Shown one piece after another: positions 1 through 64,000 of a DNA stretch of 64,000 nt (positions within the stretch are counted from its first letter, which is position 1; every line of letters begins with the position of its first letter). The notes under the pieces were generated by a model that saw only the letters and a program-made list of their open reading frames with translations, had not been told where the DNA came from and ran no database searches. This DNA is from an uncultured Spirochaetota bacterium (GTDB lineage Bacteria > Spirochaetota > Spirochaetia > SZUA-6 > CAVTHK01). The position numbers and the translations under genes are program-made. Location: assembly GCA_963734495.1 (NCBI GenBank), contig CAVTHK010000009.1, positions 160,001 to 224,000 of the forward strand, written 5' to 3'.

Positions 1-311
1 TCGATGGGGGGCCGACCTGGCGTTTTGCCTGCGGGCTGTGGACCGGGCATGTCGCGACCGCGTGGATGGTCTCGGCCAGCGGCGCGATGGCGGGCCTGGA
101 GCGGGGCACGCGCCGGCAGGCCGCGGCCCTGCTGGCGCTGATCGCCGTTCTGTGCGCGATGGCGGCAGCCTCGCCGCTGGTGCCGTACGCGCCCCGCGTC
201 CTGTGGGTGACGCTGGCGCTCGCCGGCATGGGGGCGCTGGCCGCTGCGAGCCTGTACGCGCTCGCGCGGCTCGCCGTGGGCATGGCGTCGTTCGCGCGAA
301 GAGGGCCTTGA
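1..311 (+). CDS. 3' end of a hydrophobic membrane protein (partial, runs off window start)
   Basis: Frame +3 is open from the window start to TGA at 309-311 and encodes hydrophobic segments (AAALLALIAVLCAMAAA; VLWVTLALAGMGALAAASLYAL). Confidence 0.45.
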   Translation, partial: DGGPTWRFACGLWTGHVATAWMVSASGAMAGLERGTRRQAAALLALIAVLCAMAAASPLVPYAPRVLWVTLALAGMGALAAASLYALARLAVGMASFARRGP

Positions 312-367
312 CGACGGCGGCCGCAAGACGCCACCCTGCAGGGCATCCGCATGACGTGCCCGACCCC

Positions 368-2528
368 ATGACGCGCGCGCGATCCGAACAAGACACTGCA
401 AAGCTCCCCGAGCTGCTCGCTCCCGGCGGGAGTCTCCTCTCGGCTCACTACGCCTTCGAAGCAGGCGCGGACGGCGTCTACCTCGGGCTGCGCGAGTTCT
501 CCGCGCGCCAGGCCGCGGTCAACTTCTCTCTCGAGCAGCTGCGGCGCATCCGCGAGGAAGCGGGCAGGCGCGGCCGGCGCATCTACGCGGCGATCAACAC
601 CGTGGTCAAGGAAGCAGAGCTCGATCGTCTCGCCGAATCGCTGGCCTGGGTCGAAGCGCTCGGCCTCGACGGCGTCATCGTTCAGGACCTCGGCGTCGCG
701 GAGCTCTGCCGCCGCCACTTCCCGCGCCTCGCCCTGCACGCCTCGACGCAGATGGCCGTGCACAACGGCTCCGGCATCCGCGTGCTGCGCGACCTCGGCT
801 TCGCCCGCGTGATCCTCGCCCGCGAGCTCACGCTCGAGCAGATCAGGGCGCTCCGCGAGGCAAACCCGGACATCGAGCTCGAGGTCTTCATCCACGGCGC
901 GCTCTGCTACAGCTTCTCGGGCCTGTGCTTCGCTTCGTGGGCGCTCACGGGGCGCTCCGGCAACCGCGGCGAATGCGCGCAGATCTGCCGCAGCCGCTTC
1001 CGCATCGAGGACGCCGACCGTCCCCGAGACCTGCCCGCGGACGGCGCCCTGTTCTCCAGCCGCGACCTGGCCGCCGACAGCCTCGTCCTGGAGCTCGCCG
1101 CCATCGGCGTCGATGCGCTCAAGATCGAGGGCCGCATGAAGTCGCCCGAGTACGTCTCCACGACCGTGGCGCTCTATCGGGCCCTGCTCGACCACGGCGC
1201 CGGCGCCCCCGGGCTCGACGAGCTGCGCAGGCGGCAGCGGCTGACGTTCTCGCGCAGGACGACACAGGGATATATGAAGGAAGGCAGGGGCGACGGCCGT
1301 CTCCTCGACGCCGAGTGGCCCGGCCACCGCGGGGTCCCGGTCGGCAAGGTCGCGGCGTCGCGGCCCGGCTCGCTCACGATCGCGCTCGAAGGCGACCTCG
1401 GCTTGCGCGACGGCCTGCAGTACTTTCCGCCGGGGCAGCCGGCGGAGCCCGTGCAGTTCGCGGTGACGGGGCTGCGCCGAGAGACAGGGCCGACGGGTCA
1501 CCGTGGATCTCCCCCCGGGCGCGGAGCCTCCCCGCGCGGGGCAGACCATCTTCCAGATCTCCGCGCGCGCCCTCGACCTCAAGGAGGTCGCCGAGGGCAG
1601 CCTCGCGCTCTACCGCATCCCCTGCGAGTGCGAAGTCTCGCTCGCGGCCGGCCGCCTGCAGGTCGCCTGGAGCTGCTCGCTGTGGAAGGAGCCCGCGCGC
1701 TTCGAGGCGCCGCTGCCGACGGAGCCGGCGCGCGGGGAGAGGTCGCTGCGCTCGGTGCTCGAGCGCCTCTTCGCGGAGGCGGGGGACTCGCCGTTTCGGC
1801 CTGCAAAGGTCGCCGTGGGCGGCCTCGACGGCGGGGATCGGCAGTTCGCGCCGCCCTCGACGCTCAAGCGGCTCAAGAACGACGCGTATCGCGCGCTCGA
1901 GCAGCGCCTGGCACGCTGGGTCGCCGAACGCGTCGCCGCCGCGGCGGCCGACGCGCGGCCCGGGGCGCTCCCCCCCGGCCCCCGCGCGCCGGCCGGCGAG
2001 CCGAGGCTCCTGCCGCTCGCGCCGCTCGCCGTCGACGACGCCGCTGCCCTGGCGCGGCTCGAGGCCGAGGTGGACCGGCTGCTGGCGCTGCAGCCGGACC
2101 GGCGGCTCGCCGTCGGGCTTGCCAACATCGGCCACCTCGGCTGGGTTCACACCCTCGCCGCGAGGGAGCGGGTGGACTTCTTCATCGATTATCCGCTCTA
2201 CGTCGCCAACAGGTACGCGTACGCGTTCTACGCCGCGCGCGTGCCCCGGCTCCTGTTCCAGCGCTTCTGGGTCGAGGGCGACGAGACCGATCGCGCGGCG
2301 CTCGCCGCCGCGCTCGGCGACGGGGCGGCCCTGCGGCGCGTCGAGCCGTCGTTCGAGCCGCCGCTGTTCACGAGCCTCGGCTGCTTCGTGCGCAACAACA
2401 GCCCCCACGGCGCGGCCGCGTGCCGCGGCTGCCCCCGGGACTACGACATCCGGGTGAGCCAGGGCAGGAACCGGTTCGTCGTGAGGGTGCGTGACTGCGT
2501 CACGTACCTCTGCCGCGACCGGCCCTGA
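368..2528 (+). CDS. Peptidase U32 family protein (RlhA-like RNA hydroxylase), frameshifted near 1480-1500
   Basis: Motifs PELLAPGG, GADGVYLG, LHASTQM, EVFIHGALCYSFSGLC, GNRGECAQICR and LKIEGRMKSPEYV. The C-terminal half continues in ORF 1503..2528. Confidence 0.85.
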
Positions 2529-2543
2529 CCGGCCCTCAGCGGC

Positions 2544-2572
2544 GCGACAGGTCTGCAAACCTTCGCTATAAT
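2544..2572 (+). promoter_or_regulatory. Putative sigma-70 promoter
   Basis: GCGACA (2544-2549), 17-bp spacer, TATAAT (2567-2572), upstream of ORF 2624. Confidence 0.55.
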
Positions 2573-2623
2573 AGGACACGCAGCCGCCCCGATGCGCGGC
2601 CGACACCTGTTCGGAGGAGTGAC

Positions 2624-2911
2624 ATGAAGCCGGAAGATCGATCCAAGTTGCAGTCGTACCTGGGCGAGATATCGGGCCTCAGGTCGCAGCCGGAAGAGAA
2701 GAAGCTCAAAGACTGGAAAGAGAACGTCGAGAAGAAGCTCGAAGAGGCCTTTGGCAAGGGCTCCGGCGAGTGTGAGGGTTTCAAGCGGATCCGTTTCTTC
2801 GACTTCAACCGCGGCGGCAAGAACAAGGACGTGCCCCTCAACGAGAGCGAGCGGCGCGAGTACCTGGGCCGGCTCGACGACGCCCGGCGGTACCTGCAGC
2901 GGTTCGTCTGA
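2624..2911 (+). CDS. Small charged helical hypothetical protein (95 aa)
   Basis: GGAGG RBS, ATG start, host-like codon usage, upstream promoter. Confidence 0.8.
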   Translation: MKPEDRSKLQSYLGEISGLRSQPEEKKLKDWKENVEKKLEEAFGKGSGECEGFKRIRFFDFNRGGKNKDVPLNESERREYLGRLDDARRYLQRFV

Positions 2912-3021
2912 CTGAATCCGGGACCGCCCCGGCGGCCCGCATAACGCAACCGAGGCGACTTGCGCGGATCGCGCGCCCGTGGAACGGGCGTGGGGGGAGC
3001 GGAGTCGCGGGAGCAGACGGG

Positions 3022-4488
3022 ATGGAAGACCAGGTGCAGGTGAGGCTCGACAAGCTGGCGGCGCTGCGCGCCGCGGGCAAGCCCGCGTTCGCCGAGCGCT
3101 TCGAGCGCACGCACAGGCTGGGGGAGGCGGCGGCGCTCGCCGACGGGACCGCGGGCGTGCGCCTCGCGGGCCGGATCGTCGCGCTGCGCCTCTTCGGCAA
3201 GCTCACGTTCGGGCACCTGTTCGACGAGAGCGGGCGGCTGCAGTTCTCCTTCCAGCGCAACAGGCTCGGGGAGTCGTACGAGGAGTTCCGGAAGCTCTGC
3301 GACATCGGCGACTTTATCGGCGTCGAAGGCGAGATGATCACGACCCGTACCGGCGAGAAGACGATCGACGTCTCGGCCTGGACCTTCCTCTCCAAGGCCG
3401 TGCGGCCGATGCCGGAAAAGTTCCACGGCCTCGTCGACGCCGAGCAGCGCCTCAGGCGCCGGTACCTCGACCTCGTCATGACGCCGGAGGTGCTCGAGCG
3501 CTTCAAGAAGCGCACGCGGATCGTGAGCACGCTGCGCGCTTTTCTCGACGCCCACGGGTTCATGGAGATCGACACGCCGGTGCTCTCCAACAAGGCGAGC
3601 GGCGCGCTGGCGAAGCCCTTTCTCACGCACCACAACGCGCTCGACATCGACGTCTTCCTGCGGATCGCGCCGGAGACCTACCTCAAGCGCGCGGTGGCCG
3701 GAGGCTTCGACCGGGTCTACGAGTTCGCGCGCTGCTTCCGCAACGAGGGCATGGACCCGTCGCACCTGCCCGACTTTACCATGCTGGAGTTCTACGCCTC
3801 GTACTGGAATTACGAGGACAACATGAAGTTCACCGAGGCGCTGATCAAGGACCTGCTGCAGAAGGTCAACGGCGCGCTCTCGGTCACGCACCAGGGCACG
3901 ACGATCAACTTTGGCGGAGACTGGCCGCGGACGAGCTTCCGCGACCTCATCCTCCGCGACAGCGGCATCGACATCGACGCCTGCCGCGACCGTGCCTCGC
4001 TCGCGGCCGCGATCCGCGACAAGGCGGTCGACCTCGGCGGCGAAGGGGTGGACGTGGCGAAGCTGGGCCGGGGCGGGCTCATCGACCAGCTCTTCAAGAA
4101 GGTCTCCCGGCCGAAGATCGTGGACCCGCTCTTCGTGATCATGCACCCCGCCGAGATCTCGCCGCTGGCCCGGCGCAACGACGCCAACGAGCTCGTGGCC
4201 GACCGCTTTCAGCTCGTGGTCAAGGGGTGGGAGATCGTCAACGCCTACTCGGAGCTGATCGACCCGGTCGACCAGCGGGCGCGCCTGGAGCAGCAGGCGG
4301 CCGCGCGCAAGGCGGGCGACGAGGAGGCGATGGATCTCGACGAGGACTTCCTGCTCTGCATGGAGCACGGGATGCCGCCCATGTCGGGCTTCGGCATGGG
4401 GATCGACCGCCTGGCCGCGCTGCTGACCGACGCCACGACGCTGCGCGACGTCGTGCTGTTCCCCCTGATGCGGCCGGAGGAGGCGTGA
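3022..4488 (+). CDS. lysS: Lysine--tRNA ligase (class II)
   Basis: RRRYLDL, GGA-like SGALAKPFLTHHNALD, LRIAPETYLKR, FRNEG and GMPPMSGFGMGIDRL motifs. Confidence 0.97.
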   Translation: MEDQVQVRLDKLAALRAAGKPAFAERFERTHRLGEAAALADGTAGVRLAGRIVALRLFGKLTFGHLFDESGRLQFSFQRNRLGESYEEFRKLCDIGDFIGVEGEMITTRTGEKTIDVSAWTFLSKAVRPMPEKFHGLVDAEQRLRRRYLDLVMTPEVLERFKKRTRIVSTLRAFLDAHGFMEIDTPVLSNKASGALAKPFLTHHNALDIDVFLRIAPETYLKRAVAGGFDRVYEFARCFRNEGMDPSHLPDFTMLEFYASYWNYEDNMKFTEALIKDLLQKVNGALSVTHQGTTINFGGDWPRTSFRDLILRDSGIDIDACRDRASLAAAIRDKAVDLGGEGVDVAKLGRGGLIDQLFKKVSRPKIVDPLFVIMHPAEISPLARRNDANELVADRFQLVVKGWEIVNAYSELIDPVDQRARLEQQAAARKAGDEEAMDLDEDFLLCMEHGMPPMSGFGMGIDRLAALLTDATTLRDVVLFPLMRPEEA

Positions 4489-5030
4489 GCTTCCTGGACC
4501 TGGTGCGGGCCCGGCACAGCGTGCGCAGCTACGACGCCGTGAGGCCCGTCGAGCGCGCGAAGCTCGACCGATGCCTCGAGGCCGCCCGCCTCGCGCCCTC
4601 GGCGAGCAACGCGCAGCCCTGGCGCTTCGTCGTGGTGGACGACCCCGCCGTGCGCGAGCGGGTGGCGCGCGAGACGTTCGGGGCGCTCGTGTCCTTTAAC
4701 CGTTTCACCCGGCAGGCGCCCGTGCTCGTGGTCTGCGTGGCGGAAGAGCGGAGGATGAGGACGCGCATCGGCGGGTTTCTCATGGGCCGCCGCTACTCGA
4801 GCATGGACATGGGGATCGCCGCCGCTCACTTCTGCCTCCAGGCGGTCGAGGAGGGGCTGGGGACCTGCATGCTGGGGTGGTTCGACGAGAAGGCCGTGCG
4901 CCGCGCGCTCGGCATTCCCGCGCCGAAGCGCATCGGCGTGATCATTGCGGTCGGCTACCCGGCCGAAGCGTCGGTGCGCCCGAGGGTGCGCAAGCTCCTC
5001 GACGACGTGCGCGCCTACAACAGGTACTGA
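4485..5030 (+). CDS. Nitroreductase family protein
   Basis: RHSVRSY, ARLAPSASNAQPWRFVVV and GLGTCMLG motifs. GTG start overlaps the lysS stop (GTGA). Confidence 0.92.
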   Translation: MSFLDLVRARHSVRSYDAVRPVERAKLDRCLEAARLAPSASNAQPWRFVVVDDPAVRERVARETFGALVSFNRFTRQAPVLVVCVAEERRMRTRIGGFLMGRRYSSMDMGIAAAHFCLQAVEEGLGTCMLGWFDEKAVRRALGIPAPKRIGVIIAVGYPAEASVRPRVRKLLDDVRAYNRY

Positions 5031-5031
5031 G

Positions 5032-6294
5032 GTGTTCGAGCCCGCGCCTTCCGTGCGGGAGCCGCTCGCGGCGGGCCTGGTGCTGCGCGCCGTGGAGAGC
5101 GGCGGCGAGGTCGAGCGCCTGGCGGACTTTAACGGCCGCATCCACGGGGAGGACGTCACGGTCCTCACGCGACGGCTGCTCCTCGATCATCCGCGCACGC
5201 GCGCCCGTCATTGGCTGCTGGTCGAGGAGCCCTCATCGGGGCGCATCGTCTCGTCCCTCTGCCTCATCCCGTGGTCCATTCGTCTGGACGGCGTGGAGCT
5301 GCGGGCCGGCGAGATGGGTATCGTGGGCACCGAGCCGGAGCACCGGCGCGGGGGGCTCATCCGCGCACTCGTGGCGCGCTTCGACCGCATCCTCGCAGAC
5401 GAAGGCTTCGACCTCTCTCACATCCAGGGCATCCCGTACTTCTACCGGCAGTTCGGCTACCAGTACGCCGTCCCGCTCATCCCGGATCTCAGGCTTCCGC
5501 TCGACGCGATGCCGGAGGAGCCCGTCCCCGCGGGCGTGCGCTTCAGGCCGGCCGGCCCAGCGGACCTGCCGGCGCTGTCGGCCGCGTACACCCGGCTCGC
5601 GTCCTCGTCCGCCCTGTGGGCCGTGCGCGAAGAGGCGACCTGGAGCTACCTGCTCGGCGGCGAGACGGCGGGCGAGGGAGAGACCTGGTGCGTCGAGCGC
5701 GAAGGCGCCGTGGCCGGCTATTTCCGCACGCACCGCCGGGGCTTCGGGCAGGGGCTCATCGTAAGCGAGGCGTCTCCGCTCGGGGCGCGCCTCGACGCGG
5801 CCCTGCTCGCCGAGCTTTCCCGGCGCGCCCGTGCCGCAGGCAAGCCCTACGTCAAGCTGGAGATGGATCCCGCCTGCGAGGTCGCGGGCATCGCGCGCTC
5901 CCTCGGGGCGCACGCGATGCGCACCTATGCGTGGCAGATCCGTTTCGTCGACCTCGCGGCGCTGCTCCGCAAGCTGGCGCCCGCGCTCGAGCGGCGCCTG
6001 GAGGCGAGCGCCTTCGCGGGCCTCAGCGAGCGGCTGGTCGTGAGCCTCTACCGCGAGGCGTTCGCGCTGGACTGGAGGCGCGGCACGCTCGCCGCGGTTG
6101 AGCGGTTGCAGCCCCCCGCGGAAGCCGCGCCCGTGCAGCTTCCGCCCGAAACCGTCGTCCCGCTCCTGCTCGGCCACCGAAGCCTCCCCGAGCTGGCCGA
6201 CTGGCATCCCGATGTGCGGGTCGAGCCGCGCGCGGCCGCCCTGCTCGAGGCGCTCTTCCCGAAGCTGCGCTCGTACCTGTACACGATCTACTGA
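5032..6294 (+). CDS. GNAT family N-acetyltransferase (Eis-like)
   Basis: VGTEPEHRRGGLIRAL (acetyl-CoA motif A) and GIPYFYRQFGY, with an Eis-like length. Confidence 0.85.
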   Translation: MFEPAPSVREPLAAGLVLRAVESGGEVERLADFNGRIHGEDVTVLTRRLLLDHPRTRARHWLLVEEPSSGRIVSSLCLIPWSIRLDGVELRAGEMGIVGTEPEHRRGGLIRALVARFDRILADEGFDLSHIQGIPYFYRQFGYQYAVPLIPDLRLPLDAMPEEPVPAGVRFRPAGPADLPALSAAYTRLASSSALWAVREEATWSYLLGGETAGEGETWCVEREGAVAGYFRTHRRGFGQGLIVSEASPLGARLDAALLAELSRRARAAGKPYVKLEMDPACEVAGIARSLGAHAMRTYAWQIRFVDLAALLRKLAPALERRLEASAFAGLSERLVVSLYREAFALDWRRGTLAAVERLQPPAEAAPVQLPPETVVPLLLGHRSLPELADWHPDVRVEPRAAALLEALFPKLRSYLYTIY

Positions 6295-6356
6295 CGCGCT
6301 TTTATGGGTAGCGCTTCTGGTCCGCAAGGCGCGGGTACGCCGCTACGCCGCGGCCG

Positions 6357-6620
6357 TCAAGTGGCCTCAAGCAAGCCGCTGACCGCCAGGTCGTAGTTCG
6401 GCTTCGTCCCGTCCCACAAAGGCATGTTGACGTCAGGGCCAAGGTCGAGGCCGCGCTCATAGGCCCATTCGCGCATCCAGGTGACGATGTCGTCCACCCG
6501 CTCCTGCGGCGGATTCTGCGCAAGCGACCTGCCGGAGGGCGAGTGGAAGAGGAGCTCGCCATCTGCGCCGGTGCTGATGGTCCAGCCCCCCTCATGGACC
6601 AGGCGATGATGGAAGGTGCA
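6357..6620 (-). pseudogene. 3' fragment of DUF222/HNH endonuclease gene, separated by the RIT insertion
   Basis: Reverse strand from 6620 reads CTFHHRLVHEGGWTISTGADGELLFHSPSG...LLEAT-stop (stop 6357-6359). It continues ...NLALLC at 10022 in frame. Confidence 0.9.
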
Positions 6621-6648
6621 TTATGCCGACCGCCGGATTATGCCGACT
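6618..6648. repeat. RIT left terminal inverted repeat
   Basis: GCATTATGCCGACCGCCGGATTATGCCGACT is the exact reverse complement of 9965-9995 and contains two TTATGCCG motifs. Confidence 0.95.
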
Positions 6649-6714
6649 TCGGTGGTCCACGGCCTATCGGGTCGCGGTGAAGAACGGTTTTCTCGGCTTG
6701 GGCTGGCGGCATAA

Positions 6715-7710
6715 TCAAAGCGTGCTGAGAAAGGCCAGCAGGCGGTCAGGAGGTCGGTAACGGCGGGCGGCCGCGAGGCTGGGAGCTGTCTTCGCCAGGG
6801 CCCGTTCCTTCGCGGCGAGGTCGACTGCGAGATAGACGTGGGTGGTTTCCACCGACTCGTGTCCGAGCCACAGGGCGATGACCGCGGAATCGATGCCGGC
6901 CTCGAGCATCCGAACCGCTCTGGTGTGCCGAAGAACGTGGGGGGAGACGCGTTTGTTGGCGAGCGAGGGACAGGAGGCGGCTGCGGCCTTGCTGGCATGC
7001 CTGTGCAGCCGCTTTTCGACGGCGTCGCGGCTCATGAAACCGCCACGCTGGCTTGGGAAGAGCGGATCCGTGGGCTGAGCGGGCTGTGCCCTGAGCCAGG
7101 CTCGCAGGACGCCGACGGTCTCTTTCCTCAGCGGGGTCATTCGCTCCTTCCGCCCCTTGCCCATGCAACGGACGTGGGCCCCGGGCCCTTCGAGTTCCAA
7201 GTCGGCCTGCGTCAGCCGAGTGATCTCGGAGACACGCAGTCCGGTCTGCTCGGCGAGTAGGAGCAGAGCGTGGTCGCGGCGGCCGATCCAGCTGGAGGTG
7301 TCCGGTGCCGCGAGCAAGGCATTGATCTCCTGCTGGGTGAGGAACTCGACTGTCTTTCGGTCGAACCGCTTCTGGGGGATCGCCAGCACGCGCTGGATCA
7401 ATGCGCTGTGCTCGGGAACCTCGGTGGCCGCGTAGTGGAAGAAGGCGCGGATAGCCGACAGTCGCGCGTTGCGCGAGCGGGGGGAGTTGTTCCGCTCGGT
7501 CCCCAAGGAGTCGAGGAAGGCGGTGACCATTGGGGCTTCGAGGTCGGCGAGCAGGAGGTCTGAGGGTTTTTTCCCCAGCTCTTTCTCCGCGAATCGGAGC
7601 AGCAGCCGGAAGGTGTCGCGGTAGGCGGCGATGGTGTTCGGGCTGGCTTGGCGTTGCTTGCCGAGCCGCACCAGGAAGAATGCCTCGAGAAGGGGTGCGA
7701 GGGCGCTCAT
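6715..7710 (-). CDS. Tyrosine recombinase (RIT gene C)
   Basis: Catalytic R (GLRVSE), K (GKGRKER), HVLRH, LGH and Y (THVY), with an N-terminal SAM-like domain (SPNTIAAYRDTFRLLL). Confidence 0.95.
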   Translation of the reverse strand: MSALAPLLEAFFLVRLGKQRQASPNTIAAYRDTFRLLLRFAEKELGKKPSDLLLADLEAPMVTAFLDSLGTERNNSPRSRNARLSAIRAFFHYAATEVPEHSALIQRVLAIPQKRFDRKTVEFLTQQEINALLAAPDTSSWIGRRDHALLLLAEQTGLRVSEITRLTQADLELEGPGAHVRCMGKGRKERMTPLRKETVGVLRAWLRAQPAQPTDPLFPSQRGGFMSRDAVEKRLHRHASKAAAASCPSLANKRVSPHVLRHTRAVRMLEAGIDSAVIALWLGHESVETTHVYLAVDLAAKERALAKTAPSLAAARRYRPPDRLLAFLSTL

Positions 7711-8630
7711 GTGTGCACCTCATGGGAGCGCCGGCAGCGCTCGCTGACCAAGGCGAGAAGCTCCGGAACCGCGGTCAGATACCAGTAGGTCATGGTCGGG
7801 TTGAGGTGGCCCAGGTAGGTCGACAGCAGTGGCAGCCTTGATTCCACGTCGACACCGCAGCGATACCAGCCGATGAGCGTGCGGACGGCGAAGGTGTGGC
7901 GGAGGTCGTGGATGCGCGGGCGGCGTGGGCTGCGGTTGGCGAGACCCGCCCGGTCGATGAGGCGATGGAAGCGCAAATGGACGTTGGCGTAGATGAGCGG
8001 CTTGCCGGCTCGCGAGAGGAACAGACGCGAGGAGTACTGGATGGGCAGGAGGCGGTCGCGATTGCGGGCATAACGGCCGAGGGCCTCGACGCTCGACGGG
8101 TGAAGCGGGATCTCGCGGGACTTGCCGAACTTTGACCCACGCACGACGAGCAGGCCTCGGTCGTGGTCGAGGTCACGGCGGTCGAGCCTTATGGCCTCGC
8201 CCACACGCATGCCTGTGACGGCGAGCAGGGCGAGAAGGGTCGCGTCGGTAAAGGCGCTGTGGTGATCCCGCTGTGAGCGCGCCGCCTCAAGGAGCCTGTC
8301 GATGTCGTCCTTAGAGTAGATGTAGGGCCTCAGGCGCCGGGATGCGGGCGGCAGAAGATGATGAGGCGGGACCTCGGTGCGGGGGTCAAAGGACTGTGCG
8401 TAAAGAGCGAACTGGCGGATGATGCCTAAGCGTGTGGCCCACCACCGGGGCGATGCCGCGGCCGGTTTGGTAGCCCACTGGAGGGCGAGCTTCGTCGTGA
8501 TCGAGTTGCTGCCGGCAGCGAGCACTGAGTTGACGAACTCGTGCAAGCGCCTGCCGACGTGCTGGAGCTTGTACCCCGTGGCGTGACGGGTGGCGAGGTA
8601 GTCGTCGAGGATCTGGTGGAGGTTGCTCAT
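7707..8630 (-). CDS. Tyrosine recombinase (RIT gene B)
   Basis: GMRVGEA, SKFGKSR, HDLRHTFAV, LSTYLGH and TYWYL. ATGA overlaps with both neighbours. Confidence 0.95.
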   Translation of the reverse strand: MSNLHQILDDYLATRHATGYKLQHVGRRLHEFVNSVLAAGSNSITTKLALQWATKPAAASPRWWATRLGIIRQFALYAQSFDPRTEVPPHHLLPPASRRLRPYIYSKDDIDRLLEAARSQRDHHSAFTDATLLALLAVTGMRVGEAIRLDRRDLDHDRGLLVVRGSKFGKSREIPLHPSSVEALGRYARNRDRLLPIQYSSRLFLSRAGKPLIYANVHLRFHRLIDRAGLANRSPRRPRIHDLRHTFAVRTLIGWYRCGVDVESRLPLLSTYLGHLNPTMTYWYLTAVPELLALVSERCRRSHEVHT

Positions 8631-9838
8631 GCCGCACCTCCGGGCCACGGCTGCGCGAGCTCGTGCAACCGGCAGTAGTCCACCTTGGCGTAGATCGCCG
8701 TGGTCGCGTGGTGGCGGTGACGGAGGGCCTGCGCGATCTCATCAAGGGTCGCTCCCCGGCGCAGCATCGTGGTGGCGGCGCTGTGCCGCAGCCGGTGAGC
8801 GCCGACCGGTGGCAGCTGGACGCGCTTGCAGGCGTCCCGGACGATAGAGGTAACAGCGCTGCTGCCGAGTGGGCCGTGGGGGACGTGATGGCCCAGGAAC
8901 AAGGAGCGCCAGCTCGTCTTCCTGCGCCGCCGCAGATAGGAGGCGAGCGCGCTGCCCACCTCCTCCAGAAGCGGCATGCGGTCCTCCCGCCCGCCTTTGC
9001 CACGGATGAGCAGGATGCCCTCCCGCCAGTTCACGTCGTCGAGGCTCAGAGACGCGACCTCCTTCGCTCGCAGTCCCATACGAGCCAGGAGCAAGAGGAC
9101 CGCGTAGTCGCGGCGGCCGAGGGTGGAGCGCCTGTCGCAGCTGTCGACGATGGCGTTTACTTGCTCGGGAGCGAGGTACTTCGGCAGTGAAGCCATGCGG
9201 CTGCCGGCGACCTTGGGGACGGCGCCCCTGAGGTCCATGGTGATGTCGCCCCGTAGCTGCAGATAGCGCAGGAATGAGCGAAGGCCGGTGAGCGTCGCCC
9301 GGGTCTGGTCGACGTTAGATCCCCGTGAACTGTCGAGGACGTAGCGCTTGACCGTAGCGCCGTCGAGCGAGGACAGATCCAACTCGCCAGACGGTGAGGT
9401 CTTCACCAGCAACTGCCGGGCTTCGGCGCGGTACTTCCGAGCCACACCAGGGGTGAGCCCCTGATCGTGGATCAGCGAGCCCTCGTACTCGCTCAACAGC
9501 TGCTCGAGTGGCGTCAGTGGGGAGAGTGGCGCGGCCGGGGAAGGCTCGGGTATCAGCCCCGCTCCGGCAAGGAAGCGGAGAACCGCAACGAGGCTTCCCC
9601 GGCTCAGGAACTGGGTGTAGCCTCTATCTCGCCTCGCGCAAAGGAACGAATCGACCTGCTCATCGGACAGGTCCTGTAGCCCGAGACTCTGCTCCTCGAG
9701 CCATCGGCTCAGATGACTCGCCACTCCCAGCAGATTCCTGCACGAGAGGATCGCGTAGCCCTGTCGAAGCAGGTCTGACCTGAGCTCTCGGACGTGATGC
9801 GCCAGGGGTCCGGAAAACCGGACGGTAGGAAACCGCAT
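8627..9838 (-). CDS. Tyrosine recombinase (RIT gene A)
   Basis: GLRAKEV, GKGG, HRLRHSAAT, LRH and TAIYAKVD. GGAGG RBS precedes ATG at 9838. Confidence 0.95.
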   Translation of the reverse strand: MRFPTVRFSGPLAHHVRELRSDLLRQGYAILSCRNLLGVASHLSRWLEEQSLGLQDLSDEQVDSFLCARRDRGYTQFLSRGSLVAVLRFLAGAGLIPEPSPAAPLSPLTPLEQLLSEYEGSLIHDQGLTPGVARKYRAEARQLLVKTSPSGELDLSSLDGATVKRYVLDSSRGSNVDQTRATLTGLRSFLRYLQLRGDITMDLRGAVPKVAGSRMASLPKYLAPEQVNAIVDSCDRRSTLGRRDYAVLLLLARMGLRAKEVASLSLDDVNWREGILLIRGKGGREDRMPLLEEVGSALASYLRRRRKTSWRSLFLGHHVPHGPLGSSAVTSIVRDACKRVQLPPVGAHRLRHSAATTMLRRGATLDEIAQALRHRHHATTAIYAKVDYCRLHELAQPWPGGAA

Positions 9839-9964
9839 CGTGACCTCCCTTCCCAACCAGTGGTCGGGACGAGGTCACTATGTGCCAAGCAGCCCGGATT
9901 ATGCCGCCAAGGGGATCGAGAAAAACCCTATCCGCGGCAGGAAAACCGCAGACTCGACCGAGTG

Positions 9965-9995
9965 AGTCGGCATAATCCGGCGGTCGGCATAATGC
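9965..9995. repeat. RIT right terminal inverted repeat
   Basis: AGTCGGCATAATCCGGCGGTCGGCATAATGC is the reverse complement of 6618-6648. Confidence 0.95.
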
Positions 9996-9996
9996 G

Positions 9997-10020
9997 CGTT
10001 ATGCCGACATCGGCATAACG
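9997..10020. repeat. Palindrome of recombinase-binding motifs outside the right IR
   Basis: CGTTATGCCGA-CA-TCGGCATAACG, with 11-bp arms. Confidence 0.9.
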
Positions 10021-11019
10021 TGCACAGCAATGCAAGGTTATCGAGCCTGGTCTCCCCGCCGTGCAGCCAGTGCTTTACGTGGTGCCCGTGCAGGAAGCTG
10101 GTGTGAGTGCACCCGGGAAAGGCGCAGCCGCGGTCCCGCAGCATCAAGGCCCGGCGGAGGGCGGGGGGAATGCTGCGGGTGCGGCGGCCGATGTTCAGAC
10201 TCTCCCCGTCCCCACCCACGGCCACCAGACCACAGTCACAGGCGACCCGCCGCAACGTCTCCGCGGAAACGCGCGTGCCATCATCCAGCGTAGCCGCCCA
10301 CTCTCCGTCCGCACCCAGCACCTCCTGCTCGAGATGAACCATGACCTGGAAGCGCTCCCCGCCGGTTCCCTTTACCGGATGGCCGGTCAGGAACGACTCG
10401 GCGAGCTCGACCGCGCCATCGGCCCGGGATGGCCAGCGCGTTTCCGAGGAAACGCCGGCGGCCTGCGCCGCCTGCTCGGGCTGCTCGGCCTGCACCTCCC
10501 GGGCGCGCTCGACGGCGCGCAGGATCAGGTCCGCCTCGTCGGGCTCCAGCACCAGCTCCAGCTTGACCATTCCCCCCGGCAACACCCGCCGATATACCGA
10601 CCGCTCCTCTGGCGCCGCCGCCGTCTCCTCAGCCGCCGCGGCCGCCGATAGCCCCGGCACATCCGCTCGAGCTGCGCCGCGGTTGCCACCAGCGCCATTT
10701 CCAGCAGCCTGCCCTCGTTCTCAGGTGTTGCCACTCGGGTGAGCGCGCGGACCTTGGCGTAGGAAAGGCTGGCCGAGCGGAATGCCTCGTCTATCGCGGG
10801 CAGCTTGCCGAGGGCGCGCGCGACCCGCACCTTCTCGCGTGCCGTCGCCGGATCCAGCCCGACTCGCCAGGCCAGCCAGTGGGCGCAGGAAACGGCGCCC
10901 TGGTCGCACCAGCCGCCGGCGTCGTCGAACTGCCTGATGCACTCGAGGAGCCTGTGAGTGGCGGCGTCGAGGTGCGCCGACAGGCTGGCGATCTCCTGAG
11001 CGAGCTGGTCTGTGGCCAT
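10020..11019 (-). pseudogene. DUF222/HNH endonuclease gene, 5' part (interrupted by RIT; extra frameshift near 10645)
   Basis: N-terminus (SCAHWLAWRVGL...AREKVRVARAL...LSYAKVRALTRVATPENE) is typical of DUF222 proteins. C-terminus has GRRTRSIPPALRRALMLRDRGCAFPGC..HGHHVKHWLHGGETRLDNLALLC. Confidence 0.9.
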
Positions 11020-11025
11020 GACTAT

Positions 11026-11054
11026 ACTATACATATGTATGGCTTAACATGCAA
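11026..11054 (-). promoter_or_regulatory. Promoter of HNH gene with overlapping palindrome
   Basis: Minus strand: TTGCAT, 17-bp spacer, TATAGT, 6 nt, then ATG (leaderless-like). Palindrome ATACATATGTAT at 11029-11040. Confidence 0.6.
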
Positions 11055-11092
11055 GCCCCAGCGCCGCGCGTAGAATCTGCACGGAGGGTCGT

Positions 11093-11449
11093 GCCGCGGA
11101 CCCGACCCGGCTTGCTTCTGCATTTTCCGCCCTGGAGGCCGGCATCGTCGTCGAAGCCCGCAAGGGCGATGCGGGCGGCCGGGAGCTCGACCTGCTCCTG
11201 CACCGCGCCGGCATCGAGCTCGTGCCCCTGACCGGTTCCCAGCGCGAGATTGCGAGCCACGCCTGGCGCCGCTTCGGCAAGGGTCGCCATCCGGCGGGCC
11301 TGAACATCGGAGACTGCTGCTCCTACGCTCTGGCGAGGAGCTCCGGCGAGCCTCTGTTGTTTACGGGCGGCGACTTCGCCCGCACCGATCTGCCCGCGGC
11401 GCGCGTACTGACAATCGGCCTCCCACTTGTCGCGTGCACCACTCTGTAA
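11093..11449 (+). pseudogene. vapC: 5'-truncated VapC (PIN) toxin
   Basis: Reads AADPTRLASAFSALEAGIVVEARKG...FGKGRHPAGLNIGDCCSYALA...PLLFTGGDF. The N-terminal xxDTSA strand is missing and there is an in-frame TAA at 11045. Confidence 0.8.
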
Positions 11450-11455
11450 TACAAT
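11427..11455 (+). promoter_or_regulatory. Putative sigma-70 promoter of TA operon
   Basis: TTGTCG, 17-bp spacer, TACAAT. A short palindrome TGTAATACA overlaps the -10. Confidence 0.55.
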
Positions 11456-11461
11456 AGTAGC

Positions 11462-11674
11462 ATGAAGGAGCATATGAGTATTACCATGGACAGGTCCACC
11501 GCTGATCGTCTACGTCGATACTCGCGTCGCGAGCGGCGGTCCGTGAGCCAGGTAATCCAGATCGCCCTCGAGCGGTTCCTGGACGAACGCGTCCCCGCGG
11601 TCGACCGGATCGTCACGACTCCGGGCAGCTTCCGTGGTCAGTTCTCGCGCGAGGAGACCTATGGCACGCGCTGA
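11462..11674 (+). CDS. Ribbon-helix-helix antitoxin
   Basis: MSITMD...LRRYSRRERRSVSQVIQIALERFL is an RHH pattern. Ends FSREETY and overlaps the PIN gene. Confidence 0.8.
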   Translation: MKEHMSITMDRSTADRLRRYSRRERRSVSQVIQIALERFLDERVPAVDRIVTTPGSFRGQFSREETYGTR

Positions 11675-12104
11675 GGGCCCAGTCCTGATCGACACGAACG
11701 TCCTGATCTACGCGACCCTCGAGAACGATCCGCGGTTCGAGCGCTCGAGGCAGCTCCTCGCTTCGCGGGACGGAGAGAAGTTCGTCTCGGTCCAGAACCT
11801 GGCCGAGATGTATCCGAACCTGACCGGTCCGAGGATGGCGAGCCCGGACACGCCCGTTGTGGCGCGGGCCAAGATCGAGTCCATCGCTGCGCTGCCGACG
11901 CTTCAGGTGCTGCCCCTGACAGGGGATGTTCAGAGCCTCGCGATGGAGCTGTGCGAGAAGCACAACCTGACCCGCCAGCGCTACTACGACGCTCAGCTCG
12001 TAGCGACGATGGTGGCGCACGGCATCAGGACGATCGTGACGGAGAACGCGCGCGATTTCGAAGATATGGAGGAAATCGAGGTCGTCGACCCGTTCCGCTC
12101 CTGA
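11661..12104 (+). CDS. PIN-domain (VapC) toxin
   Basis: VLIDTNVLIYA, QNLAE, YDAQLVATM and IVTENARDF. Confidence 0.9.
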   Translation: MARAEGPVLIDTNVLIYATLENDPRFERSRQLLASRDGEKFVSVQNLAEMYPNLTGPRMASPDTPVVARAKIESIAALPTLQVLPLTGDVQSLAMELCEKHNLTRQRYYDAQLVATMVAHGIRTIVTENARDFEDMEEIEVVDPFRS

Positions 12105-12125
12105 CGCGCGCCGCGGGCTGACGCC

Positions 12126-12964
12126 TCAGGCCTCCGGCTGGCAGGCCGGGCAGTAGATCGAAGGCCCTCCGCCGATCGCCACCCGTGCGAGCGCACCGCC
12201 GCAGGCCGGGCACGTCTTGCCGGCGAGGGGCGAGACGTAGCGGCCCGGCTTCCCGTAGAGGTCGACGAACCCGTCCTTGCCGCCGAGCCGGATGCGCTCG
12301 GAAAGCACCTTCTTCACGGCGCGCGCGACCCGCTTCCGCTCGGCGGCGTCGAGACTCGAAGCCTTGCGCTTCGGGTGCACGCGCGCCCGCCACGCGATGT
12401 CCTGGAACGAGGCGTTGCTGATCCCGACGACGAGCGCGCCTTTGCCCAGGAGCACGGCCTTGAGCATGCGCCCCTCGCCCGCGAGCCTGCGGGCGAGCTC
12501 GGCTTCGGGCAGCGCCTCGTCATCCATCGGGTCGGCCGCGCCGAGGAAGTCGCGCCGGTACATGTAGCTCTTCTCCAGCGAGTCGTCGGCGTACACCTGG
12601 ATCCCGCCCATGCCGGTCAGGCGCACGGTCAGCGCCGACTCGTCGTCAAAGACAATCTTCAGATGATAGGTTGAAGGAAGGCCGGCGCCTGCCGCATGGA
12701 ACAGCACGATGCCGCCGTACTCGGGCGCGACGATCAGGCTCGAGACGCGCCTTCGAAGCGCACGAGGATCGTGTTGCCCCGCGAGACGACTTCGTGCACC
12801 CGGCGACCGGCAAGCGCGTCAAAGGCGCTCTCGTCCTGGTTGACAAAGCCGCTCTTGCGAAGTCGCGCCGCCTCCCTCAGCTCGCACGAGGCCACGCGTC
12901 TGCCCACGATCGCTTCGCCCATCTGTCGAGCGAGAATCGAAGCTTCCGGAAGCTCGATGCTCAA
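12126..12964 (-). CDS. Fpg/Nei-family DNA glycosylase-like protein (frameshift near 12740)
   Basis: N-terminal IELPEA, an H2TH region (GISNASFQDIAWRARVHP) and a C-terminal zinc finger CPACG...CPACQ. Split across ORFs 12734..12964 and 12126..12707. Confidence 0.8.
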
Positions 12965-13003
12965 GAGGCCCTCCTCGCGGCGCGGGATCGGACCGCGCGC
13001 GGC

Positions 13004-13465
13004 TCACGCCGTCAGGTTGACGAGCCCGCCGGGGGTCCCCGCGCTCTCCTCTTCGATCTCGCGCCGCGCCTCCATGGCCATGCGGTACGCCTCGGCGGCG
13101 ATGCGCATGTCGGCGGCCGAAGGCTCGCCTGGCCCGAGCGCGGCCTGCATCAGCGCCTCGGCCTTGCGCAGCGTGGCCTGCGGGTCGCCCGGCACCGGAG
13201 TCACGTCGACCTTGACCGACCCGCCGACCGCGTACAGGGTCCCGTCGGGCCCCATCGCGTAGATGTACTGCGGCGCGCCTTCGGCGTACGGGCCGGCGAT
13301 CGCTATGTGCGTCGCCTCGTGCGCCTTGACGCGCACGTCGGCGCTCGCCAGCGCCGCGCGGACCCTGTGACGAGCGGCCGAGGCGCCGAGCTCCTCCAGC
13401 AGAAAGGCCTGCTCGCGGGAGCGGCTCGATCGCAGCGGTTCGACCATTGCGGGCCCCGAGATCAC
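13004..13465 (-). CDS. SprA-related family protein (putative metalloprotease)
   Basis: VKAHEATH, GPDGTLYAVGGSV, PVPGDPQATLRKA and AALGPGEPSAADMRIAA. Confidence 0.75.
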   Translation of the reverse strand: MISGPAMVEPLRSSRSREQAFLLEELGASAARHRVRAALASADVRVKAHEATHIAIAGPYAEGAPQYIYAMGPDGTLYAVGGSVKVDVTPVPGDPQATLRKAEALMQAALGPGEPSAADMRIAAEAYRMAMEARREIEEESAGTPGGLVNLTA

Positions 13466-13622
13466 AATACGAATGGTAGGGGTGTGTCGCTCCCGGCGTC
13501 AACTTGCCCGCGGCGCGCAGCGGCGCATTCAATGGACGCTCTCAGGATGCCGTAGGTATCCTTCACTCGTCATATTCGATCACCGCTGGGGGTCATGAAT
13601 GGAAGGAGCAACCGCTCAAGTC

Positions 13623-13784
13623 ATGGCGTCCGTGCACCACATACGGTTCTTCATCTTCGACTGGTCTGTTGCCAACCTGGTCATGGGCGCCATCCTCATC
13701 GTCGTCTTCTTTGTCGGGGCCTGGATGCGGCTGCCGAAATGGATCGAGCGCGGCCGCGAGCGCCGCGAGGAGGGCAGGGGATGA
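13623..13784 (+). CDS. Small single-TM membrane protein of the cytochrome b operon
   Basis: Hydrophobic helix (NLVMGAILIVVFFVGAWMRLP). Stop overlaps the cytochrome b ATG. Confidence 0.65.
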   Translation: MASVHHIRFFIFDWSVANLVMGAILIVVFFVGAWMRLPKWIERGRERREEGRG

Positions 13785-14386
13785 GCCTGACGCAACGGAT
13801 GCAGGGGTTCGTCAAGGACAAGATGACCTTGGACGACATCCTGCCCACGAAGCTTCCCGTGTACGTGAACTCGGTGGCGTACCTGTTCGGCGTCCTCACG
13901 CTCAGCTCGCTCGTGATGCTCATCCTCACGGGCCTCATCCTGTCCATCTTCGGTCCGAGCTGGTACCACGTGTCCCCGACCGGCCGGTTCTTCCACTCGA
14001 TGCACTTCTGGTCCGCCCAGCTGTTCTTCGGCTTCATGGTCCTTCATCTGACCACGAAGTACTTTCTGGGCGCATTCCGGGACGGGCGGTGGAAGACGTG
14101 GATGGTCGGAGCGCTCACTCTGGGGGCAGCCATTTTCACGGGCTTCACGGGGTACCTGTCCGCCTCGAACTGGTCCTCGCAGTGGCATTCGGTCCAGGCG
14201 AAAGACGCCATGAATGCCATGGGGGTCGGCGGGTTCTTCCTTACGACCAACTACAGCCAGGTCCTGACGCTGCACGTGGCAGCCTTCCCGGCGCTGGTCG
14301 TCACCCTGGTGACCATTCACATCCTGTTCATCAGGCACGAGGGCCCGGTCAAGCCGTACCCTGCCCGAAGGGAGCGGAAGAGATGA
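13781..14386 (+). CDS. Cytochrome b/b6 N-terminal domain protein
   Basis: Four heme-ligand His: MHFWSAQLFFGFMVLHL and LHVAAFPALVVTLVTIHIL. Also RWKTWMVG and FTGYLS. Confidence 0.9.
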   Translation: MSLTQRMQGFVKDKMTLDDILPTKLPVYVNSVAYLFGVLTLSSLVMLILTGLILSIFGPSWYHVSPTGRFFHSMHFWSAQLFFGFMVLHLTTKYFLGAFRDGRWKTWMVGALTLGAAIFTGFTGYLSASNWSSQWHSVQAKDAMNAMGVGGFFLTTNYSQVLTLHVAAFPALVVTLVTIHILFIRHEGPVKPYPARRERKR

Positions 14387-15348
14387 GCAGAAGCTCGGAC
14401 GAGTACATGCGCGGCGTCCCGACAAAGCCGTATGACCTGCTCCGTGAAGGGCTCATCGCGCTGGGAATCGTGGCGGTCCTGGTCGTCGTTCTTGCCGTTG
14501 CCTTCGGATCCCCGGTCGTGCCGACGGTCCGGGGCGAGGACGTGGCAAAGAGCCAGCCTCTGGACTTCCTGAAGACGGCGACGGACTTTCTTTCCGGGGA
14601 GAGCGACCTGCAGACCTACGGGCCTCCGTACACGAAAGACACCGACAGCATGCAGAAGATCGCAGGCTTCGGCCCCTCGTCGATTCTGGGCGTCAGGGTC
14701 CCCCTCGATGCAGCCCGGGACCTGGTGATCGCGCCGCTGGAGAGGGTGGCGATCCTCAACAAGGACGTCGCGACCGCTCTGGCCGTATGGAAGGCCGCCT
14801 CCGAGGATCAGCAGAAAGCCTGGACCAAGGCGTACAGCGACGGCCTCGACAAGGCCGTGGAAGCCGACGGGCAGGTCAAGGTTCCGGCCGGCGACTATGG
14901 CCCGGTCCCCGTGCTCATGTTCGGCATGCTCGACCTCGGCCGCGCGGGGCTCCTCGAAGGGGCGCTCACCAGCAACGAGAGGCTTCCGTACACCCTGGAC
15001 AACACCAGGGCCATGCTCTTCTTCTCGGGCGACGTCGAAGCCGCCGTGGCCGAGGGGTACGACATGACGGGGCTTCAGTGGGGCATTACCCACGAGGTAG
15101 GGAACCTGCCGGGCCCCTGGTGGCTCTGGCCCTACGCGATCTGGTACCAGATACCGCCGCTGTCGACGTCGCCGAATGCCGACGCCATCGTGGGGACGAT
15201 GATGCTGGTGCTCTTCCTGCTCATCTTCTTCGCGCCGTTCATCCCGGTTCTCAAGCACCTGCCGAGATGGATCCCCATCTACCGGATCATCTGGCGCGAC
15301 TGGTACGCGAAGCACGAAGGCCCCGCGGGACCGAAGACCGGTCCATAG
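14383..15348 (+). CDS. Membrane protein partner of cytochrome b (subunit IV-like termini with large soluble loop)
   Basis: PYDLLREGLIAL N-terminal TM, PGPWWLWPYAIWYQIPP, and C-terminal TM LFLLIFFAPFIP. ATGA overlap. Confidence 0.8.
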   Translation: MSRSSDEYMRGVPTKPYDLLREGLIALGIVAVLVVVLAVAFGSPVVPTVRGEDVAKSQPLDFLKTATDFLSGESDLQTYGPPYTKDTDSMQKIAGFGPSSILGVRVPLDAARDLVIAPLERVAILNKDVATALAVWKAASEDQQKAWTKAYSDGLDKAVEADGQVKVPAGDYGPVPVLMFGMLDLGRAGLLEGALTSNERLPYTLDNTRAMLFFSGDVEAAVAEGYDMTGLQWGITHEVGNLPGPWWLWPYAIWYQIPPLSTSPNADAIVGTMMLVLFLLIFFAPFIPVLKHLPRWIPIYRIIWRDWYAKHEGPAGPKTGP

Positions 15349-15440
15349 ACCGGCCGCACCGTTCGATGAGCTAGCGTTCGCTATTTCCGACCTCGCCGCG
15401 CTACCGCCAGACTTCGTCCGTCGGTACACGGGAGGCGGGA

Positions 15441-16178
15441 ATGGAATGTGTCCGGGTTCTTCGGCTGCAGTCCCTGCGCGGGCACGAGGCGGAAACGCTC
15501 GAGCCCGATCGCAGGCGACTGCGCGACGGTGCCCTGCTCGCGGTCAAGGCGGCAGGGCTCGCGGCTGTCGTGGTTCTGCTGGCCGCGTCGCGGATCTACG
15601 GCCCGGTGGCGTGCAGGATCATCGATCAGGACGCGGGCGTCGCGCTGCGCTATCCGCGGGGATGGCAAACGGGCATCCGCACGGGGCTCGTGGCCCAGGC
15701 GTGCGAGCTGGCCTGCGACGTTTCGCAGTGCTCGATCGACGCGCCCAGGCGCGGCTGCTGCATCGCGTTCTGGCGCCTCGCATGGAGCGATTTCGCGCCC
15801 CTCTGCCGGCGCGTGCCTGGGGGGCAGACTGTCGACGGTCCGCTCGACGGCATGCAGGCCGCGGCCGCGGTGGCGGACTACGTCGGTCTCGGCGGCGGGT
15901 TCGAAACCGTCGGCACCGTGCGGCTGGGCGGCAGGCAGGCGATCATGATCCGCGGCCGCAAGCTGCGCGGGTGGATCGCGGCCGTCGTCGCTCCGGGCCC
16001 GGACCTCGCCTTTGTTCTCTTCCATGCCCCGAACAGGCGCGCGCTTCGGGCTGCCTGGCCTACCTGGATGGCGATGGTGCACGCCGCAGAGCTGATCGGG
16101 ACCGCGGCCCGTGACGCCCTTGCGGCTGCGGCCTGGTTCGCTCATCCCGTTCGACGACGAGTAGCAAGCGAGCGCTGA
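15441..16178 (+). CDS. Hypothetical protein
   Basis: Longest plausible ORF in the gap, with an N-terminal hydrophobic segment. No recognisable motif. Confidence 0.35.
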   Translation: MECVRVLRLQSLRGHEAETLEPDRRRLRDGALLAVKAAGLAAVVVLLAASRIYGPVACRIIDQDAGVALRYPRGWQTGIRTGLVAQACELACDVSQCSIDAPRRGCCIAFWRLAWSDFAPLCRRVPGGQTVDGPLDGMQAAAAVADYVGLGGGFETVGTVRLGGRQAIMIRGRKLRGWIAAVVAPGPDLAFVLFHAPNRRALRAAWPTWMAMVHAAELIGTAARDALAAAAWFAHPVRRRVASER

Positions 16179-16273
16179 CGCCCCGGCGATTGGCAAGAAC
16201 TTGCCATACGGCGCGGACAAGCCCCGGTTCTTGTTGCAGGCGGAGATCGTGCCGCCTACAATTTGCAGTGGCT

Positions 16274-19180
16274 GTGAAAAAGTCGGAGTCGAAGGCGCCC
16301 GCGGGATCCCTGTTCGTCGGCAGGGGAGCGGAGCTTGCCCGTTTCCGCGAGCTCTGCGAAGCCGCGGGCAGCGGACAGGGAGCCATTGTCGCCATCTCGG
16401 GCGATCACGGGGTGGGCAAGACTCGTCTGGCTCGCGAAGCCGCGGCGCAGGCCGAGCGCGCGGGGGCCACGACGCTTTGGGGCCGGGGCTACGACGACGA
16501 GGGCTCGCCGCCCTACTGGCCCTGGGCCGAAATCATCACCCGTTACGCGGACCGCTGCGGCCTCAAGCACGCGCGCGAGCTCATGGGTGCGGGCGCGCAC
16601 GACATCGCCTGCCTGATTCCCGCGCTCGAGAGCCTCGGCGTCCGCGCCGCGCGAGAGCCGCCGACGCACGAGACGCGCTATCGCCTCTTCGCAGCCATGC
16701 GCGCGTTTCTACAGCTGGCCGCCCACGAGACTCCTCTCGTGATCGTGCTCGACGACCTGCACTACTGCGACCCTGACACGCTGCGGCTCCTCGAAGCGGT
16801 CGCCGTCGACCTCGAGCGCAGCCGGCTGCTGGTCGTCGGCACCTACGTCGAGCGACGCGCGGCGCGCCACCCGGTTCTGCCTGCGGTCATCGCGTCGCTT
16901 GCGAAGCTTCCCTGGTACCGGGAGGTGCCGGTCGGCAACCTCACCGAGCGAGACGTCCGCCTTCTTGTCGAATCCGAAACAGGAAAAGCCGATGCATCCC
17001 CGCTCGCCGAGTCCATCCAACGGCGCACCGAGGGCAACGCCCTCCTGGTCGTGGAAGCGGTCCGCCATCTCGCCGCCCGCGCTGCGGCCGGCGAGGAGGG
17101 CCCCTCGGAAGATCACTGGGAAGAAGGCGCCTCGCGGGGAGTGGCGATGCTGATCAGCCGGAGGCTCGCCCGCCTGGCGCCTCCCGCGTTGAAGGCTCTG
17201 CGGACGGCGGCCGTTTTGGGCCGCGAGGTCGATCTCGCGGTGCTCGCGATGACGATGCGCACCTCGGCTGCCGAGGCTCGCGACCGGCTTTCCGGGCCCG
17301 TAGACGAAGGCTTGCTCGTCGAGATCGGCAGCGACCGATACCGATTCGGCCACGAGCTCGTGCAGCGCGCGATCGCCGCGGACCTCGCGTCCGCGCAGCG
17401 CAGCGCCATCCACCTCGCCACGGGCGAGGCGCTCGAAGCGCTCCGGGCCTCGGGTCGCAGCGCCGATGCGGCGCGGCTTGCCTGGCACTTCGCCAACGCC
17501 GGGAGCGAACACGGCGGCAAGGCATCACGCTACGCGCGCGAGGCCGGCGAGCGCGCGCTGGACGCCGCCGCCTACGACACCGCGCTCCGCTATTTCGAGA
17601 GCGCCGCAGCCGACCCGGACCTTTCTCCCGTCGAGAGGGCCAGGCTCGCGATGCTGCGTGCGTGGGCCCTCTTTGCTCTCACGCGCTTTCTCGAAGTCGT
17701 CCCGTGCCTGGCTGAAGCCTTCGACTTGTACGTCTCGGCGAGCGACATCGAGCGAGCCGTCGAAGTGGCGGAGTTCGCGACGTACCCACTGATCACAGAA
17801 CGCCTGCCGCGCGAGCCGATCCTGAAGCTGCGCGAGCGGGCACTCGCGCTCGTGCCGCCCGACTCGCCGTATGCAGCCCGGCTGCTCTGCGTGCTCGGCG
17901 AAAGCCTGTCCTATGCATCTGCGGACAAGGCGAAGAGCTGCATAACCAGGTCGCTCGAGCTTGCTCGCGGTTTCGGAGACCGGCGGCTCGAAGCCCGCGC
18001 GCTCTACGCTTGGGCGTGGCTCGATTACCTCAACCTGCAACCGGCAGCCATTCTCGAAAACGGCGCGGCTGCCTTGCGGATCGCTCGCAACATCGGCGAT
18101 CGAAACCTCGAGCTCCTGTTCGGCGGCCGGCTCGCAGTGTGGAAATTGGTGTTCGGCGACAGCGCCGGCGCAGAGCAGCTCAGCCGTGAGCTGCGCGGCG
18201 CCGGGGATCTGCGCCCAAGCCCGTGGACGGTCGAGCTTCAGCAAGCCGACCGTACGCGCACCAGCCGGGCTGTCATGTGGTCGGAGTTTGGTCGCCTCAG
18301 GGCCGAAGACACGTGGGTGCCCAATATCGGATCCGTCAAGAGTTTGAGCAACCAGCCTGTTCCGCTCCCCATCTACCGGGGCCCCGCGGAGATGCTGGCC
18401 GACATAGAACAGGGCCCCCAGTACTACCTCCATCCCGATCGCCTGGCCGCCCGCGCTGCCGAAGCCGCGGAAATGAGCCGCGCACTCGACGATCTCGGCC
18501 ACCTTGCCGAGATCGAGGCTCTGGCCAGGCGCGCCCTCTCCCTCGAGCTGAGCCCGATGGGCCGGGTCTGCGCGCTCATCGGGCTTGGCTTTGTCGGCGC
18601 CCTGCGCGGCGACCTGGCCCTGCTGGCCGAAGCCTGCACGCCCGAGCTCGCCTCTGCGCCCAGCGTGTGGGTTTTTGAACGGCCGGGGCATGTGATGGAC
18701 GGCGTGGTCGGCCGCTTTCTGGACCTCCTGGACCGTCCGGAGGAGGCGCGAGCCCGCTTCGAGCGGGCGCTGGAGTTCTGCCGCCGCTGCGGCCTGGTGC
18801 GGCCGCGCTACTCGACCTGCATCGACTACGCCGCTTTCCTGCTGCGACACGGCGAGCGGCGGCGGGCGCGCGAGATGGCCGACGAAGCGCGTCCTCTCGG
18901 TGCCAGAGCTGAACATGAAAGGTTTCGACCGCCAGCTCTGCCGAAATCACGTCGCGCCTCGAAGGCGCGCTCCCCGACGGCCTCTCGCGCCCGCGAGGCC
19001 GAAGTGATCGCGCTCGCCGCCCGGGGACTTGCCACAAAGGAGATCGCGGCGGAGCTTGACATCAGCTACTTCACCGCGGTGAACCACCTGCGGCACATCT
19101 ATGCGAAGACCGGCTCCCGCTCGCGCGTCGAGCTTGCCGCCTACGCGATGCGGCACCAGCTTGCGCCGGCGCGGCCCTGA
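16274..19180 (+). CDS. AAA-ATPase/TPR/LuxR-HTH transcriptional regulator
   Basis: LFVGRGAEL, Walker A GDHGVGKT, Walker B VIVLDDLH, TEGNAL, and C-terminal HTH REAEVIALAARGLATKEIAAELDISYFTAVNHLRHIYAK. Confidence 0.9.
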   Translation: MKKSESKAPAGSLFVGRGAELARFRELCEAAGSGQGAIVAISGDHGVGKTRLAREAAAQAERAGATTLWGRGYDDEGSPPYWPWAEIITRYADRCGLKHARELMGAGAHDIACLIPALESLGVRAAREPPTHETRYRLFAAMRAFLQLAAHETPLVIVLDDLHYCDPDTLRLLEAVAVDLERSRLLVVGTYVERRAARHPVLPAVIASLAKLPWYREVPVGNLTERDVRLLVESETGKADASPLAESIQRRTEGNALLVVEAVRHLAARAAAGEEGPSEDHWEEGASRGVAMLISRRLARLAPPALKALRTAAVLGREVDLAVLAMTMRTSAAEARDRLSGPVDEGLLVEIGSDRYRFGHELVQRAIAADLASAQRSAIHLATGEALEALRASGRSADAARLAWHFANAGSEHGGKASRYAREAGERALDAAAYDTALRYFESAAADPDLSPVERARLAMLRAWALFALTRFLEVVPCLAEAFDLYVSASDIERAVEVAEFATYPLITERLPREPILKLRERALALVPPDSPYAARLLCVLGESLSYASADKAKSCITRSLELARGFGDRRLEARALYAWAWLDYLNLQPAAILENGAAALRIARNIGDRNLELLFGGRLAVWKLVFGDSAGAEQLSRELRGAGDLRPSPWTVELQQADRTRTSRAVMWSEFGRLRAEDTWVPNIGSVKSLSNQPVPLPIYRGPAEMLADIEQGPQYYLHPDRLAARAAEAAEMSRALDDLGHLAEIEALARRALSLELSPMGRVCALIGLGFVGALRGDLALLAEACTPELASAPSVWVFERPGHVMDGVVGRFLDLLDRPEEARARFERALEFCRRCGLVRPRYSTCIDYAAFLLRHGERRRAREMADEARPLGARAEHERFRPPALPKSRRASKARSPTASRAREAEVIALAARGLATKEIAAELDISYFTAVNHLRHIYAKTGSRSRVELAAYAMRHQLAPARP

Positions 19181-19251
19181 ATCGCCTGCCGTTGACAAAG
19201 GCGGCGGCTAACGGCGAAACTCCCGCGCAAAGCTCCAGGAGGTCAATTCGC

Positions 19252-20277
19252 ATGTCCGGCAAACGACCGCTGATCGGCATCAGTGTGGGCGATCCCGCGG
19301 GGATCGGGCCCGAGATCACGGCAAAGGCCCTCGCGCTCAAGGAGATCTACGACATCTGCCGCCCGCTCGCCGTCTGCGACCTCCAGGTGATGAACGAGGC
19401 GGTGCGCTTCTCGAAGCTTTCGCTCAAGACCCGCGGCGTGGCGAAGCCCTCCGAAGGCCGCTACGAGTCGGGCACCATCGACGTGCTCGACATGAAGAAC
19501 GTGGACATGGCGAAGCTCCAGTACAAGAAGGTGGCGGCCATGAGCGGCAAGGCCTCCTACGAGTACATCGAGAAGGTGATCCGGCTCGCCATGGCAAAGG
19601 AGATCGACGCCACGGTGACGGGCCCGATCCACAAGGAGGCCATCGCCGCGGCCGGCGTGAAGTACCCCGGGCACACGGAGATCTACGGCGCGCTCACCGG
19701 CACCAAGGACTACGCGATGATGCTCGCCGACGGGGACTTCCGCGTCATCCACGTCTCGACGCACGTGAGCCTCGCCGAGGCCATCGCGCGCGTGAAGAAG
19801 CCGCGCGTGCTCAAAGTGATCGAGCTCGCGTACGACGCGCTGAGGAAGATGGGGATCGAAAAGCCGCGCATCGCGGTCGCGGGCCTCAACCCGCACGCGG
19901 GCGAGGGCGGCATGTTCGGCCGCGAGGAGATCGAGCACGTCCAGCCGGCCATCGACGAGGCCCGCGCCAAAGGCATCGGCGTCGAGGGGCCGATCCCGCC
20001 CGACACCGTCTTCGCCAAGATGAAGGGCGGCCAGTACGACATGGTCGTCTGCATGTACCACGACCAGGGCCACATCCCCACGAAGCTCGCGGGGTTCGCC
20101 TACGACCAGAAGACCAACACCTGGACCGCCATGTCCGGCGTCAACATCACCCTCGGGCTTCCGATCATCCGCGCCTCGGTCGACCACGGGGTCGCCTTCG
20201 GCAAGGCGGGCGAGGGACGCGCGAACCCCGAGAGCATGGTCCAGGCGATCCACATGGCGGTGAAGCTCGCGGGCTGA
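19252..20277 (+). CDS. pdxA: 4-hydroxythreonine-4-phosphate dehydrogenase family (PdxA/PdxA2)
   Basis: GDPAGIGPEI, TGPIHK, PGHTE, GLNPHAGE, MYHDQGHIP and NITLGLPIIRASVDHG. Confidence 0.93.
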   Translation: MSGKRPLIGISVGDPAGIGPEITAKALALKEIYDICRPLAVCDLQVMNEAVRFSKLSLKTRGVAKPSEGRYESGTIDVLDMKNVDMAKLQYKKVAAMSGKASYEYIEKVIRLAMAKEIDATVTGPIHKEAIAAAGVKYPGHTEIYGALTGTKDYAMMLADGDFRVIHVSTHVSLAEAIARVKKPRVLKVIELAYDALRKMGIEKPRIAVAGLNPHAGEGGMFGREEIEHVQPAIDEARAKGIGVEGPIPPDTVFAKMKGGQYDMVVCMYHDQGHIPTKLAGFAYDQKTNTWTAMSGVNITLGLPIIRASVDHGVAFGKAGEGRANPESMVQAIHMAVKLAG

Positions 20278-20285
20278 TCGGACCG

Positions 20286-23093
20286 CTACTTCGGCAGCTC
20301 GACGGTCAGGCCCAGCAGCGTGTCGCGCGCCGCGAAGGTCGCCGTCCTCGAACCGGTAGATCAGCTGCACCCCGATCTCGAACGGAAGCGGGCACGAGCG
20401 CCATCACCTCGGCCGCGAGCTCCACGCCGGCCGTCACCCTGAGGCTGCCTGCCGCGTCGTCCGGCTCGAACGCCACGTCCGAGAAGACTCCGGCGATCAG
20501 GCGAGGGACGTGGATCTCCGTGCCGATGCCCGGCGTCCGGGTAGGCGAGCGGCATACGGTAGCTCGCCGAGACCCCCGCCAGCGTGTTCCCTTCGAAAGG
20601 GTTGGAGACGTAGCCTCGCGGCACCGGAAGGAGCACCTCGGTCGGGTCGTAGGCGATCGACGGTGAGAGCCTGATGCTGTGGTGACGGAAGAGGCCTGGA
20701 AAGAAGGCATCCGCGGCGGCCTTCCACCCGGGCTCGGGCTGCCCGGCGTCCTCGAGGGGAAGCTCCACCCGGCCCGTGCCGCTCAACGCGAGGCCCCAGC
20801 GCGGCGCCAGATCGCGCGGCGCGGTCCGGCTCGCGACGAACCAGGAGGCGCTCGCGCTCAGGTCCTGGACCGCCGACGGTGTCGTGGCCCTCGGCCCAGA
20901 CGGGGCCGGCGCCGTAGCGGCCCTCGAGCGTGAGCCCCTGCCGCGCGCCGACGCCGTCGAGGGTGAGGGGGATGCGGACGCCGAGGCTCCCGCTCACGGC
21001 CTGCGCTTTATCGTCGGTGCCCGGGTAGTCGCGCTGCTCGTAGGCCGCCCCGATCAGCACCTGCGGGAACCAGCGGCCCAGCTCCAGCGACAGCGCGGCC
21101 TCCGGGCCGCCGCGCGCGATGTCCCAGTCGCCGGTCAGCGTCGCGAAGCGGTCCTGCAGGTCGTTGCCCGAAAGCAGCGAGAGCCCGACGCTCTCGACCT
21201 CGCCGCCGCTCACGCCGACCGCGGGCACCCAGGCAAAGGGAAGGATCTCGTCCGCAGCCGGCCTGTAGGGCCGGATCGCGTACTCGCGGCTCGGGATCTG
21301 CTTCGGGTCCACGAGCGAGGCCAGGTGCTCGCGAGCCTCCAGCGGGGCGAACCAGTCCACCCGCAGCACGGGCAGCTGCTCCAGCGGCACCCACAGCGCC
21401 GGATCGAGCCGCGCCTCCGCCGGAACGAGGCCGCCGCGGGCGCCTTCGGCGATGCACACCTCGTCGCCGGCAACGGAGAACGAGTCGATGCCGTACGGCC
21501 TCGCGACCGCGAGCGAGATGCGCATGGTCTCGAGGTCGAGCGCGTACAGGTTCATCGGGCCGCTGAAATCCGCGGTGAAGAGCAGATAATTCCGCCAGGC
21601 CGCGAGCCCTTCGAGGAGCGCAGGGCCCGGCAGGCAGCAGCTCTCTCACGGCACCCGTATCGAGGCTGAGCTCGGCGAGGGATCTTCCTTCATTTGAAAT
21701 TCTGAAGAAGTACAGGCGCCGCCCGTCCGGCGACCACGCCGGCGACTGGATGTGCGTGCCCCGCGCCTCGCGACGCAGCTCGGCCCCCGTCCCGTCGCCG
21801 TCGAAGACGACGATGCGCGAGATGCGGTCCGGCAGCAACTCGACCGCGGCCACGCGCCTGCCGTCGGGCGAGACCGCGGGCGACTGCAGGACGCGGCCGC
21901 GCGTGAGGCGCGTGAGCGCGCCGGTCGAGAGGTCGAGCTCGACGAGGTCGGCGGTGCTGCGGTTGCCCCAGCGCACGTCCGGGGAGTGCTGCGGCCAGAC
22001 CACGCGGCCGCCCCCGGCAGCGAGGCCCCCGACCGTCAGGGCGGCGTGCAGCACGCGCTCGCGGCCGGAGTCCGTCGATCAGCACGATCGCGGGCGACTG
22101 CGAGAGGCTCGTCTTGATCGCCACCGTCCCGCCCGGGACGCGCGAGGGGAAGAGGTAGCTCGCGCGGTCGCGCTCCGCCGCTGCGGCGTCTCCGATCAGC
22201 GGTCGGACCGGAGTGACCGGCAGGCCCGCGGCCTGCTCCCGCCAGAGGCGCTCGAGCTCCTCCATCGTGGAGCGGTAGAGGTCGACCGCGCTCATGCCCG
22301 TCACGCGCATCACGTTGCGGTCGAAGGCGCCCGGGATCGCGGCCCACCGGCCCGCGCCGCGCAGGATCTCGCCGGCGGCCTCTGCGCCGAAGTCGCGCTG
22401 GATCCGCGTCACGAGGTAGTAGCCCAGCTCGTACGGGTTCACGAAGCCGCGCCGGTAGCTCCCGAAGACCGCCTGCCGGTAGGTGGGGAGATCGTCCTCG
22501 AGCGCCGCCGTGCGCAGCGGCCTCTGGAACGCGGGGCTCCGCCCGCGGCCGCTCGCGCTCAGGAGCGTCTCCGAGAGGACGGCGTCCCCTTCGATGTACC
22601 AGGTCGGCGCCCCGAGGCCGAGCATCATGAGAGCCTGGCCGACTTCGCCCGCGAGCACCCAGGCGGCGAGGACCGAGCCCCGCTTCTCCTCGGCGATCTG
22701 GGCCATGTGCCGGCCTTCGTGAACGGCCAGCAGGCTGTACCATTCGTTGGCGCCCAGAAGCGCGTCGGCGGGCGCGACGTGGAACCACTCCGACCGCCGC
22801 GGGAAGAACCCGACGTAGCCGTTGGCCGCGCCCTGCTGGTTGGAGAGCACGAGCGTCGTTCGCGGCACCTCGGACTCGAAGCCTCGCGCGAGGCCGGCGC
22901 GGACGTGCTCGAGGACGTTGGCGCAGGCTTGAGCGTCCGCGGCGAGCTCCTCGGGGAAGACGACGCGGAAATGCTCGCTCGAGAGCTCCTTCCAGCGCAG
23001 CGACGGCGGATTCTGGACCGGCCCGAGCGAGAGCTGCGCCCAAGCGCGCGGGGCCAGCAGGAGTGCGAGAAACAGGCCGGAGCGGAGGCGCAT
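20286..23093 (-). CDS. Exported metallopeptidase-like / beta-propeller / beta-barrel protein (several frameshifts)
   Basis: Signal peptide, HEGRH plus WYIEGDAVLSET, TolB-like repeats (SPAVSPDGRR, SPAWSPDGRR), and a beta-strand-rich C-terminus. Pieces lie in ORFs 21690..23093, 21008..22054, 20497..21555 and 20306..20710. Confidence 0.7.
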
Positions 23094-23094
23094 C

Positions 23095-26878
<3,784 letters not shown>

Positions 26879-26879
26879 A

Positions 26880-27662
26880 GTGGCATCGTGCCGCGAAGGG
26901 CTACCGCCAAAGGACTGGACGCCGCTGCTCAAGACCGGAAAGGCCGCCGCCGACCTGCCCACCGGAGAGGCGTTCCGGCCGGAGTGGATCGACTTCGAGC
27001 GCGGCATCCGCGTCGGCAACCTCGAGCCGCACGAGCGCATCACGCAGATCCTGAAGTTCCTGCTCGAGCGCAGGTACGGCACCCCCTTCGTCACCGACCG
27101 CTGGGGCAGGGGCGTCTACTGGCAGTGGATCTGCTGGATGCCGAGGGCGAATCGGCTGGCCAAGCCGGTCTCGCCCGTGAGCTTCGCCTGCGCCAAGCTG
27201 TTCATGTCGGCCGAGGGCGACGAGGGCATATTCAAGTGCGGGCTGCAGGTCGAGCGCGGCTCTTCCGGGCCGTCGAACCCGTATCCGGCCAATCGCCTGC
27301 GGAAGGACTGGGACTGGCACCGCCTCGTCGCCGGATTCCGCGACGGCTCGCCGCTGGACACCGAGTTGCGCCGACTCATCGGGCGCGAAGGCTTCGCCTG
27401 CGAGATCGGCGACTTCGAGCGCAACAAACGCTTCGACGCCGCGAAGTTCCGCTCCTCGCGCCAGCTCGGGGACGCGCTGCGCAAATACCCCGCGGCGCGC
27501 TGGGCTGCGTTCCAGCTCTACTACCCGATGCCCCGCGCGGAGGTCGCCGCCTGCACCGGCATCGAGCTCGTGCGCGCCATCGAGGGCGTCTTCGTCGAGG
27601 TGGTGCCCGCGATGAACCTCTGCATGCAGATCCGGCTGGCAGCGGTTGCGACTACCCGATAG
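26880..27662 (+). CDS. Conserved-looking hypothetical protein
   Basis: Open frame with host codon usage and aromatic-rich motifs (TDRWGRGVYWQWICW, GLQVERG, WDWHRL). Confidence 0.7.
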   Translation: MASCREGLPPKDWTPLLKTGKAAADLPTGEAFRPEWIDFERGIRVGNLEPHERITQILKFLLERRYGTPFVTDRWGRGVYWQWICWMPRANRLAKPVSPVSFACAKLFMSAEGDEGIFKCGLQVERGSSGPSNPYPANRLRKDWDWHRLVAGFRDGSPLDTELRRLIGREGFACEIGDFERNKRFDAAKFRSSRQLGDALRKYPAARWAAFQLYYPMPRAEVAACTGIELVRAIEGVFVEVVPAMNLCMQIRLAAVATTR

Positions 27663-27743
27663 CGGTCTGACCGCCGCAGCCGACGGTCCGGGCGCAGCGG
27701 ACTGCGCCCGGGCTGGCAGCGGGTCCTACTTAGTCGGCGCCCG

Positions 27744-28625
27744 TCAGGCCTTCCGCGTCATCAGCTCGTGCCAGAACGACGGCCGCGGGCGGTTCATGTT
27801 GTCGGTCCAGCTCTTGGGGGCGTCCGCCAGAAAGGCGCTCAGCGATCGGAGCAGGGGAGCCGTGAACCGCATGTCGTCGGCCGCGCTCACGAAGTAGGCG
27901 AGCTCCGGCTGCTTGACGAGCAGCTGCTCTCCCTCGCCCATGGCGACCCTCTTGATGCGCGCGCCCAGCATCCTTCGCAACTCGTCGTCGCCGCCAAGGA
28001 CCTGGAGCATGTCCTCCGCGCGCAGCCCGCCGCGGACCCCGAACGCGATCGTCTCTATGAAGGCCGCTTCGACCAGCCCCATCGCCATCTGGTTCACGTA
28101 CTTCATCAGCTGGCCGGCGCCGCTCGGGCCGCAGTAGACGGCTTTTCCCGGGGCGCTCAGCGCGGCGAACACGGACGCCAGGCGATCCGCCGCCTGCCGA
28201 TCGCCGCCGATGAACACGCGCAGCTGCCCGGTCTCGGCGCCCTGCTCACCGCCGCTGACCGGTGCGTCGATCAAGGCGGCGCCCTTTCGGGCAAACGCGC
28301 CGGCGAGGCGCCGGGTTTCGGCGACATCGGTGGTTCCCGTGTCGACCACGACCTGTCCCTTGCGCGCCGCCGGCAGCAGGTCTCTGTCCGCGACCTCGAC
28401 CAGGATCTCGGAATTGCGCAGGGAGACGAGCACGATGTCGCACGCGGCCATCACCCGGGCGATGCCGGGAGCCGCGGATGCGCCGCGGGTCGTGACAGCC
28501 TCGAGGTGAGCGGGGCTCCTGTTCCAGGCCAGCACGCCGAAGCCCTCCTTGAGGAGCCGCCGCGCCATGCCGCCGCCCATGGCTCCGACGCCGATGAATC
28601 CGACTGCGGGTTTCGCCTCGCTCAT
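27744..28625 (-). CDS. NAD(P)-dependent beta-hydroxyacid dehydrogenase family protein
   Basis: GFIGVGAMGGGMA, DAPVSGG and GAGQLMKYVNQ. Confidence 0.9.
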   Translation of the reverse strand: MSEAKPAVGFIGVGAMGGGMARRLLKEGFGVLAWNRSPAHLEAVTTRGASAAPGIARVMAACDIVLVSLRNSEILVEVADRDLLPAARKGQVVVDTGTTDVAETRRLAGAFARKGAALIDAPVSGGEQGAETGQLRVFIGGDRQAADRLASVFAALSAPGKAVYCGPSGAGQLMKYVNQMAMGLVEAAFIETIAFGVRGGLRAEDMLQVLGGDDELRRMLGARIKRVAMGEGEQLLVKQPELAYFVSAADDMRFTAPLLRSLSAFLADAPKSWTDNMNRPRPSFWHELMTRKA

Positions 28626-30925
28626 GGTCCGTCCTTTCGCGTGTCGTCCTTGAACCCGTAACGGCGGCCGCCGATCGCGAAGACGAAGAAGTTGGTGGAC
28701 ACCTCTCTTCTTCCCTCGAGCGCCCTCACGTCCAGGCGCCAGTCGCCCTGCGCGTCCGCGGGCAGCGCCACTTCCAGGTCTCCGGCGATCAGCGAGCTGT
28801 CCGCGGGGGAGTCGCAGGGCGGCAAGGCTCCCTTCGCGTGGATCTTCGTGGAGTCGGAGAGGGTCCACTCGACGGTGACCTTCTTCCTGTCCCGATCCGT
28901 GTCGTTGGTCAGCCACAGATGCGCCCTGAAGAGCTCGCCCGGCGCGTAGTACTTGACGTAGCCGACCACGAAAGGATCCTTGATCCACTCCACGCTCACC
29001 ATGAAGGGCTGGTACATGGGGACGAAGGCATCGAAGGCCTTGTACTTGTTGCGGTAGTAGTCGAGCACTCCGGCCCCGCCCAGGCATGGATACGGGTCGC
29101 TCCAGAAGTACAGATACATCGATGCCGCGGGGTCGTATTTCCGCTGCCTCAGGTACTCCCCGCTTTCCTTGACGACGCGGTATTCGTAGTCCTGCGTCGC
29201 CTCCATCAATTCCTCGATCCCGCCGAGCTTGTCGACGTCGATGTCCATCATGTGGATCCAGTAGGGATCGAGGTTGAGGTAGAACCATCGATCCCACCGG
29301 GGCGGCCACTGCTCCTCGGGCGTGAGGATCCTGTTGACGGTCGCCATCGGCGCCACCGCCATCGAGCCGAACTCGACGATCTGGGGCGCGTCCTTCCTGA
29401 CCCGCTGCCGGTAGTCGGGGAACTTCTTTCCCCATCCTGCCTGGGTTACGTTCTGGCAGCCGTCGCGGTAGTCTCCCTTGTGGATCCAGTGCACCGGGTC
29501 CGCGTTCTGGCCTGCTTCCTTGAGCACCTCGCACAGCCGCCCGTAGAGGTTGGGGGCTTTCCGGTCCTTGAACGGGAAGACCAGCGGCTCCTTGAAGGTG
29601 CTCCACATCCCGATCGACGCGTGATTGGTCAGCTCGCGGACCATGTCCTCCATCATGGGAGCCGCCCGCTCGATCAGGTCGTCGTCGTCCGTGTAGTTGC
29701 CCCAGTGGAAGGGCAGGACCTGCCAGCAGAGCATCCCCATGCGATCGCAGAGGTCGTAGAAGGCCTCCTTCTCCACGTGGCTGCCGACTCGAACCGAGTT
29801 GATGTTCAGGTCCCGCATCTTCTGCAGGTCGTCGCGGAACAGGTCCGGGTTGCCTTCGCCGAGCCAGAGACTCGAGAGGTAGCGCATTCCCCGGAGGAAG
29901 ATCCGCCTGCCGTTCAGGTACCACCAGCCGTTCTCGGCGCGCCTGACCTCGCGGATGCCGAACACGTCCGTTACCCGGTCGCTCGCCGCGCCCGACACCT
30001 GGATCGACAGCTCCATTCTGTACAGGTTCGGGGCGCCGTGGTCCCAGGTCGACCAGAGCTTCGGATCGTCGATGGTCCTGGCCAGGTGCAGCGAAGTGCG
30101 TCCGGGAGCCAGAACGACGTCTCGCGAATAGCTGATCGCGCCGCCGGAAAAGGTCTCGCCGGCGATCTGCAGCTCGATGCGCGCCTCGACCGTCTCGCTG
30201 CCCTTGACGCTCACATCGAGATGAAAGTTCGCCAGCGCGCTTCCGTCGAAGGCGTAGCCCTTTCTCGCGTCCCTGACGGGGTACGCATCTATCCGGACGT
30301 TCTCGACCTTGGCGAGGCCGGTGGAGTAGATCTCCACGTCGTTCCAGATTCCGCCCGTGTTGCCCTCGTAGCCGTACCTGCCGACCCAGCCGGGACGGTG
30401 CCAGAAGTTGCTGAGGGCGCCTTTGACGCACTTGAGCGCCACCGGCCAGCACGGCCGGTACTCGGGCGAAAGCGGTTCCTTGTACTCGGCCGTGGTCCGC
30501 GGCTCGAGGTAGGCGTACTCGGTCTCCTCCATGGGCGCGTCGTCGGCGACCACCAGCAGGTTGCCCTTCTCCTTGAGGATTCCCTCCACCGGAAACTCGA
30601 AGGCGTTGAAGAAGCCTTCGTGGTCGCCGAGGTAGACTCCGTTCAGCCAGACCCTGCAGCGATAGTCGACTCCCCGGAAACGCAGGAATCGCCTGCGCGT
30701 GGGATCGACTTTGCCGGCATCGAACAGGCGGGCAAACCACACCACGCCGAAGTGATCGCCGATCTCCGTGTTGTACCAGTTAACGGGCAGCTCCACGGCC
30801 GGCCACTCGTCGAGGTCCGAGGGCTTGACTCCGGAGGCGTCCATCGGATCGCTTGCCCCCTGTGCGCGCGGGGGCAGGTGATAGTGCCAGGTGCCGTTGA
30901 GCAGTTCCTTTTCTCGTGTGTTCAT
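28622..30925 (-). CDS. GH2-family glycoside hydrolase (paralogue 1)
   Basis: FRGVDY, HEGFFNAF, GGIWNDV, NGRRIFLRG, RVGSHVE, WSTFKEP and IVEFG. Confidence 0.9.
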   Translation of the reverse strand: MNTREKELLNGTWHYHLPPRAQGASDPMDASGVKPSDLDEWPAVELPVNWYNTEIGDHFGVVWFARLFDAGKVDPTRRRFLRFRGVDYRCRVWLNGVYLGDHEGFFNAFEFPVEGILKEKGNLLVVADDAPMEETEYAYLEPRTTAEYKEPLSPEYRPCWPVALKCVKGALSNFWHRPGWVGRYGYEGNTGGIWNDVEIYSTGLAKVENVRIDAYPVRDARKGYAFDGSALANFHLDVSVKGSETVEARIELQIAGETFSGGAISYSRDVVLAPGRTSLHLARTIDDPKLWSTWDHGAPNLYRMELSIQVSGAASDRVTDVFGIREVRRAENGWWYLNGRRIFLRGMRYLSSLWLGEGNPDLFRDDLQKMRDLNINSVRVGSHVEKEAFYDLCDRMGMLCWQVLPFHWGNYTDDDDLIERAAPMMEDMVRELTNHASIGMWSTFKEPLVFPFKDRKAPNLYGRLCEVLKEAGQNADPVHWIHKGDYRDGCQNVTQAGWGKKFPDYRQRVRKDAPQIVEFGSMAVAPMATVNRILTPEEQWPPRWDRWFYLNLDPYWIHMMDIDVDKLGGIEELMEATQDYEYRVVKESGEYLRQRKYDPAASMYLYFWSDPYPCLGGAGVLDYYRNKYKAFDAFVPMYQPFMVSVEWIKDPFVVGYVKYYAPGELFRAHLWLTNDTDRDRKKVTVEWTLSDSTKIHAKGALPPCDSPADSSLIAGDLEVALPADAQGDWRLDVRALEGRREVSTNFFVFAIGGRRYGFKDDTRKDGP

Positions 30926-33176
30926 GACCCCAGCACCTCGTAGTCGAAGAAGTTCTCGCTGAGCTTCTCGCCGCTGCGATCGTGGAGCAGGAGACGCAGC
31001 CGATACGCGCCGGGCTCATCGCCCGCGAGCCGTCGGAAGACTCTTTCGACCACCCGGGACGAATCGGCCTCCACATCGATGACTTTGCTGTCCGAGCACA
31101 TCGGCGCGCCTCCCGGACCCACGAGCTCCCAGAGGAGCGCAGCTCCCTCGAAGGACCGCGGCAGGTCGTTCGTGACCCAGAGCTGGGCCTCCAAAGAATC
31201 CCGCTGCCTGTACGTCTTGGCGAAGCCGACGATGTGCTTGTCCTTGATCCACTCCACGCTGGCCATCACCGGCGTGTAGACCAGGCGATACATGCCGTAG
31301 GCCTTGTACTCTTCGCGGTAGTAGTCCAGCAGGCCGCTGCCGAACAGGCAGGGCCAGGGGTCGCTCCAGAAATACTGGAACATCGAGCAGACCGGGCGGT
31401 ACTTGCGCTGGCGGAAGTGCTCGATGGATTCCTTGACCTGCCGCGCGTACCAGCTCTGGGTCGCCTCGATGAGCTCCTCGATGCTGCTCATCTTCTTCGG
31501 GTCGATCCCCATCCAGCCGTACCACGTGTGGTCGACGTTGTAGTAGGTCCACTTGTCCCAGTTGGGCGGCCACTGGTCCTTGCTCTCGAGGATGCGGTCC
31601 ACCGTCTTCTTGACGGGCATCGCCCCGGCTCCGAACTCGACGATCTGCGGCCGCAGCGTCACCTCCTGCAGATCCGTCATGCCGTCGCGGCACAGGCCGG
31701 GCATGAGGTTCTGCACGCCCTCTTCGTAGTCGCCGATGTGGACCCAGCGCGAGGTGTCCTCGGCCATGGCCGTCCGCTTGAGGGTCTCGCACAGGCGGCC
31801 AACGAGATTGGGGGGATCGTCGAAGGGGAAGACCAGCGGCTCCTTGTACGTGCTCCAGACCGCGAGCGAAGGGCGGTTGTGCAGCATGTCCACGAGCTCG
31901 GTCATCATCGGAGCGGCACGCTCGATCAGGTCGTCGCTGTCGCTCCAGTTGCCCCAGTGGAAGGGCATCACCTGCCAGACCATGATGCCCAGCTCGTCGC
32001 AGAGCCGGTAGAAGGCCATCTTCTCCACGTGGCTGCCCACGCGCACGGCGTTGATGGAGAGCTCCCTCATACGGCTGAGGTCGCGCGCGAGGAGCTCCCG
32101 CGTGACTTCGCTGCCCCACTGGCTGGAGAAGTACCGCATTCCGCGGGCAAACACCCTGCGCCCGTTGAGGAACCACTGGCCCGTCCCGGCGTCGACCCGG
32201 ATCTCGCGGATTCCGAACGTCTCCTGCTTTCGATCGAGGATCGCGTCGCCGTCGAGGAGAGCGAGGGTCATGAGGTAGAGGTTGGGATCCCCGTGATCCC
32301 AGCACCACCACAGGTTCGGCTTCGCGACAGTGTGAACCACCCTGACCGTGTTCAGGCCCGGCTGCACGAACAGCGCCTTTTCCCGCTCGACCGCTTCGCC
32401 GCCGGAGAAGTTCGAGCCGCGCGCCTCGAGGCGAAGAAGGAGCGGCCGGGGCTTGTCGGTGACGTTCACGATCTGCAGCTTGATCGAGAGGATCGCCGTT
32501 CCGTCCAGGGCGTCGTCGTGGAGAGCATCCCGCACGAGGTGCGGGGTGATTTTCACGCGCTCGATGTAGATCGGCGCGTGGCTCGACGCAGCTCCACATC
32601 CTGCCAGATCCCCCCCGTGTTGGCGTCCTGCCCGAACCTGGTACGGTGCCCGGGGCGGTGGTAGAAGTTCAGCAGCGAGCCCTTGACCAGGGTATGGCCG
32701 ACCGGCCACCTCTCCTTGTACTCGTCGGATACGGGCCACTCCGTGCCCGGCTTCTTGGGGATCTCCCGGTATTCGACGTCATCGTAGGGCGAATCGACCC
32801 TCACGACCAGCCGATTGGCGCCGCGCTTGAGGCTGCCGAGAGTGCTCAGGGCGAACGGCGCGAAGTAGCCCTCGTGCCGGCCGAGGTGCTTCCCGTTAAG
32901 CCAGACGTCGGCGGTGTAGTCCACGCCGTGGAACACCAGGTCGTGCTCCCTGCCGTCGGGATCGTCGCGGACCTCGAAGTCCCGCGCAAACCAGATGACT
33001 CCGTGGTAAGCGCCGACTTCGGTCAGGTACCAGTTGGCCGGGATGTCCATGGTTCGCCACCCTGAGATGTCGGTTGACGGCTGATGGAACTGGCCGGCGA
33101 CGCCCGTGCCCTTCTCGTCCTTGCGGTAGCGCCAGGAGCCGTTGAGGCTCGTGACCTTCCTCGCCTCGTCAATCAT
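30922..33176 (-). CDS. GH2-family glycoside hydrolase (paralogue 2; frameshift near 32580)
   Basis: N-terminus in ORF 32553..34079 (MIDEARKVTSLNGSW, FHGVDY, HEGYF) and C-terminus in 30922..32739 (RVGSHVE, WSTYKEP, IVEFG). Confidence 0.88.
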
Positions 33177-33190
33177 GCGCTGCTCCGTTC

Positions 33191-34219
33191 CTACTCGATC
33201 TCGACGATCGAGCGGCGTTTCGCCGACTCCAGGATTGCGTGGGAGACGCGCAGCGTCTCGAAGCCGTCCATCGCGCTGACCAGGGGCTTGCTGCCCGTGA
33301 GTATGGCCTTCACGAAATCGTTGGTTTCCTCCTGGTACGACTTCTCGTCGAGATCGTCCTGCAGCATCTCCACGTTCTCGTACTCGTCGTCGTCCGTCTT
33401 GACGTGGAACTCGCGGCTGCACCAGATCCCGTTGTTCCCGATGGCGGTGCCCGACACGAAGGCCGTGCCTCTCTCCGCCAGCACGCCCCGGTTGTTGAAC
33501 CCTATGCGGCTCGACCAGCTCGCGTTGATGACCGCGGAGGCTCCGCTCCTGAGGCGCATCAGAACGTGCGAATTGTTGTCGAAGCCCTGCAGGTTGGCTG
33601 CCGTGCTGTGCGTGATCCCGCAGACCGAGACCACCTCGTCGTTCATGATCCAGCGCATCATGTCGACGTCGTGCGAGAGGGACTCGACGGTCATCCCGCA
33701 GAGGGTGGCCTGGTCGGTGCGCCAGTTCTGCCCCTTGATCACGCCGAGCGCCCCCGCGCCCATTCCGAAGCGCTGGCACCAGAAGTGGTAGGGCTTGCCG
33801 AGGGTCCCTGCCGCCACGACGTCGTGCAGCCGGGAGTAGCCTTTGCGGTACCGCTGGTTGAACCCGGTCATCGCGACGACGCCTTTCTTCCTCGCCATCT
33901 CCACGATGGCCGCGCCGTCTTCGATCGTGATCGCGAGCGGCTTCTCGCAAAAGACATGCTTGCCCGCGCCCATGGCCTCCACCGCATACTGACGCCGGAA
34001 CCCCGGCGGCGTGAGGATGTACACGGCGTCGACCTTGCCGAGGCACTCCGAAAGCCTCTCGTACGGCTTGCCGCCCCATTGAGCCGCAAAGGCCTCGCGT
34101 TTCTCCTTGACGACGTCGACGGCGCCGACGATCTCCGCGTCCGGGTGCCCCTTGAGCGCAAACCCGTGCTGGCGCGCTATTCCCCCTGTGCCCACCACTG
34201 CGACCCTTACCTTCGCCAC
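33191..34219 (-). CDS. Gfo/Idh/MocA family oxidoreductase
   Basis: VAVVGTGGIA, GKHVFCEKPLA, GFNQRY and SHDVD. Confidence 0.93.
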   Translation of the reverse strand: MAKVRVAVVGTGGIARQHGFALKGHPDAEIVGAVDVVKEKREAFAAQWGGKPYERLSECLGKVDAVYILTPPGFRRQYAVEAMGAGKHVFCEKPLAITIEDGAAIVEMARKKGVVAMTGFNQRYRKGYSRLHDVVAAGTLGKPYHFWCQRFGMGAGALGVIKGQNWRTDQATLCGMTVESLSHDVDMMRWIMNDEVVSVCGITHSTAANLQGFDNNSHVLMRLRSGASAVINASWSSRIGFNNRGVLAERGTAFVSGTAIGNNGIWCSREFHVKTDDDEYENVEMLQDDLDEKSYQEETNDFVKAILTGSKPLVSAMDGFETLRVSHAILESAKRRSIVEIE

Positions 34220-34247
34220 CCGAACCCTCCTGATCTCCCGCGATTCT

Positions 34248-35120
34248 TCACCTGGCCTGAATCTCGTTCCACACCGAAGGCTCCTCACGGCCCGCTCCGT
34301 CAACCGTGACGAGGTCCCCGTCCTTGCACGCTTCGTACATGGCCTCGAGCATCGGCATGCTGAAGCCCGCGGCCCGCGCCTGCCGGAAGTAGTACTCCCA
34401 CTCGGAGAACTCGAAGGAGAAGCCCGCGATCTCGCCGCTGCGGATCGCCCGGCAGAGGACGGCGTACCGGTCCGCGGAGTCCGGAGCCACGTCGAGCGCA
34501 CGAAGGATCAGCTCGATATCCAGGCCGCTGCGGAGACCGAAATTGACGACTTCGAGCCGGGCCATATCCGGAAGCCGCACCGTGAGCTGCTGCACGACCT
34601 TGGCGATCTGGCCCATCCCGATCGGACCGCAGTACACCAGTTTGGTCGCGTCTCCGGCCGCCTCGAACAGGGGCCAGCAGCTCATGGCAACCGCCCGGTC
34701 GCCCCCGACGAACATCCGAAGGCTCCCGCGGGCTGCACCCTCGCGGCCGCCGCTGATGGGCGCGTCGAGGTACTGGGCGCCGCGCCCGGCAAAAGCCGCG
34801 CCGATCCGGCGCGCGTCGGGGACCGGCACCGTGCTGTGGTCGATAAAGACCTGGCCCTTCCTGCAGCCGGGGACGAGACGCTCTTCCGCGAGGCGGATCG
34901 AGTCGCGGCCCTCGACGCACGTGGTCACGATGCCGCAGCTTTCGAGCAGCTCCTCGACGGTCGCTGCCGTTTCGGCCCCGGCCGCCGCAAGCGCGGCTGT
35001 CGCTTCGGGCCGTTTGTCGTGGCAGCGCAGGTGAAATCCCGATCGCAGGAGGTTGGCGGCGATTCCTCCGCCCATCTTGCCCAACCCGATGAAGCCTATG
35101 GTCGTCGATCTCGGATCCAT
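34248..35120 (-). CDS. NAD(P)-dependent beta-hydroxyacid dehydrogenase family protein
   Basis: GFIGLGKMGGGIA, DAPISGG and GMGQIAKVVQQ. Confidence 0.9.
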   Translation of the reverse strand: MDPRSTTIGFIGLGKMGGGIAANLLRSGFHLRCHDKRPEATAALAAAGAETAATVEELLESCGIVTTCVEGRDSIRLAEERLVPGCRKGQVFIDHSTVPVPDARRIGAAFAGRGAQYLDAPISGGREGAARGSLRMFVGGDRAVAMSCWPLFEAAGDATKLVYCGPIGMGQIAKVVQQLTVRLPDMARLEVVNFGLRSGLDIELILRALDVAPDSADRYAVLCRAIRSGEIAGFSFEFSEWEYYFRQARAAGFSMPMLEAMYEACKDGDLVTVDGAGREEPSVWNEIQAR

Positions 35121-35147
35121 GATTCCTCCGGCTCGCCTCGAAGTCGG

Positions 35148-35175
35148 CTTATACACCCGCCCCGGGCGGTGTCAA
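35148..35175 (-). promoter_or_regulatory. Putative sigma-70 promoter (leftward operon)
   Basis: Minus strand: TTGACA, 16-bp spacer, TATAAG. Confidence 0.65.
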
Positions 35176-35240
35176 GTCGTGCTTTCCTCCCGCGCTGTCC
35201 GGCGGACGCCTACGCGGCCCGGGGGCCTCGGGACCTCAAC

Positions 35241-35269
35241 TTGACAGGTGCGGACCCCGGAACTACAAC
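35241..35269 (+). promoter_or_regulatory. Putative sigma-70 promoter (rightward operon)
   Basis: TTGACA, 17-bp spacer, TACAAC. GAGGAGG RBS precedes 35306. Confidence 0.65.
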
Positions 35270-35305
35270 GCCCCATGTCTTCTCGTCGCCTGAGGAGGAT
35301 CGATC

Positions 35306-37540
35306 ATGTCCGAACAAGTGGCACGGCTCGCGGTGGACCTGGGAGGAAGTTGGTTGTACCGCCAGGACCCTGAACGGCGGGGCGACAGGCTGGGCTACTC
35401 GGAGCCGGCACTTTCGCGCGCCGACTGGAAGCCGATGAACGTGCCCAACAACTGGTACCTGACCGAAGTTGGGGACTACGACGGCGTCGTCTGGTTCCAG
35501 CGCAGCTTCCGGGTTCCTTCGGAGATGAAGGGCCGGAGAATCAGCCTCCGATTCCGGGCGGTGGACTACATCGCCCGCGTCTGGCTCAACGGGACTTACC
35601 TCGGACGCCACGAGGGGTACTTCAACCCGTTCGAGTTCGACGTTACGGATGCGCTCACGACCGGGGACAACTGCCTCGTGGTCGAAGTCGACTCCCCGAG
35701 AGACCCGACCGAGTATGTTCTCCTGCCCAATCCGCAGAACCTCGCCACACCGCTGTCCACGCCGTACAAGCGGCACCAGGCCAGGGCGCTGACCACCGTC
35801 AAAGGGCATCTCATCGACGCCATGCACCGTCCGGGCGCGATGACCAGCTTCCGCCAGGACGGCAATACCGGCGGCATCTGGCAGACGGTCGAGCTGATCG
35901 CCCGGGGGCCGGTCCAGATCGCATACGACAAGATCACCTGTACGATCGTCGAGCGCGACTTCGTGCCCGACGGATCGGCCCTGGTCTCGGTGGACGTGGA
36001 GCTGGAGAACAGGACCGGCAGGGTGATCGAGGTCGACGCAGGGCTCCGCATCACCCCTGAGAACTTCGAGGAGGCCCTCGAGCTCGAGCGCGTGAGACGC
36101 GTGGAGCTGCAGCCCGGGCGGAACGCCTTGAAGCTCGTGCTCACCATCCCCAAAGCCCGGCTGTGGTCGACGTGGGACCACGGCGATCCGAATCTCTATC
36201 GGGCCGAGATCCGGGTCGATCGGGAGGGGCAGCGCGACGACGAGGTGAGCGAGGCGTTCGGCGTGAAGAGCGTGCGCCATGATGAAGCCACCGGACACTG
36301 GTGGCTGAACGGCAGGAGGGTGTTCCTCCGCGGGATGCGCTACTACTCCAGCATGTACATGAGCGAGGTCACGACCGCCCGCATCCGCAAAGACCTCGAC
36401 GAGATGCTGGCCATGAAGATCAACTCGATCCGCATCGGAAGCCACGTCGAGCTGGATTCGTTCTACGACCTGTGCGACCGGATGGGCTTTCTCGTGTGGC
36501 AGAACTTCCCTCTGCACTACTGCTACAGCGACAGCGACGAGCTGATCGAGCGCGCCGGCGTGATGATGCGGGACATGGTGCGGATGCTCCACAACCACGC
36601 CTGCGTCGGCATGTGGAGCGTGTTCAAGGAGCCGCAGATCTACGGGCTGCCCGACATGCCGAACAACTACGGCAGGCTCTGCCAGGTGCTCTACGAGACC
36701 GGCAAGACGGTCGACCCGATCCGCTGGATGCACAAGGGCGACTACCAGGAGGGAGTTCAGAACCTCATGACCGGTTGCTGCCAGCCCGGTGACCTCGACA
36801 TGAAGCGCATCCGCATCGAGCCGAACATCGTCGAGTTCGGCTCTCACGCCCTGCCGCCCCTGAAAAGCCTGAAGAAGATCATCCCGGAAAAGGACCTCTG
36901 GCCGCCCAACTGGGACGTCTGGGAGTACTGGTGCTTCTTCTACGACCTGCAGGTCCGATTCACGAAGCTCGACCTGAGCGTCGGCTCCCTGGAGGATCTG
37001 ATCGCGCAGTCGCAGGCGATCGAGGCGAAGACGATCAAGGAGCAGATCGAGTTCTTCCGCCAGCGCAAGTACTCGCCGGTGGGATCGATGTATCTCTACT
37101 ACTGGAGCGATCCGGCTCCGACGATCGGCTCGGGGCTGATCGACTATTTCGGCGAGAAGCTCCCCGCGTACGAGAGCATGAAGGGCGTGTACACCCCCGT
37201 GCTGGTCTGCCTGGAGTGGAACAAGGATCCTTACATCATCGGCTACGAGAAGTTCTGGAAGCCGGCCGACCTTTTCGTGGCGAAGGTCTGGGTGATCAAC
37301 GACCAGGATCGGGACGTACCGGCCCGGCTGACCTGGCAGCTGACCGGAGAACGAGGCGGCGCGCCGGTGCTGTCGCGCGAGCTCGACCTCGTGCTGCCCG
37401 CCGACAGCGCCAAGGTCGTCGACACCGTCACCTGGCCGATTCCGCGCGGAACCTCCGGCCGGCATCTCGTGTCCATGAAGGTCGCCGACGACAAGGGGGC
37501 GGTCCTGTCGCGAAACACCTTCGACTTCACCGTCAGGTAG
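35306..37540 (+). CDS. GH2-family glycoside hydrolase (paralogue 3)
   Basis: FRAVDY, HEGYFNPF, RIGSHVE, WSVFKEP and IVEFG. Confidence 0.9.
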   Translation: MSEQVARLAVDLGGSWLYRQDPERRGDRLGYSEPALSRADWKPMNVPNNWYLTEVGDYDGVVWFQRSFRVPSEMKGRRISLRFRAVDYIARVWLNGTYLGRHEGYFNPFEFDVTDALTTGDNCLVVEVDSPRDPTEYVLLPNPQNLATPLSTPYKRHQARALTTVKGHLIDAMHRPGAMTSFRQDGNTGGIWQTVELIARGPVQIAYDKITCTIVERDFVPDGSALVSVDVELENRTGRVIEVDAGLRITPENFEEALELERVRRVELQPGRNALKLVLTIPKARLWSTWDHGDPNLYRAEIRVDREGQRDDEVSEAFGVKSVRHDEATGHWWLNGRRVFLRGMRYYSSMYMSEVTTARIRKDLDEMLAMKINSIRIGSHVELDSFYDLCDRMGFLVWQNFPLHYCYSDSDELIERAGVMMRDMVRMLHNHACVGMWSVFKEPQIYGLPDMPNNYGRLCQVLYETGKTVDPIRWMHKGDYQEGVQNLMTGCCQPGDLDMKRIRIEPNIVEFGSHALPPLKSLKKIIPEKDLWPPNWDVWEYWCFFYDLQVRFTKLDLSVGSLEDLIAQSQAIEAKTIKEQIEFFRQRKYSPVGSMYLYYWSDPAPTIGSGLIDYFGEKLPAYESMKGVYTPVLVCLEWNKDPYIIGYEKFWKPADLFVAKVWVINDQDRDVPARLTWQLTGERGGAPVLSRELDLVLPADSAKVVDTVTWPIPRGTSGRHLVSMKVADDKGAVLSRNTFDFTVR

Positions 37541-37549
37541 GAGCGGATC

Positions 37550-38335
37550 GTGGTCAGACTCTCCATTTCCTCTCTCTCGGCGGACGGGTTTGCCGACAAC
37601 GACTACGTGCGGACGTTCGAGCTGTTCCCGCGTCTGGGCTTTCGCTACGTGGAGTTCAATCTCTGGCACCCCTCGAGCCTGACGCCCGCCAAGATCGCGG
37701 ACATAGGGGAGCGGTGCGCGAAAGCGGGACTCGAGCCGACCGCGGCGTACTCGAGCGGCTTCGGCGGCAACATGGCCAAGGACGTGGGCCACAAGATCCG
37801 CATGATGGAGGCGGCCCGCGAGCTCGGCTGCCGGCGGATCGTGGCGTGCGGCGACAAGCGCGGGGACCCGAAGGCTCTCGACCAGCTCATCCGGGTCCTC
37901 AAGGAGCTCGTCCCCGCGGCCGAGGAGATGGACATTCTGGTCTGCCTCGAGAATCACGCGGACAACGTGCTGGAGACCGTGGAGGACTACCAGCGGATCG
38001 TGGACGCCATCGCGTCCGAGAAGGTCGGGATCTGCATCGATACCGGGCATTTTGAGGCGGCAGGCGTGAACATGAATGACCTCATCGATCGACTCGGCCG
38101 CCGGGTGAACCACATTCACCTCAAGGACAACAAGGAGTTCGGCGTCAAGAGATTCTGCCGGTTCGGCGAGGGGACCATCGACAACCACAACGTCATCAGG
38201 CGCATGCTTGCCCTCGGTTACGACGGCTACATCAACATCGAGCTTTCGCCCGAGATCGAGGGGGCCACGGGGCCGCTGGCGGCCGAGGACATCCTGGTGC
38301 CCAAGCGGATGTTCGAGGGATATGCCGCGGAGTAG
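37550..38335 (+). CDS. Sugar phosphate isomerase/epimerase (xylose-isomerase-like TIM barrel)
   Basis: Metal ligands in LENH, CIDTGH, HIHLKD and INIE. Confidence 0.9.
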   Translation: MVRLSISSLSADGFADNDYVRTFELFPRLGFRYVEFNLWHPSSLTPAKIADIGERCAKAGLEPTAAYSSGFGGNMAKDVGHKIRMMEAARELGCRRIVACGDKRGDPKALDQLIRVLKELVPAAEEMDILVCLENHADNVLETVEDYQRIVDAIASEKVGICIDTGHFEAAGVNMNDLIDRLGRRVNHIHLKDNKEFGVKRFCRFGEGTIDNHNVIRRMLALGYDGYINIELSPEIEGATGPLAAEDILVPKRMFEGYAAE

Positions 38336-38363
38336 GGCGACGCCGCTCGGGCGCGCAAAAAGT

Positions 38364-38391
38364 TTGACTTCCCCATGGGCCGTACTATGAT
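38364..38391 (+). promoter_or_regulatory. Putative sigma-70 promoter of sugar ABC operon
   Basis: TTGACT, 16-bp spacer, TATGAT. GAGGAGG RBS precedes GTG at 38432. Confidence 0.5.
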
Positions 38392-38431
38392 GCCTCCATC
38401 ATCCCCGACCGGGGAAGAGGAGGTTACCCTC

Positions 38432-39746
38432 GTGGACAGGCGTTTGCTGATTCTCCTGATGCTGGCGCTCGTCGTGACGCAGGTCGCCTTCGCGACGGCG
38501 GCAAGGAGACGGCGGGAGCTTCGAAGGTCACCGAGCTGAACATGGCGTGGTGGGGAGCGCAGGCGCGCCACGACAAGTTCAACGCGATTCTGGACCTCTA
38601 CGAGAAGAAGAACCCGAGCATCAAGGTCATCCGCCAGTACGCCCCCTGGGGCGACTACTGGTCGAAGATGGCCACGCAGAGTGGCGGGCGGCACGCTGCC
38701 CGACTGCTTCGGCATGGTCGCGCAGCAGAAGGGCGACTATGCGACCAAGGGAGCGATGACCCCGCTCAAGGAGTACGTGGACAGGGGCCTGATCGACATC
38801 AAGGACTTCAGCAAGGGCGCGATCGACGCGGGCAGCTACGACGGCGTGTTCTACATGGTGACGTTCGGCGACACGGCTTCGACGCTCGTCTACAACATGA
38901 GGATCCTCAAGGACGCGGGCTATCGCCGCGCCCGGGAACCCGATGAGCTACGACGAGCAGAAGGCCTACCTGGTCGGCCTGCAGGCCAAGCTCCCCAAGG
39001 GAGTCTGGGCTGAGCAGGACGACGGGGCCAAGTGGGAGCACGGGTTCGAGAATTTCGTGCGCCAGAGTGGCTACGAGCTCACGACTCCCGACGGCAAGAA
39101 GGTCGGCTACACCAAGGAGGTGCTCAAGGAGTACTTCGCGTTCTGGGGCGACCTGCTCAAGGCGGGCGTCATACCCCCGCCGACCGTCACGGCCGAGGAT
39201 GCGCCGCAAGCAGTGGGGCGACACCATCATGGCCAAGGGCCTGACCGCTCTCTGGTACACCAACGCGAACCAGGTGCCGGTCTACCAGGCCACGATGAAG
39301 GACGAGCTGAACATCGTGCGCTCGCCCATCGCCGACAACGCCAAGAGGCAGTACGTCGAGATGATCCAGCCCTCGGGATGGACCATCGCGAAGAGCTCCA
39401 AGTACAAGGACGAGTCAGCCAAGCTGATCAGCTGGTTCGCCAACGACCTCGAGGCCCAGAAGATCTTCGCCATGGAGCTGGGGTCCCCTGGTTCGGCCAG
39501 GGTCACCAAGGCCTCATCGACGGCCTCAAGCCGGACACCGACCTCCCGGACCGCGCGCGGAAGCGTGTCCTGGAGTTCATGGCCAAGGTCAGCGCCACGG
39601 TCGACGGCCACGCGGGCCGTGCCAGGAACGCGCCTGCCCTGATCACTGACATGCAGAAGAAGTACGCCGCGTACACGTTTGGCCAGATGACCCTCGACCA
39701 GGCGGTCGACGCGCACTTCAACTCGCTCGAAACGATCCTGCAGTAA
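38432..39746 (+). CDS. Carbohydrate ABC transporter solute-binding protein (several frameshifts)
   Basis: Signal peptide, MAWWGAQARHD, WGDYWSKMATQ, AGGTLPD and LVYN. Pieces lie in several frames. Confidence 0.85.
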
Positions 39747-39813
39747 GGCTCTTTCCGCGGCCGGCGCCAGCCGCCGGCCGCGCGCCTGTTGTCACGGGAC
39801 AGGAGGTAACGGC

Positions 39814-40728
39814 GTGCGAGGCGCTGCTGCCAGAACGCCGCATGGGACCGCAACAAGTTCGGCTTCTTCTTCATGTCCCCCTGGGTGATCGGGTTCCTCG
39901 TCTTCAACCTCGATCCCGATTCTCTATTCGCTGTTCCTCTCGTTCACGAACTACGACTTGTTTACGGCGCCGCAGATCGAAGGCCTTCGCAACTACATCA
40001 ACCTCTTTACCCGTGATGCGCGTTTTCTCAAGGCCCTGAGCGTTACGGGCCGGTACGTGTTCATAGGCGTGCCGCTGCAGCTCCTCGTCGCGTTGCTGCT
40101 CGCCCTTGCCCTCAACCGGGACATCCCGGGGACCACGATCTTCCGGGCCCTGTTCTACCTGCCGGCCCTTCTGGGCGGCAGCGTGGCCATCTCGATCCTG
40201 TGGCGCCAGGTCTTCGGGTCCGACGGGATCGTGAATGGCGTGCTCGCCGGGCTGGGGCTGCCGGAAAGCGTCACCAAGATATCGTGGGTGACCCACCCCT
40301 TCTACACCCTCTACACTCTGATCATCCTGAGGGCGTGGCAGTTCGGCTCGCCGATGATCATCTTCCTGGCCGGTCTCAAGCAGGTGCCCGAGGAGTACTA
40401 CGAGTCGGCGTCCATCGACGGCGCGAGCGCGTTCGCCCAGTTCTGGCAGATCACGCTGCCGATGATCACGCCCATCGTGCTGTTCAACGTCGTGATGCAG
40501 ATCATATCGGCGTTCCAGGCGTTCACCCCTGCCTACATCGTCGGGGGCCGGGACGGCGGAACGATGGACGGGCTCCTGTTCTACACGCTCTACCTGTACA
40601 ACGTGGGCTTCACGTACTACCGCATGGGCCTCGCGTCGGCGATGGCCTGGATTCTCCTCGTGATCATCGCGGTCTTCACGGCGCTGGCCTTCAAAACCTC
40701 CAGCATGTGGGTCCACTACGAGGACTAG
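39814..40728 (+). CDS. Carbohydrate ABC permease (frameshifted 5' end)
   Basis: MSPWVIGFLVF, FRALFYLP and EAA motif YYESASIDGAS. Confidence 0.9.
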
Positions 40729-40737
40729 GGGCGCGTC

Positions 40738-41580
40738 ATGGTCAGGTCCAACAGTCTGGCGCGGGTGTTGCTCTTCGTGATCGTGTGCGTCGGCGCAGTC
40801 ATCTCGCTCTATCCGCTGGTGTGGATGGTCACCAGCTCGTTCAAGCCGGAGCACCTGATCTTCGAGGACAAGAGCCTGATGATCCGGGAGTTCACCCTCG
40901 GGAACTATGCCAAGGGCTTCAAGGGCATCGGCGGGACCACGTATCTGGAGTACCTCAGGAACACTTTTGTCATCGTGATTCCCGTAGTGTTCGCCAACCT
41001 GCTCTCGTGCTCCATGACCGGCTACGCGTTCGCGCGGCTGCAGTTCGCGGGCAAGCGCCTCGCGTTCCTGCTCATGCTGCTGACCATGATGCTCCCCATG
41101 CACGCCTCTCTGATCCCGCGCTACATCCTCTTCAACAAGCTGGGATGGATCAACAGCTTCAAGCCCATGATCATTCCGCATTTCTTCGGCATCGCGTCGT
41201 TCTTCGTGTTCCTGTTCGTGCAGTTCATGCGCGGCATCCCGAGAGAGCTGGACCACGCGGCGACCGTCGACGGCTGCGACCCGATCGCGATCTACTGGCG
41301 GATCATCCTCCCGCTGTCCACCCCTGCGCTGCTTACGACGGCGATCTTCACCTTCATCTGGACCTACGACGACTTCTTTTCGCAGCTCATCTACCTGAAC
41401 GATCCGAAGAAGTTCACGATCGCGCTCGCCCTGCGCCAGTACACCGACGCCTACGAGCTTTCGGCCTTCGGCACGCTCTTCGCGATGTCCGCCGTCTCGC
41501 TCCTGCCGGTGATGATCTTCTTTATCTCCTGCCAGAAGTACCTGGTGCAGGGCATCGTCACGACGGGTCTGAAAGGCTGA
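40738..41580 (+). CDS. Carbohydrate ABC permease
   Basis: YPLVWMVTSSFK, GYAFARL, IPRELDHAATVDG and QKYLVQGIVTTGLKG. Confidence 0.93.
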   Translation: MVRSNSLARVLLFVIVCVGAVISLYPLVWMVTSSFKPEHLIFEDKSLMIREFTLGNYAKGFKGIGGTTYLEYLRNTFVIVIPVVFANLLSCSMTGYAFARLQFAGKRLAFLLMLLTMMLPMHASLIPRYILFNKLGWINSFKPMIIPHFFGIASFFVFLFVQFMRGIPRELDHAATVDGCDPIAIYWRIILPLSTPALLTTAIFTFIWTYDDFFSQLIYLNDPKKFTIALALRQYTDAYELSAFGTLFAMSAVSLLPVMIFFISCQKYLVQGIVTTGLKG

Positions 41581-41615
41581 CGCCGCACGCGCAGCCGGCG
41601 TGCGCCGGCCGCGCG

Positions 41616-43737
41616 CTACCCGAGCTCGATGATCAGCGCGTCCTGCGCGGGCACGATCGCCTGCAGGCTTGCGGCCATCGCCGCGACTTCGCCGTCGCCC
41701 CAGGCGAGGCGGCGCACCCGCAGCCGCGGCTCGCCGCGCACGCTCACGGAGACCGGCGCGTCGGCGCTCGTCGGGTTCAGCAGCCACAGGTACTTCCCCC
41801 CGTCGCCGTCCAAGAGGCGCGCGATGACCTCGGGCCGCGAGACCCGCAGCAGCGGCTCGTTGCCGCCCCAGGCGAGAACGTCGGCGAAGAACCGCCGGTT
41901 CTCGTCGCTCGGCGAGCGGAAGTACGACACCGAGGGGTAGGTTCCGAAGAGCAGGGTCCTGCCCCGGCCGGCGCGGCGCTCGATCACCGCCGCGCCGCCG
42001 CCCAGGCAGCCGTCGGCGTAGCGGCCGCGCACTGCCGTCGCCGCCCGCTGCCTCGTAGACCTGCGTGTACAGGCCGCCTCGCACGCGGCGGCCTTCCCAT
42101 TCGATGACGACGTCGTCCGAGAGGTCGGGCAGCAGCTCCACGTACTCTTCGCGCGCTCCGAAGAGCCGGCCGAAACCGAGCCCCGGCTGCGCGGTCCCGA
42201 CGCGGCAGCGCTCGTCGAAGTAGCCGGGGAGGCCCTGGCAGACGAGCGTCCCGCCCCGCTCGACCCAGGAGGCGATCGCCGCGGCATGCGCGTCGGTGAG
42301 CATCAGCGGGTAGGCGTAGTAGAGGAAGTCCCGGCTCTCGATGTCGTCTACGAGCACCCAGTCGGCCTGGATGCCGTTGTCGAAGAACCCGCGATAGGCG
42401 CCCGAGAGCGCCTCGTCGTAGACGTCGAGATGGACGCCCTGACCGAGCAGGAGCTTGAACGCGAGCGTCTCGTCGGTCACGAGGAGGCCGACGTCGCCCT
42501 TGACCGGGCGCGACTTGCTGAAGAGCCCCGCCTGCTCCGGCGCGTTGGCCCACTTCGCGAGCCTGCTCACCATGGCGGAGCGCCCGTTGCGCGAGCCGTC
42601 GTTGCCGTAGAAGCCGTAGGCGCCGAACAGCGGGCCGTCGAGCAGCGATCGCCAGCGCGGGCTCAGGATCCCGGTCGCCCCGCCGCACATCGAGGTGAGC
42701 GCCCAGATCCTCACGTCCGCGGGGCTGACGACGCGGCCGTCCTCTTTGGGCCTTCCCGCCAGCTTCGTGTGGCTGAAGGGGTTGATCCACACGGGCCCGC
42801 CCTGGAACTCGGAGTGCCAGAACGGCTTGCCGCGGCAGCCCGCACGCACCAGGTCCACGGCCTGCATCAGCTTCCAGGCCTCGGCCGTGTGCCGCTCCTG
42901 CACGTAGGTCAGGCCGTAGGACTCGACCTTGGCGGCCGCGCGCCACTCGTCGGAGCCGCCGAGGGCGTAGTTGTTGAGCGACGAGGCCTCGCCGTGCGCG
43001 CTGATCAGCGCGTCGGGGTCAATGCCCCGGATCAGGTCGACCCTCCATTGCATGTCCTCGTAGAAGGCATCCTTGCGGAAGGCGACCCAGTCCAGGCACT
43101 CGGGATAGGGCGCGAGCGTCCGCGGCGGCTCCACCTGCGCCCAGTCGGTGTAGCTGTAGCGGCGCCAGGCCTTCGCGACCCCGGCGAGGTCGCCGTACTT
43201 CGCGCGCAGCCAGCCGCGGAAGCGCTCCCGGGTCGAGGCGCAGTAACAGTCCCTGCGGTAGTGGCACTCGTTGTTCACGTCGTAGCCGAGCAGCCCTTTG
43301 TGCCCGCGGTACCGGCGGACCATCTCGGCGAGGAACCGGCCGCCGAGCTCGCGGACGGCCGCGCAGTCGAGGCAGAGGCCGGGGTAGCCGCCCGTCGCGC
43401 TGCTGGCGCCCATGGAGCTGGTCACCGGCGCGCCGTCGGCGCTCGCGTAGCGTCCTTCGGGATGCAGCGCGTACAGCCACTCCGGCGCGCTGATCATCAT
43501 CTCGGCGATGATCGCGCGGATGCCGTGCCGCGCGCCCAGGTCCAGCTGCCGGTCGTAGTCGTCCCAGTCGTAGACGCCCGGCGCGACCTCGATGGCCCCC
43601 CACATGAACCAGTGGCGGAAGATGTTGATCCCGTCCTCGCTCGCGGTCCTGTAGTCGCGCTCCCAGTCGTCGCGGGGCGGGTTGGATTTGCGAAAGTAGA
43701 CGGCTCCGAACGGGAACTGCGGGACGTCGCGCTTCAC
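41616..43737 (-). CDS. GH42-like beta-galactosidase (frameshift near 42030)
   Basis: WGAIEVAPGVYDW, YDVNNEC..DCYC, WLRAKYG and WHSEFQGG, followed by a trimerisation domain. Confidence 0.88.
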
Positions 43738-43824
43738 CCTAGACCTCCTCGAGGACGCGGCCGATCATATCACGCGCCCGCGCCGACAGATGCCGGATTC
43801 CCGCAATGGACGGCCCGAAGCTCG

Positions 43825-43853
43825 TTGACACCGCCGCAGCCATACCTGATAAT
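43825..43853 (+). promoter_or_regulatory. Putative sigma-70 promoter of Opp-type ABC operon
   Basis: TTGACA, 17-bp spacer, GATAAT. AAGGAGG RBS precedes 43881. Confidence 0.65.
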
Positions 43854-43880
43854 CCTGCACTGAATCCAAAGGAGGGAACC

Positions 43881-45852
43881 ATGAGGCTGCTGATAGTGCT
43901 GGCCCTGCTGGCGAGCCTGGTCTTTCCGCTCGCGGCAGAGGGGGGCAAGGAGGCGCCCGGGGCAAAGCCCGCCGCGACCGCTGCGGTCAAGGGAGCGAAA
44001 GAGGCGCCGGCCCTGGCGCAACTGGTCAAGGAAGGGAAGCTTCCGCCGCTGGAGCAGCGGCTGCCGAAGAATCCGCTGGTGCTCAAGCCGGTCGAGAAGG
44101 TCGGCGAGTACGGCGGCACGTTCCGCTACGGCCATGTCGGGGTCCACGTCATGGACCTCACCCGCGCGATCGGCTACGAGCCGCTCGTGCGCTGGAGCCC
44201 CGGGTGGAGCGACGTGATCCCGGGGGTCGCGGAATCCTGGACCGTCAGCCCCGACGCCACGGAGTACACCTTTGCCCTGCGCGAAGGGCTCAAGTGGTCG
44301 GACGGTCATCTCTACACCGCGGACGACATCGTGTTCGCCTACGAAGACATCATGCTGAACGAGAAGCTCACGCCGACCAAGCCGCGCTGGATCCGCGACG
44401 GGGGCAAGGTCGAAAAGCTCGACACGTACAAGGTGCGCTTCAAGCTCGGCAAGCCGGACGGCCTGTTCCTGCTGAACCTGGCCGGCGGCGACGGGCCCGA
44501 CAGCCCCTACACGATGAACCCGAAGCACTACCTCTCGAAGTTCATGCCCAAGTACAACGCCAAGGCCGACGACGAAGCCAGGGCCGCTGGGTACCCCGAC
44601 TGGGTGGCGTGGATCGACTCCAAGCGCATCGGGCCGGCCAACAACAGCTCCTACTGGTCGAACGCGGACATGCCGGTGCTCCACCCGTGGAGGTTCACCA
44701 CGCCTCCCGGCAAGGGAGTGACGCGCGCCGTGGCCGAGCGCAACCCCTACTACTGGAAGGTCGACACCGAGGGCAAGCAGCTTCCGTACATCGACAGGAT
44801 GACCGTCGACATCTTCAACGACGTCGAGTCGCTGGTGCTCAAGGTGAGCAACGGCGAGATCGACCTGATGGACCAGTTCTTCGCCGTGCCCGCAGAACAA
44901 GCCGGTCATCTTCGAGAACCAGCAGCGCGGCGGCTACCATTTCTACAAGACGATCCCGACGTTCCCGAACACGGCGGTCATCGACTTCAACTTTAACTCC
45001 AAGGACCCGGTCAAGCGGAAGGTGTTCAGCGACAAGAACTTCCGCATCGGCATGTCCTATGCCATCAACCGCAAGGAAGTCATCGACCTGATCTACCTCG
45101 GCCAGGGCGAGCCGCACCAGGCCGCGCCGCTGCCCGGCACCCCGCTGTACAACGAGAAGCTGGCCAAGCAGTACACCGAGTTCAACCCCGAGCTGGCCGC
45201 CAAGTACCTGGACCAGGCCGGTCTCGACAAGAAGGACGCCCAGGGCTTCCGCCTCGGCCCGGACGGCAAGCCGTTCGTGCTGGTGTTCCACGTGATGAAC
45301 TTCCACCCGGAGATCCCCGACGGCACCCAGCTCATCGCCAAGCACTGGAACAAGGCCGGCGTGAAGACCGAGGTGCGCGTCTCCGAGCGCAACCTGTGGG
45401 AGGAGCAGGTGCGCAGCAACGCCGACTTCGACGTCACGATGCACAAGTTCGGCGGCGGCTACGGGATGGCGATCATCCTCGACCCGCGCTACTTCTTTCC
45501 CTTCAACGGCAACTCGATGTACGCCCCCGCCTGGCAGCTGTGGTGGAACAACCCGAGCGGCACGGGCTCCAAGTACAAGCCCGAGGAGCCGCCGGAGATC
45601 ACGAAGAAGCAGATGGCGTTGTACGACCAGATCCGCACCACCGGGGACACCGCGAAGCAGCAGCAGCTGATGAAGCAGATCCTCGAGATCGCGCAGGACC
45701 AGTTCTACGTGATCGGGATCAGCACCGACGCCCTCGGCTACGGGGTGGTCAGGAACAACCTGAAGAACGTCCCCGAGTCCATGCCGTGGTCGTGGATCTA
45801 TCCGCATCCCGCGCCGGACAACCCGTGCCAGTTCTTCTTCGAGAAGAAGTAG
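43881..45852 (+). CDS. Family-5 (Opp/Dpp-type) solute-binding protein (frameshift near 44890)
   Basis: EAPALAQLVKEGKLPPLEQRLP, LREGLKWSDG, ERNPYYWKVDTEGKQLPYID and FRIGMSYAINR. Confidence 0.92.
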
Positions 45853-45879
45853 GCCCGAGCTCGCACCGTTGTTCCGATC

Positions 45880-45920
45880 GAGACGGCCTCTGCCCCTGCG
45901 GGAGGGGCCGTCTCACTTTG
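45880..45920 (+). terminator. Stem-loop after solute-binding protein gene
   Basis: GAGACGGCC (45880-45888) pairs with GGCCGTCTC (45906-45914), followed by a short T run. Confidence 0.55.
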
Positions 45921-45942
45921 TAGAGGAGAGCGGGAGACAAGA

Positions 45943-47078
45943 GTGAGCGCGACAGCCCTGCCGCCCGCGGCGGAGAGCGAGGACCTCCGCGTCGAAGTCG
46001 CCAGCCAGTGGCAGCTGGTGTGGTGGAAGTTCCGCAGGCACAAGCTGGCCCTGGTGAGCCTCTTCGTGATCCTGGCCGTCTATCTCGTCGCGGTCTTCAC
46101 CGAGTTCATCGCCCCCTACGGCGCCGAGCACAACGACGCGAAGTACCCCCTGGTCGGGCCGCAGCGCGTGCAGTGGATCGACCGCAGCGGAGGCGGCTGG
46201 AGGCTGGCGCCCTACGTGTACGGGCTCAAGGTCGACATCGACCGCGAGTCGCTGCGGCGGCGGTTCGCCGACGACCGCGACGTCAGGATCCCGCTGGCTC
46301 TTCTTCGGCGTGGGGGAGCCGTACCGGCTGTGGGGGCTCATCCCGATGTCCCGCCATCTGCTCACGCCCGCCCAGGCGGGCGAGCCGATGTTCCTGCTCG
46401 GGAACCGACAGGCTCGGCCGCGACGTGTTCAGCCGCGTCATCCACGGGACGCGGATCTCGATGTCGGTCGGCCTGATCGGAGTCAGCATCAGCCTCCTGC
46501 TCGGCATCGTGCTCGGCGGCGTGTCCGGCTACTACGGCGGCGTGGCCGACAACGTGATCCAGCGCGTGATCGAGTTCATCCGCTCGATCCCGACGATCCC
46601 CCTGTGGATGGGGCTGGCGGCCGCCATCCCGATCGAGTGGCCGCCCCTGCGCGTCTACTTCATGATCACGCTGATCCTGTCGCTCATCGGCTGGACCGGG
46701 CTGGCCCGCGTCGTGCGCGGCCGCTTTCTCGCCCTGCGCACGGACGACTTCGTGCTGGCCGCCCGCCTGGACGGCTGCAGGGAGATGCGCATCATCCTGA
46801 GGCACATGGTGCCCTCGTTCATGAGCCACATCATCGCCTCGATCACGCTGGCGATCCCGAACATGATCCTGAGCGAGACCGCGCTCTCCTTTATCGGCAT
46901 CGGCCTGCGGCCGCCGGTGGTGAGCTGGGGCGTGCTGCTCAAGGAGGCGCAGAACATCCGCAGCGTGGCGACCGCCCCGTGGCTGCTGTTCGTCCCCGCG
47001 GTCCCGGTCCTGATCGCCGTGCTGTCGCTGAACTTTCTCGGAGACGGGCTGCGGGACGCCGCGGACCCCTACAACTAG
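45943..47078 (+). CDS. Opp-type ABC permease (OppC-like; frameshifted)
   Basis: WWKFRRHKLA, GTDRLGRDVFSR, ETALSFIGIG and NFLGDGLRDAADP. Confidence 0.9.
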
Positions 47079-47088
47079 GAGCGCCCGA

Positions 47089-48131
47089 GTGAGCACTGCC
47101 GCGAACGACATCCTGCTGCAGATCCGGGGCCTCAAGACCTGGTTCTACACCGACGAGGGCGTGGTCAAGGCCGTCGACGGGGTCGACCTGGCGCTGCGGC
47201 AGGGCGAGACGCTGTGCCTGGTGGGCGAGAGCGGCTGCGGCAAGTCGATCACCGCCCGCTCCATCCTTCAGCTCATCGACTGGCCCGGCAGGATCGTCGA
47301 GGGCGAGATCAGCTTCCGCCGCAAGGACGGGCGCGTCGTCGACGTCGCCGGGATGAAGCCCACCGGCCGCGAGGTCCGCGACATCCGGGGCAACGAGATC
47401 TCGATGATCTTCCAGGAGCCGATGAGCTCGCTCTCCCCCGTGCACACCATCGGAGACCAGCTCTCCGAGACCCTGCAGATCCATCTCAAGCTCGACAAGG
47501 ACGGAGGCGAGAAAGCGCGTCATCGAGATGCTCGAGCGGGTCGGCATCCCCAAGGCCTCGGAGAGGCTCGGCAGCTACCCGTTCGAGCTGTCCGGCGGGA
47601 TGCGCCAGAGGGCGATGATCGCGATGGCGCTGCTGTGCCGCTCGAGCCTGCTGATCGCCGACGAGCCGACGACGGCCCTCGACGTGACCACGCAGGCCAA
47701 CATCCTCGACCTGATCAAGGAGCTGCAGCGCGAGCTCGGCATGTCGGTCATGTTCATCACGCACGACCTGGGAGTGGTCGCCGAGATCGCCGACCGGGTG
47801 GCGGTCATGTACCTCGGGCCAGGTCGTGGAGTACGGCCCCGCCGACTCGATCTACCACGACCCGAAGCACCCCTACCTGCGCGCGCTGCTGCGCTCGATC
47901 CCGAGGCTCGAGTGGGGGGGCGAGCGGCTGGACTCCATCGAGGGCATGGTGCCTCACCCGTTCCGCAGGCCCGAGGGCTGCGCCTTCCACACCCGCTGCC
48001 GGGAGCGGATCGCCGGCACCTGCGACACGGTCGAGCCGCCGAGCTTTGCCCTCGACGGCGGCAAGCCCTTCGAGAAGGGCAGGCAGGTCAAGTGCCACCT
48101 CTACGCAGGCGCCGCGGAGGTGATCCGATGA
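47089..48131 (+). CDS. Opp-type ABC ATPase (OppD-like; frameshifted)
   Basis: [36 protein letters not shown] and GCAFHTRC. Confidence 0.9.
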
Positions 48132-49163
48132 GCGCCGCCGATCCCCGCCCGCGACGTCCTGCTCGACGTACGGGGCCTCAAGATGCACTTCCCCATCCAC
48201 CGCGGGTTCCTCTCCCGCGTCGTCGGCCACGTGCGCGCCGTCGACGGCGTCGAGCTTCTCCGTGCGCCGCGGCGAGACTCTCAGCCTCGTCGGCGAGAGC
48301 GGCTGCGGCAAGACGACGCTCGGCCGCTGCATCGTGCGCATCTACGACCCGCTCGCCGGCGAGATCCTCTACCGCGGCTGCGTCGGACATGGTCGTCGAT
48401 CTCGCAAAGCTGGACAAGAAGGCGCTCGCCCCGTACCGGCTCGAGCTGCGGATGATCTTCCAGGACCCGCACTCGAGCCTGAACCCGCGCATGACGGTGC
48501 GGGACATCGTCGGCGAGTCCCTGCTGGTCAACCGGATCGCCCGCGGCAGCGAGCTCGACGACCGCATCGTGGAGCTGCTCAAGCGCGTGGGGCTGCGCCC
48601 GGAGTACCTGCAGGCGCTACCCGCACGCCTTTTCCGGGGGCGAGCGGCAGCGGATCGGCATCGCCCGGGCCCTCGCCGTCAACCCGCGGCTGATCGTGGC
48701 CGACGAGGCGGTCTCGGCGCTGGACGTCTCGGTGCAGGCGCAGATCCTGAACCTGCTCAAGGACCTCCAGGCGGAGCTCGGCCTGACCTACCTCTTCGTT
48801 GCGCACAACCTCTCCGTCGTGCAGTACGTGAGCGACCACGTGGCGGTCATGTACGTGGGCAAGCTCGTGGAGCTCGCGGAGCGGCACGAGCTGTACCAGC
48901 ACCCGCAGCACCCGTACACCGAGGCGCTGATGTCCGCGGTGCCCAGGCCGGACCCGCGCGGCCGCACGAGCGGGGCGCGCATCCGGCTGGAGGGCGAGGT
49001 GGCGGACCCCGCCTCGCCGCCCTCCGGATGCTACTTCCACCCGCGCTGCCGCTACGCGAAAGCCGAGTGCGCGGAGCGCGAGCCCGCGCTCCGCGACATC
49101 GGCGGCGGGCACATGGCGGCCTGCCACCGGGCCGAAGAGCTGAGCCTCAAGGGCATCGGGTAA
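48128..49163 (+). CDS. Opp-type ABC ATPase (OppF-like; frameshifted)
   Basis: [36 protein letters not shown] and [11 protein letters not shown]. Confidence 0.9.
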
Positions 49164-49176
49164 GGAGGAGGCGGCG

Positions 49177-50171
49177 ATGCACAAGTACATCCTCAAGCGC
49201 CTGCTGTTCATGATCCCGACCCTGTTCGCCGTGTCGCTGGTCTCGTTCATCCTGATCCAGCTGCCTCCCGGGGACTTTCTCAGCATGCGCATCAATGCCC
49301 TCCTCGAGCAGGGCCAGACGATCGAGGTCACGATGCTGCACGACCTGCAGGAGCGCTACGGCCTCGGGCAGCCGATCTACGTGCAGTACTGGAAGTGGAT
49401 CACGGGGATCCTGCTGCGCGGCGACTTCGGCCAGTCGTTCGACTGGAACGAGCTGGTCGGGCAAGCTCATCTGGGACCGCATCGGCCTCACGATGCTGAT
49501 CTCGCTCGCGTCGCTGCTGTTCATCTGGGCGGTCGCCTTCCCCATAGGGATCTACTCCGCGGTCAAGCAGTACTCGCCGGGGGACTACATCGCGACCTTC
49601 CTCGGCTTCATCGGCATCGCGATCCCGGACTTTCTCATTGCGCTCGTGCTCATGTACGTGGCGTTCAAGTACTTCGGCTTCAGCGTGTCCGGCTTGTTCT
49701 CTGCGGACTACGTGGACGCGCCGTGGAGCTGGGGCAAGGTCGGGGACCTGCTCGCGCACATCTGGATCCCGATGATCATCATCGGGCTCGCGGGCACGGC
49801 GAGCCTGATCCGCACGATGCGCGCGAACCTGCTCGACGAGCTGAAGAAGCCCTACGTGGTCACCGCGCGGGCCAAGGGGCTTTCGGAGGTCCGGCTGATC
49901 CTCAAGTACCCGGTGCGCGTGGCGCTCAACCCCTTTATCAGCACGGTCGGCTGGATCCTGCCGACGCTGGTCTCCGGGCGCGACGATCGTCTCGATCGTG
50001 CTGAACCTGCCGACGACCGGCCCTCTGATGCTGCACGCGCTGATGACGCAGGACATGTACCTCGCGGGGGCGTTCATCCTGCTGCTGAGCACCCTCACGA
50101 TCATCGGCACGCTGCTTTCGGACATCCTCCTCGCGCTGATCGACCCGAGGATCAGGTACGCGAAACAATAG
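49177..50171 (+). CDS. Opp-type ABC permease (OppB-like; frameshifted)
   Basis: YILKRLL, LPPGDF, GDFGQSF, TARAKGL and [13 protein letters not shown]. Confidence 0.9.
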
Positions 50172-50192
50172 ACAGGACAGGAGAGGCGTGGC

Positions 50193-52277
50193 ATGGCAGA
50201 ACAGGAGGGCAAGGTGTACTTCGGCGCGGTCTACTTCCGCAAGAGCAACCCCCCGAAAGAGGACTGGGATCGCGATTTCAGGCAGGCCAAGTCGGACGGC
50301 CACAACCTGTTCCGCCACTGGGTGCCCTGGGGCTCGGTCGAGGTGGCGCCCGGGAAATACGACTGGGACGACTACGACCGCATCCTCGACCTGAGCGCGA
50401 AGTACGGCATCAAGGCGGTGCTCGCGGAGATCGGGCTGAACGTGCCCGAGTGGTTCGCGGCGAAATACCCCGACCTCGCGCGGGAGTACGTCGACGGCCG
50501 CAAGCGGGCGAGCGACATGCACGGGAGCTGCGTCACCGGCGGCAGCAGCTGGGTCTGCCTGGATCAGCAGGTGACCCGCGACGCGGTCGGCCGATTCCTC
50601 ACGGAAATGGCCAACCGGTACAAGAACCACCCCGGCCTCTACGGCTACGACATCTGGAACGAGGCCTCTTACCACAACCCGGACGTGCTGTGCTGGTGCC
50701 CCGCCACCGAAGAGGCGTTCCGCGAGTGGCTGAAGAAGAAGTACGGCAGCGTCGAGAAGCTCGCCCTCGCCTGGAAGCGCTACTCGTTCACCGACTGGAG
50801 CGAGGCGCGCATGGCGCGCAGGCTCGAGCTCTACCCCGACACGCTCGACCGCATCACCTTCCACACGGACAACGCGATCGACCACATGAAGTGGCGCTAC
50901 GACACGATCCGCGCGGCCGACCCGAAGAACCCCATCACGTCCCACGGCAACGGCAAGAGCTTCTCCGACATGATGAAATGCGCGGGCGACGACTACCGCG
51001 CGGCCGAGGTCGTCGACAGCTTCGGCTACACCTACTGGTGGGCCAACCGCGCCCCCGTGCTCCTGGTGACCGACATGATCCGCTGCGCCTCCGACGGCAA
51101 GCCGTTCTGGCGCGCGGAGGCGGTGGCCGACCACGAATGGGACAACCGCGACGTCGGCGGCCGCTACCTGGCGGAAAAGGACGAGATGCACGACCCCGCG
51201 AACATCCGCCTGGACTGCGTCCTGTCGTGGGTGGCGGGCGCCACCGCCTACCAGAACCCGCGCTGGCGCGCGCTGCTCGACGGCCCGCTCTTCGGCGCGT
51301 ACGGGTTCTACGGCCTCGACGGCCTGCCGACCGATCGCTCCGAGGAGGCCGCGAGGCTCGCGAAGTGGTCGACCGCCCCGGCGCGGAAGGACCTCTTCAA
51401 CGCACGGCCCGTGCGCGGCGAGGTCGCCATCCTGATGATCGAGGAGGCGCAGGCCTTCAACTGGGCGTTCTACAAGCAGACGGACTTCTATTCGTGGTCG
51501 GTGCAGGGCGCCTGGCAGGCCTTTACCGACTCGAACGTGCAGGCCGACATCATCAAGCTCAAGCAGCTTTCGCACTACAAGCTGGTCTACCTGCCGTACC
51601 CCGTCGCGCTGTCCGACGCGACGGTCGAGACGATCCGGAAGTGGGTGGCCGCGGGCGGCACGCTCGTGAGCGAGGGCTGCTTCGGCTACCTGAACGAGAG
51701 CGCCCACGCCCTGCCCACGCAGCTCTCCCGAGGTGCGGACGAGCTCTTCGGCTGCGTCGAGGAGACGGTCTCGCTCGCCCCCGACCGCTGGACCGGGCTG
51801 CAGGTGAGGAGCCAGGAGGGGCTGCTCGAAGGCGCCCTCTACCGGCAGTCCTACAAAGGCAAGGGCGGCCGCGCGACGGGCTGGTACGAGGACGGCGCCG
51901 TCGCGTCGGTGGACAATGCGTTCGGCAAGGGGCGCACGCGGCTCATCGGCACGATGCCCGGCTACGCGTACAAGGCGGCCCCGAGCGACGGCGCGCGCGC
52001 CTGGTTCGCGGCCGCGCTCGGCTACGCCGGCCTCGAGCCGCACGCGCGCGTCGACAAGCCGAACGTCGTCGCCCGCGTGTGGAGGGACCGCGAGCGGCGC
52101 TTCCTCTGGATCGTCAACCTGTCCGAGCTCGACCAGAACGTCACGGTCTTCGTGAGCCGCGATGCCGCGCCCTTTGCGCACGCAAAGGTCCTGCGGGGCG
52201 GCGCCGCGTCCACGCATGCGAACCGGGTCACCGCCTTCGTGGGAGGGCGCGACGCGACGGTGTGCGAGCTGATGTGA
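50193..52277 (+). CDS. GH42-like beta-galactosidase
   Basis: WGSVEVAPGKYDW, YDIWNEA..LCWC and WLKKKYG. Paralogue of 41616..43737. Confidence 0.88.
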   Translation: MAEQEGKVYFGAVYFRKSNPPKEDWDRDFRQAKSDGHNLFRHWVPWGSVEVAPGKYDWDDYDRILDLSAKYGIKAVLAEIGLNVPEWFAAKYPDLAREYVDGRKRASDMHGSCVTGGSSWVCLDQQVTRDAVGRFLTEMANRYKNHPGLYGYDIWNEASYHNPDVLCWCPATEEAFREWLKKKYGSVEKLALAWKRYSFTDWSEARMARRLELYPDTLDRITFHTDNAIDHMKWRYDTIRAADPKNPITSHGNGKSFSDMMKCAGDDYRAAEVVDSFGYTYWWANRAPVLLVTDMIRCASDGKPFWRAEAVADHEWDNRDVGGRYLAEKDEMHDPANIRLDCVLSWVAGATAYQNPRWRALLDGPLFGAYGFYGLDGLPTDRSEEAARLAKWSTAPARKDLFNARPVRGEVAILMIEEAQAFNWAFYKQTDFYSWSVQGAWQAFTDSNVQADIIKLKQLSHYKLVYLPYPVALSDATVETIRKWVAAGGTLVSEGCFGYLNESAHALPTQLSRGADELFGCVEETVSLAPDRWTGLQVRSQEGLLEGALYRQSYKGKGGRATGWYEDGAVASVDNAFGKGRTRLIGTMPGYAYKAAPSDGARAWFAAALGYAGLEPHARVDKPNVVARVWRDRERRFLWIVNLSELDQNVTVFVSRDAAPFAHAKVLRGGAASTHANRVTAFVGGRDATVCELM

Positions 52278-53264
52278 TCTACGTCGGCATCGACGAGGCC
52301 GGATACGGGCCGCTCCTCGGCCCGCTGGTGATCGCGCGCTCCGTCTTTCATGTCGAGGGCGGCAACCCGGCGGATCCCCCGTGCCTGTGGGAGCGCCTGG
52401 CGCCGTGCGTCGGCCGCGCCGCGGACCGCGGGGCGCTCGCCCGGGTGGACGACTCCAAGCGCCTGCACGCCGGCGCCGGCGGCCTCAGGCCTCTCGAGCA
52501 CGGCGTGCTCTGCGCTGCTCGCCTCCGTTCCGGCGAGCCTCGCCGCGCTCCTCGAGGAGACCGCGGCCGACGACGCTTCGGCCGCGACCACGCTGCCCTG
52601 GTACGCCGATGCGAGCGGCGGGCCCGCCCTGCCTGCCGCCGCGGACGCGGAGGAGCTGGCCGCCGCCCGCGCCGCGACCGCCGCGGCCATGGCCGCGGCG
52701 GGCGTGACGCTCGCCGAAGCGCGGGCCGCCGTCGTCTTCGAGGACCGCTTCAACCGCACCGTGGTCGAGACGGGCAACAAGGCCGCCTGCGCCTGGCGCT
52801 TCGTGGCCGGCCACCTGCGCGATGTTTGGCGGCGATACGGCGGCCGCGGCGGCCGCGGCGGCGGCGATGGCGCCGAGGCCCTGTTCGTCGCCCTCGACCG
52901 GCAGGGCGGCCGCCAGTTCTACGCGGAGCAGCTCGAGCGGCTCTTTCCCGAGGCCCGCTGCGCGGTCGGGGTCGAAAGCCCGGAGCTCTGCAGCTACGAG
53001 CTTGCCGGCGGGGGCAGGAAGCTGCGCCTCGAGGTCCGGCCGCGCGCCGAGGCGGCCCACCTGCCGGTCGCTTACGCCTCGATGGTGGCGAAATACCTGC
53101 GAGAGCTGCTCATGGCGCGCTTTCAGCGCTTCTGGAGCGAGCAGGCCCCTGACGTCCGGCCGACAGCGGGCTACCATAGCGATGGAGAGCGTTTTCTGCG
53201 GGAGCTCGCCCCGCGCCTGCGGCGGCTGGAAATTCCGGCCGGCACGCTCGTGAGGATGTGCTAG
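52274..53264 (+). CDS. RNase HII-like protein (frameshift near 52520)
   Basis: GIDEAGYGPLLGPLV, VDDSKRL, DRQGGRQFY, VAYASMVAKYLRE and TAGY. Confidence 0.75.
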
Positions 53265-53420
53265 CAGCCTGTCGGACTTGCGGCTGACCGCCGTTCCCGC
53301 CGCTTCCGCGGGTCAGGGCGCGGCGGACCGCGCCCGATCTAGCAGCCTGTCGGACTTGCCGCGTGCCGGCGCCCGCGCCGCTTCGGGCAGGCTGGCCGCG
53401 GAGGACCGCGGCCGGTCTAT
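53261..53420. repeat. Degenerate 78-bp tandem duplication beginning with identical 21-mer CTAGCAGCCTGTCGGACTTGC
   Basis: Identical 21-mers at 53261-53281 and 53339-53359, with further partial similarity downstream (CGCCGCTTC; GGACCGCG). Confidence 0.8.
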
Positions 53421-53575
53421 AGCGGCCCCCCGGGGCCGATCGGCCGCCGTCGGCCGTCGAACGGACGGTCTTGAAAAGGATACACTCCCGACGGTAGAAA
53501 GTCGCAACCGCGGGCGCCTTCACCTAATTACTTTCCACTAAACAGATTATAAGCCGTATGGTCCCGCAGGGCCTT

Positions 53576-53591
53576 TGGCACAACGCTTGCA
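53576..53591 (+). promoter_or_regulatory. Sigma-54 (-24/-12) promoter
   Basis: TGGCAC-AACGC-TTGCA, with exact GG/GC spacing. Lies 23 nt upstream of the sigma factor ATG. Confidence 0.85.
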
Positions 53592-53614
53592 CTCTCTGGG
53601 GGCAGGAGTTGAGC

Positions 53615-54454
53615 ATGTTGTTGAAGAGACGAGAGAGACAGCAAGACGCCCTGCGCTCCTATTTCGACCAGATCAAAAAGACTCCGCTGCTCACGGCGGA
53701 GCAGGAGCAGGAGCTTTCGCGCCTGGTGCAGGGCGGCGATCACGACGCCTTCAGCAGGCTCGTCGAGGCCAACCTCAGGCTCGTGGTCAAGATCGCCAAG
53801 GCGTTCATGACCTCCGACCTGTCGCTGCTGGACCTGATCCAGGAGGGCAACCTGGGGCTCATGCGGGCCGCGAGCAAGTTCGACTACCGCCGCAACGTGC
53901 GTTTCAGCACCTACGCCTCGTGGTGGATCAAGCAGGCGATCGTGCGCTCGCTGTCCAACAAGCGCCGCGCGATCCGCCTCCCCCATCGCAAGGAGGAGCT
54001 GCTGCGCAAGATCAGCAAGGCGACCAACTGCCTCTCGCAGTCGCTCATGCGCGAGCCGACCGCCCGGGAGATCGCGATGGAGGTCGGTGTCGAGACCAAC
54101 GACGTGCAGAGCCTGATGGAGATGTCGTACAACGTGGTCTCCCTGGACGGGGACACCGGCGACGACTCGGGCTCGCTCAAGGACGTGTTCGAGGATTACT
54201 CGTTCGACCCGGGCCGGGAGCTGCTGCGCAAGAGCCTGCGGGAGGACACGCTGCGCTCCCTCGACCTGCTGCCGAGCAAGGAGAAAGAGATCCTGCTCTA
54301 CCGCTACTCCTTCCACGGCGGCAAGCGCTACACGCTCAAGAAGATCGGCGACAAGATGGGCATCTCGCCGGAGACCGTCCGGCAGATCGAGATCAGAGCG
54401 CTCCGGAGACTTGGTGAAACGGCTTCCGAGCTCCGGGCTTATGTCTACAACTAG
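53615..54454 (+). CDS. Sigma-70 family factor, RpoS/RpoD-like, lacking region 1.1
   Basis: ANLRLVVKIAK, DLIQEGNLGLMRAASKFD, FSTYASWWIKQAI, IRLP and region 4 TLKKIG..ISPETVRQIE. AGGAG RBS. Confidence 0.93.
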   Translation: MLLKRRERQQDALRSYFDQIKKTPLLTAEQEQELSRLVQGGDHDAFSRLVEANLRLVVKIAKAFMTSDLSLLDLIQEGNLGLMRAASKFDYRRNVRFSTYASWWIKQAIVRSLSNKRRAIRLPHRKEELLRKISKATNCLSQSLMREPTAREIAMEVGVETNDVQSLMEMSYNVVSLDGDTGDDSGSLKDVFEDYSFDPGRELLRKSLREDTLRSLDLLPSKEKEILLYRYSFHGGKRYTLKKIGDKMGISPETVRQIEIRALRRLGETASELRAYVYN

Positions 54455-54491
54455 GGCGTAACACTGAAAGCCGGTCCCTCCTCCTCCTTGT

Positions 54492-54526
54492 CACGGGCCG
54501 TTCCGTTGGAACGGCTCGTGCTTTTT
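54492..54526 (+). terminator. Intrinsic terminator after sigma factor
   Basis: CACGGGCCGTTCC-GTT-GGAACGGCTCGTG hairpin followed by CTTTTT. Confidence 0.8.
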
Positions 54527-54574
54527 CCTCAAGGTGAAGGCAGCCGCCCCGCCGTCGCGGCGCGGGACCCTCGC

Positions 54575-55306
54575 TCATCGGTACGTGTCGATGTCGGCGC
54601 CGCGGCGATCGATCTTCGGCCGCGCCGCGTCGGCGCCCTCTTCTCGCGTCCTGCGGCGGATCCAGCGGTCGTACCAGGCCCGCTGCTCGTCGTCGCTCAT
54701 GTCGCCGGGGGCGTCCTCGGCGAGGGCGCGATGGCGGAGGCTGAAGAGCGTGACCGCCACGGAGACCGAGAGGTTCAGGCTCTGCGTAAAGCCGCACATC
54801 GGGATGAGGAAGCGGCCGTCGGCGCCGGCGATCGCGTCGGGGGAGGCGCCGCCTTCCTCGTTGCCGAAGACGAGCGCCAGCGGCTGGCGGTCGAGCCGGC
54901 CGGCGAGCTCGTGCGGGTCGACCACCGCGTCGGCGCAGAGGTCGGCGGCGAGAACGGCGAAGCCGTCGGCGCGCAGGTCCGCGTACAGCGGCTGGATGTT
55001 CTTGTAGACCCTGAGGTCCGTGTAGAGGTGAGCGCCCTGCGTGACCTGCCGGTTGACCTTGAAGCTGTTGCGCGAGGTGACCACCGCGATGCGGTGAACG
55101 CCGAAGGCGTCGCAGGTCCGGATCACCGCGGAGGCGTTGTGCGCGTCGTAGCAGTTGTCCACGACCACGCAGAGGCGCACGGTCCTCCGGGCGAGCACCT
55201 GCCGGTAGCGCTCCCGCCGCGTGTCCGAGAGCAGCCGGTCGTACGGGTGCGGGCCCACCGGCGAGTCGAGGCTCCTGCGAAAGGCGTAGGTGTCAAAGGA
55301 CTTCAT
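54575..55306 (-). CDS. trmH: SPOUT tRNA (Gm18) 2'-O-methyltransferase TrmH-like
   Basis: HNASAVIRTCDAFG, LVFGNEEGG and IPMCGFTQSLNLSVS. Confidence 0.85.
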   Translation of the reverse strand: MKSFDTYAFRRSLDSPVGPHPYDRLLSDTRRERYRQVLARRTVRLCVVVDNCYDAHNASAVIRTCDAFGVHRIAVVTSRNSFKVNRQVTQGAHLYTDLRVYKNIQPLYADLRADGFAVLAADLCADAVVDPHELAGRLDRQPLALVFGNEEGGASPDAIAGADGRFLIPMCGFTQSLNLSVSVAVTLFSLRHRALAEDAPGDMSDDEQRAWYDRWIRRRTREEGADAARPKIDRRGADIDTYR

Positions 55307-55390
55307 GACGGCGTCGCTCGCCGACACTCTAGAAGGGAAGCCCCCGGTTGTCCAGGGCGGGCGGCCCGCGGGCGGCGCACGGCGCCTGGT

Positions 55391-55507
55391 GCCCGGCGCG
55401 GCGCCTCCCGCCGTCCCGTCCGCACAAGGCGCCCGGCGCGCCCGAGCCGCCGTCTGGTCCGCGCACGGCCCGCGGCGCGCCCGAGCCGCCGTCTGGTCCG
55501 CGCAAGG
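55391..55507. repeat. 39-bp period tandem repeat (about 3 copies) in the divergent intergenic region
   Basis: CGGCGCGCCCGAGCCGCCGTCTGGTCCGCGCA is identical at 55434-55465 and 55473-55504, with a degenerate copy at 55391-55429. Confidence 0.85.
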
Positions 55508-55534
55508 ATAGGGGGATAAATTTCGAAGGCATCC

Positions 55535-58456
55535 ATGCGAAGGCAAACCGTCACGAGCCTGTTCGCCATCCTCCTCTTCGCCGCCGCGGCCGCCGCGGGC
55601 GCGCAGAGCAGCGCCGAGGACCAGCTCTTCCGCGAGGCGGAGGACCATTACCGCACGGGCAACACGCTCCTCGCCCTCGAACGCTTCGAGGATTTCGCCC
55701 GCCTGTACCCGCTCTCCGACCGCATGCCGGACGCCCAGTATCGCATCGGCGTCTGCCAGTACAGGCTCGGGCGCTATTCCGAGGCCGTCGACACGTTCCG
55801 CCGCGTCGAGAGCCGTTACGCCACGACCCGGTACATCGACCTGGTCTATTTCTGGGCGGGCATGGCCTCGTATCACCTCGGCAAGTGGGGCGACGCGATC
55901 GCGGCCTTCGAGCGGTTCGAAGGCAGGCTCGACGACCCCGAGACGGGCGCGCAGGCGCTGCTCTACCGCGCCCTGAGCGAGGCCGCGCTCGGCGACAACG
56001 CCGCCGCGATCCGCTCGCTCAAGCGCCTCGTCGACGCCTACCCGGCCAGCCCCCTGAAGCCGCAGGCGCTGCTGCGCCAGATGGACCTCGGCCTGCGTTC
56101 GGGGGACGCCGCCGCGGTGCTCGCCATCGACGTCGCGGGCCTGGCCCCCGAGTGGCAGGCGCAGGGCCGCCTCTACCGGGCCGAAGCGCTCTGGCGCCTG
56201 GACCGCAGGCAGGAGGCGCAGCCGCTCTACGAATCGCTGCGCGGCGAGGCGCCCGCGCTCGCGACGTTGGCTTACCAGCGCCTCTTCGCCCTCGCGCAGG
56301 CCCGTGGAGACCTGGCGGGAATGGAGAGCCTCGCCCAGGAGGCGGAGCAGCGTCTCGGGGGCGACCCCGGCCTGCTCGCGGACCTGTGGCTGAGGGTGGG
56401 CGCCGAGAGCCTGCAGCGCAACGAGCTCGATTCCGCCGGCTATTTCCTGCGCAGGGCGTGGGACCGCGGCGCCGAAGCGCCCGCCGGCGACGGGTCGGCC
56501 AGGCACGACGAGGCGCTCTACCTGGCCGAGGTCCACATCCGCGCGGGCCGGCTGGACGATGCGGCTGCCGTGCTCTCGGCCGAGGCGGCGGGCAAAGGCA
56601 CCGACGTGACGCTCCGTCTCGCCGACGTCCGGTTGATGCAGGGCCGTTTCGCGGACGCAGCCGCGCTCTACGAGCGCGCGGCGGCCGCATCGCAGCCGGC
56701 GGGGTCGGACGAGCCCTCGCTGCTTCTCGCGTACTGCCGCTACCGGCTCGGAGACAACGCCGCGGCGCTCGCGATCACGACGCGGCTGCTGGCGTCGGGC
56801 GGCGCGCAGGGCGGCGCGAAGCCGCTGCGGGTCGAGACGCTGCGCCTCCACGCCGCGATCCTGGCCGCCCAGGGGTCGCTGGAGCAGGCCGCGGCCGCGC
56901 TCTCGGACCTGGTGGCGGCTTCGCCTTCGGATGGCCGCGCCGCGCTCGACCTGATGCGGCTGCAGTTCCGCCGCGGCGAGTACCAGCGGGTGGTGCAGCA
57001 GGCGGCGACGAGGCTCTCCGCGCCGCCGGCAAAGGGCGCGGGCGACCCCTATGCCCGCGTCGTCGCGCTCTACCTCAAGGGGCTTTCCGAAACGGCGCTC
57101 AAGCGCTACGCGGATGCCCTCGTCAGCCTCGATGCCATCACCCCGGCCGAGACCGCGGCCGCGGGGCTTTCGGTCATCGACCCCTACGTGCTCTACTACC
57201 GGGCCTGGGCGCGCTACAGGCGGGGGGATCTCGCCGGATCGCGCGACCTGCTCTCCTCGCTCCTCGATAAGTACCCCTCCCACGCCCTGAGGCAGGAAGC
57301 TCTCTACCTGGCCGGCTGGTGCCTCTTCAGCCTCTCGGACCACAACAAGGCGCTTCCCTACTTCAAGGAGGTGGCCGAGAGCACGGGACCGCGCGCCGAC
57401 CGCGCCGCCCTGCTGTACGGCAAGAGCCTCGCCGCCCTCGGCCGCAACGCGGAGGCGCTCGCCGTGTTCCAGAAGCTCGGGCAGAAGCCCGGAGACGTGG
57501 CCGGCGAAGCCCGCTTCGAGGCCGCCGGAACGCTGGCCGCCCTGGGCCGCGTCGACGAAGCGGCGGCGGCCTACCGCGATCTGGCCGCGGCGTACCCTTC
57601 GTCCCCCCTGGCCGAAGAGGCGCTCTATCGCCGCGGGACCCTGTTCCGAGAGGCCCGCCGGCCGGCCGACGCCGCGGCCGCGTTCACCGACTACCGCACG
57701 CGCTTCCCCGAAGGCAGGCAAATGGACGGCGCCCTGTACTGGGGCGGCCTCTCGTCGCAGGAGGACGGCCACGCCTTTGGCGCCGTGCTCCTGTGGGAGA
57801 TCCTGATCGACCGCTACAGGACGAGCTCCTTCCGCGCGGACGCGCTCAGGCGCACGGCCGCGATCTACGAGCAGCGCAACGAGACGGGCCGCTCCCTCGC
57901 GATGCTCGAGCGGCTGGCGGCGGACTACCCGGACCAGGCCGCGTCGGTGCGCGACAAGATCCGCGAGCTGCGCCTGGTGCAGGCGGGCGCGAGCGATCGG
58001 GAGGCTCAGCTGCGGGTGCGCGTCGACGGCGCGGGCGGCGCAAAGACCGCCGCGGGCCGTGCCGCGATGCTCGACCTGGCCGCGCTCGACGTTCACGAGA
58101 CCACGACGCGCGGCGTAGACGCCCGGGCCAGGGCGCTCGACGAAGCGGACCGGCTGCTGTCTTCGGTGCTCGCGAGCGGCGACGCAGCGCTCGCCCCGCG
58201 GGCGCATTACCTCCTCGCTGAAGTGCGGGACGCCAGGGGAAACCCCGTGGAGGCCGCCCGCGAGTTCCTCGCCGCGGCTGTCGCGGCGCCCGGCGACGCG
58301 GACCTGGCCCCCTCGGCTCTCTACCGCGCGGCCGAGGCCATGAGCCGCGCGGGCAAGCGCGAAGACACGCGCGCCCTGGTCGACCGGCTCGAGCGATCCT
58401 TCCCCGGCTCCTCGTGGACGCTGGAGGCGCGCAAGCTGCTGGAGGTGAGCCGGTGA
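55535..58456 (+). CDS. Exported multi-TPR protein (BamD/CpoB-like repeats)
   Basis: Signal peptide and many TPR units (YPLSDRMPDAQYRIG, YPSSPLAEEALYRRG). Confidence 0.88.
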   Translation: MRRQTVTSLFAILLFAAAAAAGAQSSAEDQLFREAEDHYRTGNTLLALERFEDFARLYPLSDRMPDAQYRIGVCQYRLGRYSEAVDTFRRVESRYATTRYIDLVYFWAGMASYHLGKWGDAIAAFERFEGRLDDPETGAQALLYRALSEAALGDNAAAIRSLKRLVDAYPASPLKPQALLRQMDLGLRSGDAAAVLAIDVAGLAPEWQAQGRLYRAEALWRLDRRQEAQPLYESLRGEAPALATLAYQRLFALAQARGDLAGMESLAQEAEQRLGGDPGLLADLWLRVGAESLQRNELDSAGYFLRRAWDRGAEAPAGDGSARHDEALYLAEVHIRAGRLDDAAAVLSAEAAGKGTDVTLRLADVRLMQGRFADAAALYERAAAASQPAGSDEPSLLLAYCRYRLGDNAAALAITTRLLASGGAQGGAKPLRVETLRLHAAILAAQGSLEQAAAALSDLVAASPSDGRAALDLMRLQFRRGEYQRVVQQAATRLSAPPAKGAGDPYARVVALYLKGLSETALKRYADALVSLDAITPAETAAAGLSVIDPYVLYYRAWARYRRGDLAGSRDLLSSLLDKYPSHALRQEALYLAGWCLFSLSDHNKALPYFKEVAESTGPRADRAALLYGKSLAALGRNAEALAVFQKLGQKPGDVAGEARFEAAGTLAALGRVDEAAAAYRDLAAAYPSSPLAEEALYRRGTLFREARRPADAAAAFTDYRTRFPEGRQMDGALYWGGLSSQEDGHAFGAVLLWEILIDRYRTSSFRADALRRTAAIYEQRNETGRSLAMLERLAADYPDQAASVRDKIRELRLVQAGASDREAQLRVRVDGAGGAKTAAGRAAMLDLAALDVHETTTRGVDARARALDEADRLLSSVLASGDAALAPRAHYLLAEVRDARGNPVEAAREFLAAAVAAPGDADLAPSALYRAAEAMSRAGKREDTRALVDRLERSFPGSSWTLEARKLLEVSR

Positions 58457-60072
58457 CCGTCAAGAGGTGGTTCGTTGCGGGCTCCCTGCTGGCGGCCGCG
58501 TGCCTCGCGCGCCCTGGCGCGCAGCCCCTGGACGCGGGCGAGCCGGAGCTGATCCTGCCGGACATCGTGCTGCGCATCGAGGACCTGACGGTGGAGAAGG
58601 TGATCGCGGGCCTGCCGGCGGAGGGCGAGCTTCTTCCGCCGCCCCTGCGGGTGCCGCCGCTGCCGGCGCTGCAGGAGCCGGTCGTCCGCGACGTCGAGCC
58701 GCCCATCGCCGCGCCGGGCGAGCCGGGAGCTGCGCCCGTCGGCGCGGGAGGGCTTTCGGCCGAGGCCGTCGTCGGCGCCGGGACCCTGAACCACACCTAC
58801 GGGCGGGTCGGGGTGTACCGCACCGGCGAAGGGCCGCGCTTCAGCCTTCGTTTCCTGCATGACATGGAAGACGGCCTCGGCGGCGAGGACCCCGGCTCCG
58901 GCTTCCACCAGCGCGAGGACCGCCTCGACGCCGACGTGAGGCTCCGCGGCGGCCGGCTCGAAGTCGACACCCAGGGGCACTTCAGCGACTCGGAACGCGG
59001 GCTCCAGGAGCAGGGGCCTTACTACGCCCGGACCCTGCGCGACCTGAACGGGTCGGTCGACCTGAGCTACGCCCTGGCCGATCGCCTGGCGCTGACCGGC
59101 GCGCTTGCGGTCGACTACGCGTCGGACCTGCTGTCAGGCTCGTCCAACCCGCTCGTGGCTGCGCGCAGCGACTCCGAGAGCTCGCTCGCGCCGCGCATCG
59201 GTCTGCGCTACAAGGCCGAGGGCTTCGAGGCGGCGCTGGTGGGCGGCTACACCTACACCGTGGGCTTCGAAGAGCTGCAGCGGGTGCGGGTGGACGCCTC
59301 GGTCTCGTGGGACCCGAGCGAGAGGGTCGGGCTCAAGGCGCAGGCCGGGTGGTACTGGAGCGACCCGATCGGGAGCCTTCTTCCATTCCAGCTCTCGTTC
59401 TCGGGGGCGTTCTCGCCCATCACGCTGGATGCGAGCGCGGGCTACCGCGTGACGCAGCTCGACTGGGGCAAGCTCCTCGCAGATCATCCGTTTGCGGACA
59501 TCACCTCCGACCCCGAGGACGACCGCGGCTGGTTCGCCGACGGCCGTCTCGGGATCGCGATCGCCACGGGGCTCTCGCTGCAGACGCGCCTCGGGTGGCA
59601 GCTCGAGGAGGCGATGCCCGACCCGGCGCTGCTGCCGGGCGACGTGCTCGACGCGGCGGGGCTGTTCGCGTTCTCGCAGACAAAGGCGGACCGCCTCACC
59701 GGCAGCGCGGGGCTGCGCTGGAATCCGAAGCCGATGCTGGGGCTGACGGCCGCGGTCGACGCCGAGCTCTTCGAGCGGCCGACGCTGGACCCGCGCTACG
59801 TGCTGCGCCTGCAGGCCGACGTTTCGCAGCCATCGGGGATCTGGGGGGCCTCGGCGACCGCGCGCCTCGAGCTCGAGAGCCAGGGAGACCCCGGGGGGAC
59901 CGCCGTGCCTTTCGTCGACGCGAGCGCCTTCTGGCGCGTTTCGGCTCCCGTGACGCTGAGCCTCGAAGGCGGGGACCTCTTCGCCTGGCTCATAGACGGG
60001 CCGCGCTACCGGAGCTATCCTTTCATCGAGCCCGGAACGAGCGTAATCCTGAAAGTGCAGATCAACCTGTAG
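58453..60072 (+). CDS. Putative outer-membrane beta-barrel protein
   Basis: Signal peptide, alternating beta-strand pattern, C-terminal LKVQINL. GTGA overlap with the TPR gene. Confidence 0.65.
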   Translation: MTVKRWFVAGSLLAAACLARPGAQPLDAGEPELILPDIVLRIEDLTVEKVIAGLPAEGELLPPPLRVPPLPALQEPVVRDVEPPIAAPGEPGAAPVGAGGLSAEAVVGAGTLNHTYGRVGVYRTGEGPRFSLRFLHDMEDGLGGEDPGSGFHQREDRLDADVRLRGGRLEVDTQGHFSDSERGLQEQGPYYARTLRDLNGSVDLSYALADRLALTGALAVDYASDLLSGSSNPLVAARSDSESSLAPRIGLRYKAEGFEAALVGGYTYTVGFEELQRVRVDASVSWDPSERVGLKAQAGWYWSDPIGSLLPFQLSFSGAFSPITLDASAGYRVTQLDWGKLLADHPFADITSDPEDDRGWFADGRLGIAIATGLSLQTRLGWQLEEAMPDPALLPGDVLDAAGLFAFSQTKADRLTGSAGLRWNPKPMLGLTAAVDAELFERPTLDPRYVLRLQADVSQPSGIWGASATARLELESQGDPGGTAVPFVDASAFWRVSAPVTLSLEGGDLFAWLIDGPRYRSYPFIEPGTSVILKVQINL

Positions 60073-60082
60073 GGGCGAGCCT

Positions 60083-61015
60083 ATGGAAGCCATGTACGAC
60101 AACCGGACTGACCGGCTGCTTGCGAGCGTCCTCGCTGCGCTGGCGCTGCACGCGGCGCTTCTCCTGCTCTTCGCGTTCGTCGGGGCCTTCTCGCCGTCGA
60201 CACCGCCGGTTCTTGTCTCCGTGACGCTGGAGACGCCGCAGCTTGCGGTGCAGCAGGAGTCGCGGCACGAGCACGCGGCGGCCGAGCCCGCGGCGCCGGC
60301 GTCGCCGCGCCGGCCGCGCGCGCCGCAGCGCGCCCGCGGCGGCGCCGTCGGCTGCCAACTACCAGGCGCCCAGCGCGCAGGAGCTCCAGAGGGCCATGAG
60401 CGCGCTCCGCGACAACCCGGCTCCCGTGTCGTCCGGCGACAAAGCTGCATCCGCCCTCGTACTGCCGCGGTCGACGGCTCCATCGCCTGACAACCTGGCG
60501 CCTCCTGCCGGCTACAAGCGCGAGGGGGACCTCTTGTTGCCGGCCCCCGGCGGGACCGCGGCCGCGCCGCCGCGCCAACCGGCGCAGGCGGGGCCGGCGC
60601 TCGACGTGGGCGCCTACGACCGGGCGCCGGTCCGGCGCGGCCGGCGCCGGCGCGACTGCCGCGGCGGGCGCGGCGCCGGCGAGCGGGCAGGGCCCGGCCG
60701 GCGCCGCCGCGGCGCCGCCACGGGCGACATCAGGTGGGAGACGCCGGGCGCCGCGAGGGTGATGGTAACCGACGTGCTTCCCGATATTCGAGAGGTGGCG
60801 GGATCTGCTGCCCCTGAGCGCGGAGGTCACTTTCCGGGTGGACGCCTCAGGCCTCGTGAGCAGCGTCAGCATCGTCAAGATCGAGCGGTTTCACCGAGGT
60901 CGGACAACGCGATCAGTGGCGGCGGTCGCGCCACTGGGTGTTCAAAGCGTCGCCGGGCACTCCCGCGGTGCAGGGGAGCAGGAGCATTGTCTTCAAGTCG
61001 GCCAACGCCCGCTGA
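60083..61015 (+). CDS. TonB-like energy transducer (frameshifted)
   Basis: N-terminal TM with S..H motif (SVLAALALHAALL), Pro/Ala-rich linker, and C-terminal domain pieces VTFRVDASGLVSSVSIVK...HWVFK. Confidence 0.7.
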
Positions 61016-61727
61016 ACCGGCCCGCGCGGCGGCGGCCGTCCTCGCCCTCGGCTGCGCGCTGCTGGCCTCCTGCACCACGCCCGAAGGCGCGCTGCGCGGC
61101 GGGCCTTCGGCGCGGGGATTCGTCCCCACGGCCGCGTTCATCCCGAATCCGGCGGGCGGCGCTGGGCTGGATGGGTTGCAGGCGCAGCTGGTCACGAATG
61201 CCAGGAGCTTCCTCGGACGCCGCACGATCGTGGTCGGCCGGCGCACCTTTACGGCTGACTGCACGGGGCTCGTGCTCGCGATCTACTTCTCCGTGGGAAT
61301 GGACCTGGAACAGGTGTTCCCCCGCTACCAGGGCGGCGGCGTCGCGCGGCTGCATGCGGCGATGGACGACAACCGGCTGCTGCACCGCGACCCCCGGCCG
61401 GATGCCGCGGACCTCATGTTCTGGGACAACACGTACGACGCGAACGGCGACGGCCGCTGGAACGACAGCCTGACGCACGTCGGGATGGTGATGGAAACGG
61501 GCGGCGACGGGACCGTGGCGTACATCCACTACGACTACCGGCGCGGCGTGGTGCTCGCGAGGATGAACCTGGCCCGGCCGTCCCTTGCGGGAGAGCGCGG
61601 CCCGGGCGGGACCTGGAACACGCTGAACTCGCCGATGCGCATGGACGGCACGTTCCGGCCCGGCGATCCCGTCCTCGCCGGGGAGCTCTTCCGCGACTAC
61701 GGGCGGGCGTACAAGCTGCCGCTGTGA
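60987..61727 (+). CDS. NlpC/P60 (CHAP-like) lipoprotein
   Basis: Lipobox LLASC, ADCTGLV, DLMFWDNTYD and THVGMV. Confidence 0.8.
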   Translation: MSSSRPTPAEPARAAAAVLALGCALLASCTTPEGALRGGPSARGFVPTAAFIPNPAGGAGLDGLQAQLVTNARSFLGRRTIVVGRRTFTADCTGLVLAIYFSVGMDLEQVFPRYQGGGVARLHAAMDDNRLLHRDPRPDAADLMFWDNTYDANGDGRWNDSLTHVGMVMETGGDGTVAYIHYDYRRGVVLARMNLARPSLAGERGPGGTWNTLNSPMRMDGTFRPGDPVLAGELFRDYGRAYKLPL

Positions 61728-61836
61728 CCCGGCGGGGGCCGGGCCTCGCAGCTCCCGTCTCGATCAAGCCGCTCCGTCCGTTGTCGATAACATAGGCAAC
61801 CCGCGGGAGGAGCGCCGGGCGCCGGCCGGCAGGCCG

Positions 61837-62819
61837 ATGGCGACCACGCGCAGGAAGACAGCGAACGGCGGCGGCAAGCCGCGAACGGCCGGGGCGGAAG
61901 CCCGCGAAGGCTCGGACCGGCGCCCGACGCAGGCCGCGCTCCTGATGGGCGTGATCGTGATGCTGCTCGCGATGGTGCTGGCTGTCCTGCCGCGCGTGCG
62001 CCGGGCGCGCGGCCGTCGCGGGCGCCGCGCCGCACCGCGACGCCGCAGCCCGAGGGTGGAGCGGAGCGGCAGGCGCGCTCCCGAACCGCAGCCGAGGAGC
62101 GCACGCCGCCGCCGGACAGCGCGGTCAGGACCCGCGCGATCGGTCCGCTCGTGGCCGCTCGCGTGCGCGTCGCCGTGGTGATCGACGACGTGGGGTACAA
62201 CCTCAAGGAGCTGGAGCCTTTCCTCCGGATACCGGGGCCGGTGACCTTCGCGATCCTGCCCGGGCTCCCGCACAGCACGGAGGCCGCCCGCCGCGTTGTC
62301 GCCGCGGGCAAGGAAGTCATCGTTCACATGCCCATGGAGCCGGTCGGGCCGGAAAACCCCGGCCCGGGCGCCATCCTGGTCTCCCAGAGCGATTCCGAGA
62401 TCCGGGAGCGGCTCGAGAGCGCCCTGCAGAGCGTGCCCGAGGCCCGGGGGATGAACAACCACATGGGCTCGCGCGCCGAAGCCGACCGCCGCGTGATGGG
62501 CGTGGTCATGGACACGCTGCGCGCACGGGGCCTCTTCTTTCTCGACAGCCGCACCACCGCGGGCACCGTCGCGCCGGAGTTGGCGGCGGAGCGGGAGGTG
62601 CCGCTGCTGGAGCGTTCGGTCTTCCTGGACAACGTCCCGGATCCGGCCGAGGTGGAGGCTCGTCTCCGCGACGGGCTTGCCGTCGCGGTCGAGAAGGGCG
62701 AGGCCGTCCTCATCGGCCACGTGCAGAGCCCGGCCACGCGCGAAGTGCTCGCCAGGGTGCTTCCCGGGCTCGCGGCCAAGGGCTTCGATCGGGTCGCACT
62801 CTCCGCCCTGCTGCCGTAG
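61837..62819 (+). CDS. Divergent polysaccharide deacetylase (frameshifted N-terminus)
   Basis: VVIDDVGY, HMPMEP, GMNNHMGS, FLDSRT, FLDN and LIGH. Confidence 0.88.
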
Positions 62820-62906
62820 CGCAGGCGGGGGCCTCCCCGGCGGCACACCCCCGCGATTCGCGCAGGGGGGCTTTCTCAGGAGTCCGATTCTTCGTATACA
62901 TCTCGC

Positions 62907-63920
62907 ATGAAGGTCCTCGGCATCGAGACGTCATGCGACGAATGCTCCGCCGCGGTCGTCGAAGACGGAAAGCGGATCCTGAGCAACGTCATCGCGACCC
63001 AGATCGAGTTCCACAAGCCCTACTACGGCGTCGTGCCCGAGATCGCTTCGCGCAAGCACCTGGAGTGGATCGACCCGGTGATCGAGGAGTCGCTGCGCGA
63101 GGCCGGGGTCGGCCTCGACGGCGTCGACGTCATCGCCGCGACCTACCGGCCCGGGCTCGTGGGGAGCCTTCTCGTCGGGCTCTGCTACGCCAAGGGTCTC
63201 GCCCTCGCCGCCGGCCGGCCCTTCGTCGGCGTCGACCACATCCAGGCGCATCTGTACGCGCCGCACCTGGGCGAGGAGATCGCTTACCCGTACATCGGCG
63301 TGATCGTTTCCGGAGGGCACACGATGATCGCCCTCGTGCGCAACTACGATCGCTTCGAGATCCTCGGGGCCACCATCGACGACGCCTGCGGCGAGGCGCT
63401 CGACAAGGTGGCCAAGTTCTACGATCTGGGCTACCCCGGAGGCGTCGCGATCGACCGCCTCGCGAAGAGCGGCCGGGCGGAAGCCTTCAATTTTCCCAAG
63501 CCCTCCCTCCACAAGGGCGACCACCGATACGACGTTTCCTACAGCGGGCTGAAGACCGCGGCGGTGAACCAGATCGACCAGTTCTGGGACCGCCGCTACG
63601 AGAAGAGCAAGGAGAACATTGCCGCGGCGTTCCAGAAGGCGGCGATCGACATCATCGTCGACCGGGCGCTCCTCGCGGTCGAGGACACCGGCATCCGCAC
63701 GGTGGTCGCCGGCGGCGGCGTGTCCGCCAACAGCTACCTGCGCGCGCGCCTCGGCTCCCAGCCGGGCCTGCGCGCCGTCTTCCCGCCGATGAAGCTCTGC
63801 ACCGACAACGGCGCGATGATCGCGGGACTCGCCTGGCACTACCACGTCACGGGCCGCGACTCGGCCTGGGACCTCAACGCGCAGGCGCGCGTGCCCGGCT
63901 TCCGCAAGCTCTATCCCTGA
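62907..63920 (+). CDS. tsaD: tRNA N6-adenosine threonylcarbamoyltransferase
   Basis: LGIETSCDE, GVVPEIASRKH, SGGHT, DDACGEALDK, SYSGLKTA and CTDNGAMIA. Confidence 0.97.
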   Translation: MKVLGIETSCDECSAAVVEDGKRILSNVIATQIEFHKPYYGVVPEIASRKHLEWIDPVIEESLREAGVGLDGVDVIAATYRPGLVGSLLVGLCYAKGLALAAGRPFVGVDHIQAHLYAPHLGEEIAYPYIGVIVSGGHTMIALVRNYDRFEILGATIDDACGEALDKVAKFYDLGYPGGVAIDRLAKSGRAEAFNFPKPSLHKGDHRYDVSYSGLKTAAVNQIDQFWDRRYEKSKENIAAAFQKAAIDIIVDRALLAVEDTGIRTVVAGGGVSANSYLRARLGSQPGLRAVFPPMKLCTDNGAMIAGLAWHYHVTGRDSAWDLNAQARVPGFRKLYP

Positions 63921-64000
63921 GCGGCGCAGGACGCGCCCCGCGCTTTTCGCCGCTCCCGATTCCGGCTATAACACGTACGTGGCTGTGCTCCTGCTGGTCT

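Follow-up and report, generated by a model that had tools for sequence, protein, structure and literature searches.

A RIT (recombinase-in-trio) element, a transposon-like unit of three tyrosine recombinase genes (ritA, ritB and ritC) of about 3.4 kb, lies intact in the window, a 64,000-nt stretch of the genome designated G000, where it interrupts a DUF222/HNH gene 3′ of the Cys codon of the HNH motif (Table 1). The question raised by this locus is why a mobile element should split a nuclease gene within its active-site motif. The original prediction offered two answers, a reversible off-switch for the nuclease or a preferred RIT target. The evidence presented here favors the latter, and the arrangement most probably arose by site-specific integration of a RIT circle with two mirror-image crossover sites into a second selfish gene, at the conserved sequence that encodes one of its motifs.

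The three adjacent tyrosine recombinase ORFs share one strand and overlap by ATGA at both gene boundaries, within the 4 to 8 bp expected of RIT genes, and the ORFs, the PF00589 matches and the inverted repeats confirmed that an intact RIT divides the HNH gene in its active-site motif, as first proposed. The R-K-H-R-H-Y residues predicted to be kept in all three recombinases occupied identical columns in an alignment of RitA, RitB and RitC, following the R-K-H-R-H/W-Y pattern; in RitA, which has an N-terminal extension of approximately 100 amino acids, the putative catalytic residues are R263, K287, H354, R357, H380 and Y389. RitC aligned to XerD (1a0p) over residues 12 to 296, and its R/K/H/R/H/Y coincided with the catalytic positions of XerD. 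A search of genome contigs identified 451 RitB relatives, and with the window's own three Rit proteins as queries, best matches in the order A-B-C on one strand were found at 77 of 80 related loci. Three overlapping recombinase genes in the order ritA-ritB-ritC, a length of ∼3.5 kb and flanking inverted repeats are also the features of the RIT archetype from Cupriavidus metallidurans CH34 (Van Houdt 2009, 2012; Ricker 2013).

The 27-nt terminal inverted repeats are complementary at 27 of 27 positions and are accompanied by inner copies of the end motif, of which the opposite-facing copy upstream of ritA represents a layout common to most RIT loci. The hexamers at the two junctions agree at five of six positions, and the GTGCA noted from the outset at both junctions was found at 6616 to 6620 and 10020 to 10024. 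The extra 20-bp palindrome at the right end, between two hexamers, had been left uninterpreted in the original prediction.

Table 1. Features of the RIT element and the interrupted DUF222/HNH gene in the window
Feature	Position	Strand	Remarks
DUF222/HNH N-terminal piece, first frame (start MYSIVM...)	10650..11034	-	ORF 10525-11034; DUF222 positions 3-125 of 306
Frameshift in the assembly; the three paralogs have 1 nt more, directly following the CRGYR codons	10645..10652	-	DNA comparison with C13, C2 and C7
DUF222 C-terminal half and HNH motif to its Cys (..DNLALLC)	10025..10648	-	DUF222 positions 139-306 of 306; HNH positions 8-40 of 47
Junction hexamer CGTGCA (gene sense TGCACG)	10019..10024		HNH N-terminal side
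20-bp palindrome	9999..10018		Two outward-facing copies of the 10-bp end motif
Inner hexamer TGCGCG	9993..9998		Between inverted repeat and palindrome; intact putative second crossover site
ritA-proximal terminal inverted repeat	9966..9992		Two direct 10-bp motifs, 7 bp apart
Inner end-motif copy, opposite orientation, upstream of ritA	9899..9906		Motif comparison
ritA	8627..9856	-	409-aa tyrosine recombinase; Pfam PF00589 at 9e-32
ritB	7707..8630	-	307-aa tyrosine recombinase; ATGA overlap with ritA stop; PF00589 at 3.7e-25
ritC	6715..7710	-	331-aa tyrosine recombinase; ATGA overlap with ritB stop; PF00589 at 1.3e-34
Inner end-motif copy, opposite orientation, just 3′ of ritC stop	6707..6714		Motif comparison
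ritC-proximal terminal inverted repeat	6621..6647		Perfect 27-nt repeat
Junction hexamer GGTGCA (gene sense TGCACC, Cys-Thr codons)	6615..6620		HNH C-terminal side
HNH C-terminal piece (FHHRLVHEGGW... to stop 6357-6359)	6357..6614	-	Paralog residues 340-424, 71% identity (tblastn)

A second copy of the element was identified in the same genome (contig C1 of G000), differing from the window RIT at 1 of 3,383 positions, a synonymous change in ritC (position 7570). Two copies with a single difference resemble the multiple identical copies per genome seen for CH34-type RITs; the element is active or recently active, with the near-identical copy pointing to recent activity. Copy 2 interrupts a Na+/H+ exchanger gene (Na_H_Exchanger, PF00999), and because this gene is unrelated to the HNH gene, targeting is not absolute. 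The ends of the two copies are circularly permuted relative to each other. The palindrome plus CGTGCA (26 nt) stands at the ritA end of the window copy and at the ritC end of copy 2, where the palindrome occupies C1:35569-35588, and the unit consists of the 3,383 nt common to both copies together with these 26 nt. The CGTGCA hexamer stands intact within copy 2, and the TGCGCG inner hexamer of the window copy is the same as both the right-junction hexamer of copy 2 and the hexamer inferred for its target. At the left junction of copy 2 there is one G more than a clean hexamer exchange predicts.

In Logan contigs of public runs, one contig from X4 covers 9907 to 10057 without difference, and one from X1 stops at 9998 and enters the right flank of copy 2. 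These contigs confirm both junctions independently of the assembly, and the runs may derive from the source sample of the assembly.

Among relatives, the same HNH Cys codon is split by eight further RITs of the same clade (G056, L037, L038, L040, L041, L042, L043 and L063). The HNH-splitting RITs come from different phyla and make up nine of the ten non-IS256 copies of the window RitB clade, the tenth being copy 2 of G000, which strongly supports the suggestion of a RIT preference for DUF222/HNH genes. Copies at unrelated targets had been named in the original prediction as evidence against it; the search for other copies found the HNH target recurring and one copy, that in the exchanger gene, at an unrelated target. 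In the HNH-clade copies, the break falls between positions 37 and 40 of the 47-position Pfam HNH profile, and similarity to the paralog is interrupted at residue 340. The element in G056 is 83% identical to the window RIT. Across the nine insertions the rit genes are sense to the HNH gene in four and antisense in five, and wherever the HNH N-terminal side is visible (seven copies) it carries the palindrome, which none of the nine has on the C-terminal side. Junction hexamers are not always identical (TGCACG/TGCACC in the window, TGCACG/TGCTCG in L038), and exact strand-exchange positions could not be derived from such mismatched pairs. In this clade the inner hexamer reads TGCNNN, often unlike the current target hexamer (L041 and L043), and, left at the unused site, seems to preserve the sequence of a previously occupied HNH target.

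Vertical descent of all nine HNH insertions from one ancestral event is unlikely, because the copies face both ways, differ in their hexamers and have RitB proteins no more than 46 to 79% identical. The same codon has been hit by related elements in distant bacteria, which therefore argues for targeted homing and not for a gene switch.

A wider survey included 83 RIT copies, with ends unresolved in 30 and no Pfam family at the junction in 16. The interrupted gene could be assigned in 37 cases, and in 36 of these it belongs to another mobile or selfish element, each cut at a fixed profile position. Clades other than that of the window interrupt IS256-type transposase, IstB, ArdC and IS66 genes, again each at one fixed profile position. 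Target labels placed on a quick RitB tree, in which L042 was labelled "nohit" and L063 "unres" though both were later found to be HNH insertions, required 27 changes compared with 44.3 when shuffled, and none of 200 shuffles was as low; as judged from this tree, target type follows RitB clade. With moderate confidence, we consider RITs as a family to be site-specific parasites of other selfish elements, with each RitB clade homing to the DNA of one conserved motif by way of a circle carrying two mirror-image crossover sites. The clade targets in this reading would be the HNH motif, the QRCxVHxxRN region of IS256-type transposases, the IstB Walker-B region, the ArdC metallopeptidase domain and the IS66 transposase.

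The preponderance of mobile or selfish genes among the targets, split at fixed positions, would also be expected if RITs were hyperparasites beneficial to the host, retained for disabling the catalytic genes of other mobile elements (HNH, transposase, IstB and ArdC) by the same mechanism but with selection acting through the host. We regard this as improbable, given that a selfish safe-harbour explanation predicts the identical pattern and that RITs within IS, plasmid or ICE genes hitch-hike, to the benefit of the RIT itself.

Homing by a selfish element was further weighed against the predicted off-switch, in which excision and reinsertion of the RIT would toggle the HNH nuclease, as happens with the elements excised from sigK or nif genes. 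The interrupted gene has the order DUF222 then HNH (PF02720, 40.5 and 33.6 bits with a cut-off of 24.4; PF01844, 28.4 bits with a cut-off of 21.4) and is 82 to 84% identical to intact paralogs in G000. In tblastn, an intact paralog matched the N-terminal piece over residues 1 to 127, and the match on the N-terminal side of the HNH motif broke exactly at residue 340; the C-terminal part starts TFHHRLVHEGGW and continues through the hexamer at 6615 to 6620 to the stop at 6357. The predicted GGTGCA and CGTGCA flanks were both confirmed, and excision at these hexamers would rebuild the codons exactly, giving Thr in either product. The recombinases look functional from their residues, and apart from the RIT nothing interrupts the HNH gene of G056 or L038. 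Precise restoration of the site upon excision is, however, common to any tyrosine-recombinase element, and the window gene is not only split by the RIT but, as assembled, also frameshifted. The separate frameshift suspected near 10645 is present in the assembly at approximately 10649 relative to three paralogs, where two overlapping ORFs, 10525-11034 and 9899-10660, lie in different frames. In-script removal of the RIT by coordinates left a frame of 299 codons, free of internal stops, between 10660 and 6357. Because of the frameshift, excision alone would restore the frame only from 10660, and the claim that excision restores the protein thus held for this open frame and failed for the full-length product.

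The genomic setting of the gene also argues against a switch. G000 contains four HNH paralogs including the window copy, two of which are intact and unoccupied, and the C7 paralog carries an unoccupied TGCACC site. The orthologous locus in the sister genome G001 is syntenic and has other genes in place of the HNH gene, and therefore gives no true empty site; the 300 nt on each side of the window copy had no match elsewhere in the genome, and thus no larger repeat unit was found. The same element also occupies the exchanger gene, and sister RIT clades treat transposase, IstB and ArdC genes alike, which points to a property of the element and not to regulation of the HNH gene. No empty site, circle or excision joint of the window locus was seen in the low-depth Logan contigs of four runs, weak data that are uninformative either way (no public run matched more than 0.27 of the words sampled, and 10486 to 10807 lay outside the contigs from this organism). 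The off-switch found no support in these analyses and is very unlikely. The DUF222/HNH gene is a multi-copy, dispensable, repeat-type selfish gene, for which the ordinary outcome is that one selfish gene has been inactivated by another selfish element.

Chance insertion, in which a short hexamer match would be nearly all that the element requires and the HNH-motif position a coincidence, would suit copy 2, where the inferred target hexamer in an unrelated gene equals the element's inner hexamer, and the beta-/gammaproteobacterial clade, where all 12 copies with readable ends lacked a Pfam family at the junction. It is scarcely credible when one HNH codon is broken in nine copies, which come from different genomes and phyla, and when target type clusters by RitB clade. 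In the window genome the 14-mer spanning the site occurs only once, and the 9-mer CTGTGCACC 26 times.

For targeted integration, the structure of the ends suggests a route. Among the 49 survey copies with resolved inverted repeats, the palindrome was located at the ritA end in 20, the ritC end in 13 and both ends in 1; it was not detected in 15, of which 2 are without flanks and 3 have an imperfect palindrome by eye. Permuted ends were also found in two copies of one Schaalia genome (L045 and L046). A 3,527-nt metagenome contig (L132) reads ritB′-ritC-junction-ritA-ritB′. Its two ends repeat the same 99 nt exactly and in direct orientation, and the predicted junction is complete. It reads as a closed RIT circle, though a tandem array could be represented instead. 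L133, which also contains a junction, folds back on itself perfectly over 2 kb and looks like an assembly artefact, L125, L135 and L136 have no rit genes near the junction, and most of the 17 metagenome junction matches end within ∼100 nt of the junction and were left out as circle evidence.

In the proposed mechanism, the RIT would move as a ∼3.4-kb circle whose junction forms a near-perfect palindrome of ∼86 bp, comprising the ritC-side inverted repeat, a 6-bp crossover hexamer, the 20-bp palindrome, a second, mirror-oriented hexamer and the inverted repeat on the ritA side. The palindrome would contribute two further copies of the 10-bp putative binding motif and thereby create two mirror-image core sites, each consisting of two inverted 10-bp motifs around 6 bp, like classical tyrosine-recombinase sites. 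Either hexamer of the circle could undergo conservative site-specific recombination with the target hexamer, and because only one of the two would be used, a hexamer would come to lie on both sides with the palindrome kept at one end; the choice between the two sites would set the orientation of the rit genes. The window clade would recognize the DNA for the N-L-x-x-L-C / x-H-H part of the HNH motif, with the crossover in the Cys codon and the next codon (TGCNNN) inactivating the nuclease. We infer that the circle is the transposition intermediate in G000 and that the hexamer is the region of strand exchange, and likewise the roles of the three proteins. The selective reason for the choice of target would be that a multi-copy, dispensable and selfish gene makes the HNH site a conserved, harmless landing pad. 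A two-site circle would account for the long-noted "variable ends" of RITs and for insertion in either orientation; it cannot be the sole form, because eight survey copies are without a palindrome at either end, for example L047, a clean split of an IS256-type transposase gene.

In Xer/dif, Cre/loxP and similar simple core sites, two inverted binding motifs surround an asymmetric spacer of 6 to 8 bp that sets the alignment and orientation of recombination. RITs resemble Xer/dif in that RitC can be aligned with XerD almost from end to end. They differ from such systems in having a second direct motif copy 7 bp inward and a third, inverted copy 50 to 70 bp further, two back-to-back core sites at the junction, and three different encoded recombinases. 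A comparable target is used by phiRv1, which, like the window RIT, is an integrating element that lands in a multi-copy DUF222/HNH repeat gene; it uses a serine integrase and is a prophage-like element, in contrast to a 3.4-kb recombinase-only unit, and the likeness is at the level of the gene. In Mycobacterium tuberculosis, Rv1587c, described as a "partial REP13E12 repeat protein", adjoins the phiRv1 integrase (PMC1931498), and REP13E12 is equated with HNH/DUF222 (PMC10589994). Some tyrosine-recombinase transposons also move via a circle and carry a 6-bp flank in the junction to the next site (PMC10214605). RITs would share this carried hexamer, but have three true recombinases and no TnpC/Srap/Tfp-type partner, and symmetric inverted-repeat ends with an extra palindrome giving two mirror sites.

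For RITs themselves, Van Houdt 2012 described "sequence variation at the ends" and a palindrome near the ends, as well as single cases inside a Tn6049-type transposase gene and an ICE radC gene, but arrived at neither a convincing binding-site scheme nor a target rule (PMC3414803). In a 2023 overview, target specificity, empty site and movement are given as "not tested" (PMC10214605). Unlike these accounts, the present reading attributes the end variation to circular permutation about a pair of mirror crossover sites and names clade-specific targets. Neither the targeting rule nor the end structure was found in the open literature searched; part of either may already be present in Ricker 2013 or the Van Houdt 2012 supplements.

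The window element, its permuted copy and its relatives give a bench-testable model, with a core site defined as two 10-bp motifs around a 6-bp hexamer, a predicted circle junction and a short natural target in the HNH Cys codon region. RIT elements are widespread, and to our knowledge no laboratory has reproduced their movement. If nesting within catalytic motifs of other mobile elements proves to be a general rule for RITs, this would help to annotate split transposase, IstB, ArdC and HNH pseudogenes, and would add a parasite-on-parasite layer to bacterial mobilomes.

The element in the window carries three tyrosine recombinase genes (ritA, ritB and ritC), overlapping by ATGA at both gene boundaries, and their products all score far over the Pfam cut-off for Phage_integrase. 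As originally predicted, the catalytic residues are kept in all three recombinases: R263, K287, H354, R357, H380 and Y389 (RitA numbering) are invariant in a three-way alignment. The alignment of RitC with XerD (1a0p) spans residues 12 to 296, with the catalytic residues in register. Each of the two inverted repeats is built from a 10-bp motif, TTATGCCGAC, that occurs twice in direct orientation with a spacing of 7 bp, and on each side an extra inverted copy of the motif lies 50 to 70 bp inward of the repeat. Three overlapping recombinase genes with this repeat layout are the anatomy of a recombinase in trio (RIT) element; the gene order, overlaps and identical copies are described in the available text of Van Houdt et al. 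2012 (PMC3414803), and the classification of RitA, RitB and RitC in that of Smyshlyaev et al. 2021 (PMC8138268).

Features of the RIT element and its junctions in the window
Feature	Position	Strand	Pfam match
Tyrosine recombinase 1 (RitA), 409 aa	8627-9856	minus	Phage_integrase
Tyrosine recombinase 2 (RitB), 307 aa	7707-8630	minus	Phage_integrase
Tyrosine recombinase 3 (RitC), 331 aa	6715-7710	minus	Phage_integrase
Perfect 27-nt inverted repeats around rit genes	6621-6647 and 9966-9992		
Junction hexamer GGTGCA	6615-6620		
Palindrome, 20 bp	9999-10018		
Junction hexamer CGTGCA	10019-10024		

A DUF222/HNH gene on the minus strand flanks the element and lies outside it. Its N-terminal part matches Pfam DUF222 and positions 8 to 40 of 47 of the HNH profile and ends in ...DNLALLC at 10025, and its C-terminal part begins TFHHRLVHEGGW at the GGTGCA hexamer and stops at 6357. 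The two hexamers confirm the duplication of GTGCA at the junctions that had been noticed earlier. It had also been claimed that excision would restore the protein, and this stood in part: deletion of 6621 to 10024 by coordinates, using a script, rebuilt a 299-codon frame without internal stop, and full length would be regained only if a separate frameshift were an assembly error. This frameshift, likewise predicted, was located near 10649, right after the CRGYR codons, where the window has one base fewer than three paralogs. No indel difference was found between the two RIT copies of this genome across 3.4 kb, so indel errors are not grossly frequent in this assembly, and the frameshift is probably real. 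Exact restoration upon excision follows because recombination is conservative and site-specific, and is not peculiar to this locus.

The second RIT copy of the genome (copy 2), located on contig C1, splits a Na+/H+ exchanger gene (PF00999) and shows a single difference across 3,383 nt, in a synonymous Lys codon of ritC. The ends of the two copies are permuted. Going outward from the ritA-side repeat, the window has TGCGCG, the palindrome (two more copies of the 10-bp motif, facing outward), CGTGCA and the HNH flank. Copy 2 has only TGCGCG between this repeat and the flank, and its palindrome and CGTGCA are found at the opposite end, preceding the ritC-side repeat. The target gene is uninterrupted in three relatives, which read ...EV(M/L)R-x-K... 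across the site, which implies that the target hexamer of copy 2 was identical to the TGCGCG of the element. The left junction of copy 2 (G000:C1:35560-35568) reads TGCGGCG, where a clean hexamer exchange and the exchanger reading frame predict six bases; this additional G may reflect a genuine footprint or an assembly error.

A RitB scan using one genome per species identified 451 relatives, and the best 80 of the 451 were kept; ritA, ritB and ritC matches occurred in that order in 77 of these 80. Inverted repeats could be aligned in 49 copies from the 80 loci, G056 (another genome of the same order as that of the window) and the two copies in the window genome. The extra palindrome was at the ritA end in 20 of the 49, at the ritC end in 13, at both ends in one and undetected in 15, of which two were cut by contig ends, three, on inspection by eye, had an imperfect palindrome and one was an inverted-flank assembly. 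Eight copies were without any palindrome, including one that cleanly splits a transposase gene (L047), so a one-site form must exist too. Two copies in one Schaalia genome carry the palindrome at different ends.

Some loci had unusual arrangements. L045 and L046, ∼300 kb apart on one Schaalia naturae chromosome, have hybrid flanks: one joins the N-terminal part of transposase copy 1 to the C-terminal part of copy 2 and the other is the reverse pair, which implies recombination between the two RITs, probably a chromosomal inversion. L059 (Rhodococcus opacus plasmid pHG202) has an IstB N-terminal half on both sides, and in L039 (a Ktedonobacterales MAG) the same transposase C-terminal half forms both flanks as an inverted pair; in each case, either copies have rearranged with one another or the assembly is at fault. 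The usual overlap of RitA and RitB is replaced by a gap of 1.5 kb in L049 and of 2.8 kb in L057, indicating that these RITs carry some inner insertion.

The simplest account of the permuted ends in the window and copy 2 would be a circular form. Its junction would be ordered repeat, hexamer, palindrome, hexamer, repeat, and the HNH and exchanger insertions would each have used a different one of the two hexamers as the point of opening. Each hexamer lies between two inverted 10-bp motifs, as is classical for core sites of tyrosine recombinases. When metagenome contigs were scanned for the complete predicted junction as a pattern, 17 loci were identified. One contig, L132 (3,527 nt), reads ritB'-ritC-junction-ritA-ritB' with an exact 99-nt terminal direct repeat, which is how an assembler would render a ∼3.43-kb closed circle and also how it would render a tandem array. 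Another, L133 (4,218 nt), is a perfect palindrome centred on the junction and extending 2,023 nt in either direction (ritB-ritA, junction, ritA-ritB); it is regarded as an artefact, an assembler fold-back of 2 kb at the palindromic end, the alternative being a real head-to-head dimer. The remaining junction loci were too short or incomplete and were left unused. Contigs L125, L135 and L136 have the complete repeat-hexamer-palindrome-hexamer-repeat junction and no rit genes within the 1.5 to 1.9 kb examined, and are candidates for solo ends or non-autonomous elements.

The suggestion that DUF222/HNH genes are a preferred RIT target was borne out. In G056, an 83%-identical RIT lies in a DUF222/HNH gene between ...LVMLC and TFHHHLVH, with TGCACC on both sides and rit genes oriented opposite to those of the window. 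In four of the 80 loci (L037, L038, L040 and L041), the tblastn match to an intact paralog is interrupted exactly at residue 340, and further HNH insertions (L042, L043 and L063) were identified by Pfam or direct reading. The HNH profile is cut at 37 to 40 of 47 in all of these insertions, whose hosts are annotated as Myxococcota, Actinomycetota and Pseudomonadota. Read in the gene sense, the junction hexamer is TGC plus the next codon in every case (TGCACC, TGCACG, TGCTCG, TGCGAG, TGCGCC, TGCAAA, TGCAGC, TGCTCA and TGCCAT). Relative to the HNH gene, four copies have sense rit genes and five have antisense ones; all seven copies whose HNH N-terminal side is visible carry the palindrome there, and it was never seen at the C-terminal junction among the HNH insertions. 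Two mirror-image sites with an asymmetric hexamer would be predicted to give just this combination of fixed palindrome polarity and free gene orientation. In a quick RitB tree, the HNH elements, the two copies from the window genome and a five-member IS256-targeting clade formed one group of 15 (support 87), in which HNH genes hold nine of the 10 non-IS256 members, the exception being copy 2. The off-target site of the latter (C1 plus strand: CTT, hexamer TGCGCG, CATCAC) is loosely similar to the HNH target (CTN, TGCNNN, one codon, CAYCAY).

Other RIT clades have other targets. Pfam scans of ORF pieces abutting junctions (133 and 120 pieces) gave a tally over all 83 copies, among which same-genome copies (L045/L046, L086/L087 and the two in the window genome) are not independent and 30, with ends not readable, are outside target assignment. 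Target labels cluster on the quick RitB tree, with 27 changes versus 44.3 when shuffled (0 of 200 shuffles as good). The IS256 group is one clade (support 97), the IstB targets plus one row without readable ends another (support 99), and the ArdC rows fall inside a 20-row clade (support 100).

Genes and families split by RIT copies
Target	Copies	Cut position
DUF222/HNH	9	HNH 37-40 of 47
ArdC (MPTase-PolyVal domain)	8	52-55 of 126
IS256-type Transposase_mut	6	255-258 of 379
IstB_IS21	6 (5 by Pfam, 1 by eye)	159-160 of 238
DDE_5	2	not fixed
IS66 transposase	2	∼270 of 284
Serine recombinase	1	
rve integrase	1	
Reverse transcriptase (below Pfam cut-off)	1	
Na+/H+ exchanger	1	
No Pfam family at junction	16	

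The window genome has four copies of the HNH gene: two intact (∼426 aa), a third carrying a frameshift of its own, and that in the window. Comparison of the four found no shared flanking sequence, and at the syntenic locus of a sister genome (G001) other genes are in place of the HNH gene. The paralog on contig C7 (G000:C7:419948-421224) has an unoccupied TGCACC at the target codon; its frameshift lies between residues 187 and 196 (intact paralog numbering). Just past the HNH gene, window positions 11462 to 12104 hold two ORFs, a small one and one of 156 aa, that by eye are a candidate ribbon-helix-helix antitoxin and PIN-domain (VapC-like) toxin, and similar ORF pairs are found at the syntenic place in G001. 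In mycobacteria, DUF222/HNH genes are known as REP13E12-type repeats (PMC10589994), and one such repeat is split and adjoins the phiRv1 integrase (PMC1931498). The use of this family as a landing pad therefore has a precedent.

RIT features were noted to be at odds with known binding-site schemes in the text available of Van Houdt et al. 2012 (PMC3414803). In that of Nielsen et al. 2017 (PMC5737581), RIT mobilome coverage was raised, circular junctions were not found and hairpin forms were proposed; a 2023 SE paper (PMC10214605) gives RIT target specificity, empty site and movement as not tested and states that transposition has never been reproduced. The HNH target, clade-specific targets and permuted two-site junction were unstated in the RIT literature searched, although Ricker et al. 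2013 may hold part of this. The original prediction of a reversible off-switch was not upheld, as nothing points to a switch serving the nuclease or host; instead, the evidence points to a selfish element that would home in a targeted way into conserved, dispensable sequence. The RIT kind itself is already known, and the interest of the window element would lie in the targeting rule and the junction model that these comparisons suggest.

Follow-up and report, generated by a model that had tools for sequence, protein, structure and literature searches.

The question raised by this locus is why a mobile element bounded by two matching terminal inverted repeats (IRs) should carry, beyond one of them and in contact with the interrupted gene, a further palindrome built from its own end motif, and whether that palindrome belongs to the element or to its target. 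The window, by which we mean the whole stretch of 64,000 nucleotides analysed, contains a minus-strand DUF222-HNH gene that is split by an insert of three recombinase genes, and the features on which the argument depends are the following:

6357-6620, minus strand: C-terminal part of the HNH gene, ending in the stop codon 6357-6359 and alignable with 113 homologues at their C-terminal ends
6615-6620: 6-base repeat on the ritC side, occupying the Cys-Thr codons of the target; putative crossover (overlap) region
6621-10018: RIT insert of 3398 bases, splitting the minus-strand DUF222-HNH gene at the Cys-Thr codons of the HNH motif
6621-6648: ritC-side terminal IR, a perfect 28-base repeat in which the end motif occurs twice in direct orientation, at a distance of 17 bases
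6702-6714: subterminal motif copy on the ritC side, inverted relative to the terminal copies, partner of 9899-9911
6715-7710, minus strand: ritC, tyrosine recombinase of 331 amino acids (Pfam Phage_integrase, E 1.3e-34), matching the third gene of related trios, with an HxxR box
7707-8630, minus strand (listed open reading frame to 8648): ritB, tyrosine recombinase of 307 amino acids from its ATG (Phage_integrase, E 3.7e-25)
8627-9838, minus strand (listed open reading frame to 9856): ritA, tyrosine recombinase of 403 amino acids from its ATG (Phage_integrase, E 9e-32)
9899-9911: subterminal motif copy near ritA, opposite in orientation to the terminal copies, partner of 6702-6714
9965-9992: ritA-side terminal IR, 28 bases, perfect complement of 6621-6648, with two direct motif copies 17 bases apart
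9983-9992, 9993-9998 and 9999-10008: IR arm, spacer and inner arm of the palindrome, together an intact core-type site
9993-9998: inner spacer, 6 bases, mirror image (one mismatch) of the outer spacer 10019-10024
9999-10018: palindrome of 20 bases, with two 9-base arms and 2 central bases, equal to two IR end motifs head to head
10009-10018: outer arm of the palindrome, candidate half of the core used for integration
10019-10024: palindrome-side 6-base repeat, identical to 6615-6620 at five of six bases
10019-11034, minus strand: N-terminal part of the DUF222-HNH gene (Pfam DUF222 and HNH, profile positions 8-37 of 47), abutting the palindrome

The insert is a RIT (recombinase in trio) element and an ordinary member of this known family, because the trio, the gene order, the overlaps, the length and the 28-base IRs with their palindrome all fit. 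The published accounts, in their sections on element structure, describe a trio of neighbouring tyrosine recombinase genes that overlap and keep a fixed order, and a unit of about 3.5 kb with IRs of 28-29 bases and an overlapping palindromic sequence (PMC3414803), the gene overlaps being short, of 4-8 bases (PMC2864759, PMC3414803). In the window, start and stop codons overlap by four bases at both gene borders (ritA/ritB at 8627-8630, ritB/ritC at 7707-7710), the three Rit reading frames are the only genes fitting between 6621 and 10018, and RitA, RitB and RitC are each matched best by the gene in the corresponding place of related trios. In all three products the Pfam match spans nearly the whole catalytic domain, and every C-terminal domain contains an HxxR box; RitA, RitB and RitC have been classed as "simple", Xer-like tyrosine recombinases (PMC8138268). 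Nothing essential distinguishes the window element from the RIT elements described so far.

The ends of the insert are marked by a single short motif. Eight exact copies of the 8-base end motif occur in the 64-kb window against 0.75 expected, a number reached by none of 100 shuffled sequences, and all eight lie at the insert ends (plus strand at 6621, 6638, 9899 and 9999; minus strand at 6707-6714, 9968-9975, 9985-9992 and 10011-10018), with the subterminal inverted copies about 57 bases inward of the terminal IRs. A palindrome of such size is unremarkable when taken alone, since six with arms of at least 9 bases and loops no longer than 2 are present in the window, where 30 Markov simulations gave 3.2 on average, and it is the clustering of one motif that is non-random. 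A looser search of the window with a 10-base motif and two mismatches was uninformative (37 found, 32.4 expected).

Whether the palindrome could have been present in the target before the insertion can be read from intact relatives of the split gene. The N-terminal fragment, which has a frameshift near 10600-10660 and homologues at 62-83% identity, was searched against longer proteins, and the best 120 of 2054 matches were compared with both fragments. Both were matched by 113 of these 120 full-length homologues, the remaining seven lacking a match to the C-terminal fragment, for which a Pfam scan returned no match. The two residues that end the N-terminal fragment (Cys-Thr) are also, in 112 of the 113, those that begin the C-terminal one, and the uninterrupted gene is therefore seamless, with the six bases present once, while 26 additional bases would break its reading frame. 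The only exception, homologue P0020, merely contains a frameshifted stretch from which the palindrome is absent, so that a target-borne palindrome is ruled out. The initial annotation of this DNA had treated the palindrome cassette as part of the insert rather than of the HNH gene, and the homologues uphold this assignment, since 112 of 113 have no room for it and none of the 113, drawn from the best 120 of the 2054 matches, contains the palindrome natively.

A scan of genome contigs with RitB yielded 80 related loci (numbered L001 onwards), among which the nearest relative of the window element has 58% RitB identity and the order ritA, ritB, ritC is kept in 75. The IRs were placed by aligning the region upstream of ritA with the reverse complement of that downstream of ritC, and palindromes were then sought beside them, a strict palindrome being defined as two 10-base arms with a loop of 0-2 bases and at most one mismatch. 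This first IR search scored below 30 in many loci in which RitA aligns only from about residue 115, and the loci with low scores were partly recovered by a palindrome-first scan. The cassette is present in 45 of the 54 assessable loci, which are mutually related, so that these counts are not counts of independent events. One strict palindrome with both IRs located was found in 34 loci, a palindrome on both sides in two (L003 and L026), a strict palindrome with the far IR not located in five, and a degenerate palindrome in four; nine loci show both IR ends and no palindrome, these nine and the four degenerate cases (13 loci) having been classed by eye from the printed ends, and 26 of the 80 were not assessable owing to contig ends or repeats not found.

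The geometry of the cassette is constant and consists of six outer bases, a palindrome of 10+10 bases, six inner bases and the IR, and the core arrangement of two inverted arms around a 6-base centre recurs in 35 single structures (window included) and two double ones. The core-like site with a 6-bp spacer that had been noted in the window thus proves to be an architecture conserved across related elements. The palindrome arms differ from the IR motifs of their own locus by means of 1.91 and 1.60 of 10 bases and from those of other loci by 2.89, a fit that none of 2000 permutations reached, even if kinship among the loci inflates the contrast. Judging from this co-variation, the evolution of the arms clearly tracks the element, not the target, and the extra palindrome is, in the loci compared, a regular, element-borne part of RIT elements.

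The palindrome does not always lie at the same end of the trio. It is found beside ritA in 21 and beside ritC in 14 of the 35 single-palindrome structures, and two pairs of close relatives carry it at opposite ends, namely L009 and L010, which belong to the same genome, that of a Schaalia naturae strain, and are 99.97% identical over 3127 bases, and L039 and L044, which are 92.8% identical. Because near-identical elements differ in side, the comparison of these copies indicates that placement on the ritA or the ritC side is not a deep lineage split. The near-identity of L009 and L010, along with the splitting of a gene whose homologues are seamless in 112 of 113 cases, also provides indirect evidence that the RIT unit may move as a whole.

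What the palindrome does follow is the polarity of the target. A Pfam scan of 202 peptides from open stretches abutting the insertions identified these targets, with the profile position of the insertion and the loci concerned:

HNH: about position 37 of 47; window, L002, L005 and L007
Mutator-type transposase: position 255/256; L009, L010 and L013
IstB (Walker B): position 159/160; L012, L014, L020 and L057
ArdC-like zinc metallopeptidase (HExxH): position 53; 10 loci
IS66 transposase: no profile position given; L036 and L076
DDE_5: position 91; L052
Serine recombinase: no profile position given; L066

These are genes of other mobile elements, each family being hit at one profile position, and the sites include catalytic motifs (the HNH motif, the Walker B motif of IstB and the HExxH motif of the ArdC-like proteins) besides Mutator-type, IS66 and DDE transposases. 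Earlier reports, as far as their accounts of insertion sites go, describe RIT elements in the IS66 tnpA, a Tn6049-like transposase gene and radC (PMC2864759, PMC3414803), with interruption of radC and of an IS66 transposase gene in one of them (PMC2864759). Five families (HNH with 4, Mutator-type transposase with 3, IstB with 4, ArdC-like metallopeptidase with 10 and IS66 transposase with 2) provide 23 single-palindrome insertions, and in all 23 the palindrome lies against the same half of the target, which is the N-terminal half in HNH and the C-terminal half in the Mutator-type, IstB, ArdC-like and IS66 genes, while the trio may point either way. An annotation-free comparison of 68 flanks led to the same rule: the 96 homologous pairs comprised 50 of palindrome side with palindrome side, 46 of other side with other side and no mixed pair, and all 96 have the same strand relative to the element. 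For most of the palindrome-less loci, and for a lineage in which all spacers are identical, Pfam identified no family in the flanks.

The spacers add a further regularity. The inner spacer resembles the outer one in reverse complement, with a mean of 1.11 mismatches of 6 and 16 exact matches in 35 structures, against a mean of 3.86 and one exact match in 35 when both are read directly. The six bases at the far junction are a direct repeat of the outer spacer (exact in 14 of 35), and in 10 of the 35 structures no two of the three spacers are equal. In the window, pairwise differences among the three amount to 1, 1 and 2 bases, and the single difference that had been pointed out between the reverse complement of the inner spacer and 10019-10024 was confirmed. 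Moreover, in the elements that target HNH genes the inner spacer read in reverse begins with a Cys codon, as the target overlap does. In this match only the other three bases are informative, as binding may constrain those beside the arm.

The arrangement that we favour, at a rough probability of 0.55, is a free form in which both IRs and the palindrome would make up one long palindrome containing two cores, either of which could integrate while the unused one persists, and in which the extra palindrome of the window is most likely the unused twin of the integration site. The excised form would read 28-base IR, 6-base spacer, palindrome, 6-base spacer and 28-base IR, and would thus hold two identical, oppositely facing cores, each made of an IR arm, a 6-base spacer and a palindrome arm. 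From the anatomy of the elements we infer this free form, strand exchanges within the 6-base spacers and binding of the recombinases to the arms. Each core would be polar, its palindrome arm joining one particular target half and its IR arm the other; the use of one core would place the palindrome beside ritA, as in the window, and the use of the other would place it beside ritC. Integration would generate a first junction of target half, spacer and palindrome arm, a second of palindrome arm, spacer and IR, which is a complete core, and a third of IR, spacer and the other target half. The first and the third, being in direct orientation, would allow excision, whereas the second would be the unused core left intact inside the integrated element and would correspond to the extra cassette at 9983-10008. 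As integration would not touch it, the inner spacer may preserve, in mirror image, the overlap of a previous target, and the retained core would probably still be able to recombine with other copies of the target. Two polar cores would together explain the distribution over either end, the fixed target side, the mirror-image spacers and the permuted near-identical copies.

A more comprehensive version, which we advance tentatively and at slightly less than even odds, combines this permutable two-core attachment region with fixed-polarity insertion into the catalytic-motif codons of genes of other mobile elements, and proposes that the unused core, with its mirror-image 6-base memory of an earlier target, would go on recombining with other target copies and could give rise to solo palindromes, to palindrome-less and double-palindrome copies and to large inversions. 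Several unusual loci bear on it and on the two-core free form itself. At L014 a solo palindrome lies 2.5 kb from the RIT element and both of its flanks are C-terminal halves of IstB reading away from it, and at L024 a RIT element that lacks the palindrome is flanked on both sides by N-terminal halves of IstB reading toward it; these two loci match the reciprocal products that would be expected if an intact core recombined with a fresh target copy on the same replicon. L003 and L026, with a palindrome on both sides, have the palindrome-type target half in both flanks and a 26-base direct repeat, although L003, which comes from a short metagenomic contig, may be an assembly artefact. The outer spacers of L009 and L010 are reciprocally swapped, the outcome that recombination between the palindromes of two copies would have. 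The nine palindrome-less loci among the 54 assessable ones count against the two-core free form, as do the 10 of 35 structures with three unequal spacers and the failure of a mobilome study to find circular junction reads for RIT elements (PMC5737581); among the palindrome-less loci, L011 is a plain insertion into a Mutator-type transposase gene, which would require either a secondary loss of 26 bases or a palindrome-free form of the element.

Comparison with known site-specific systems shows which parts of the proposal have precedents. The cores of the Xer/dif and Cre/lox systems consist of two inverted binding arms around a centre of 6-8 bases in which the strands are exchanged, and the candidate RIT core, with two inverted arms and a 6-base centre, would be of the same kind; it departs from them in that two cores share one palindrome, extra direct motif copies are present and three recombinases are encoded. 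Conjugative transposons of the Tn916/CTnDOT type use a tyrosine recombinase and an overlap of 6-7 bases that need not match the target, and carry over a few bases known as coupling sequences. By analogy, the RIT element would share with them the tyrosine recombinase and the non-matching overlap, and its inner spacer would preserve an older overlap as coupling sequences do, but the carried-over bases lie at the junction in Tn916/CTnDOT and would lie in an internal, mirror-image site in RIT elements. The Tn916/CTnDOT elements also have one integrase with an excisionase, and are not known to have terminal IRs of this sort or a spare core. Tn554, SE and GInt elements have several tyrosine-recombinase-like genes, a 6-base flank carried in the intermediate and a fourth conserved gene that does not encode a recombinase (TnpC, Srap or GinD), according to the part of the report concerned with them (PMC10214605). 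Unlike these, the window element has no fourth gene, and it combines three recombinase genes with 28-base IRs and a palindrome.

Among the other explanations, the one that survives best, unlikely as we consider it, is a single-stranded circle in which the long palindrome would fold into a hairpin, with one duplex core as its stem and the centre of the palindrome as its tip, and in which a single strand exchange would be followed by replication, the strand used setting whether the palindrome ends up beside ritA or ritC. Its predictions for the integrated anatomy, the side rule, the mirror-image spacers and the orientation of the centre coincide with those of a double-stranded free form, and the symmetry of the sequence would allow the fold. 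Hairpin-forming attachment sites are known from filamentous phages of the CTX-phi type and from integron attC sites, where they are used by tyrosine recombinases, and this scheme resembles them. As in those sites, the two inverted core-like half regions at one RIT end could fold into a duplex site, but in RIT elements the fold would have to include both IRs, and we know of no single-stranded stage in their case. A mobilome study, in the portion that treats RIT elements, described 47- and 51-base imperfect palindromic repeats at the ends, suggested hairpins, including hairpin intermediates, and reported exonuclease-protected DNA with no circular junction reads (PMC5737581). Against it, the 3.4-kb element has three recombinase reading frames only and no replication or rolling-circle gene, the spacer mismatches (mean 1.11 of 6) would bulge the stem, and double-stranded recombination from site to site readily accounts for by-products such as the solo palindrome. 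A long, perfect palindromic junction, as predicted for the double-stranded form, could itself explain why circle junctions are missing from short reads.

Improbable, in our view, is that integration always places the palindrome on the ritA side and that a later in-place inversion, in which the intact core recombines with the far junction, acts as a switch producing the ritC-side forms. The two sites are inverted relative to each other, so the geometry permits such an event, which would also leave the palindrome with one half of the target; nevertheless, the event should flip the asymmetric centre of the palindrome relative to the genes, and this centre is fixed relative to the genes, not to the flank, in L009/L010, in L039/L044 and between the two palindromes of L026, which are the only three informative comparisons. 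The suggestion made for the window that the element might invert against the palindrome is disfavoured by this result.

There is very little to be said for a two-step or tandem origin, in which the palindrome would be the footprint or the deleted remnant of an earlier copy that served as a landing pad for a RIT element integrating beside it. The palindrome does equal two outermost IR motifs head to head, the 26-base direct repeats of L003 and L026 look as if a RIT element had entered an existing solo palindrome, and one solo palindrome does exist. Such an origin nonetheless predicts direct spacers, and the inner spacer is a mirror image instead, on which ground a tandem or footprint origin was rejected; in addition, an identical remnant of 10+10 bases in 41 strict cases from diverged lineages, with arms that co-vary with the IRs, is unlike the outcome of random deletions. 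The single solo case that came to light, that of L014, lies between two inverted copies of one target half and not in an otherwise intact gene. Integration in two steps, one of the possibilities raised by the initial annotation, is accordingly not needed, and the idea that the element carries its own landing pad keeps only an indirect echo in the double cassettes of L003 and L026 and in this one solo palindrome.

Slighter still is the chance that the palindrome serves not recombination but regulation, as a hairpin that terminates, attenuates or insulates ritA expression: a perfect 9-pair hairpin could form, and it would stand upstream of ritA in the window, but no terminator was called and no T run follows the palindrome, no Rfam match was obtained within 6300-10400, the palindrome lies downstream of ritC in 14 of 35 structures and its arms are the IR end motif. 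That it is native to the HNH gene or an assembly artefact has a negligible probability, since no support for either was found beyond the roughly three palindromes of that size that chance gives per window, and both the seamless homologues and the identical cassette layout in independent assemblies, complete genomes included, argue against it.

The published record leaves room for an explanation of this kind. The palindrome has been in print since 2012, but in the text covered it comes without an explanation, and that description found its repeat search unconvincing and mobility undemonstrated (PMC3414803); RIT elements are widespread, but their movement is stated never to have been shown experimentally and the need for three recombinases to be unexplained, in the passages available from two reports (PMC3414803, PMC10214605). 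In the portions of the literature searched, nothing was found that explains the role of the palindrome, its occurrence at either end or the target-polarity rule, and the early RIT descriptions may say more; in the retrieved part of one further report (PMC12306157), "RIT" stands for rho-independent terminators and not for the element. The conserved anatomy offers a testable model of movement for these poorly understood elements, and the "overlapping palindromic sequence" that had been noted in vague terms becomes a set of defined assay substrates, with two equivalent cores, a polarity rule, and a junction and by-products that can be predicted. The choice of targets suggests hitch-hiking, in which RIT elements would travel on, and disable, other mobile DNA, and a retained active site, if true, would make them drivers of inversions between repeated genes.

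Some observations stand beside this argument. Family-wide occurrence of the cassette, its placement at either end and the setting of its side by target polarity all go beyond what the initial annotation contained, while the circle junction predicted there is one that a two-core free form would also require. At L045, a palindrome at 2407-2426 that had been considered as a second solo case was rejected, being part of another RIT element upstream. A plasmid collection contained only distant relatives, at about 65% identity, and the copy on the Aromatoleum aromaticum EbN1 plasmid has complex, nested ends.

Two of the related RIT (recombinase-in-trio) loci recovered by the RitB scan, L009 and L010, are 99.97% identical, lie about 300 kb apart on the same contig and are each inserted in a Mutator-type transposase gene. 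The palindrome is found at opposite ends of these two copies and the outer spacers, the 6 bases between palindrome and target, are swapped reciprocally, which is the pattern expected from exchange between their two palindromes, that is, from a large inversion. Other related loci showed the following features:

L003, 341-360 and 3703-3722: palindromes at both ends of the RIT
L026, 2569-2588 and 6016-6035: palindromes at both ends of the RIT
L014, 8553-8572: solo palindrome, 2.5 kb from a nearby RIT
L024, 2594-6004: RIT without a palindrome
L011, 586-3961: plain RIT insertion in a Mutator-type transposase gene

In both double-palindrome copies the two flanks are formed by the palindrome-type target half, and the palindrome together with 6 bases makes up a 26-base direct repeat. 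L003 is located on a short contig of metagenomic origin and could be artefactual. The solo palindrome of L014 has mirror-image 6-base spacers and is surrounded by two inverted IstB C-terminal halves, while the palindrome-less RIT of L024 is bordered at both ends by IstB N-terminal halves, each reading toward the element; the L024 arrangement forms the reciprocal counterpart to that of L014. In L011, the palindrome is missing at the side where relatives carry it, and 2 additional bases adjoin the repeat there.

Differences were also observed between the repeats and the palindrome arms, since in most of the RITs targeting peptidase genes the first motif of the repeat and the palindrome arm have different second bases (listed loci: L017, L034, L035, L039, L040, L044, L047, L055, and L059). 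This difference hints that the two kinds of arm are read by different Rit proteins.

Analysis of the flanks of 35 insertions (loci within L002-L076) revealed a single fixed insertion position, located in conserved catalytic-motif codons of genes belonging to other mobile elements. The targets encode HNH proteins, IstB (Walker B), ArdC-like peptidases (HExxH), Mutator-type, IS66, and DDE_5 transposases, and a serine recombinase. This choice of position suggests that RITs hitch-hike on other mobile DNA and inactivate it. In the window, the HNH target gene is frameshifted besides being interrupted, since the reading frame changes in its DUF222 part (10600-10660), where the overlapping ORFs 10525-11034 and 9899-10660 both have homologue matches. 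Further short perfect palindromes in the window (52680-52699, 24697-24715, 49768-49786, and 60699-60717) bear no relation to the RIT motif.

Among the related loci, about 1.5 kb of additional DNA separates ritA from ritB in L013 (1725-3277). In L034 (1751-1770) and L038 (1427-1458), a distance of 1.0-1.6 kb separates the palindrome from the ritA match downstream of it, so passenger DNA may be present between repeat and ritA in both elements. At 2370-2432 in L045 lies the end of another RIT, which belongs to a different motif family and has a separate palindrome; the first RIT is located about 670 bases downstream of it. Lastly, the RIT on the Aromatoleum aromaticum EbN1 plasmid (NC_006824.1; L081, 2290-2360) lies within another ritC-like gene, near the HxxR box, and has complex ends, with more recombinase genes following directly after it.
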